Source: the human T2T-CHM13v2.0 reference genome, Homo sapiens. Taken from it: 64,000 bases of DNA. The notes beneath the pieces were generated by a model. It worked only from the letters and a program-made list of their open reading frames with translations. It was not told the origin of the DNA and searched no databases. A program made the position numbers and the translations under genes. Positions 1 through 64,000 of the stretch are shown piece after piece. The stretch lies in NCBI RefSeq assembly GCF_009914755.1, contig NC_060935.1. One strand, given 5' to 3'. Each line of letters opens with the position of its first letter. Position 1 is the first letter of the stretch.

Positions 1-700
1 CTGCCCTTAACATTTTTTCCTTCATTTCAACTTTGGTGAATCTGACAATTATGTGTCTTGGAGTTGCTCTTCTCGAGGAGTATCTTTGTGGCGTTCTCTG
101 TATTTCCCGAATCTGAACGTTGGCCTGCCTTGCTAGATTGGGGAAGTTCTCCTGGATAATATCCTGCAGAGTGTTTTCCAACTTGGTTCCATTCTCCACA
201 TCACTTTCAGGTACACCAATCAGACGTAGATTTGGTCTTTTCACATAGTCCCATATTTCTTGGAGGCTTTGCTCATTTCTTTTTATTCTTTTTTCTCTAA
301 ACTTCCCTTCTCGCTTCATTTCATTCATTTCATCTTCCATTGCTGATACCCTTTCTTCCAGTTGATCGCATCGGCTCCTGAGGCTTCTGCATTCTTCACA
401 TAGTTCTCGAGCCTTGGTTTTCAGCTCCATCATCTCCTTTAAGCACTTCTCTGTATTGGTTATTCTAGTTATACATTCTTCTAAATTTTTTTCAAAGTTT
501 TCAACTTCTTTGCCTTTGGTTTGAATGTCCTCCCGTAGCTCAGAGTAATTTGATCATCTGAAGCCTTCTTCTCTCAGCTCGTCAAAATCATTCTCCATCC
601 AGCTTTGTTCTGTTGCTGGTGAGGAACTGCGTTCCTTTGGAGGAGGAGAGGCGCTCTGCGTTTTAGAGTTTCCAGTTTTTCTGTTCTGTTTTTTCCCCAT
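1..700 (-). pseudogene. L1 ORF1 with premature stop at codon 49
   Basis: Translates MGKKQNRKTGNSKTQSASPPPKERSSSPATEQSWMENDFDELREEGFR, then TGA at 556-554 where the consensus has CGA (Arg); a CpG transition. Confidence 0.9.
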
Positions 701-999
701 CTTTGTGGTTTTATCTACTTTTGGTCTTTGATGATGGTGATGTACAGATGGGTTTTCGGTGTAGATGTCCTTTCTGGTTGTTAGTTTTCCTTCTAACAGA
801 CAGGACCCTCAGCTGCAGGTCTGTTGGAATACCCTGCCGTGTGAGGTGTCAGTGTGCCCCTGCTGGGGAGTGCCTCCCAGTTAGGCTGCTCAGGGGTCAG
901 GGGTCAGGGACCCACTTGAGGAGGCAGTCTGCCCCTTCTCAGATCTCCAGCTGCGTGCTGGGAGAACCACTGCTCTCTTCAAAGCTGTCAGACAGGGTC

Positions 1000-1210
1000 A
1001 TTTAAGTCTGCAGAGGTTACTGCTGTCTTTTTGTTTGTCTGTGCCCTGCCCCCAGAGGTGGAGCCTACAGAGGCAGGCAGGCTTCCTTGAGCTGTGGTGG
1101 GCTCCACCCAGTTCGAGCTTCCCGGCTGCTTTGTTTACCTAAGCAAGCCTGGGCAATGGCGGGCGCCCCTCCCCCAGCCTCGTTGCCGCCTTGCAGTTTG
1201 ATCTCAGACT
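1000..1210 (+). promoter_or_regulatory. L1 antisense promoter region, firing rightwards
   Basis: Corresponds to about nt 400-600 of the L1 5'UTR, the established ASP position; activity not shown. Confidence 0.7.
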
Positions 1211-1371
1211 GCTGTGCTAGCAATCAGCGAGATTCCGTGGGCGTAGGACCCTCTGAGCCAGGTGTGGGATATAGTCTCGTGGTGCGCCGTTTCTTAAGCC
1301 GGTCTGAAAAGCGCAATATTCGGGTGGGAGTGACCCGATTTTCCAGGTGCGTCCGTCACCCCTTTCTTTGA
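1156..1371 (+). CDS. ORF0: L1 ORF0, antisense 71-aa ORF, intact
   Basis: ATG at 1156 gives MAGAPPPASLPPCSLISDCCASNQRDSVGVGPSEPGVGYSLVVRRFLSRSEKRNIRVGVTRFSRCVRHPFL*, the known primate L1 ORF0. Internal donor-like sites CAG|GTGTGG (1262) and CAG|GTGCGT (1347). Confidence 0.9.
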   Translation: MAGAPPPASLPPCSLISDCCASNQRDSVGVGPSEPGVGYSLVVRRFLSRSEKRNIRVGVTRFSRCVRHPFL

Positions 1372-1584
1372 CTCGGAAAGGGAACTCCCTGACCCCTTGC
1401 GCTTCCCAGGTGAGGCAATGCCTCGCCCTGCTTCGGCTCGCGCACGTTGCACACACACACTGGCCTGCGCCCACTGTCTGGCACTCCCTAGTGAGATGAA
1501 CCCGGTACCTCAGATGGAAATGCAGAAATCACCCGTCTTCTGCGTCGCTCACGCTGGGAGCTGTAGACAGGAGCTGTTCCTATT

Positions 1585-1595
1585 CGGCCATCTTG
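1585..1595 (-). promoter_or_regulatory. YY1 site of the L1 internal sense promoter
   Basis: CAAGATGGCCG intact on the minus strand near the L1 5' end. Confidence 0.85.
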
Positions 1596-1606
1596 GCTCC
1601 TCCTCC

Positions 1607-1828
1607 AGTTAATATTTTTCTGTCCCCGGCCGTGGCTCCTCCTCCCCGAGCAGTGGGGCTCGCTGGACAAGTGTCCTCAGATAGTCCAGAAAGTTTGCTC
1701 TGCGGTCCCGGGGACGCCTGCGTGGGACCCAGTGAGGAAAGCGGGGCTGGCTCCTCGCACCTCGGGCAGCCGCCGCTCGAAAGTCTTGGCCCAGGTCCTC
1801 CAGGCCCGGCTCAAACTCAGGAGTGGAA
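1607..1828 (-). other. CpG-rich non-L1 leader abutting the L1 5' end; probable 5'-transduced cellular exon(s)
   Basis: 15 CpGs in 1621-1812, no ATG on the minus strand, ends ...GGGGACAG|AAAAATATTAACT|L1. Bounded on the right by TTTTTTTT/AAA (1829-1839). Confidence 0.65.
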
Positions 1829-2127
1829 TTTTTTTTAAATGAAATAAAATAAAGCCAAGATTAGTTATCTATATAATGTGCATGCTCTGGAGGTAAGCAG
1901 AATCATTTCCTTTTAAAGGTTTGCTAGCTGAATTTCCAAAACAAATGTGCATGCATATACTTTATACTGTATATACATATAACACATACAGTTGAACCTT
2001 TAACAACACAGATCAGAAAAAGCAGAGAAGGTATCAAAGGAAAAAGAGGAAATAATTACATCATCTAAAGCATAGCAACTGCCGTCCTCTCTTCTAGAGC
2101 TGCTAATGGAGCCAAAAGTGAAAGTTA

Positions 2128-2430
2128 TAGGATTGTCTTGGCAATGTGGGCTATTTTGTGGTTCCATGTGAACTTTAAAGTAGTTTTGTCCAATTCTGTG
2201 AAGAAAGTCATTGGTAGCTTGATGGGGATGGCACTGAATCTGTAAATTACCTCGGGCAGTATGGCCATTTTCACGATATTGATTCTTCCTATCCACGAGC
2301 AGGGAAAGTTCTTCCATTTGTTTGTGTCCTCTTTTATTTTGTTGAGCAGTGGTTTGTAATTCTCTTTGAAGAGGTCCTTCACATCCCTTGTAAGGTGGAT
2401 TTTTAGGTATTTTATTCTCTTGGAAGCAAT
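2128..2430 (-). mobile_element. Inverted L1PA ORF2 fragment
   Basis: Encodes [12 protein letters not shown]...[14 protein letters not shown]...IAKTIL; homologous to 5831-6135 in the opposite orientation. Confidence 0.9.
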
Positions 2431-2479
2431 ATCGGTACGTCACCATCATCAAAGACCAAAGGTAGATAAAACCACACAG

Positions 2480-3494
2480 ATGGGGAAAAAACAGAGCAGA
2501 AAACCTGAAAAATCTAAAAATCAGAGCACCTCTCCACCTCCAAAGGAATGCAGCTCCTCACCTGAAACACAACAAAGCAGGATGGCAAATGACTGACGAG
2601 TTGAGAGAAGAAGGCTTCAGATGATCAAACTTCTCCGAGATAAAGGAGGAATTTCGAACCCACAGCAAAGAAGCTAAAAATCTTGAAAAAAGATTAGACG
2701 AATGGCTAACTAGAATAACCAGTATAGAAAAGTCCTTAAATGATGTGATGGAGCTGAAAACCATGGCACAAGAACTATGTGACAGATGCACAAGCCTCAG
2801 TAGCCGATTCGATCAACTGGAAGAAAGGGTATCAGTGATGGAAGATCAAATGAATGAAATGAAGTGAGAAGAGAAGTTTAGAGAAAAAAGACTAAAAGGA
2901 AACGAACAAAGCCTCCAAGAAATATGGGACTAGGTGAAAAGACCAAATCTACATCTTATTGGTGTACCTGAAAGTGACGGGGAGAATGGAACCAAGTTGG
3001 AAAACACTCTGCAGGATATTATCCAGGAGAACTTCCCCAATCTAGCAAGGCAGGCCAACATTCAAATTCAGGAAATACAGAGAATGCCACAAAGATAGTC
3101 CTCGAGAAGAACAACTCCAAGACACATAATTGTCAGATTCACCAAAGTTGAAATGAAGGAAAAAATGTTAAGGGCAGCCAGAGAGAAAGGTCAGGTTACA
3201 CACAAAGGGAAGCCCATCAGACTAACAGTGGATCTCTCAGCAGAAACTCTACAAGCCAAAAGAGAGTGGGGGCCAATATTCAACATTCTTAAAGAGAAGA
3301 ATTTTCAACCCAGAATTTCATATCCAGCCAAACTAAGCTTCATAAGTGAAGAAGAAATAAAATACTTTATAGACAAGCAAATGCTGAGAGATTTTGTCAC
3401 CACCAGGCCTGCCCTAAAAGAGCTCCTGAAGGAAGCATTAAACATGGAAAGGAACAACCGGTACCAGCCACTGCAAAAACATGCCAAATTGTAA
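2480..3494 (+). pseudogene. L1 ORF1, disrupted
   Basis: MGKKQSRK... from 2480; frameshift near 2590 and stops; C-terminus ...YQPLQKHAKL* ends at 3494. Confidence 0.9.
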
Positions 3495-3557
3495 AGACCA
3501 TCAATGCTAGGAAGAAACTGCATCAACTAATGAGCAAAATAACCAGGTAACATCATA

Positions 3558-7472
<3,915 letters not shown>

Positions 7473-7708
7473 ACAATGAGAACACATGGACACAGGAAGG
7501 GAGGGGAACATCACACTCTGGGGACTGTTGTGGGGTGGGGGGAGGGGGGAGGGATAGCATTAGGAGATATACCTAATGCTAAATGACGAGTTAATGGGTG
7601 CAGCACACCAGCATGGCACATGTATACATATGTAACTAACCTGCACATTGTGCACATGTACCCTAAAACTTAAAGTATAATAATAATAAAATAAAATAAA
7701 ATAAAATA

Positions 7709-8465
7709 ATCTGTTAAAACTAACAAATTTAGTAAAGTTGCAAGATATAAAATGTTACATTTTTATACAATGACAATTAACTATTTGAAAAAGCAATTAA
7801 GAAAATATTACTATTTATAATAGCATCAAAATAATAAAATACTTAGGAATAAATTTAATGAAAGATAAAAGAGTTGTAAGTGAAATCTAAACAATATTAA
7901 TAAAATAAATGGAAGAAGAAACAAATAAATTGAAAGATATCTCTTTATAGACTAGAAGAATTAATATTGCTAAAATGCCTGAATCACCCAAAGTCTTCAA
8001 CAGATGCAACACAATTCCTATAAAAGTTACAGTGGCATTTTTTACAGAAATAGAAAAAGAATCCTAAAAATTTGTATGAAAACACAAAAGACTTCAAATA
8101 GCCAAAGCAATCTTGAGAAAGAACAAAGGTGGGAGCATTACATTATCTAATTTCAAAATACATACATATCTATCAAAATCAAACTCTATGGTACTGGTAT
8201 AAAAATCTTTGCACATACACTGAACTAATATTTGAAGAAGGTGCCAAGAATACACAATGAGAAAAATAGAGTCTCTTCAATAAGTGGTGTTGGGAAAACT
8301 GGATATCCAAAAACAAACAAACAAACAAACCGAAGAACTGAAATTGTAACCTATCTGAAACCATTCACAAAAATTAACTCCTAGTGGAGTAAAGAATTAA
8401 TGTCGGTTCTGATCCACGAAATTTGTAGAATAAATATCGAGAATAAGCCTTTTGACATTGTCCTG
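7709..8465 (+). mobile_element. Old L1M ORF2 fragment
   Basis: Degenerate match to the NKFSKVAGYK...[10 protein letters not shown] region. Confidence 0.75.
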
Positions 8466-9313
8466 GTTGAGACATTTTCAGGTTCAAATTACTTGGAAAT
8501 CTTCTATTTTATTTTATTTATTTGCTTATTTTAAGTCTCGAGATACATGTGCAGGATGTGCAGGTTTCTTACATAGGTAAACATATGCCATGGTGGTTTG
8601 CTGCACCTATCAACCCATCACCTAGGTATTAAGCCCTGCATGCATTAGCTATTTAGCCTGATGTTCTCCCTCCCTCTGCTTCTCCAGCAGGCCCCAGTGT
8701 GTGTTATTCCCCTCTCTGTGTCCACGTGTTCTCATTGTTCAGCTCTCACTTATAAATGAGAACATGTGGTATTTGGTTTTCTGTTCCTATGTTAGTTTGC
8801 TGAGGATAATGGCTCCCAGCTCCATTCATGTCCCTGCAAAGGACATGATCTTGTACCTTTCAATGGCTGTATAGCATTCCATGGTGTATATGTACCACAT
8901 TTTCTTTATCCAGTCTATTATTGATAGACATTAGGGTTAATTTCATGTCTTTGCTATTGTGAATAATGCTGCAATGAACATATGTGGGCATATATCTTTG
9001 TAACAGAATGATTTATATTCCTTTGGGTATATGCCCAGTAATGGGATTGCTGGGTCAAATGGTATTTCTGGTTCTAGGTCTTTGAGTAATTGCCACAATG
9101 TCTTTCACAATGGTTGATCTAATTTACATTTCTACCAACAGTCTAAAAGTGTTTCTATTTCTCCACAGCCTCACCAGCATCTGTTGTTTCTTGACTTTTG
9201 AATAATCACTACTCTGACTGGCATGCGATGGTATCCTATTGTGGTTTTGATTTGCATTTCTTTAATAATCAGTGATGTTGAGCTTTATTTCAATGTGTTT
9301 GTTGGCCACATAA

Positions 9314-9660
<347 letters not shown>

Positions 9661-9814
9661 CCTTTGCCCACTTTTTAATGGGGATGTTTGATTTTCTCTT
9701 ATAGATTTATTTAAGTTCCTTGTGGATTCTAGATATTAGACTTTTGTCAGATGGATAGATTGCAAAAATTTTCTCCCATTCTGTAGGTTGCCTGTTCACT
9801 CGGATGACAGTTCA

Positions 9815-10171
9815 TTTTTCTTTCTTTTTTTTCTTTCTTTTTCTTTCTTGTTTTTTTTTTTGTTGTTGTTGTTGTTGTTTATTTATTTTGAGATGGAGTC
9901 TCACCCTGTTTTCCAGACTGGAGTGCAGAGTTGTGTGATCTTGGCTCACTGCAACCTCTGCCTCCCAGGTTCAAGCAATTCTCCTGCCTCAGACTCCTGA
10001 GTAGCTGAGATTACAGGTGCATGTCACCAACTCCAAGCTAATTTTTGTAATTTTAGTAGAGACAGTATTTCACATTTTGGCCAGACTGGAGTCAAACTCC
10101 TGAACTCAACTTATCCACCCACCTTGGCCTTCCAAAGTGCTGGGATTACAGGTGTGAGCCACCATGCCCAG
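9815..10171 (-). mobile_element. AluS-type nested in L1
   Basis: Dimer with degenerate T/GTT tail; TSD approx GA(T/C)GA(C/T)AGTT. Confidence 0.85.
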
Positions 10172-11159
10172 CAGACGATAGTTTCTTTTGTTGTTCAGAA
10201 GTTCTTTAGTTTAATTAGATTCCATTTGTCAATTTTGGCTTTTGTTGCAATTGCTTTTAACACTTTTCATCATGAAATCTTTGCCTGCGCCTATGTCCTG
10301 AATGGTATTGCCTAGATTTTCTTCCAGGGCTTTTATAGTCTTGGGTTTTACATTTAAATCTTTAATCTATCTTGAGTTAATTTTCATATGAGGTATAAGG
10401 AAGCGGTCCAGTTTCAATTTTCTGCATATGGCTAGCCAGCTTTCCTAGCACGACTTATTAGAGAATCCTTTCCTCCTTGCTTGCTTTTGTCAGGTTTGTC
10501 GAAGATCAGAGAGTTGTAGATATACAGTCTTATTTCTGAGATTTCTATTATGTTCCATTTGTCTATGCCTCTGTTTTTATGCCAGTACCATGCTGTTTAG
10601 GTTACCATGGCCTTGTAGTATAGTTTGAAGTCAGGTAGTGTAATGCCTTCAGGTTTGTTATTTTTGCTTAGGATTGTCTTGGCTATATGGGTTCATCTTT
10701 GGTTCCATATGAATTTTAAGGTAGTTTTTCTAATTCTGTGAAGAACATCAATGGGAGTTTAATGGAAATTGCACTGAATCTATAAATTACTTTTGGCAGT
10801 ATGGCCATTTTCACAATATTGATTCTTCATATCCATAAGCATGAAATGTTTTTCCATTAGTTTGTGTCCTCTCACATTTCCTTGAGCAGTGGTTTGTAGT
10901 TCTCCTTGAAGAGGTCCTTCATTTCTTGTTAGCTTTATTCCTAGGTATTTTTTTCTCCTTGTAGCCACTGTGAATTGGACTTTATTCATGATTTTGCTCA
11001 TTGCTTGTTTATTACTGATGTATAGGAATGCTTGTGATTGTTGCACATTGATATTGTATCCTGAGTCTTTGCTGAAGTTGCTTATCAGCTTAAGAAGCTT
11101 TTGGGTTGAGACAGGGTTTTCTAGATATTGGATCATATCATCAGTGAAGAGGGACAGTT

Positions 11160-12800
11160 ATTTGAGAATCTTTAAACCTCATAAATTTAGATGTACATTT
11201 CTCTCCCCAAATTTGAGAAGTTTTTGGCTACTATTTATATAGATTGTTGGTCCCTTTCTGTTATTCATTTGAGATTTTCATAATGCACAAATTATTTTGC
11301 TTAATAATGTCCCATACATATGACTTATTCACTCTTTTTCATTCTTTTCTTCTTTTAGCTCCTCTGACAGGATAATTTTAAATAACCTCTCTTCAACTTT
11401 AACAGTTATTTCTTCTGCTTGAGTCTTCTTCTAAATATATTATTTTTTTTAATTCAGGCATTGTATACTTCAACTTTAGTATTTTTGTGTGATTTTTAAA
11501 AAATTCAATGTTTTCTATTTTTGCTGAATTTCTCATTTTGTTCGCAAATTGTTTCCTTAATTTTATTAAATTGTCTATCTCTGTTTTCTTGTAGCACACT
11601 AAACTTAAGAGGATTATTCTAAATTGTCTGTCAGTCAGTTCACAGATCTTCATTTATTTTATTTCATTTTATTTATTTTTGAGACAGGGTGTCACTCTTG
11701 TCACCTGGGCTGGAGTGCAATAGCATGGTCTCAGCTCACTGCAACCTCTGCCTCCTGGGCTCAAGCAATTCTCGTGCCTCAGCTTCCTGAGTAGCTGGGA
11801 TTACAGGTGCACACCATCACACCTGGCTAATTTTTGTATTTTTAGTAGAGATGGGGTTTCACCATGTTGGCCAGTCTGGTCTCAAATGCCTAACCTCAAG
11901 TGATCCACCTGCCTCAGCCTCCCAAAATGCTAGGATTACAGGCGTAAGCCATCGCACTTGGCCCAGATCTTCATTTCTTTAGTGTCAGTTATTGGAAATC
12001 TATTAGTTTTCTCTGGAGGTTTTTTGCTTCCTTGGTTATTTATGAAAGTTATATATTTGTTGTGATGACTGTGTATTTGAGAAAGTGATCACTTCTTTCA
12101 GCCTTGGCTGGTTTGCTTAGTGGGGAAAGACCTGCACCATTCTGTCCAGCCTGGAGTTCTAGACAGGCCAGCTGGTAAATTCTGTGAGGAGGAGGGGCCT
12201 GATCTCAGAGCTTGTAGTTGTTCAGGTCTGCTGCACATGCTTTACGGTTTAGTAGGGTTGCTGTCTGGGATTTGTAGTTAGGTGTCTTCTGACTGAGCTC
12301 TGTATTGTGGTAGGACCACTTCCTGAGCTTTCTGGTTCAGTGGGGCAAGTAGCTGAGCTTTTCAATCACCTCTGGTCATGCAAGTTTACAGGCTATTCCC
12401 TTTTCTAGAAGTGTCATTGGTTTACCTCCATGATTGGGTCAAGACACAGGTAAGCTCTGCAATCGCTCCTGGTCAAGCGGGATGCCATTTTTAGCTGCTT
12501 GGTGTGTCTGGCTGGACTCCACTTTCAGGTAGGACTGTAGGCTGGGTTCTGCTATCAAATGAGGTCTCAGGTTGCTTGTGCTTCACAGTTGGGTGTGGCT
12601 TCACGCTATTTTCTGCTGTGAGTTAGGGTCACCGGCTTGGCTCCCTAGTTTAGTAGGACCACAGACTATGCTCCATGACTGGTCAGGGCCACTGGCTGGG
12701 CTTCTTGCTTAGGTGTGGCCACATGCTATGTTCAGCAATTGGTCAGGGTCATGGGCTGGGCTTAGTGACCGGGTAAAACTTTATGTAAGGCTCCATGACT
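11160..12800 (-). mobile_element. Old L1M ORF1 and GC-richer 5'UTR
   Basis: ORF1-like MKICELTDRQFRIILL...; 12100-12800 has degenerate repeated units typical of old L1 5'UTRs. Confidence 0.65.
11656..11963 (-). mobile_element. AluS
   Basis: Full dimer; TSD CAGATCTTCATTT. Confidence 0.9.
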
Positions 12801-13558
12801 CAAATAATCTTCGGTGAGGAAAATTCTATGCTGTTGATTATTGCAGATAAATGAGTAGAACTCTGTTGTAGGAGTTCATTGTCAGTTCAAGTAATTCTAC
12901 CTTTAATTTTCTTTCATAAACCAGGCTCATGCATTCTTCTTTCTCCATCAACTCATTATAGAAAATTCTCCTTGAAACTATAGATATACATAGACATGGG
13001 ATACCTATTAATTCAATTGTGTCTTCCTGAACTTCCTAGGATTCGTCATACCATATCAAGGTGTATTATACCATTTCTGTGTAAAAATAAAATGCTTATT
13101 CACATTCAAAAGTTTTCTTTCATGTCCAACTTTATGATTCAGTATATCAGACAACACTTAATTTGTGATGAATAGCTCAAGTTGCATATATACTTGGTTG
13201 CTTTTTCTTGAGCATTCAGTCTCTATGCACTAGAAGTAGCAACCCACTAGCAGTAGCAAGCCAGGAGCTTCTTTTTAAATGAAGAATATTGTTAGCAAAA
13301 TATTGCATGTCCTTGTTTCAAACATTGCAATTCTTCTATCAAGCCTTATTAGAAGAAAAATTCACATTTGCCACAGGCACTTAAAGCACAATTGTATCTG
13401 ATGGGCTATAAGATCCAAATGACATGCGGCATTTTATTAGAACTTGAATGTGATAGAGAATTGTTTTTTGCTCCAACAAAGCAGGCAGCCTTATAGGTAA
13501 GCTGACAAATGGATAAAGCAGCACACATTTACACGTTTATTTAAAATGTCTTTGTTAA

Positions 13559-13856
13559 CTAGGCACGGTGGCTCACACCTGTAATCCCAGCACGTTGGGA
13601 GGCTGAGGTCGGCAGATCACTTGAGCTCAGGAGTTTGAGACCAGCCTGAAAAACATGGTGAAACTCTATTTCTACCAAAAAATTAGCCAGGCATGGTGGC
13701 ACACACCTGTAACTGCAGCTCCTTAGGAGGCTGAACCATAAGAATTGCCTGAACCCAGAAGGCAATGGTTGCAGTGAGCCAAGATCACACCACCGCACTC
13801 CAGTCTGGGTGACAGAAGAGGAAAGACTCCCTCTCAAAAAAAAAAAAAAAAAAAAA
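13559..13856 (+). mobile_element. Alu (S/J)
   Basis: Full dimer with poly-A; TSD AAAA(T/A)GTCTTTGTT. Confidence 0.9.
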
Positions 13857-14299
13857 GTCTTTGTTTCTCTGGGACTTTACAATCACTCATTCTATTGGTC
13901 TTTGGTCTGATCTTTAACCATATTTGCTTTTGGCTACATAAGATAAATAACTCCTTTTTTTATTTTACATTGTTAAATGTTCATTTTATGTCTATGTATA
14001 TTTTCCCTTAAATTCCAACTTGTAAAGTTTGAATGTATATTATACATGGAGATTTCTAAAGATGAATTTTAAGCAATTTTTGTGTTGTGTGACATTTTCC
14101 ACTGCCTACGCTCTTTCCCTTAAATTTTAACTCCTGAAGCAATACTTAGTTAAGAGCCATACTGTTTTTTGCTTTTTTGAGTACTATATTTCTGTTGTAT
14201 TAGTTTTTCTGAGTATGTTATGTTTCTTTGGAACATGAAACAATGATAATATAGGTTTTAAGATTAAAACGCAGTGTTCAAATTTTTCCCATCAAATGT

Positions 14300-16290
14300 G
14301 TCTCTCCAAAGAGAATATGGGTTTCAAGAGGGCAAGATCCTCATCTGCTTTGTCCATTACTCTAAGCTTAGTGTCTTATATCATAGGTGCTTAATAAATA
14401 TAAGCTAAATTAGTGAGGTAAGGCCAGGATTATGCTTCAGAACTGTCTGACTCTCTGCTTTTAATACTTTGGTAGTCATCATTATGATAAGGATGGCGTT
14501 CAACTCCTTAGCTTGGCATCTAAAGTATTAACATTTCTCGTTCTGTTTAGGCTATAGCTCATATCATTGTATGGACTCTAAGGATTAATATAGTCCAGGC
14601 CTTTCAAACTGCTTCATTTCATATGTCAGTTTTTCTGCCACTTTCTAGGCATTAATCACCTACCACTCTCAAGTTATTTAAATATTCCAAACATAGAAAC
14701 TACAAATAGTTTGTCTTCTGCATTCAAGTACCCTACCTGTATTTCCTTTACCCTCTTAATTTCTCTTAATATTTTCTAGGTTAGTGGATATTTTACTTCC
14801 TCAGGCACTTATTTTCTAACCATCAATGTTAGGTTTTGTATCCACTTTATTTTATATTAGATTATAGTACACTTCTTATAGCTTGGAAATGTATGTTAGC
14901 ATTGATAATTGTGGAAATGTCTAAAATGTAAATCTAAAGTCAGAGTCTGTGTCAAACTATTTACTCATTATTGTATCCTTGAAATGAAGCATAGTGACAA
15001 ATTTGTGCTTAATAAACATTTGCTGGATACAAATAAAGAGGTACATAAGTGGATACATGCTTAATAATCTAATACATCTGCATTTTTTCCATAGGGATCT
15101 ATTATTTATAAATGAAAACAAGTTTGGTTCACCAAGCGTGCATGCACTTCCGTACCTCTGTGCTTCTGCAGATATTAACCCTTCTAAACACATTGTCTTC
15201 TGCCCTGTCAACTGCACATTCCTCTCATTTTCTCTTTATTTTTGCTCCCTCAGATTCCAGAAGATCTTCATATAATTTAAAGATTCAGGACACTCCTAAT
15301 TTCTTATCTATTATGGCAGAATTTACATAAGGCAGAATTTTCATTACTCACAAAAGGTGAATCTTCCAGGATTAGATTTTTAAGTTTGTACTACTCTTTT
15401 GCAAAACTACATTCTCTATTGAAAATAAATTTTATAATTATGCTGTGAATTTGAAGTTTTTCTCAATCAATAGAAATAACTTCATTTTTGCCCCCTTGGA
15501 TCTATTATTTCTACATTTATGACAGTAATTCATGTAAACAGGTGGTTTTCCTCTTTCTGATGATTTCCCATCACATATAACACAAGTTCCAAATATCTTA
15601 GTACAGCATTCTGGTGCTATATTAAGTAGCACCTGAAAATTTTTCAAGTGTTATTGCCCATTATTTATTACTCACAGCATTTATCAAATTGATTCATACA
15701 GCAAGTATCTATTGAGAATCTGCTATGTTTCAGACACTGTTTTTAAGATTGTAGACAGAGCAGAGAATAAAACAGGCAAAAATGTCCTATGGTGATGCAA
15801 CATGTATTCTGGATGGCAGGGTGAGGAGAAAACAAAGGAAATATATAGTATATTAGAGAACAGTAAGCATTTCAGGGAAAAGAAATAAAACTGAGGAGAG
15901 ACAGTGAGTATCAGGAAGGGAAATGCAATTTTAATGTGGTCAGGGAAAACATTGTCTGCAACATTGGAGCAATGACATAGTAGAAGTCAGAAAGCCCCAA
16001 TTCTAAATGTGACTAACTTTAAAAATCTGTCAGGACTCAGTTATTTTATCACATGCCAATGTAAGACATAAAGGAGATACCTGTTTCCCTCCTGACAACG
16101 TTGAGTTTGATGCCCTATATATGTGTTTTTATAGAATTATGTGTTTATCATTCTCATAGTACTTGCTTGGTAAATTAAAAATATCCCTGTATATGTCTCT
16201 CATCCTTTATCTACTAAAATGCAATTCTCTTAAAAAATACTTTTTTTGATAGTGATCTTAGCAAACATGCATAGTAAATGTTTCTTGAAT
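14300..16290. mobile_element. Cluster of degraded L2 fragments
   Basis: L2 3'-end motifs GTGCTTAATAAATA (~14390) and GTGCTTAATAAACATTTGCTG (~15005); reverse copy TATTGAGAATCTGCTATGTTTCAGACACTG (~15710). Confidence 0.55.
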
Positions 16291-16749
16291 CTATTTGACC
16301 TAGTTGTACTGGGATGGTTTGCAGGCTATTCCATAATCACCATATTATGATAGTCCAATCGTTTTTACATTTTATAGTTTCCTCTTTGTAAAATGAGAGA
16401 AGTGGTAAGTTGTGGGGAAGTTTAGAAGAAAAAGAGTGGTGAAATTTCTTCATTACAATGAGATGGAACTATTATCATTATCTAGGATGGTCTTCAAACT
16501 GCCTTTATAAAAAGTAAAACCTCTCAAAGGAAATCACTATTTTCTTTATATTATCATTCCTTTTATACTGAGTATGAAATTGGTTGTATTTCCAGATCAG
16601 TGAGCCCAGCAGAAGTATAAAATAAATTTAGTTAGTTTGAATTTTATTCACAACCAAAGTTACAGATTTTGATGGTTTTTTTCTTTATTAAAAATTCCTA
16701 GCACTGAATTTCTGCTGCAGTATGATTGAGTGGTTGCTATTATACCCAT

Positions 16750-19700
16750 TCCTCTACCAGACAACTATAATATCTAGGAGCAGATGAAGGGACGTTACCT
16801 AAACACTCAGAAATGTGAGCAAATACATCCAGGAGATGACACTTAGATAAAGGGAATAGGAAGGGTAAGTTATCAATTCCTATATCTCTGAGTCTGAGGT
16901 CAGCCTGTAATAGATGCTACTCCGGGGAGATGAAACTCCAGTGGCAAAAGTTCAGAGCAAATCATGTGGCTAAAAAAGAGGGGAGAATCCCAGAAAGGAA
17001 ATGTTCAAGGAGATATCACCAAATTATTGGTGTAACTTTCTCTGAATCTCTGACCCCTAAATCAGTCATGTGTGAACAAATTTCAGATAAAATAAAATTG
17101 AACAAGCAGGTTAATCCAAATAATGTAATGCCTGGAAACATCATAATCAAGCTGCTGCAAAACAAACAGCAACAGAAAATTTTGAAAAAGGCCATAGAAG
17201 TCTGACATTTCACATAGGGAAACAACCTCTGAATGAAAGCCAGCTTCAACAGAAAATATCAAGTCCAAAAGACATTGGTAAAACATCAGTAACATAATGG
17301 CAGGGATGAACTTTCAAACAGGAATTACATACCAAGCAAATATATCCACTGAGACTGACATTGTAACAGATTAATCTTCATATAAAAGCTACCTGAGAGA
17401 GTTCTTTCTATTGGACCTGAACTGGAGATTTTGAAAGAAATTTTTCAAGCCAGAAATAAGGAACATAAAAAAATGGTAAATATTTGGGTAAACATTTTTA
17501 TCTTTTCTATTTATTTAAAAATCATAGATCATTTAAGGCAAAAAGTAAAATATCATGTCTTATTATTTATATTATATGTAGATATACTAGAACTTGAGTA
17601 AAAATTGAGAATTAGATATGTGAATTTATGGTTGCAAGGTTAATACTAACTCCAAGAAGACTAAAAAGTTAGGGATAAAGGAAAGTTATGAGTTCAGATC
17701 TTGGAGATGTTTACAAGTATAATACAATAATACTGTGGATAATTTTATGCCAAAAATTTGACAATAAAGATGAAATGCATAAGTAACTATAAAGATACAA
17801 CCTAGTAAAATGACTGAAAATGACTGAAGAAATAGAAAGTATGCATAGCCTTATATCTATTAGTTACATATAAAAAATAAACTGCCAGAAAGAAATTGCC
17901 CAGGAATAGATAGTTTTATTGATAAATTTCATCAAACACTTAAAAAAGAAATAATACCAATCCTATTCAAATCATTTCAGAAAATATACAGGGAAAGGAT
18001 ACTGCCGAATTGTAAGTCCAAAATAACCAGAAATAAAATATTCTTTATGTATATATTATATATACATATATATATGTAAAAATAGTTCAAAACATGTTAG
18101 CAAATGCAATCTAGGAATATGTAAAAGGAATAATATATTGAGATCAAGTAGGGTTAATTTCAGAAAAGTAAGGTTGGCTTAACATTTTAAAAAAATTAAA
18201 CAGTATAACTCACTATATTTCTAAGAGAAAGAATACAAAATAAAAAAAAGATGGTCTCTTCAATAAATATTTCTTTGGAAAACTGGATATTCATATATGA
18301 AAGAACAAAATTGGACCCTTAATCATCTTAAAATGGACTAAAGACTTAAATAAAAGACTTGAAACTTCAAAACTGTAAGAAGACAGTACAAGAAAAAAAC
18401 TATATGACCTGGATTTGCTGGATTTGGACAATGATTTTCTAGATTTTACCCCAAAAGCACAGGCAACAAAAGCAAAAATAAACAAATGAGATTACATCAA
18501 AATAAAATGGTTCTGCACAACAAAGAAAACAATTAACAGTGAAGAGACAATCTATGGGTTGGGAGAAAATATTTGCAAGGCATAATCTGATAAGGGGTTA
18601 ATGTCCACAATATATAAGGAACTCAAACAATGGTATAGAAAGAAAACAAATAATCCTATAAAAAATTGGCAAGGGACCTGAATAGACAATTCTCAATGTC
18701 TATTGTAGACAGTGAACAGAGAACAGTTAAACAAAAAAATGTTGAATGTCACTAGTCATTAGGGAAATTAAGATAAAAACCAATGTGAGATACCACCTTA
18801 TACTTGTCAGAATGGCTAGTACCAAAAAGACTAATGATAACCAGAGTTTTTAAGGTGGTGGAGAAAATAGAAGCTTTGTTTATGGTTGGTGGGAATGTAA
18901 ATTACTACAGCTATCACAGAAAACTGTATGGAGGTTCCTCAAAAAACTAAAAATGAATTACCATATGATCCAGCAATTCCACTTATGGGTGTTTATCTAA
19001 AATTTTTTGAAATCAGTATGTCAAAGAGATACCTGTACTTCCATGTTCATTGCAGCACTATTCACAGTAGCCAAGTTAAGGAGTAAAACTAAGAGTTCAT
19101 CGACATATGCATAAAGAAATGTGGTGTATATACACAATGGAAAACTATTCAGTCTTACACAAGAAAGCAATTTGTCATTTGCAACAACATTCTAGAACAT
19201 TATGCTAAGTGAAATAACCTAGTCACAGAACGATAAATACTGAATGTTATCATTTGTACGTGGACTCTAAAACAATTGAAATCATAGCAGCAGAGAATAC
19301 AATGGTGGTTCCCAGAGGCTTGTGGGTGGAGAGAGTTGGAAGATGATGACCAAAGAATACAAAGTCTTATACAAGAATACTAAATTAGTAGGGTTTTTTT
19401 TTAAGATGTATTACACAGCATAGTGAATACAGTCAATAATAGTGTACTGCACATTTCAAAATTGCTGGTAGTAAATTTCAAAAGTTCCCACCACAAAAAT
19501 ATAAATATTTGAGCTAATGCCTACGTTCATTATTTTTTTATTTAAGTTATCTACATTGTATTCTTAAAACATAGTATCAGTTTATACCCCATAAACATGG
19601 AGAAGGATAATTTTTCAGTTTACCATAAAAAAGAAGAAAAATCATGAGATCTTATCAATATTAGCAAAAAAAAATTTTTTAATAAAAAACTAATGATTAA

Positions 19701-21230
19701 ACTTCTTATCAAACTGGAAACAGACATTTTCTCAATTTGTTAAATTGCTAGTATGGAAAACCTCTGGCTAACCTCATAATTAATGTGGAAATAGTAATTA
19801 TATTTTTCTAAGATTGAGAACAAGGTAAGGATGTCCACTCTGATCAATATTATACTAGAGCTTTTTGACAATGAAGAATGCAATAGAAGAAAACAAAAGG
19901 CATGTAAAGGATTGTTATCAGGCATGTAAAATGAACTCCTACAACTCAGCAATAATAATTAGGATACCTAATCCAATAAAAATATACAAATATTTTGAGC
20001 AGAAACCTCACAAAAGATGATATACAAATAGTGAACAAATAAAATGCTATTTCACAGCATTAGTCATGAACAAAATCAAATTTTTCACTAAAAAATGGCA
20101 ACAATACACACCCAATTAAAATGTCTAAAATTAAAAGACTGACAGCATCAAATATTAGAGATGACATGGAGCAACTGTAACTACCATGCATTGTCAATGA
20201 GATTGTAACATGGTGCAACCACTTTGGCAAAGGTCAGGCATTTTCCCATAGAATTAAACATACACCTACCACATGACCCAGCAATCCTAAATATTTATCT
20301 GAGTATTAAAATACATTTACAAACATTTGTACAAGAATATTCATAGAAGCTTTATTCATAATAACCAATAACTAGAAGTAGTCCAAGTGTCCATCAACAG
20401 GAGAATGACTTAACAAACTGGTTTATTCGTATACTAGAGATCTAATCATCAATAAAAGGGAACAAACTACTGATACATTCAATAACACAGATCTAAAAGT
20501 TATTGAGATGAGTTAACGTTAATTTATTCAAAGTAGTCATACTATATGATGCCATTTCAATGAAATAAAATGGCAAATAAAATAAAATGGGCCAGGCAAA
20601 GTTAATTTGGGTTGGGGGAAAAATTGCAAGAGTTATTGTCTTCAGCTTTCAGGAGGATTAAGTGGGGGATGAGGAGGAAACTTACATTTGAAGTATTTCC
20701 CTATTTCCCTGGTGTGAATAATACTACCATCACCATGATAAATTACAAGCTACCGACTTGATGTCAGCAAACAGAATTTTGGAAAGGGTATGCATAATTA
20801 GCTCTTATGAGCTGATTTAAGCTGATTCCTCACACAGTAGAGTGTGAGGGAGCTTTTTAGAAGACAGTAATATTCTGTATCATGATAGAATTTTAACAAT
20901 AGTTAGCATTTGAAAAATCTCAGCAAATATGCAGTTACAATTGTGCATTTCACTTTTTGTAAATTTTCCACAAAATAACTTTAAACAAATATAGAACTGT
21001 AGCTAATGATACAAAAATCTAAAATATTTAAGGGGGGTACTACTGATGTCTGACATTTTCTTTGAAATGTATTAAATAAAAAATAGTTGATAAAAAGGTG
21101 GATGAATAGATTGTGATAAAGCATGTATAATAACATCAATAATAGAATCTAGATTGTGATGACGTAAGTTTTCACTCTATACTTCTTTCATCTCTGCATC
21201 CTGTTTAGAAATATAACAAAATATCCGATG
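16750..21230 (+). mobile_element. Old L1M (MC/MD/ME-type), fragmented
   Basis: Degenerate ORF1 (NIIIKLL...KILKKA), ORF2 and 3' end. Confidence 0.65.
18230..19635 (+). mobile_element. L1MA-type 3' end nested in older L1
   Basis: ORF2 C-terminus plus L1MA-style 3'UTR; the host L1 resumes at a KNHMIIS-like sequence afterwards. Confidence 0.7.
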
Positions 21231-21556
21231 AAAAAATAGCTTCCTTCTCTAATAATTTATTTTAAGCAGTTATAATTTATATCAAATATATTTTCTTGTC
21301 TTACAAATGTTATACTGGATTTTCTAATTCATATTTAAAGGCAAAATTATTTTATTTATATAATTATTTCCTATTTCTTCTGGAAATCTGATTTTTCTAA
21401 CTCTAGTTTTATTTGTATTACATTTTAAAGACAAAGTAATGTCATTTTCCTAATACATATGAAATTAAGTAAAATCACTGCCTTGATTGAAAAGCTTTAT
21501 TAGCTCTCTACAGTCTGATAAATTAATTTTAACCACATAGAATGTCACATAATACT

Positions 21557-22026
21557 GTACAGTTTCCCATTGCTGCTGTAACAAATTACTATGAAGTTAG
21601 CATGCTTAAAATACCATAAATTTATTATATTTTTTTTTTGGATTAGAAGTCCAACAGGAGTTGGACAGAACTGTGTCCTTCCTAGGAGCTCTAAAGGAGG
21701 ATCTGTTTCCTTGCCTTTTCTATTTCCAGAGGCTGCCTGTGTTACTTGGCTCATGATTTACTTTCTTCATTTTCGAAGTCAAGAACAGCACATCCCTCTG
21801 ACTCTTCTTCCACAATCACATCACTCATCAACCATAGATAGGAAGGGTTCTCTGTTATTAAGAACTCATGTGATTTAATTGTACTCATCCAGATAATTCA
21901 AGTTAATCTCCCTATCTCAAGGTTTATACTTTTAATCATACCTGCAAAGTCCCTTCTTCCCTACTTACAGTCTCTAAGAAATTAAGGTGTGGACATCTCT
22001 GGGGACAATTTTACTGCTTTCTACAC
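21557..22026 (-). mobile_element. MaLR solo LTR (MLT1-type)
   Basis: Starts TGTACAGTTTCCCATTGCTGCTGTAACAAATTAC; TG...CA ends. Confidence 0.7.
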
Positions 22027-24254
22027 AGTCTGTGATTATGTAATATTAATAATTAAAACTATAGGCAAATTTCTCTCCCTTCAACATAATGCTATTTGTG
22101 TTCTAATTGAATCGGATAATTTGCCCAGTTTACCTTTAACCTTGAGTCTTATTATGGCCCTTTCATTTTGTTCACCTGTTTAAAAACATTACTGCTAGTC
22201 AAAATTTATTGATCATCTACTAAGTATTAACTTCAATGACTATCAATGAAATGTCATTCTTCTGAGAAAAGTAAAAAATGGTAATACTTTATTAATGATT
22301 TATCTATCTTGGTAAAGTAAACACTCTCTCTAGGCGACATTGCATCACATTTATAGTAGAAGTTTTTCCTCCCAATACATCTAAAACCCCACTGAACATT
22401 GGTTCTACATTTATTTTATGTAAAAACAACTATTTTCTCTTACTTGAGTCACCTACAGTAGGCCATTCAATACATCTGGGTTGTTTTAAATTGTGTTGAA
22501 ACAACAAATATGTATAGAAAATATATTGTGTATGGGGCTAAATATAACATTCTGTTTGGAAATTTTAATTATGTTTGCATTGAAGTTTATAATAAAATGC
22601 AGACAAAAAGACTTATAAAATTATTTAAAATATAAAGTAGCATATGCTTTATTCCAAATGAGTGGTATAAACAAAAAGTGTTAAAGAGTTATGATGTCCA
22701 GGATCTCAAACATCTGTAATTGATTTCTACAACTTTGACTTAACTGAACTGAACTGAAAAAAGTAACATTCTACCTAATTCAGAACAGCCGTCTATCTAT
22801 AGTTAAGCCACATGGTAACGATGCCCTGCACTCAAAGAGAAAGCCACATTAAAGTAATGGTTGTAAGATTTTTTTTGTCACCATTTTTCACAATAATAAA
22901 CAGTTTATGGGGAAATAGGAGGAAGAACAGAGAGACAAAGAGGGAAAAGAAGACAAGAAAGAAAATAATAAAGAAAAAAGTTTAAGGACCAGAAAAGCTG
23001 TATAACAACATGATGTCTAACATTCTTTAAAAGCTTGACATAATTAAATTCTATGATTAAATAGTCATCCACTACTTGGGAATACAGTATAAATTTTAAA
23101 ACCACCATCAAAAATGTCTTCTTCTGAAAGTAAAATAAAACACATCCTCTATTGGATCCTAGAAATGTAGGTGGACACTTTGTTATGCATTTCTGTAGGG
23201 AAATTTGCATTATTATTTTAATATTTATAAATCAGAAAGACAGGAGCCTTCGGGATTATGGTGCCCTTTCTCATGAGTGCTTATAATAATACTAGACACG
23301 CTCCTTCTTCATGGGAAAAATAGCTTCAAAACCAATTTTTTATTTTCTGTAATTATAAAATGGAAGGGTTCCCATTTTTATATAAGTACTATTTTGTGCA
23401 AAGCAGTCGAATCAAACTTATAAAATCGGAAGGCCAACTTTTCTCATCTTACATTACAGAAATCAGATATTTGCTTGAAGATTTATTATTATCAGTTTAA
23501 CGACCTATGTGGGTCTTATAAGATAGAGCAGGATATGGAGGTTGCTGCCGATCTTGGTAGCACACAGACCTGGTTCAAAATAAACCTCTGTCACTTCTTA
23601 GTTTCTTTTCATCTCCATTTCCACATCTGTGAATCCTTTTATTACAGAATTAAATATATGCATATAATGTGCCATGTGTGTTTAATAATTATAGCAATGA
23701 ATAACAATATGTCCAAGCATTTTGTCACATAAATGTGACAAAAATTATGCCCAAGCATAAAGTTACAACCCAAATCTCTACTATGTTTTAATTTAAATTC
23801 ATATTAATTAAGTTATGATATCACTTATATTGAGAATCTGGGAGTTGAGGAATAATAAAATACGCTAGTGAATAATGGACACAAAGTAGAATAATGACTG
23901 CTTTATGTATCTTGTTATGATCCATATAATGAGTATAGTGTTGCATTTCAGTGATTTGCCATCTAAAAAAATTAACTGCATACTCTAATTACCTATTTAA
24001 ATATATATGTATATCAATATGTCAAATGTACATATTTGTAAATATTAAATTAACAACATGAAATACTACACTAGCTTTTGCCAAAATCCCAGACGAATTA
24101 TTGTCTCTCAAGAAATAAAATACTTTATATACATTCTTTTTCTGTGTTTGTTACCACTCTATAATATTAGTGCTACCAAAAGCTGCATTAGAAAGTTTTA
24201 TTTATTTTGTACTCTCCATGTATGAATAACTTTAATTATCCAATTGACTCTAAA

Positions 24255-24552
24255 ATTTTTTGTTTATTTGTTTTTGTGAAACGGAGTCTTGCTGTGTCAC
24301 CCAGACTGAAGTGCAGTGGTGCCATCTCGGCTCACTGCCAACTCTGCCTCCTGGGTTCAAGCAATTCTCCTGCCTCAGCTTCCTGAGTAGCTGGGAAAAC
24401 TGGCATGCACTACCACACCGGGTAATTTTTCTATTTTTAGTAGAGGCAGGGTTTCAGCATGTTGACCAAGCTGGTCTCTTGGCCTCAAATGATCCACCCA
24501 CCTTGGCCCCCCAAAGTGCTGGGATGACAGGCATGAGCCACCATACTCAGCC
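24255..24552 (-). mobile_element. AluS-type
   Basis: Dimer; TSD CAATT(G/T)ACTCTA. Confidence 0.85.
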
Positions 24553-24598
24553 TCAATTTACTCTATAATATTGATTGTATTATGAATTATATTCTTTT

Positions 24599-26011
<1,413 letters not shown>

Positions 26012-28189
26012 TATTCTTTTAACGTCATATATTTTTATTTTTAATATGTATTTATATGGATATCTCTAAAGTACAGACAATGGAAATAGTGTTTTCTATT
26101 TCTGTTGTATTATCAAACACTCTCAAGAACAATCTTCCTATTAAGCAATAGCATTTTGTTACTATTAAACAGATTACTGAAACACTGAGATACTAAAAAA
26201 AAATGGCCTGGTATTATTCCTCACACTTTTATTTTCTTTATCTTGGCCAAATTCCTTCATAAATGTCTGAAACACTTTGATATTTAGTCAAAAAAGAAAA
26301 TATGTTTATGGAAATATTAACTGCACTCCTGACTTTTGCTCCCTATCTCAAATATTGAAAATGGATCTTTTATCTGATTTTGTTTCCACCGTGCTATTGC
26401 ATAGCATCTCAGAAAATTAGCTTCCTAGAAAAAAGTGAGTTTTTTTGGGAAACGAAATTTAGTTTGATCTTGTTATTTTGTTTGTTGTATTTTTGTTTAA
26501 CATTTGGTGAAGTACAAGATAACCATTCTTGTAATCAGACGCTTAATATTAAAGCTGTGAAATCTTAAGTTTACTGACTATGCAGATTAAGTCCGGTGCT
26601 CCCAGGAGGAAAATCGTGAAAAAACCACTGATCTTTCATGTAAATCACACAACTCAGAAATCCTTGACTCTGTAAAATACACCAGAAAAGAATGAACATA
26701 AAGAAAGGCCTCACAGTTCTAAAGGTAAGATTACTAATTAAGTTGTCTGTCTGAGATAAGAGTAGTTTACTTCCTACTGTGATGGTGAGGTCATTTCCTA
26801 CTGAGTGAAAACTCCTATAGAATGAACATTTTAATGTGACTATTTCTAAAGAACTTTAGTAACATGATATTTTCGTAGAAACTGTTCTATTAATTCCTAC
26901 TTAATTACAATTCAACTGTATATATTTATTTTTGTTTAAGAATTTTTGTTAAATTACCATCTAAGGAAAAGAGTTTTCAAAATACAATTTTCTCAGGATG
27001 TTGGATTTGTCATGACAAAACATGTTAAGTGTTTTGAATTAAAGCTCTGACCATAACTGTGTTACAGCTGGAGCTGATTTTGTGTAGACATAGTTAAGGC
27101 TTACTGATTCACCTTAAGTTGTATTAAGTTTCCTCTTTTTTTTTTTTTTTTCTTGACATGGTTTCTTTTCCAGGATAGGATTTAAGAGAAGGTAGGATTA
27201 TGGTTTCCTAGGCGAAGAGATTAGCAGCTAACACAAGAAGAAACACTTCATACAAAATGCATCTGTTTCCACAAAGTGCAAAATGCAGTATTTTTGTGGA
27301 TCTATATAACTTTGGAGAATTACATGAATATTTGGTGCTGACTTGTTGAGCTCCTAGGAAGCTGAATTTATAGTTTTAGCAAAAGAGTGTCTATATGATG
27401 TCTTAACGCATTTCAAACAAGAAAATAAATTAATGTTGAAGTAGGACATATTTTAAGGGGCGATTAGAATATAGCATGTATAGGTTTTACAATATGGTAA
27501 AGAACTTATGGGGTGCAGAATAGGAAAAAAATGGCAGAACAAATATTTCTCCCTACTGACTATAATAATGATCAGGTATATGCAAAGTGCTTGCTATCAT
27601 TTTAAAGCAAAGAAGCAATCTCATCTGTTTCATATTGTCACTAGGTTTGGGTTAAATAAGCTGTCTAGTTATAAATATTTACTGTAACAAAGTTTAGTTC
27701 ATGAATTTGGCAGTGTTTTTTGTTATAAACCTTTGATTTCTCATGTGTAAAATAGTAATAATGACCTCCTAATAGAGCTACTTGACAGTTAAGTAAACAA
27801 ATAACTATAAATACAAGTTAGCCTAGGCCAGGCTATAGGTTTTCAATAAATTGTAGTTTCCTTTTTTTCCACCATTTTCTGGATGTTGTCTGTGAACACA
27901 AATGTATATGTGGTGATTTTCCCTGTGAATATAGATCTGTTGGGATTTAAGGGAAAGAGGTATTGGTTAATAGTCGTTTTAAATACATACTCGATATTAT
28001 GTAAATTTTGTATTTATATGTTTAGAAGTTAAATTAAAACTAATAATTATTTCTTAGTTGCTGCAAGAGCACCAGAAGAAAAGCAGTAATTCTAAAGAAA
28101 GTTAGGTGTCTATGCTCCTCACCTTTCTCTGGCTATGTAAGAATTCATTTTTATTCAGTTTTAAACAAAAATCTATAAGCATTCTAAAT

Positions 28190-30005
28190 GAGAAGGGAAA
28201 ACAGAAGGAAGAGAAAAATGCAGGCTTCAGAACAAGACTCAGAAGGACAGAGATGGGACAGAGATTTTTAGAATTATCAGATAGGGAAGTTAAAATATCT
28301 ATCACTCTATTAGAAACTCTAATGACAAAAATTAGATTTTGACAAAATATGGGCAATGAGAAAAGATAATTCCAAGGGAAAAATGTTAAAAAACAAAAAC
28401 CCTGTTACAAAAGTGAAGAAGCCATTAATGAATTCATCAGTAATCTAGGCATGGTTGAGGCAAGATCAGTAAGTTTAAAGATGGGTCAATAGAAATGTTA
28501 CAAATTCAAATGCATACAGAAAAATATTTAAAAATTACACAATGCTGAAAAACTGTGGGATAATTTGAAACAGTAGAATATAGACATAATTGAAATACCA
28601 AAATGAAAATACAGAGAGAAGGGGAAAGGGTAAGTACTTGAAGTCATAATGGCCAAGACATTTTCAAAATTAATGACAGACACTAAGCCACGGAATCCAA
28701 AAACTCAGGAATACCAACTAGAGTACACACTAATGAAATAAAATAAGAACTATATAAAATCATGCCCTATACAAATGGATAAAAACAAAGAGAAAAATCT
28801 TAAAGAAACCAAGAGAGCATGTGGTAGCCTTATCCATAGACAAACAAGGATAAGAATTATAAAAGTCTTATTAGAAACTGTGAAAGCAAGAAACAGTCAC
28901 ATAAATAGTTAAGTATTTGAAAGAAAAAAATCTAGAAATCTCTGTGAAGTGAAACTATATGTAAGAGTGATGAAGAAATAAAGACTTTTTCAGACAGACA
29001 AAAACTGAGGAAATTCATCACTGGCAGATTGCCTCTATGAAAAATCTTAAAAGATTTTATCCAGGCAGAAGGAAAATTACATAGGCCAAACATGTGGATC
29101 TACAAAGAAAGAAAAATCATTAAAGAAGGAATGTATGTAGGTAAAACATAATATTTTATTTTTAAATTTTTATTCATTATTACTATTTTTTGAGACAGGG
29201 TCTCACTCTGTTGCCCAGACTGAGATGCAGTAGAACAATCAACAGCTCACTACAGCTTCGACCTCCTGATCTGAAGTGATGGTCCTGGCTCAGCCTCCTA
29301 AGTAGCTAAGATCACAGGTATGTGCCACAACACCTGATGTTTTTTTAAATTTGTAGTAGAGATGAGGGCTTACTATGTTGCCCAGGCTGGTCTCAAACTC
29401 TTGGGCTTATGTGATATTCCCTCCTCAGCCTCCCAAAGTGCAGTGACTACAGGCATGAGATACCACGCCCAGCCTATTTTTTTAATCGATCTAAAAGATA
29501 ACTATTTTAAAAAGTAATAGTAATAACACTATGTTGAGTGATTGTAGCATATTTATCAGTGAAATGAATGGCAGCAGTGTCATAAGAACTGGAGAAGCAG
29601 AATTTGGAATACTCTTGTTATCAGATTCCTGCAATATAACTGAAGGAATATAGTGTTATTTAAAAGTAGACTTAGATTTTAGGTTAGTTAAAACAATATA
29701 TTGCAAACTCTTTGACAGCCTTCAAAAACTATTAAAAATAAATATAATTGATATTCTCAGAGAGGAGATATAACAGAATCATCTAAATGCTCAGTGAAAA
29801 CTAGAGAAGGTAGTAGAGTAGGAACAAAAATGAAGAAACATTTAACAAATAGAAAACATTTGCAAGCATGCTCAGTATTAATTCCAGTATATGAATAATC
29901 ACTATAAATGTGAAAGGTCTAAATACACCAAATAAAATGCAGAGATTGCTGGAATAGACAAAATTACAACTATATATTTTCTACAACAACTTCCTTTAAA
30001 TATGA
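28190..30005 (+). mobile_element. Old L1M ORF1 to start of ORF2
   Basis: ELSDREVKIS...; ATAATCACTATAAATGTGAAAGGTCTAAAT is the EN start. Confidence 0.65.
29155..29474 (-). mobile_element. AluJ
   Basis: GAGACAGGGTCTCACTCTG...CTATGTTGCCCAGGCTGG. Confidence 0.85.
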
Positions 30006-30769
30006 AGTTCTTTTTTTCCATTTTTTAAAAGAAGTGACGCTTGTCATCATCACTTAATTTTACTTTATGTGGTTAGGAAGACACAAAAAGGAGTCTACAA
30101 CAGGCTGGTAAATGGATGGCATATATGTTCCTGCTTACAGTGCTTACACAGAAAAGCAAACCCTAGGTTTAATAGGGATGCAGCTGCTTGGTATATTATT
30201 ACTTGTTGATATATTTGGTAATGTACATATACCTGTGCATTAGCTCATCTCTCTTCTAGAAATGGGAAGAAATGACAGCAAGAAGCACAATCCTAAGTAT
30301 ATTTAAGGGTATACTGTTTTGCACTCATAATTTTTTAATTCACTAATTCATTTTCCTTTTTTCACAAAAATCCTGTGTCCCTGATCTTGCAATTAAGGAA
30401 ACACCACATTTGTACAAGTTGCACTGCATAGGTTCAGGAAGTACCATTTCCTTATTGCATCAATTTTTCCACAACTTGACATTAATTATCAGTATTCCAG
30501 TTATTTTACATGCCACACAATCATCATCAAGTGATTATTAAATGACAATCATCAGATAAATCCCAACTGAGTGACGTCTACCAAACATCTGGTCAATATT
30601 CCTCGAAATCATCAAAGTTACCGAAACCAAGGCAAATCTCACTGTCATGTGTAAGAGAAACGTGAAGTTTTATGGCTTCTTATGATCTAACCTGTTAAGT
30701 CCTGCAATTTCACTTTCACTCTAGTTTTTTGGTTAAGCCAGTCATCAAGGTTGGCCAAGATTAAAAAAG

Positions 30770-31750
30770 ACAGCAATTAAAAACTTCTGCTCTGTGAGAG
30801 ATCCTTTTAAGAAATTGAAATCACAAGCTACACACTATAGGAAATTATTTGCAAACTACGTAACTGACAACAGAACAGTATCTAGGATACATAAAAAACT
30901 CTCACAGACAATAGTAAAAAACAATTCAATGAGTAAATAATGAAAAGACATAAATCAAAGAAGCCATGCAGATGGAAAATACACATATAAAATATGTTCA
31001 ACATTATTAGGCATTAAGAAAATGCAAATTAAAAAACCGCATGACGTATCACTACAACACCTGTTAGAATGGCTAAATGTAAAAATTTGGGTATCACATG
31101 CTGGGAAGGATGAAGGGAAACTGACTGACTCACAAATTGTTGCTGGTGGAAATATAAAGTTGTACAGCCTCTCTAGAAAATATTTTTGCGGTTTATTTAA
31201 AAAACTCAATATTCAACTACCCGGCAACCCAGCGATTTGATTCCTTGATATCTATTCCACAGAAATGAAAAGTTCGGTTCATACAGAACACTGCACATGA
31301 ATATTTATAGCATCTTTATTCATAGGGGCCCCAAACTGAAAGCAACCTAGATTTCCTGCAACAGGCGGATGGTTAAACATGTTGTAATACATCCATACCA
31401 TGAAATGCTACTCAGTAATAAAAGGAAAAGCAATAAGCTATGGAAGCCTGTAATAACTTGGATGAGGCTCCAAAGATTGATGCCGAGTGAAAAGAAAGCC
31501 AATCCGAAAAGGTCACAAATATATGATGCAATCTATGCAAAATTCTAGAAATGAGAATTGGGTATGGCCAAAACATGGGAACATGAGGGATCTTTGTGAT
31601 GATGCCAATGTTCTGTATCTTTACTGTGATACCCTTATTCTGATATTGTATTGTAGTTTTTCAGGGTGTTACCATCGAAAGGAAACTGGGTAAAGGGTAC
31701 ACAGGTTTTCTCTGTATTATTTCTTAAAACTGCATGTGAATCCAAAATTG
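30770..31750 (+). mobile_element. L1MC/MD-type 3' end
   Basis: Degenerate ORF2 C-terminus (EMQIK...) and 3'UTR. Confidence 0.7.
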
Positions 31751-31752
31751 AA

Positions 31753-31900
31753 TGGGCTGGGAACTAGTGGCTCACACCTGTAATCCCTGCACTCTGGGAG
31801 GCCGAGGCTGTAGAATGGCTTAAGCCCGGAAGTTTGAGATCACTCTGGGCAGCACGACCAGCCACCATCTCTAATAAATAAATGCATAAGTAAATAAATC
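31753..31900 (+). mobile_element. Alu monomer (FLAM/AluJ left arm)
   Basis: GGCTCACACCTGTAATCCC...CATCTCT plus (TAAA)n tail. Confidence 0.75.
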
Positions 31901-32361
31901 AACTGGATGGGAAAAAAGACACAGCATCAGATACAAAGTTTAAAGAGTACAGAGCATATTTTTAAAAGAGATCAAAAATAACTATGTCTAAGGAATTTAT
32001 TTCAGGAACATTGAAGACAGAAAGGAACTATAAAATATCTAAAACAAGAAAACTAAATTGGGAACAGATTATTGCTATTCTGACATGTTCTTTGCATGTT
32101 TGACCAGGAATGGTTATAGTTAAAGGGGAAGTTCAAATGTAGGAACACATTTACTGTGTTAACTTTTATTAACACATACAAAAGAGCCATGTTTTAAGAT
32201 GCCTCCATACAAGTATAAAATAACAGGGAATAAAGAAATGTTAGGAAACATCTGAGATTAATAAGGGAGTAAAAGATTCAATACAGGAAAAATAAAGGAA
32301 AAATAAGGAATTGGTAACCTGCAGTACTGTATTTGTGGGAAAAAAAAATGTTCTTTTTTTG

Positions 32362-32734
<373 letters not shown>

Positions 32735-32899
32735 TCAGTGTTCCCAAAGGAGTGTGTTTATGTGTAACCTAAAAGAAAATATCACAGAATTTTTAAAAAA
32801 TCCAATATGAATGAAAAATGATTTGTAAAAAGTAATCAAGTATGTGAGCAGCTCAGATATGAGGTATAAAATATTGGTTATCTGGAATTGCAGGAAAGA

Positions 32900-33330
32900 G
32901 ACAAAGGGCACAGTCATGAGAGCAAAATAAAAGGGAACGCCTAAGTGAAGAATGAATGAAAAATATCACAGGAGGTCAAAACACTATACAAAATGTGTTT
33001 TGGGCATATAAAGGACAAGAGGTCACCCTTAAGAAGCTTGCAGAGTAAAAATTATAAGAATAAATTATCGACAAATGAAATGGATATTGCTAAAATATTA
33101 AATTAATCCCTTGCTTTCTTGTCTCAGTTTTCACAAAGAAAATAAGGGACAAATGCTACAAACAGACATTAATTTCCCCTGGGAGAGAAAAGAACTATTA
33201 CAGGAAATTGTGATCATGCCAGAACAGGTAATCAAAAATTGTGGTTGAAGCTGTGCACACAAAGAATACAAAAATATTCAATAGCCATTGGCCAGGTAGG
33301 TCTCACTAGTTTTATTTGAAAGATACTGAA
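32900..33330 (+). mobile_element. Possible CR1/L3 ORF2 relic
   Basis: Weak similarity to the CR1 ...AEILN..FVSVFTK motif (GTCTCAGTTTTCACAAAG). Confidence 0.35.
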
Positions 33331-34019
33331 AAAACAAATAACCAAAAAAGCAAAAGGAGCAATGAAGAATAAACTTCCTCCACTGTCAGACTTTTCCTAA
33401 AATCTAATATTTAAAAATACAGACTACTTTTTTTTTAATTGAAAAGATAGGAGATCAGTATAAGGAGCCACTTTCTCTTCTGAAACTCAATTCTATTCCT
33501 ACATAATGTATTCAGTAACAATCATTTTTATAATTATTTGTTATACTTCTGACAAATATATACTCCTGATTTTGGCATTATTTATTAGGAGAACGTTAGG
33601 GGGATGGACAGGACTATATATTCATGTAATTGTATTCCTAGAAATATAAGTTTATGTTATAAAAAATGACTGGAATAAGTAGGACTTCTATTTCAAAAGT
33701 GTAAAACAGCAATATGAAAAAAGGTCAAAATGTTTTATTTACTGTTTTTAAATACCATTTTATAAAATGAGAAAACACACATATACTTTTTTTTTCATTT
33801 AAGGCAAAGGCCTTAATACCCAGAAGTAATTTTGAAGCCAAGAGAAAATAGATTATAGATGTGATGATGGAGTATGAGAATGGAATGTAACCTTCATGCT
33901 GGATTTGTAAAGGAAGATGAAAAATTATCTTCCTGTAACAACATTGAAATTACTATTTGTCTTCAATTCTATACAAATTTATGTAATAGATACCACTACA
34001 GTACCTGGGTTCAAGATGA

Positions 34020-34600
34020 GATGAGTTTAAGATCATTTTATATATTCATTCATTCATTTATTCATTCACTGACTCAATAAATAAATATATGGCCTGCTGT
34101 GTATAATCACTTTTGCCAGTCAAGTGAACACAAGGACAAATAAGTTACAGTCTTTATATTTAAGAATCACATGATGGTGGAGTGATTCATACTTATAAAG
34201 TCACATGAAACAATCTGTTATAGGCAGTTAGATACGGATGTATGAGACACAAATGAGGGCAGTTCCAATTTTGTTTATAGCAAGAAGAGCATCAGGAAAA
34301 GTGTGATAAGGTCAAAATAATTTGTAAGAAGAGGAAGAGTTGAGTAGGTGGGGATAGACCTGGTGGTAGCTTGTGAAGAATATTCTAGGCAGTGGAAGAA
34401 TTGTAGATAATATACATGAATGTAAGACTCAGCAGAGTGCCTTCTAAGAACTGACAGTTGGGCAAATTAACCAGAAGAACCAAGTAAGAGGTAATGGGAG
34501 ACTGAAAACTGAATGACAGAGATAATACTGAAAAGATGTTTTTGATTTCTGACTTATAAGATTCCACGCTTTAGTAATTTGATGTTAAAACTATTGAAGA
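34020..34600 (-). mobile_element. L2 3' end
   Basis: (ATTC)n tail followed by purine-rich L2 body. Confidence 0.6.
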
Positions 34601-35517
34601 TTTTATGATCATTTGTCCTTTGTTAAAACTATTCCACACTGGGAAGCTCTGTGTGGTATAATAAGGATTTCTGATACTGATTTCTACTCTAGTAAATGTG
34701 ATTATTGTTATAGCAATGATCTACTATAAGGTTGTTGCTTTTTTTTTTAAATGAGTGGCCATGTTAATTAATTGTTTTGGAGATGAATAGAGAGTTAAGT
34801 ATTATTTTCTTTCTTAAACATCACTTTCAGGGAAAACACTAAGTAATGTATTCAAGGTCAATGTAAATAAAGAATTTTAGAATAATGATCTGGCTCTTAG
34901 AACATACATGACAGAGGAATTGTTTAGCAAAGTTCATCATTTTTTCCAAGGTTATCTTTGCCATTTAAATATTGATGACTATGCAAAAATAGACCACCTG
35001 TAAAGGAGATTCAGCACACCTGAAAATTAACATAATTTGAATGAAACTAAAATACTTACAAATGCAAGAAAGATCAAACGGTATTTAGTTGCCAATGCTC
35101 ATGTTTACACCATTAAATGTTCTAAATATTCCAAAAGTCTGAATAAAATGTTTATCTAAAGTTGATAAAAATGGTAGGCACATTTAAAAACATGATTTCT
35201 ATTCTAGATTTTCATTCTCAAATGAATCCATTTTTTATCACTTAGCAGTTCTAAGAGTTTGGAGCTAGAATTTGAAAAAATGTAATCGCAGCTAAATTTT
35301 TGAAAGGCTCAATAAAAACTAAAATCATAATCAATTATCAGGGAACATTATTAAAAATCTCATGTTCACTTGGAAAGAAAATATGCTATAATAAAATAAT
35401 ATTCAAAATGAGAAAATTGGGAAAGCAGCATTGTAGGCTTCAGATAGCAAAACAGAGAACAGACTATGAAGTATAGAATACAACTAATACTATTTTAAAA
35501 TGTTATATCAGTAGGTA

Positions 35518-36320
35518 TCTGGGTTGTCTATTTCTGTGTAACAAGTAACTCTAATACTTAGTGGCTTAAAACAACAATTTATTATTATCTTTCTTGATTC
35601 TGTGGGTTACGTGGCCTCAGATGGGCAGTGCACACTGAGGGTCTCTCTTGTGATTGCAGTTAAATGTTCATTGAGGCTGCAGCCATTTGAACCTTGGCTA
35701 TATTTTAAAACCAAATCGGCTTACTCACATGGTTGGCATTAAATGATGATTGCTGGCTCGATGCTTAGGTGAGGCTGTCAACTAGAGCATCTTTATATGA
35801 CCTCTCCAAGTGCCTTGGGGTTTTCACAGTAAGGCAGCTAAATTTGAAGAGTAATATTTCGAGAGTTAACATTCTTAGAGACCCTGGCAGAAGTTTTAAG
35901 GCTTCATATGACTCAGCTTCTGAGACCTTTAAACATCCCATCTACTGCATTTTATTGGTCAAACTAGTCACTAAGGGCAGTGTAGTTTCAAAGGGGAGCA
36001 ATTAAAAGTCTCAAAGGGAGAAGTTTCAAATAATTGTAACTTATTTAATCTAGCCCTATGGTCAAAAGGTTATTTTTTATATTCTTACATGCAAAATGCA
36101 CTCACCTCCTTCTAAAACACTCCCCAAAGTCTCATCTTATTATAGCATCAGGCTCAGACTCAAAGTTCAGGGTCTTGTTATCTAAATCATATCTTGGTCT
36201 GAATGAGGCCCCTAGGTGCGGTTCTTGAGTTTGGCACCTCTCAACCCAAAGTTCTTTGAACTATACAGACTAGTTACCTGATGCTTATATTAATACGTAC
36301 AACATATAGTGGAGAGATAT
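35518..36320 (-). mobile_element. MaLR (MLT1-type) LTR and adjoining sequence
   Basis: TGTGTAACAAGTAACTCTAATACTTAGTGGCTTAAAACAAC and later MLT1 motifs. Confidence 0.6.
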
Positions 36321-36545
36321 TGTAAAGAGGAAAATCAAGAATCGTATTTCTAAAAGCCCTTCCCCCAAACTGGAAGGGAGCCAAGGGACCAAAGAATGAC
36401 TCAAACCAGTCCAGCTTGGTGAGTAGATGTGTCTATAGAACTTACATAGGAGGCACTCCAGGTTGGCAGCAGGATAGCTTTAGAGATCTACCCTGCCTCC
36501 CATTTATAAGCTGCTTTTAAAGTAACTTTCTGGCTCTTTGCCCAC

Positions 36546-36581
<36 letters not shown>

Positions 36582-36783
36582 CGCACGCGCGCGCGTGTGT
36601 GTGTGTTTGTGTGATGGGACTGTTTTCCTTGGTACATTATCTGATGCTCTCTGATATGTTTAGGTTCTCAGAGACACCTGCTCCTCAGCTGGGCACCATG
36701 GCCTGGCTCTCAGCCTGGCCTTCAGGGTTCAGGCAGCAGGCGTACACCCTTTAGTCACCTTGTGGGAGACCCATCCCACTACA
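36321..36783 (-). mobile_element. Solo LTR, probably ERVL class
   Basis: TGTA...TACA termini, 5-bp TSD GATAT/GATGT, 463 bp, GC-richer than flanks; family and orientation tentative. Confidence 0.7.
36546..36606. repeat. (TG)n(CG)n alternating purine-pyrimidine tract
   Basis: About 61 bp of uninterrupted alternation including 10 CpGs. Confidence 0.95.
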
Positions 36784-38658
36784 GATGTAGATAGGATAAC
36801 CTCAATAAATACTCTTATTCCAAAAGGAAGAGGATATGAAGTAAAAGCAATTCTCAAGTTCAGCTGGGCATCTGTCATCCATTTCTATATCCTGGAAAAT
36901 TTTCCACACACCTGTTGGCTCTTCTGGGCTTTTGGTTTGCCCTATGTTGTTATCTTAGGTTTATATCCTATAATTCCAACTGAGTAGCTCTCTTCAGCCT
37001 ATTCTGGTTATCTAATGCTGATTAGAAAATGCTCCAACCTTGAGCCATTCAAAATACCAGAATCTCAATGTTCTATAAGTAGATTTGGCTTGTGTGATAA
37101 AATCAGATTGGAGTCTCGCATAGGGTTATAGCTTGAAGTTTCAAACGTGATTGTGGTTATGTGGTGGCTAAGTCTGTAATCATCTAAAGGCTCAAAGTAT
37201 TAGGAGGCTTCACATGGTCCACTCAACTGATGGGACTGTAATCTATGAGCTATTACAATTTGTCTATAATTCATTTGGTATGTGGTATACTACATATTTA
37301 AAGTGTATTTAAATTTGCCTATTACCTATTACTTTACCCTGAAGTTCTATTCAAAATTCTTCCATCCCTTCTTCTATACATCATACTTCCTTTATTATAT
37401 ATGGATACCTCTTGCTATTCAAATTTCTTATATCCCAGATCTCATTTTTCAAAAGCCAGAAATAAAATATTTAAAAATAATTTTGTATCCATTGCTATTG
37501 AATGCTCACTATAGACATTTAGAAACCAAATAAATTGGACGGTGTGGTATACATATAATGAAATATATACATAAACATATATTAAACACACATAAATAGA
37601 TATGATTAATCAGAAGAAAACTGATTTTCAGTGTGATTCATAACTAACCCCATGTAAAATTTATAAAATATCAACACAAATGATTTGAAGCAATGAAGTC
37701 TTATTATAACATGTTAAAGAATAAAAAGGAATATAATGTGTATGCAACTAACAATATCTACTTAACAATATATAAAACAAAAACATATAAATCAAAGAAG
37801 AAATAGACAACTTTACAATAGTTGGGCATTTCATCCTTCTTTCTTAGTAATTTATCAAATAAATAGAAAGTTAATAAGTATATTAAAGACCTGAAAATCC
37901 TTATGAAATAACTTGACCAAACAGACATTTATAGATGCCAAGAAAAGAAAAATATACATTCTTTTCAAGGGTACATGGAAAACTCACTAAGGTAGACCAT
38001 TTTATGGGATATAAACAAACCTTCAAACATTGAATATAATTAAAACCATAAAATCATAGATGGAGAAAAATCATTCAATATAAGTCAGCATCTTTTCATA
38101 ATAAAAATCCTCAACAGACTAGGCATCAAAGGAACATACCTCACAAAATCTATATATGACAAACCTACCGTGAACATCATACTAACAAGGAAAACGTTGA
38201 AAGCATTTTCCCTGAGAACTAGAACAAGACAAGAATACTCACTTTCACCACTCCTATTCAGCATGGTACTAGAAGTCCTTGCCAGAGTAATCAGGCAGAA
38301 GAAAAAAGTAAAAGGCATTCAAATTGAAAAAGGAGAAGTCAAATTATCTCTGTGTGCTTATGATATAATATTATACCTAGAAAAAACTAAAGACTCTTCA
38401 AAAGATTCCTAGAATTGATAAATGAATTCAATAAAGTTTCAGGATATGAAATGAATAACTGAAACATCAGTAACATTTATATACACCCATAACAATCATG
38501 CTGACAACCAAATTGAGAAGGCAATCTCATTTACAACAACTACAAAAAATAAAATAAAATAAAATAAAAAACCTAAGAACACATTTAACGAAGAAGGTGA
38601 AAGATCTCTATAAGGAAAACTATGAAACAGTGATGAAAGAAATTGTAGATAACACAGA

Positions 38659-39310
<652 letters not shown>

Positions 39311-40604
39311 ACAGACAGACAAATGGGAAAACATCTCATGTCATGGATTGGAATAATCAATAGCATTTAAATGACTATACTTCTGAAAGCAATCTACACA
39401 TTCAATGCACTTCCTGTCAAAATGCCAATGTTATGATTTCAGAGAATTAGAAAAAGTAATCCTAAAATTCACGTAGAACCAAAAACAGCCCAAACAGATC
39501 AAACAATCCTGAACAAAAAGAACAAAGCTGGAGGCATCACATTACCTGACTTCAAATTATATTACAAGGCTATAGTAAACAAAACAGCATGTCACTGGTA
39601 TAAAAATAGATACACAGATCAATGGAACACACTTATAAAGCCAGAAATAAAACCACATACCTACAGCCAACTGACCTTTGAGAAAGTTAACAAAAACATA
39701 TACTTTTCAATATATGGTGCTGGAAAAAATGAATTGCCATATACAGAAGAATGAAAATTGATCCTTATCTCTCACTATATATGAAAATAAACTCAAGATG
39801 GATTAAAAACTTATATGTAAGAACTGAAACTGTAAAAATACTTGAAGAAAAACTAGGGAAAACTCTTCTAGACATTGACCTGGGCAAAGAATTCATGACT
39901 AAGACCTCAAAAGCAAATGCAACAAAAACAGCAATTAACAAATGAAACTTAATAAGACTACAAAAAGCTTCTGCACAGCAAAATAAATAGTCATCAGTGT
40001 GAACAGACAACCTGCAGAATGGGAGAAAATATTTGTATACTGTGCATCCAACAAGGGACTAATATCCAGAATCTAATGGATCTCAAACAACCAAATAACA
40101 ACAACAAAACAAATAACCCCAATAAAAAGTGGGAAAAGGACATGAACAGATAATTTTCAAAGGAAAATATATCAGTGGCCAAAAACCATACTAAAAATGC
40201 TAAACATGAATAATCCCCAGAGAGATGCAAATTAAAACCACAATGAGATATTATTTTATGCCAATTAGAGTGGCTATTTCTAAAAAGACAAAAAATCACA
40301 AATGTTAGCAAGGATGCAAAGAAAAGGGAACACTTTTACACTGTTGGTGGGGATGTAAATTTGTACAACCTTTGTAGAAAACATATGGAGATATTCTTTG
40401 GAGATGTCTCAAAGAACTAAACATAGAACTACTATATGATTCAGTAATCCAACTACTGGATATCTACCCAAAAGAAAATAAATTATTTTATCAAAAAGAT
40501 ACCTGCAGTCATATGTTTATCAAAGCACTATTCACAATAGCAAAGATGTGGAATCAACCTGAGTGTCCATCAATGGGTGATTAAATTAAAAATGTGGGGT
40601 GTGG

Positions 40605-41048
40605 TATATAAAATTATATATGTGTTTCTATGCGTGTGAGTGTATACATACACACACATATACATACATTATATATACACATATATAAATACATATACAT
40701 TCATTATATGTAAATGTATATATGTATATATACACAATGAAATACTACTCAGCCATACAAAGAATGTATGTACATGCATACATATATATGAGTATATGTG
40801 TATATATACATACTTATACATATAATGAATGTATATGTGTGTCTACATACATATACATATGATGTATGTATATGTATTTATATGCGTGTATGTATAATGC
40901 ATGTATATATGTGTATATATTATATTTATAATAAATTAATATAATAGCATATATAAGAAAAAATAAAATAATAAATATAAATGAATAAATAAATATCATA
41001 TAATAAATATGTAATATTATATATGTATATATACACACACAAACACAC
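40605..41048. repeat. (TA/CA/TG)n low-complexity expansion inside L1
   Basis: Mixed dinucleotide and AT-rich repeats. Confidence 0.9.
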
Positions 41049-42071
41049 AATGAAATACTACTCAGCCATACAAAGGAATGAAATCATGTATCTTGCATGA
41101 TGTATCATGTATCATGCAACAACGTGGATGTAACTAGAGGCCATTATTTTAAGTAAAATAACTCAGTACAAGAAAGTCAAATATTGCATGTTCTCACTTA
41201 TAAGTAGTAGCTAAATAATGTATACATGTGGACACAGAGTGTGGGATAATAGATATTGGAAATTTGAAAAAGTGGGGTGTTGGGAGGGGAGTAAAGATGA
41301 GAAATTACTAAATGGGTACAATGTATGTTATTGGGGACAGGGTTACATTAAAATCGCAGACTTTGCCACTACACAATATATTCATGTAACAAAATATCAC
41401 TTGTACCCCCTAAATTTATACAAAATCTATGTTTCTGACTGTAATAAAATTAACTAGAAATTAATAACAAAAAGATATTAACAAAATCTCCAAGTATTTG
41501 AAAATTTCATATAAACACACTATAAATAACCCACGCCCAAAGAGAAACATAAATTTAAAAATATTTTGAATTAAATAAAAATGAAATGACAGCATATCAA
41601 CTTTTGTGGGATTCAACAAAAGCATTGCTTATGGTGAAACCTATAACACTAAATACTTATGTTAGAAAAGACCAAAAGTCCCAATTAAATTCCCTAAGTT
41701 TTCAGTTTAAGAAAATACAAAAGAAAACAAACTTAAACGCAAATCAAACAAAAAAATGAAGATAGCAGAAATCAATAAAATTAAAATTAGAAACAATAAA
41801 ATAAAGAAAATGATGAGGAAACATGTTTTTCTAAGATCAATAAATTGATAATTCTAGCCACACTGAAGAAGAAAAATGAAAGAAAGAGATAATATATACA
41901 AATAACCAATATGAGAAAAGAGAGAGTAGATGTTACTAAAGATTCTCCTGGCGTTAAAGTATAATACAGAAATATTATGAACAACTTCATGTCCACAAAT
42001 TCAACACCTAGGATGAAATGGATAAATTCCTTAAAAAACACAAAATTCTGAAGCTCATTAAAGAGGACATT

Positions 42072-42335
<264 letters not shown>

Positions 42336-44485
42336 AAACATTTTTTAAAAATCATGATAAATGTCTTAGCCAATGAAAATGATAAAAAACTTATATAGAT
42401 TAGAAAGGAATACATAAGATGACTTCTTTACATAGAATTTCCCAAAGTCTACAAAAAATGTAATAGACCTAAAAGCAATTTTTGCAAGAATGCAGTATAC
42501 AAGATCAATATGTAACAATCAATCATAGCTTTATATGCAGTCAGTGAACAACTAGAAATATTTAAATTAGCATTTAAAACCGAACCAAAACCATGAAATA
42601 ATTAACATGCGTTCTCAAAAATATATGCACATTTGTATGCTGCAAAATATAACACATGTTGAGAGATAAAAAGAGCTACATAAATGTAGACTCAGATCTA
42701 CATATTCAGCACAACTCCAGCCCAAATTATTGCATGTTTTTTCTATGACAATGGAAAAGCTAATTTTAAAATTTAGATGAAAATGCAAAGGAATAAGAAT
42801 AGCCATAATATTTTCAATTAAGACAAAAGTTGTGAGATTCATATTACAAGATTTCAAGACATACTACAAAGATATAACAATCAAGAAACTGTGGTATTGG
42901 TGAAAAAATAGGCCCATAAATCAATAGAACAAAGGAGAAAGCTAAGAGAAAGACCCAAATATGGTGAAATGATTTTCAGCAAAATTGCCAAGGTAATTAT
43001 TGAAAAATTAAAGTCTTTTCACCAAATGATACTGGTAACATTCAGCATCTATATGCAAAAAAATAACAAACAAACCTATACTATGTGCTACATACAAAAA
43101 AATCAAAAAGAACAAAAATATGAATATAAACATCTAGAAGATAACAGGAGATAATATACTTATGCAAATATTTTGTCAAAGGACAGGAAAAAGGCACAAA
43201 TCACAAAAAAATTAGACTTCATCAACATTAAAATATCTCCTCATGCAAAGATACTTTTCAAAAAAAGTGAAAAACAACTATATTACTGGGAGAAGATATT
43301 TGCAAAACATATATCTAAAAAAGACTCATCCATAAAATGTAAAGGCCTTTCAAACTCAATAACAAGAAAACAAACTATGAAGAAAACAGCAAAAGATTTG
43401 AAGAGGCATTTTCCAAAGCAATGATATTGCCAGGTTATATTGACACCTGGCAATATCAAGAGGTGGTGAGGGTGTAAGGCAGTTGCAAGTCTCATAAATT
43501 GCTAGTATGCAGAATGGTACAGCTACTTTGGATAATATGTTGGCAGTCTCCTATAAAGTTACCATATGACGCAGAAATATAACTCCTAGATATATTTATT
43601 CAATATAAATGAAAACATATGTCCAGACAAAGCCAGGTTCACAAATGTTTATAATGGTTTTATTTATAATCTCCAAAAACTCAAGGCAACCAAAATGTCC
43701 ACACCAGGTGAATGGACAGAATGTGGTGCAGATACGTAGCAGAATTTTCCTAAGCACAATAATAAAATGAACGAATGGCCAATATGTTAAAGGAAAGAAA
43801 CCATATTATAATGAATGCATGTTTGAATATTCCATGTATCGGCTATTCTGGAAAAGGTAAAACTATAGCTACAAAGAACAGATCAGCGGTTGCCAGGGGC
43901 TGTAGGTGGAGAGAGAGGATTGAATGTAAAGAGGCATGCGGGAATTTTGTGTGTTAGTGGGGTGGCGATGGAAAATCCTTTCTCTTAACTTTGGTAGTGT
44001 TCACATGACTGTGTATGTTTGTTAGAGCATGTAGAAGTGAACATCTAAAAAGAGATGAAACTTGTAGCCTGAAAATTATACCTCAATTAACCAGATATTT
44101 AAAAAATAAATATTGAGTAAATAGTATAGAATGGAAATTTTTGGCTATACTGAGGCCAGGAAAGCAGTATACTTTTAAATACAGGCTAAATGATTTGTGG
44201 TATAGTAGATAATTCTGGTGACAGGAAGCTAAAATTATATTTTTGAAACTAGCACTTTCTAAATGAACCCTTTCATTCTATACAACTATAAATCAAGTTA
44301 AAAATCACAAGCTCAAAATCTGATGGAATTTATCTCAATTCCTAATTACAGGAGAATGATGGTCATATCCAATCTTTTCACTTTTACTAGCATACTTATA
44401 TTCACAGGGTCTTTTACCTCTAGTAGAGAAGAACACTGCAGGTCTTTAGCAGTTTTTCACCAGTACACTGTAAAAAGAATGATGA

Positions 44486-44803
44486 GGCCAGGCACGGTGG
44501 CTCACGCCTGTAATACCAGCACTTTGGGAGGCCGAGGTGGGCCGATCACCAGGTCAGGAGATCGAGACCATCCTGGCTAACACGGTGAAACCCCATCTCT
44601 ACTAAAAAAAAGAAAAAAAAAAATTAGCTGGGTGTGGTGGCGAGTGCCTTTAGTCTCAGCTACTCGGGAGGCTGAGGCAGGAGAATGGCGTGAACCCAGG
44701 AGGCGGAGCTTGCGGTGAGCTGAGGTCGCGCCACTGCACTCCAGCCTGGGTGACAGAGAGAGAGAGATTCCCTATCATAAAAAAAAAAAAGAAAAGAAAA
44801 AAG
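44486..44803 (+). mobile_element. AluY
   Basis: GAATGGCGTGAACC and GGAGCTTGC; perfect 14-bp TSD AAAAAGAATGATGA (44472, 44804). Confidence 0.95.
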
Positions 44804-45015
44804 AAAAAGAATGATGAAAAGTTAGATATTAGTATAGAATTTTGAATTTAGGAACTCCATATTCTCAAAGTATTAAAAGAAATTAAACAATCATCTGTTG
44901 ATCTCAGCATTGTCTACTTTTTGTTATTATTATTAGGCTTGTAATTTGGATATTTTAATAAGAATTGAAATGACAATTTACAAAATAAAATTAATTACTT
45001 TTCACAATTTTTCTT

Positions 45016-48504
<3,489 letters not shown>

Positions 48505-48510
<6 letters not shown>

Positions 48511-49657
48511 AATTGGAATTAAAACATTCTCAGCAAATGCAAAAGAACAGAAATCATAGCAAACAGTCTCTCAGACCACAGTGCAATCAAATTAGAACTA
48601 TGGGTTAAGAAACTCACTCATCAGAGTGAACAGGCAACCTACAAAATGGGAAAAAATTTTTGCAACCTACTCATCTGACAAAGGGCTAATATCTAGAATC
48701 TACAATGAACTCAAACAAATTTACAAGAAAAAAACAAACAACCCCATCAAAAAGTGGGCAAAGGATATGAACAGACACTTCTCAAAAGAAGACATTTATG
48801 CAGCCAAAAGACACATGAAAAAATGCTCATCATCACTGGCCATCAGAGAAATGCAAATCAAAACCACAATGAGATACCATCTCACACCAGTTAGAATGGC
48901 AATCATTAAAAAGTCAGGAAACAACAGGTGCTGGAGAGGATGTGGAGAAGTAGGAACACTTTTACACTGTTGGTGGGACTGTAAACTAGTTCAACCATTG
49001 TGGAAGTCAGTGTGGCGATTCCTCAGGGATCTAGAACTAGAAATACCATTTGACCCAGCCATCCCATTACTGGGTATATACCCAGAGGATTGTAAATCAT
49101 ACTGCTATAAAGACACATGCACACGTATGTTTATTGCAGCACTATTCACAATAGCAAAGGCTTGGAACCAACCCAAATGTCCAACAATGATAGACTGGAT
49201 TAAGAAAATGTGGCACATATATACCATGGAATACTATGCAGTCATAAAAAATGAAGAGTTCATGTCCTTTGTAGGGACATGGATGAAACTGGAAACCATC
49301 ATTCTCAGCAAACTATCGCAAGGACAAAAAACCAAACACCGTATTTTCTCACTCATAGGTGGGAATTGAACAATGAGAACACATGGACACAGGAAGGGGA
49401 ACATCACACTCTGGGGACTGTTGTGGGGTGGGGGGAGGGGGGAGGGATGGCATTAGGAGATATACCTAATGCTAAATGATGAGTTAATGGGTGCAGCACA
49501 CTAACATGGCACATGTATACATATGTAACAAACCTGCACATTGTGCACATATACCCTAAAACTTATCAAAGTATAATAATAATAAATAAAAAAAGAAACA
49601 AAGAAAAAAAAAAAAGAAACTCACTCAAAACCACCCAACTGCATGGAAACTGAACAC
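48505..49657 (+). mobile_element. Short inverted L1 endonuclease fragment (48505-48620 and 49614-49657), split by a younger L1
   Basis: HIIG...[23 protein letters not shown]...KKLTQNH..WKLN. Confidence 0.85.
48621..49613 (+). mobile_element. 5'-truncated L1PA3/4 (1 kb); ORF2 C-terminal 247 codons open
   Basis: Perfect 14-bp TSD AAGAAACTCACTCA (48607, 49614) at a TT/AAGA site; CWRGC...HCWWDC motif. Confidence 0.95.
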
Positions 49658-49919
49658 ATGAGGCCCATATCTGATCTACAAATTTTCTTAAATAAGAAAA
49701 ATATACATGCTTCTGTTAAGTAAGAGCTAGCTTTTTTAATTCAAGGATTATGAGAGAGCCTTTTACTGTCATGAAAATGCAATCTGTAGATTCACTATTA
49801 AGGAGATAAATGTAATTACATAAAAACATAGAGAGTGATGAGAATAAAAAACTTCAAAGTTGATATTGTAGATTTTAGTCATCATAGTTGTTAACATAGC
49901 AAAATATGAAAGAAGTCCT

Positions 49920-50235
49920 TTTTACAAATTGCATTTATTAACAAATAAAAATTGTATATATTTATTGTGTACATATTTTAAATGTGTATAGACTGTAAAA
50001 TGGCTAAATTGAGTTAATTAACACACGTTACCTCACATACTTATTCTTTGTGGTGAGAAGGCTTAATATCCACTCCCTTAGCAATTTTCAAGAGTACAAT
50101 ACATTGTTATTAAATATAGTCATGTTGTAAAGTATACCTCTTGAAACTATTTCTCTTATCTAACTGAAATTTGTATTCTTTACCAACAGCTCTACAACTG
50201 CTTCCCATCTCAACCTTATCTTCTGATAGAGACAC
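49920..50235 (-). mobile_element. L1MA 3'UTR fragment
   Basis: AAAATTGTATATATTTATTGTGTACA...TTACCTCACATACTTA. Confidence 0.7.
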
Positions 50236-50679
50236 TGCTCATTGCAATAGTATCATAATTAATTAACAATAGTTATACAACAGCAAATATCACAGAATAA
50301 AAAACAACTCATTTATGAATATCCTGGATGTCACATAAATGAAATATTAGCTCTAGGCTTGGAGATTAAATTTCAAATGCAAAATGCCATGGGAGAAATA
50401 ATGTTTTTTTGAACTCACACATAGATGTAAATTACTATAGATTTTTTTTTTTAACCCCTGAGAACAGGCTTTAAGACAGAATGACTACAAAGTAGAAGTC
50501 TAGAGGGAGCTGCTAGGGAAGCTGGTCATGATGAAGTATGCAAGTCTCAGCTACTGGGGTCTCAAAGGTTTCTAAAGACATACTACCTATTTTAATATTG
50601 TACATAGGAGGTCCTTTTATAAAATAACAATTGTACATTGATATCTCAACAAATGACAAATGTACATATTAAAAATCAT

Positions 50680-51365
50680 CAGACATCTTAGTTGGACTCC
50701 CTGCTTTTAATCTCCCCTTCCATTAGATTCTATTTATTTCCGCTATATTTAATTTTATAAATTCCTGATTAAACTGTTGCTTCATACATAATTCTGTATA
50801 GAAGATCTATAGGAAAACTGTTTAAAACTCAATACATGATTTTTTATAAGTGGATCTTAACTTAATTTCTTAGGTGTGTTTCTTGCTTTCAGCCCCTTCC
50901 ACTTTGTTTTCTATCTCATTACAACCTAGACTCATCACTGTCTCCCTTGCCATGTTTCTCTGCATGTCTGAATACTACTTACTTTTTGTGATCCTTGAGA
51001 CAGCACACACTGAGTCTTCCCTCCAAAATGCTCTCTCTCTCTTTTTTTTTTTCTAAGTACAACTGACCCCTCCTTAAACAATGGTTCAAAAGTTCCCTGC
51101 TGAGTGGAACCTTTATACACCTTTGTGGCTTAATTTGCTCTATCTTTGGTGCATTAACTCTTTGTTCATAATTCTGTTGTAACTCCTGCAGCATTTTTAT
51201 ATATTTAATTATGTATGTTTCTTCCTTTGCCCCTTCAATAACACTTATATTTGCTCAACTAAGGGGAAAATTAATATGCCATATATTAATCATTTAATCC
51301 TACGATATAGCACAGTGGAACATATGGAGGCATTGAATAAGATATTACACTAATTAAACTGAACA
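50680..51365 (+). mobile_element. Degraded L2
   Basis: Pyrimidine-rich L2-like body ending near GGCATTGAATAAGATA. Confidence 0.45.
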
Positions 51366-52099
51366 AATGTGCTGTGAGCACTTAGACTAAATCTATTGTC
51401 AAATTTATGGAAAATGTTTTGATATTTGGAGTCATTAGTTGCCAGTATACACAATTAACGGGGTAGCCTTCTACACAATAGAGGTGATGCTTATCACTTA
51501 TTTAATGTAAACTGTTTAGTAGATAACTATTAACATTAGATAAGCTAGTTTGTATACAGTACTAAACCCAAGAAAAGTATCTTTGTTCATCCATTTTCAG
51601 ATTTAAATTTCATTTTTTCCTGAAAGCAGGCAACATATCTTATTTTGCACCTTCAGCATTTAGCAGGGTTATTACTGATAGTAGACACTCAGTTAAATAT
51701 TTTTATATCTTAAACTAAATTCAAATATGATTTTATATGATATTATAGCATTTCTAAATAGTGGTTTCTAAAACCGAGTCAGAAAAGAAGTGAATGAATC
51801 CCAAGCGCCTCTTCCTACATGGTTGGTTATGCCAACTTTTGCAGTTCTACAAGTATTCATATAAGTGTGCTCTCACGTTTATGGTTGATTCAATTTATTA
51901 TTTATTAATTGACTAAAATGCTAAGAAAAATATTCTTCTGGTAGTTCTAGTTTTCAATCTTATTAAATAATTATGACAGAGCATATCTGCAGATAAAAGA
52001 AAAATGGCAAAAGCAATAGAAAAATTAATATAAAAATTCTGAAATTATTCAAACAAAACACTATAACCAAACTTTAATAAAATAAACATTTTGCTAAAT

Positions 52100-52990
52100 G
52101 TTTAGTAAACCATATTTAATAAAATAAACTTTTAAATTATAATAAATTTTGTTAAGGAATAATTATTAAAAGCAAAATCTCTATTCTCATACAAATGTAA
52201 ATGTACACGTCAAGAATTTGATTTAATTTTATTAATGAATGAGAAAACCAGTAAACTGCTACAACTAGATCAAAGGCAAATACAAACGATGGATACATAC
52301 TTAGGCAATCAGGAATACTGAGAAAAATTTACATAATAGATGCAAAATTAGTGAATAACCACAGAAGAATAATCAGCAGTATTTTATGGGACACAGTTTG
52401 CATTGCTAGGAACAAAAATCACTTGCAGTGTTATGTTTTCTATAATTTACAGAGTTGTAGCACAAAGATAATAAAAGGTAGTAATAACCTGGAAGAACAT
52501 GCTAGACAGGACACCCAGTAGTCTTTTTTGCCACTGTAATGTCATTCACATATTTTCTTGATAAATATTTCTATAATACCATTTAGAATAACACTGCATT
52601 TGTTATTACATAATTTTATGGTTACATCATATATGTATATTCCTGAAAGGTCATGTCATTACATGGCTACATGTACACTCGCATGAATTTCAGAGACGCT
52701 CAACAGATTTCAGAATATTACAAATAAAATAAAATTTTGAGAACTACTTGGAAGAGTTCCAAATTTTATGCCATAACTGTATAAAACAATTGGACTATTT
52801 CATATTTGTTGTGATAATGTTAGAGATAGAATTATTGGCAGTGTGAAATCAATTTTTAAAACATTTCAAATTGGAAAACATTTCTTTTACTCAGAAAAAA
52901 AACCAATTATTACTTTTATAAACTCTTGCAATCTAAGATTTGAAATTGTGTTATAAATGTATTTTAACTTTTTTGCCACATATGTTGGCA
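52100..52990. mobile_element. Possible ancient hAT-type DNA transposon remnant
   Basis: Recollected similarity only; no TIR or TSD resolved. Confidence 0.25.
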
Positions 52991-53519
52991 GGTGGTCACC
53001 TCCATCTGTGCCTAAAATGTTTTACTTGTCATATTTCAAAATAGGACAGGAAAGGAAGTGGATCAAGACAATGAATTGGTTTTGAAAAAAGTTTCGTATC
53101 TTAAATATAAATGGTTAATATATTTCCATCATTCTCAAGGGAAAAATCATGCCTGCAATAAAAGGAAAATATAAGATTTGCCAAGAAAAACTGAAGAGTA
53201 TTGAAGTAATTGCTTGGGAAATGGGCCACTGAGTTGGAGAGCCTGATTAAAGAGCCGTGGTGCTTGGGTAGATTCCAGCTCAGCAGCCTAGCAGCTGCAC
53301 ATCTTGGGCAATCTGTTGTTGATTATTAGTGACAGAAAGCCAGGTATAATCATTGGTGTCCATTGTTATGAATGCATGAATCCAAATTCCAAGTCTTTTT
53401 ATAATTGTATACAAAGTAGAATATGGTCTTCTAAAAGCACTCTTGATTTCCATTAGTATTCAAAAAACCTAGTAGCAATAAATTAAGGCTACATTTACCC
53501 ATTTATTTTTTTCCTATTG

Positions 53520-55020
<1,501 letters not shown>

Positions 55021-55022
55021 CC

Positions 55023-55096
55023 TGAAATTGTTTGGCTGTATCCCGACCCAAATCTCATCTGAATTGTAGTTACCATAATCATGAGAGAGACTTGGT
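55023..55096 (+). mobile_element. THE1 LTR 5' fragment
   Basis: TGTTTGGCTGTATCCCGACCCAAATCTCATCTGAATTGTAGTTACCATAATC. Confidence 0.7.
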
Positions 55097-58000
55097 AAGG
55101 TATCCACATATATGCATCAGACCTCAGATTATGTGCAGAAGATAAAGAGGTGAAGGCACATATTAATACTATCGTCTTTTTGCCATACTTCACTGGCTGG
55201 ACTCCTAGAAGACAAATTTAATTAATCCAATACTTATTTTAGCCATCTACCATATTCCAAGCAGTGTGACAAGCATTTGGAAAGGGCCATCATAAACAGT
55301 GTGCATTCCATGCCATGTACAAGGTCAGCTAATGCAATGGTGAATTATAGCTGAAATCCTCGGCATAATTTTTGTCCACTAGGAGGAAGAGTCATTGTCT
55401 TTTATTATTTCTATACCCTGAGTGGATCTATTTTAAAGTTGGGTTTTTTGGGGGGGTTCCTGAAAGTGTCTCCTTTTCTTATTCACACAAATACATCCAA
55501 TGTGCTAGTAATGACACTATATAATATGAGCCAATTAATGATTGATTCCAATATAAATATTGTTGTGACATTCAGCAGATGATTCTCTTTTCTGAATTTG
55601 TTTACAAAGCCTGGGAACTTAGCACTGTGTATCTTCCAAGAGAGTTTTTGTAATAGAGAGTTTATCCGTATAACATTAAGTATAATTAACACAGGATTGT
55701 CCAAGAGAAGTTTATTTATTTTTTACTACTTTCCGTACCACTGTAATAATCAGTTAAAAATCTCCAAAAAGGGAATTTACAAAGTTCAATAATTAGAAGA
55801 ATTCCTTTAACTTAGGGCTTTGTGAAAATAATAGATGGACTTTTGTAAGAATTAATGAACCTCATTATGCAAAGAGAATGTTACATAGAAATCTACGTGG
55901 AAAAGAATATATATATATATATATATATATATTGCAATTTGGTAATTAGTCAGAACGTAATGCCCATTCTAGAAGGAATAATTAAAGTATTGCTAGAGGG
56001 AAGGGAAATAACATAAGGAATTAGGGTCCTGCCAAATCACTGAATTACCTGGTGGGGCACAAGTTAAGAGACCATCCCTACCCTATTATGGTTAAGAGAA
56101 CTCAACTATAACTACCGCAGTTACATTCAGAGACTAGGAGGCTGCAGCTGCTTCTGCTGTGTCCTGCACAGCTATTTTTTATACCCATGAAGCTAGGGAT
56201 GAAAACATGGAACACTGAGTCTTGATGCTTCAATTGTCTCTAGAAATCTGTATCTATCACAGCAACAGGAATTGAAAACCAGCTTCCACTTTGTCTCACA
56301 ACAGTCTGGGAAACAATGTTGTGTGTTTGTTTTACCTTTCCAATTAGAAAGGAAGAGGAATGCAAGCAGTGAGAGCCAATCTAAGGTGTCTACCCCATTT
56401 AGTATCCTGGATGCGGTAAGTTGAGGAGCAGCGCATGAAAGAAACAAGGCTACAAAAGGGCTTCTGATATATGTCCTGTAAGTGTTGCTAAATGAAAAGT
56501 TGTACTTCTATATCCTCATATTCATTTTTTATCAAACACAATTTAAGTATAATCTGCCGACTGCTTGCTCAGAACTATTGTTACTGACCAATCTATAGTC
56601 TTCATTGCCTTTAGACCCTTGCACAAAGTTTACTCCGAAATTTATTAATAGCTTATTGTAGTAGGCTTTATTTACTTTCACTCTATTCTATATGTTACTG
56701 TTTTTTTTTTTACTTAGGTACAGAACTAACATTTTTATTCTGAACATTCATGCTTTTAACGCTATACTAATGTTAAATGTTCTGGTTTTGTTGGCTGGGG
56801 ATGGAGGTAACAAAGAATGGGCCTTCTAAAAAGGGTTGGTCTTGAAATCTCCTGAAAACTCCCCAAAATCACTCAAAGGAGAGATTTCCTTATTTAATTG
56901 TGATCCAATTTAGCACAACATTCTTGCTATGCAGTTTTAATCTCCTATACATATAAAATGCATAAATTTAAAGTTCATTTTTTCATTTAAAGCATAACTC
57001 CTAATTTCATCACTGAGTTGACAAGGAAGTTCTGATGAAATAGGGTATTACTAGCTAAAAACATCAAAATATCTATAATTATGAAATTCTGAGAGAATCT
57101 GCTGAGAGGTACATTCCTCAATGCAAGCTAGAGAAGCGCTGGATTCAGATGTGAGTCCACTCTAGGGCTTGCCTGGAGGATGGCTTTCCTTTTGTTTCCA
57201 TTAAAGGTCAAAAATTTTAAGTACTCTCTGTCCGGGCAAATAATGATACCTCTCTCTGAGTGAGGTTCTGGAATAATTATGTGCATTCATTCCATCAGAG
57301 CAATACTTCTGTATTGCTGAAGGCAACCCTGTAGGCAGCAATTACAAAGATTAGAAATGGAATTAAAGAACTCTTCGATTTTGAGAAATATATTTAGTGG
57401 ATAATACTGCCTAACATTTCAAACATTTCTGAATACCCAAGATGCAAAAAACTAATATGTCTAATCTACTTTCTCTTACAAAACCTATTCTTTTCAATTT
57501 AGTTTCCTCTAAGACAATTTCCTTTTCATATTTAGTTCTTAGAATTATACCAATGGGGAACAATAAAGGCAGGAATTAAACTGATCACATACAAATGAAG
57601 CCTAATTTTCTATTGCATATTCTTAAAGTGGGCCTATTTTTGAGTTAGCCAATGTGCATGGGGTATGGAGCATGTAATCTTTTAATTTTTCTCCACTTTT
57701 TTCCTGCCACTGCCTCATCAAAGTTGTTTTTTAATGTCTGCACATCATGATCTGTGGGAATAGGCGTCAGAAAAAATAAAAAAGTTATTAAATTACCCAT
57801 GCTAGTTCTATTTCTCATCTAGTTTCACAGATTTAAGGCTGGATCATCAGTTAGGGAGACTTCCGCATTGTGAAGAGGGTCCTCTCACTCCTCCACTGCC
57901 TCTCAGCAAAAGTCCTGTGGACGCAAAATAATTCCACAGGGAGAAGCCTATTCTCAGTTTGGGAAGGTCTCCGGCAATTCAATGAAATTAAAAAACTTTT

Positions 58001-58399
58001 GTTCTCTGGAATCTGATCTACATAAGTGAACTGGCAAGGATTTAGTAAGCAAGATGTTCAAGTATTGACTTAGAAATAATCATTTACAAAGCAAATTAAG
58101 CCTACTTTTATTTTGTTCACAATGATTGCAGTGGAGGTGAGGGATTGCCACGTGGAACCTACTCCTGGATTTACCTCCTCTGTTTAAAGCCTCAAATATT
58201 AAAATAGTCTTAGGGGAATCAACTACTTTGTGGAAATTGTTTATATTTCCATTTGTCCCAATGACTTTCATTGCAAAAGAAAAAAAAGTACAGAATCGAA
58301 ATAAGAATCATGCTTTGCATGTCTCTTTAACTCTCCCTCAATCTAAAATGTTGTTCAGCTTTTCCTTCCCTTTCATGACCTTGATATGTATTTCTTTAG

Positions 58400-60930
58400 G
58401 AACTTTTCGTTTTCGTATAGTTTTAGATTTCTAGAAGTTGCAAAGATAGGACAGAGATTTCTGGGTACGCTGTACCCAGTTTTCCTTAAGATTTTACATT
58501 AGGATGATACATTTGTCACACCTAGGGAACAAGTATTGATATATTATTTTTATCTAAAAGTCCATAGAGTTTCTAAATTTGTAATTAATGTTCGTTTTTT
58601 CATCCCAGGATATCTTCCAGTATACCACATTATACTTCATCATCATGTTTGCTAAGAGTCTTCTGAACTATGACAGTTTCTCACCTTTCCCATGTTTTTT
58701 ATGGTCTTGATAGTTTGGAAGAATATTGGCCAAGTATTTTTGTAAAATTCTTCAATTGATTTTTCTCTGATGCTTTTCTGTGGCTTTACTGAAGTTTGAC
58801 ATGCCCTTTTGGTTGAATTCTATGTCCCTTTGATATACCTTCATTATTGTGTGTGTGTGTGTGAGTGTGTGTGTGTGGTTTTTTTTTTTTTTTTTCAGTA
58901 CATTCCACCTTTTTTTCCACCAAAAGAAATCCCAGAACAGGCCACATTATATGCTTTCTGAGAGAATGAAGTGAGAACAACAAAACATCATCTCTAAGGT
59001 TGGTGTTCTTGCCAAAAATGCATGGTCTGAGCATAATTATAAGAAAGCACCACACAAGTTCAAATTAAGAGACACTACACAATAGGTTTACTGGACTCTT
59101 CAAAAATGTCAATGTCTGTTATTATCTAATGTAAAAAACCCAGCTCATTGAAGAAATGGCCGATTCAAGTACTGAGAGGGGGAATACTCAAAATAAACCT
59201 GGGGCTTTTTTGGCACAAAAAAGTGAACTGTGTTCACCACTGGTCATGTTAACTGTGATCATTTCATTTAGTTAGTTTGCGCTAGATTTCTCCAATAAGA
59301 GTCATTACTGGGGAAGAAATCTGTGGTTATGTATATACCGTATTTCTCATTAAACTTTTACTCTCAATTCAATTATGTATTGAGCCTTGCCTCAATTTGT
59401 TATTACCATGTAGGTTGACAAGTTTTGATTTTATAATTCCATCATTCCTTCGACATTTGTTGATGACTTGACATATGTTTTCACATGTTATTTATTAATT
59501 AATATATTTACATTTGTCAGTACAGACTCATGGCTTTCTGTTCTATTCCATGGGTTAGAATCATTGGCATCATTATTCATATACATGTGAAAATTATCCT
59601 AGCTAATGAAAGCCCTGCTTCTGTGTCTGACATTCCCTGCACAATTTTTAGCACCTTTGTTTCTTTGTTGTTCAGCAAGATGCTCCAGCTTCATTTTGTA
59701 TTACTTTGCCTCATCCCTGGAATCATCCATTTCTTCAATGAGACCTGGTTCTATTTAGTGGAATATGATATACAGAAAACAAGATCTGGGGACCAGGCAT
59801 ACTCATTGCTACTAGGCTGTCATTAATTCTAAGCCCTTTAAGTAGACATAAGATCTACCTACATAAAATCTGTTATGATCTTAATGTTTGTGTCTGCCTC
59901 CCCGGTACCCAAATTCATTTGTTGAAACCTAATCTAACACGTTATGGTGTTAGAAAATGGGGATCATTTGAATCCGATTAAGTCATGAAGGCAGAGCCCT
60001 TGTAAATGGCATTAGTGCCCTTACAAAAGAGGCCCCAGAGAGCTGCCTTCCACCTTCCACCATGTGAGGACACAGAAAGCAGGACCCATCTATGAAACAG
60101 GAAATACACCCTCACAAGACATCCAATTTGTTGGCACCTTAATCTTAGATATCACAAGTTCCAGGACTTTGATAAATCAATATCTGTTATTTAAAAAACA
60201 CCAAGTTTATGATATTGTATTATATCAGCCTGAAATAACTAACACAGCATCTCTTTTCTTTTTGTAGTCAAATGTCACTAGCCAACCAATACATGTGGAA
60301 GGAATTATAGAATTAGAAAATCGCCATTTGTCAACCTTCATAGTAATTATTTGATTAAGGCAAGAAACATCAGCGGAAGTTAAACTTAGGGGGCAAAGTT
60401 TGATGACAAAATATGTATAGCATACACACACACACACACATATATGTAAAATATACAATAGATATAGATGAACATTATTTACTATATTTATATTTTAAAC
60501 ATCTGTCTGCATATACTGAAAACCATAAATTTATATTGATTCCTCCAATTCCATTTCAGTATCACAGGGTTTATTCTAGTTTTCCTATATATATATCATG
60601 CACTCTCTTCTCCAACAGTGAGAATCTTGACTTCTTTATTTACATTATATGTGCTTATCTACTCAGCCCTGAAATATATAGTGTTTCATAAATTCTAATT
60701 CATAACATTGAGAAAAATAAACTTACTAAACAGTCTTACATTTCTTCACAATTCCTTTGCATATAGCAGAAAGTTTTGTAACAAAAATACTATGTTCAAA
60801 TGCTAGAATCCTTTTTTTAAATTTCCTTCAGTGTAGTTGCATTATTCATGTTAAATGCAGTTAGATTCATTTCTTTATTTTTTTATTCTAAGTTTTCCTT
60901 TTTTTAATCCTTGTTTATTTTAATATCTGT
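58400..60930 (-). mobile_element. Mosaic of old L1MC/ME 3'UTR fragments, mostly minus
   Basis: TAGTTTTAGATTTCTAGAAGTTGCAAAGATAG and related motifs; small plus-oriented pieces near 59000 and 60260. Confidence 0.5.
59871..60246 (+). mobile_element. MaLR solo LTR (MLT1A/MST-type)
   Basis: TGTTATGATCTTAATGTTTGTGTC...ATTAGTGCCCTTACAAAAGAGGCCCCAGAGAG...ACTAACACA. Confidence 0.8.
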
Positions 60931-61034
60931 TTTGTGCCCAGATTTCTTTTTAATGATCCTTATACTCGTCAAGCAATTTTAATTTCAAATGCAATTTTTA
61001 TTAAGTTGCTATCCTATAGAGTCAAAGACTTTAT

Positions 61035-61372
61035 TTTTTTAATGAGTGTGTATGTGTGTTTGTGTTGTTGTTATCGTGGTTGTTGTTGTGAGACAGGGTC
61101 TTTCTCTGTTGCCCAGGCTGGAGTGCAGTGGCACAATCTTGGTTCAGAGCAACCTCTATCTCCCAGGCTCAAGTGATCCTCTCACCTCAGCCTCTTGAGT
61201 AGCTAGGACTACAGACCCACACCACCACACTCAGCTATTTTTTTTTTTTTTTTAAGAAATGGAGTATTGCCATATTGCCGAGGCTGGTCTCAAACTCCTG
61301 GGCTCAAACTATCTGCCCGGCTCTGCCTCCCAAATTTCTGGGATTACAGGCATGAACCATCATACCCTGCCT
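61035..61372 (-). mobile_element. AluJ with tail decayed to microsatellite
   Basis: Dimer; TSD C(A/T)AAGACTTT. Confidence 0.85.
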
Positions 61373-61999
61373 AGCCTAAGACTTTTACAGCGAATATTAA
61401 GTTTACTATAGTGAGCTAAAGGTGCCAAGTTTCAAAAAACAGCAAACACCTTGAGAGCAAGTTCAAGATCAATTTATATTGAGGTGTGTCCTACCTATTT
61501 ACTTGTTACAATGATTAAGCTTTTTCTCATTTCGAGGAGAATTGTATGTATAAGGAATTTCAGCTCTTAATTTATATTTGCTCTAAGTTCCATACTTTTA
61601 AGAATTAGAAGTGTAACAAGGCTATTTTTATATCTAGAAAATTCAGAGGAATGCCTTGCTTTTACTATAATTTCAAGTTTTAGGAGAAAGATTTTTTAGA
61701 TATTCAGTTGAAAAACTTACCCCTGCCTTCTTAAACACTCAATCACTGCTTACACTAACACAACTGTGTTCCCCTAAGCATAGGAATATTGTCTTGACCA
61801 AACTGATTAAACCTTATGTTCACTAATATATTTTCTCTTAAGATCCAGAATCCTGGCCTCAGAATTATATGTGATTTCTTTCCCTTCAATGCTATCATTT
61901 TGAAAGAAAAATAATCTGTCCCATCTTTCCACTGAGAAACTAATAAGCCTTGACCTAAATTGAAGCTCCTAGAATTGAAATTAGATATAGGAGAACATT

Positions 62000-62910
62000 T
62001 AATAGAATCTTAGAGAAACCTTCAGTATCTTCCAGTCAAATTGTTTTCATTTTAGACATAAGGAAAACAAGGCTTGGGGAATTTAAATGGCTTACTCAAT
62101 ACTACGTACATAAGGATAAATCTATTGTTTAAGTACTGTTATATCAACTCCCTATCTAGCACTCTGGCCATTGGTCTATGCATTAATTGAGACAATTTTA
62201 AACATTTAAAGGAAGCACTGGAATAGTTTACAGAGTCCACATTTCTCAAAGACACCACAGTGAAACAGACACTCACTGAAACATTTTTTATCTCAATTCA
62301 CTTTAAAGACAGAAGAATTAGACAGAACACTTCCAGAAGCCGAATATATATTTTATTCCCTTTTCAATTTTCCTTGGGATAGAGCAAAATATGCAGTACA
62401 AACTAAGCTCCAAATATCTGATTTTGAGAAAAATGACAGTCATAGACTACTAAGTTGAGTTATATTTATTTAAATATAATTAATGGAAAAACACCTATTT
62501 CTACAAAATTGCAATAGAGATTGGGGAATGATTTACTAGATCCTTAACTGATGATTGAAAATTGCCCAATCTTCCCATGCCTCAACTTCACCAACTGTAA
62601 AATGAATTAATAATTTTGTCCATCTGATAAAATAATTCTGAGAATTAAATTAAAATATTTAATATACACAAAGTACTAAGTATTCTCCCTGGCCTACTGG
62701 GCTTGACATTTGCTTGCACTAGTAATACCTAATTGCTTTCATTACTATGGATAGTGTATTGGTCCAGGCTATAGACCTGCATTCAAGCCGCTACTCAATT
62801 AGTGCAAACTATGCCAACTTAAGTATAGTATTTTACCTCTCTGGGCTTATTCCCCAACTTTGAAACAGTATAATGGATCCTATTCCACAGGGTTGCTTTA
62901 AAGATAATGT
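62000..62910. mobile_element. MIR fragments
   Basis: TTTTCATTTTAGACATAAGGAAAAC (62045), CCTCAACTTCACCAACTGTAAAATG (62581), CACAGGGTTG (62886). Confidence 0.6.
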
Positions 62911-62911
62911 G

Positions 62912-64000
62912 TTTATCTTTGGCTCTGTTTATATGATGGATTACATTTATTGATTTGTGTATGTTGAACCAGCCTTGCATCCCATGGATGAAGCCAACTT
63001 GATTGTGGTGCATAAGCTTTTTGATGTGCTGTTGGATTCGGTTTGCCAGTATTTTATTGAGAATTTTTGCATCGATGTTCATCAGGAATATTGGTCTAAA
63101 ATTCTCTTTTTTGTGTGTGTCACTGCCAGGCTTTGGTATCAGGATGATGTTGGTCTCATAAAATAATTTAGGGAGGATACTCTCTTTTTCTATTGATTGG
63201 AATAGTTTCAGAAGGAATGGTACCAGCTCCTTTTTGTACCTCTGGTAGAATTCAGCTGTGAATCCATCTGGTCCTGGACTTTTTTTGGTTGGTAGGCTAT
63301 TAATTATTGCCTCAACTTCAGAGCCTGTTATTGGTCTATTCAGGGATTCAGGGATTCAACTTCTTCCTGGTTGTCTTGGGAGGGTGTATGTGGCTAGGAG
63401 TTTATCCACTTCTTCTAGATTTTCCAGGTTATTTGCATAGAGCTGTTTATAGTATTCTCTGATGGTAGTTTATATTTCTGTGGGATCTTTTTTATTGCAT
63501 CTGTTTGATTCTTCTCTCTTTTCTTCTTTATTAGTCTTGCTAGCAGTCTATCAATTTTGTTGATCTTTCAAAAAACCAGCTCCTGGATTCATTGATTTTT
63601 TGAAGGGTTTTTTGTGTCTCTATCTCCTTCAGTTCTGCTCTGATATTAGTTATTTCTTGCATTCTGCTAGCTTTTGAATGTGTCTGCTCTTGCTTCTCTA
63701 GTTCTTTTAATTGTGATGTTAGGGTGTCAATTTTAGATCTTTCCTGCTTTCCCTTGTGGGCATTTAGTGCTATAAATTTCCTTCTACACACTGCTTTAAA
63801 TGTGTCCCAGAGATTCTGCTGTGTTGTGTCTTTGTTCTCGTTGGTTTCGAAGAACATCTTTATTTCTGCCTTCATTTCATTATATACCCAGTAGTCATTC
63901 AGGAGCAGGTTGTTCAGTTTCCATGTAGGTGAGCAGTTTTGAGTGAGTTTCCAATCCTGAGTTCTAGTTTGATTGCACTGTGGTCTGAGAGACAGCTTGT
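62912..64000 (-). mobile_element. L1PA5/6-like ORF2 segment, probably the inverted 5' part of a plus-strand L1; runs off the right edge
   Basis: [22 protein letters not shown] and [13 protein letters not shown]...; no poly-A at the left end, which follows TTT/AAAG. Confidence 0.9.

What the first reader, a model, noticed from the sequence alone, without database searches (positions are those of the whole stretch)
1607..1839. L1HS carrying a captured CpG-rich leader: probable spliced 5' transduction from a cellular promoter
Seen: on the L1 strand the order is ...CATTT|AAAAAAAATTCC, ~200 nt of GC-rich sequence (15 CpGs, no ATG) ending GGGGACAG, the 13-nt AT-rich piece AAAAATATTAACT, then L1 nt 1. 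The flank beyond is AT-rich and CpG-poor. The canonical endonuclease site (TTTT/AA, 1836/1837) lies outside the GC block. Established: L1s transcribed from an upstream host promoter can mobilise 5' flanking, even spliced, sequence. Inference: the GC block is a CpG-island first exon (ending CAG like a donor), spliced to an acceptor just before a source L1 whose own TSD is AAAAATATTAACT. That implies a lineage driven by a host promoter and tagged by this leader. Retained CpGs suggest it arrived as recently as the L1. I recall, unverified, that a human L1 family sharing a ~200-nt GC-rich leader has been reported, so this may be a known case.
Basis: partly seen in the sequence, partly recalled or inferred. 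Interest (0 to 1): 0.8.

Follow-up and report, generated by a model that had tools for sequence, protein, structure and literature searches.

The report
L1 with spliced FHIP1A exon leader
A young full-length human L1 retrotransposon on chr11 carries, as one insertion, the first exon of the chr4 gene FHIP1A spliced to 13 bases from that gene's intron; the case is real, but a 2026 catalogue of L1-mRNA chimeras already lists it.

Summary
A minus-strand full-length L1 ends at window 1606. It is preceded by AAAAATATTAACT (1607-1619) and a 206-nt GC-rich block (1620-1825; 15 CpG, no ATG).

- **Source of the block:** it matches one other place in T2T-CHM13, chr4:154733115-154733320, at 99%. There it lies in a CpG island and is followed by CAG|GTAGGT.
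- **Source of the 13-mer:** it lies 27.7 kb downstream on the same strand, as cttAG|AAAAATATTAACT|GTaaag. CHM13 has no L1 at that site.
- **One insertion:** the same target-site duplication, AAAAAAAATTCC(A), flanks leader, 13-mer, L1 and poly(A).
- **No family:** no sibling copy exists in CHM13.

This locus is already in Table S5 of Law & Burns (Cell Genomics 2026, PMC13174262), assigned to FHIP1A exon 1 plus the 13-mer.

My best reading (about 0.6) is cis-splicing of FHIP1A exon 1 to a cryptic acceptor 13 nt upstream of a sense-oriented intronic L1HS that neither reference carries. The main rival (about 0.25) is a 13-nt micro-exon joined to L1 RNA in trans. Verdict: already known, modest interest.

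The parts
1..1606 (-). 5' 1.6 kb of a full-length L1 (5'UTR and start of ORF1). The element is 6019 nt to its terminal TATAAT and continues about 4.4 kb beyond the left edge of the window.
   Evidence: the L1 starts GGAGGAGGAGCCAAGATGG at window 1606. The ORF1 ATG is at L1 nt 907, with a stop at codon 49. The 3' 1 kb is 99% identical to all 39 other copies scored.
1607..1619 (-). 13-nt piece AAAAATATTAACT, copied from FHIP1A intron 1 (CHM13 chr4:154761021-154761033). There it is preceded by AG and followed by GT.
   Evidence: Law & Burns Table S5 maps it to hg38 chr4:151438001-151438013.
1620..1825 (-). 206-nt copy of FHIP1A exon 1, from the transcript start region to the splice donor. It differs from the CHM13 chr4 exon by 2 CpG transitions.
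   Evidence: 99%, query 15-220; donor CAG|GTAGGT; differences at positions 58 and 103; 17 CpG in the source, 15 in the copy.
1824..1836 (-). 5' copy of the target-site duplication AAAAAAAATTCC(A). The last 1-2 bases could equally be the first bases of the leader. The 3' copy lies outside the window at chr11:90887526-90887538.
   Evidence: Table S5 gives the same 13-bp TSD.
1833..1838 (+). L1 endonuclease site TTTT/AA, with the nick between 1836 and 1837 on the + strand.
   Evidence: Table S5 records the cleavage site as TT/AAAA.

Best explanation
One L1 retrotransposition event inserted a chimeric RNA into chr11. The RNA consisted of FHIP1A exon 1, 13 nt of FHIP1A intron 1, a full-length L1 and poly(A). 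That much is shown.

The inferred origin is as follows. A sense-oriented full-length L1HS once sat in FHIP1A intron 1, directly after ...AAAAATATTAACT, with a probable TSD of AGAAAAATATTAACT at a TT/AGAA nick site. Transcription from the FHIP1A CpG-island promoter read into it. The exon 1 donor (CAG|GTAGGT) was spliced to a weak cryptic acceptor (cttAG|) 13 nt upstream of the L1. The L1's own poly(A) signal ended the transcript, and the L1's proteins copied this RNA in cis into chr11. The purine-rich GGAGGAGGAG at the L1 5' end may have acted as a splicing enhancer for that weak acceptor; this is inference only.

The source L1 was an unfixed allele and is absent from both CHM13 and hg38. The chr11 copy did not found a family. 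It now has a stop in ORF1 and a frame change near the end of ORF2.
For: - **One event:** identical TSD AAAAAAAATTCC on both sides of leader, 13-mer, L1 and tail, plus a TTTT/AA site and a poly(A) tail.
- **Exon origin:** one match, at chr4:154733115-154733320, 99%, inside a CpG island (901-2000 of L002: 68% GC, CpG o/e 0.81, 6 GC boxes), ending at CAG|GTAGGT. That donor scores at the 99.8th percentile of 11,045 GTs on a crude matrix.
- **13-mer origin:** AG plus the 13-mer has 54 forward-strand hits in 3.1 Gb. One lies 27.7 kb downstream of the donor on the sense strand, where about 0.0005 are expected in 27.7 kb.
- **Site context:** it fits an L1 target. TT/AGAA gives a 15-nt TSD; only 3.2% of random positions in 200 kb have such a site at 13-15 nt, and 13% at 7-20 nt.
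- **Weak micro-exon donor:** the GT after the 13-mer scores at only the 74th percentile of all GTs, so it is an unconvincing donor.
- **Precedents:** in RAP1GDS1/L1PA2 the source L1 is still in the intron, and the cryptic acceptor lies 15 bp upstream of it (PMC13174262 section 14). The 8q21.11 source L1 produced 22 spliced 5' transductions (PMC12350158 passages).
- **Young element:** the 3' 1 kb is 99% identical to all 39 other copies scored, out of 3,934 candidates. A polymorphic source that was later lost is therefore plausible.
Against: - No L1 is at the chr4 site in CHM13. The site reads as a clean single copy of the 13-mer.
- No other L1 in CHM13 has this 5' junction (1 match, the window itself, at up to 2 mismatches).
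- No young sense L1 lies in the 200 kb downstream of the exon; the best is 93-96% identical.
- hg38 also lacks the source L1, going by the paper's statement that 15 of 17 gene loci have no intronic L1.
- The 13-mer is followed by GT, a 5.5% coincidence under this model. Law & Burns record that GT as a splice donor.
- Taken alone, the two coincidences (GT versus endonuclease-like site) do not favour cis over trans. My preference rests on priors about mechanism.
- The offspring tail carries no chr4 3' flank.
Confidence: 0.6

Rival explanations
1. Micro-exon plus joining in trans. The 13-mer is a tiny exon (AG|13 nt|GT) spliced after FHIP1A exon 1. This partial mRNA was then joined to nt 1 of an L1 RNA transcribed elsewhere. 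The joining could be trans-splicing, RNA ligation, or an end-to-end jump of the reverse transcriptase onto a free 5'-exon splicing intermediate. This is the model Law & Burns favour for loci without an intronic L1.
For: The 13-mer has AG before it and GT after it. Table S5 lists that GT as the splice donor. No source L1 is in the gene in CHM13 or, per the paper, in hg38. Other chimeras in Table S5 (MAP3K13, FHIT) join an annotated donor directly to L1 nt ~1, which cis-splicing explains poorly.
Against: The donor ACT|GTAAAG lacks G at -1 and +5 and scores at the 74th percentile of all GTs in 200 kb. AG-N13-GT occurs 747 times on that strand. The 13-mer is not part of the annotated exons of the assigned transcript: it is absent from the Mapped_exon column. 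A capped L1 RNA has no acceptor at nt 1. The endonuclease-like TT/AGAA site at the right distance would be a 3-13% coincidence.
Confidence: 0.25
2. Template switch during reverse transcription. On reaching the 5' end of the L1 RNA, the reverse transcriptase jumped to an internal position of a spliced FHIP1A RNA, 13 nt into a cryptic exon, and copied it to its cap.
For: L1 chimeras with U6 and other RNAs are established (PMC13174262 introduction). The L1 part begins at nt 1.
Against: Both the GT after the 13-mer (5.5%) and the endonuclease-like site (3-13%) would be coincidences. A 13-nt identity between the exon 1 3' part and L1 nt 1-13 was available for annealing, but the junction does not use it. 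The paper also disfavours template switching where splice junctions are present.
Confidence: 0.07
3. The L1 inserted next to a pre-existing GC-rich sequence (an older retrocopy 5'UTR or a local CpG island), so leader and L1 are separate events.
For: None found.
Against: The TSD AAAAAAAATTCC brackets the whole unit, and the 3' flank does not carry AAAAATATTAACT. The leader is 99% identical to its source, with 15 of 17 CpGs kept. The 13-mer comes from the same gene as the exon.
Confidence: 0.01

Closest known systems
The same locus in Law & Burns 2026 (Cell Genomics, PMC13174262), Table S5: hg38 chr11:90966272-90972302(-), FHIP1A ENST00000503146.5
   Same: Same element, same 13-bp TSD AAAAAAAATTCCA, same TT/AAAA site. 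Same mapping of the leader to FHIP1A exon 1 and of the 13-mer to the intron.
   Different: The main text never mentions FHIP1A (0 occurrences). The table treats the GT after the 13-mer as a donor, and the paper leans to trans-splicing. I read the 13-mer as the 5' flank of a lost intronic L1. The leader printed there for hg38 differs from the CHM13 copy at 5 sites (compared by eye).
RAP1GDS1/L1PA2 chimeras (same paper, section 14)
   Same: 5' exons of a host gene spliced to a cryptic acceptor a few bases upstream of an intronic sense L1 (15 bp there, 13 nt here), then retrotransposed with a TSD around the whole unit.
   Different: There the source L1 is still in the intron, lacks part of its own promoter, and gave 4 copies in the reference. 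Here the source is missing, the L1 5'UTR is complete, and there is 1 copy.
8q21.11 source L1 with 22 germline 5' transductions (Nature 2025, PMC12350158; passages only)
   Same: An upstream host promoter, with the first exon of a host transcript spliced towards a full-length L1.
   Different: There the acceptors lie inside the L1 body, the source is known and many offspring exist. Here the acceptor lies in the flank and the L1 is complete from nt 1.
SVA_F1 (MAST2 exon 1 spliced onto SVA); Hancks & Kazazian 2016, PMC4859970 (passages)
   Same: A CpG-island first exon captured by splicing at the 5' end of a retroelement mobilised by L1.
   Different: That is an SVA, not an L1, and it became a successful subfamily. 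[quoted passage not shown]
U6/L1 and other small-RNA/L1 chimeras
   Same: A bipartite insertion with one TSD and non-L1 RNA at the 5' end, in sense orientation.
   Different: Those arise by ligation or template switching, usually onto 5'-truncated L1, and involve no splice junctions.

Membership tests
Spliced 5' transduction / mRNA-L1 chimeric insertion | One target-site duplication flanks the non-L1 leader plus the L1 plus poly(A) | tested here: met
   AAAAAAAATTCC(A) at window 1824-1836 and at chr11:90887526-90887538.
Spliced 5' transduction / mRNA-L1 chimeric insertion | Insertion at an L1 endonuclease site, with a poly(A) tail | tested here: met
   TTTT/AA at 1836/1837. The tail reads A7 (TAA)8 AAAAATTAATTTAT A11.
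Spliced 5' transduction / mRNA-L1 chimeric insertion | The leader maps in sense orientation to a unique locus elsewhere and begins in a promoter region | tested here: met
   There is a single other match, chr4:154733115-154733320, inside a CpG island. Agreement with an annotated transcript start is taken from Table S5 and was not tested here.
Spliced 5' transduction / mRNA-L1 chimeric insertion | The leader segment ends at a splice donor, and the next segment starts after an acceptor | tested here: met
   CAG|GTAGGT after the exon; cttAG| before the 13-mer.
Classical (cis) 5' transduction | A source L1 lies directly downstream of the transduced flank at the source locus | tested here: not met
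   There is no L1 after the 13-mer in CHM13. The junction 32-mer occurs only in the window. No L1 with more than 96% identity lies within 200 kb. Other human genomes could not be searched.
Leader-tagged L1 lineage (a family of siblings) | Two or more insertions with different TSDs sharing the same leader | tested here: not met
   2 candidates, 2 scored, namely this copy and the chr4 exon. 5'-truncated siblings would be invisible to this search.
L1HS (human-specific L1) | Very low divergence from other young copies, and diagnostic 3'UTR bases | tested here: inconclusive
   The 3' 1 kb is 99% identical to all 39 other scored copies. The 3'UTR reads ...GATGACACATTAG.... That ACA marks the Ta subset is recalled, not taken from a call, and ACA can arise from ACG by CpG decay. 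No ape genome was available to test absence.

The most novel reading that the evidence does not exclude
The 13-mer is a true micro-exon, and a host mRNA fragment was joined to the very first base of an L1 RNA made elsewhere. That would be RNA-level recombination (trans-splicing, or a jump onto a free 5'-exon intermediate) in a young, human-specific element. A milder variant is that the GGAGGAGGAG at the L1 5' end acts generally as a splicing enhancer. Sense intronic L1s would then become exon traps, with cryptic acceptors switched on 10-20 nt upstream.
Probability: 0.25. Interest if true: 0.55.

Novelty: already known. Interest (0 to 1): 0.3.

Why it matters
Spliced 5' transductions show that an L1 can be driven by a host promoter and can pick up host exons. 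This is one route by which L1 5' ends may evolve or escape promoter-targeted silencing. This copy is one of 17 catalogued in hg38 and is probably one of the youngest. It may therefore be the best case for settling cis versus trans, because its source L1, if it existed, could still segregate in living people and be found in pangenomes. As a discovery it adds little. The locus is published, it founded no family, and the copy is no longer coding-competent.

Tried and rejected
- **Source L1 in CHM13:** the junction 32-mer at up to 2 mismatches found only the window. BLAST of the element against 200 kb downstream of exon 1 found no young sense L1.
- **Relatives by private markers:** the 5'UTR variant 33-mer had 6 matches. 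One is the window itself at 0 mismatches. The other five, at 1 mismatch, share only a recurrent CpG change. The tail 27-mer is unique. Neither identified a parent.
- **3' transduction from chr4:** the tail piece AAAAATTAATTTAT does not match the chr4 site's 3' flank GTAAAGAG. Rejected.
- **Homology-driven joining:** the exon 1 3' part and L1 nt 1-13 share GGAGGAGGAGCCA, which only 1 of 5000 dinucleotide shuffles reach. However, the junction does not use it. The motif followed by a non-A base occurs 475 times in the genome against 58 for the control. A 12-nt match also occurs in the reverse complement of the same CpG island. I treat it as a low-complexity coincidence.
- **Population evidence for a chr4 L1 allele:**
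  - A search for FAM160A1 + LINE-1 + insertion returned 1 paper. From its listing it looked unrelated, and I did not open it.
  - The one held supplement of PMC12350158 is cut and lacks the transduction tables. Six terms gave 0 hits, and '8q21.11' gave 0 hits. This remains open.
- **hg38 leader comparison:** I did not run the hg38 leader printed in Table S5 through any tool. The comparison with CHM13 is by eye only.

Full report
**What is in the window.** The window is T2T-CHM13 chr11:90892001-90956000. Read on the minus strand, the order is as follows:
- AT-rich flank ...CATTT;
- AAAAAAAATTCC;
- a GC-rich block running from (C)ACTCCTGAG to GGCCGGGGACAG;
- AAAAATATTAACT (1619-1607);
- an L1 starting GGAGGAGGAGCCAAGATGGCC at 1606.

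The block 1620-1828 is 67% GC, has 15 CpG and no ATG. The flank beyond it is 33% GC with a single CpG.

**The L1.**
- I fetched 8 kb to the left of the window. The element is 6019 nt from its first base to the terminal TATAAT.
- ORF1 starts at nt 907 and has a stop at codon 49.
- The ORF2 frame is open from 1980 to 5922 (1314 codons), but the usual stop lies in another frame. This points to a small indel near the end.
- The 3' 1 kb is 99% identical to each of the 39 other copies scored, out of 3,934 candidates. That fits a human-specific L1.
- The 3'UTR reads GATGACACATTAG. That ACA marks the Ta subset is my recollection, and it could also arise by CpG decay.

**One insertion event.**
- On the L1 strand the 3' end reads ...TATAAT A7 (TAA)8 AAAAATTAATTTAT A11 | TTCCAAATGATATG.
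- The 5' flank reads ...CATTT AAAAAAAATTCC | leader.
- The target-site duplication AAAAAAAATTCC(A) therefore encloses leader, 13-mer, L1 and tail, at a TTTT/AA site.
It excludes an L1 landing beside a pre-existing GC-rich sequence.

**Where the leader comes from.**
- A whole-genome search with the 233-nt interval gave two candidates, both scored: the window itself and chr4:154733115-154733320 (+), 99% over 206 nt.
- At chr4 the segment sits in a CpG island. Positions 901-2000 of locus L002 are 68% GC with CpG o/e 0.81, and there are six GC boxes in the 300 nt upstream.
- The segment is followed by CAG|GTAGGT. On a crude donor matrix built from recalled frequencies, this scores at the 99.8th percentile of 11,045 GTs in 200 kb.
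- The copy differs from the source by two CpG transitions. It keeps 15 of 17 CpGs.

**Where the 13-mer comes from.**
- AG plus the 13-mer occurs 104 times in the genome (54 forward, 50 reverse; reversed-pattern control 25 and 24). Of these, 100 were listed.
- One hit is at chr4:154761019 (+), 27.7 kb downstream of the exon 1 donor. About 0.0005 such hits are expected in 27.7 kb of one strand.
- The context is ...catgcttAG|AAAAATATTAACT|GTaaagag..., with no L1.
- The 32-mer spanning the 13-mer and the L1 start occurs only in the window, at up to 2 mismatches.
- Across the 200 kb downstream of exon 1, the best sense full-length L1 is only 93-96% identical (chr4:154834349-154840505). No stretch in these loci read N.

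**Already published.**
- Law & Burns (Cell Genomics 2026, PMC13174262) catalogue 17 hg38 L1 insertions with mRNA or lncRNA sequence at the 5' end. I read the abstract, sections 13, 14, 20 and 21, and parts 1-2 of supplementary file mmc5.xlsx.
- One Table S5 row is this locus: chr11:90966272-90972302(-), TSD AAAAAAAATTCCA, TT/AAAA, FHIP1A ENST00000503146.5. It is mapped to chr4:151409260-151409465 plus chr4:151438001-151438013, with a 'splice donor' at chr4:151438014-15.
- The main text does not name FHIP1A.
- The paper notes that 15 of the 17 gene loci hold no intronic L1, and it leans towards trans-splicing.
- For RAP1GDS1 the paper shows cis-splicing to a cryptic acceptor 15 bp upstream of an intronic L1PA2.
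- A Nature 2025 paper (PMC12350158, passages only) describes the 8q21.11 source L1 with 22 spliced 5' transductions. The SVA_F1 MAST2 family is another candidate (PMC4859970, passages).

**Cis or trans.** I measured how often each coincidence arises at random positions in the 200 kb of FHIP1A sequence.
- A GT follows a position 5.5% of the time.
- An endonuclease-like site (TT/AAAA with at most 1 mismatch) giving a 13-15 nt duplication occurs at 3.2% of positions, and one giving 7-20 nt at 13%. The real site has TT/AGAA at 15 nt.
- These two coincidences roughly cancel, so they do not decide the matter.

Four things tip me towards cis:
- The GT after the 13-mer is an ordinary one: ACT|GTAAAG, at the 74th percentile of all GTs. 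AG-N13-GT occurs 747 times on that strand.
- The 13-mer is not in the annotated exons of the assigned transcript.
- A capped L1 RNA offers no acceptor at its first base.
- RAP1GDS1 is a precedent with almost the same geometry.

A young L1HS source that never reached fixation is also unremarkable. I put cis-splicing to a lost intronic L1 at about 0.6, a micro-exon joined in trans at about 0.25, an internal template switch at about 0.07, and separate events at about 0.01.

- There is no lineage. CHM13 has one copy.
- Only transcribed exon sequence was carried, not the promoter upstream of the start site, so the host promoter was not inherited.
- That the 13-mer is exactly the source's duplication cannot be shown. 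A 15-nt AGAAAAATATTAACT fits the endonuclease site better.

**Limits.**
- No other human or ape genome could be searched.
- The transduction tables of PMC12350158 were not visible.
- The donor and acceptor scores use a rough, recalled matrix.
- The comparison with the hg38 sequence printed in Table S5 was made by eye.

Noticed in passing
window 1620-1825, compared with the hg38 sequence printed in Table S5 of PMC13174262: By eye, the hg38 copy of the leader differs from the CHM13 copy at 5 of about 206 positions, and four of the five are CpG transitions. None is shared. Relative to the chr4 exon, hg38 has 3 private changes and CHM13 has 2. The first 400 nt of the L1 differ at 2 more sites, while both copies share other private L1 variants, so they are the same insertion. 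This is far above normal allelic divergence. It suggests a deep haplotype split soon after insertion, or very fast CpG decay of the captured exon.
   Followed up: partly
window 1633-1645 and 1594-1606 (minus strand): The 3' part of FHIP1A exon 1 and the first 13 bases of the L1 are identical (GGAGGAGGAGCCA). Only 1 of 5000 shuffles reach this. However, the motif followed by a non-A base occurs 475 times in the genome, and the junction does not use it. It is probably a low-complexity coincidence.
   Followed up: yes
L004 3539-3587 (chr11:90887539-90887587), outside the window: The L1 tail is composite: A7, (TAA)8, AAAAATTAATTTAT, A11. The 27-mer spanning the odd piece is unique in CHM13. It could be a very short 3' transduction inherited from an earlier source, or tail microsatellite growth.
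   Followed up: partly
window 1-749 versus 2431-3177: An older L1 fragment in the opposite orientation lies about 0.8 kb beyond the 5' end of the element. It forms inverted repeats with the element's ORF1 region: 584 nt at 90% and 162 nt at 88%. A read-through transcript could fold back on itself here.
   Followed up: no
L017-L018, chr4:154834349-154840505 (+): A full-length, sense-oriented older L1 (93-96% identical to the chr11 element) sits in the FHIP1A region, about 73 kb downstream of the 13-mer site. It is too diverged to be the source.
   Followed up: partly
window about 553-555 (ORF1 codon 49), and L1 nt about 5812 outside the window: ORF1 carries a single premature stop, which looks like a CGA-to-TGA CpG change. 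ORF2 stays open for 1314 codons but misses its usual stop because of a frame change near the end. The copy is therefore not coding-competent.
   Followed up: yes
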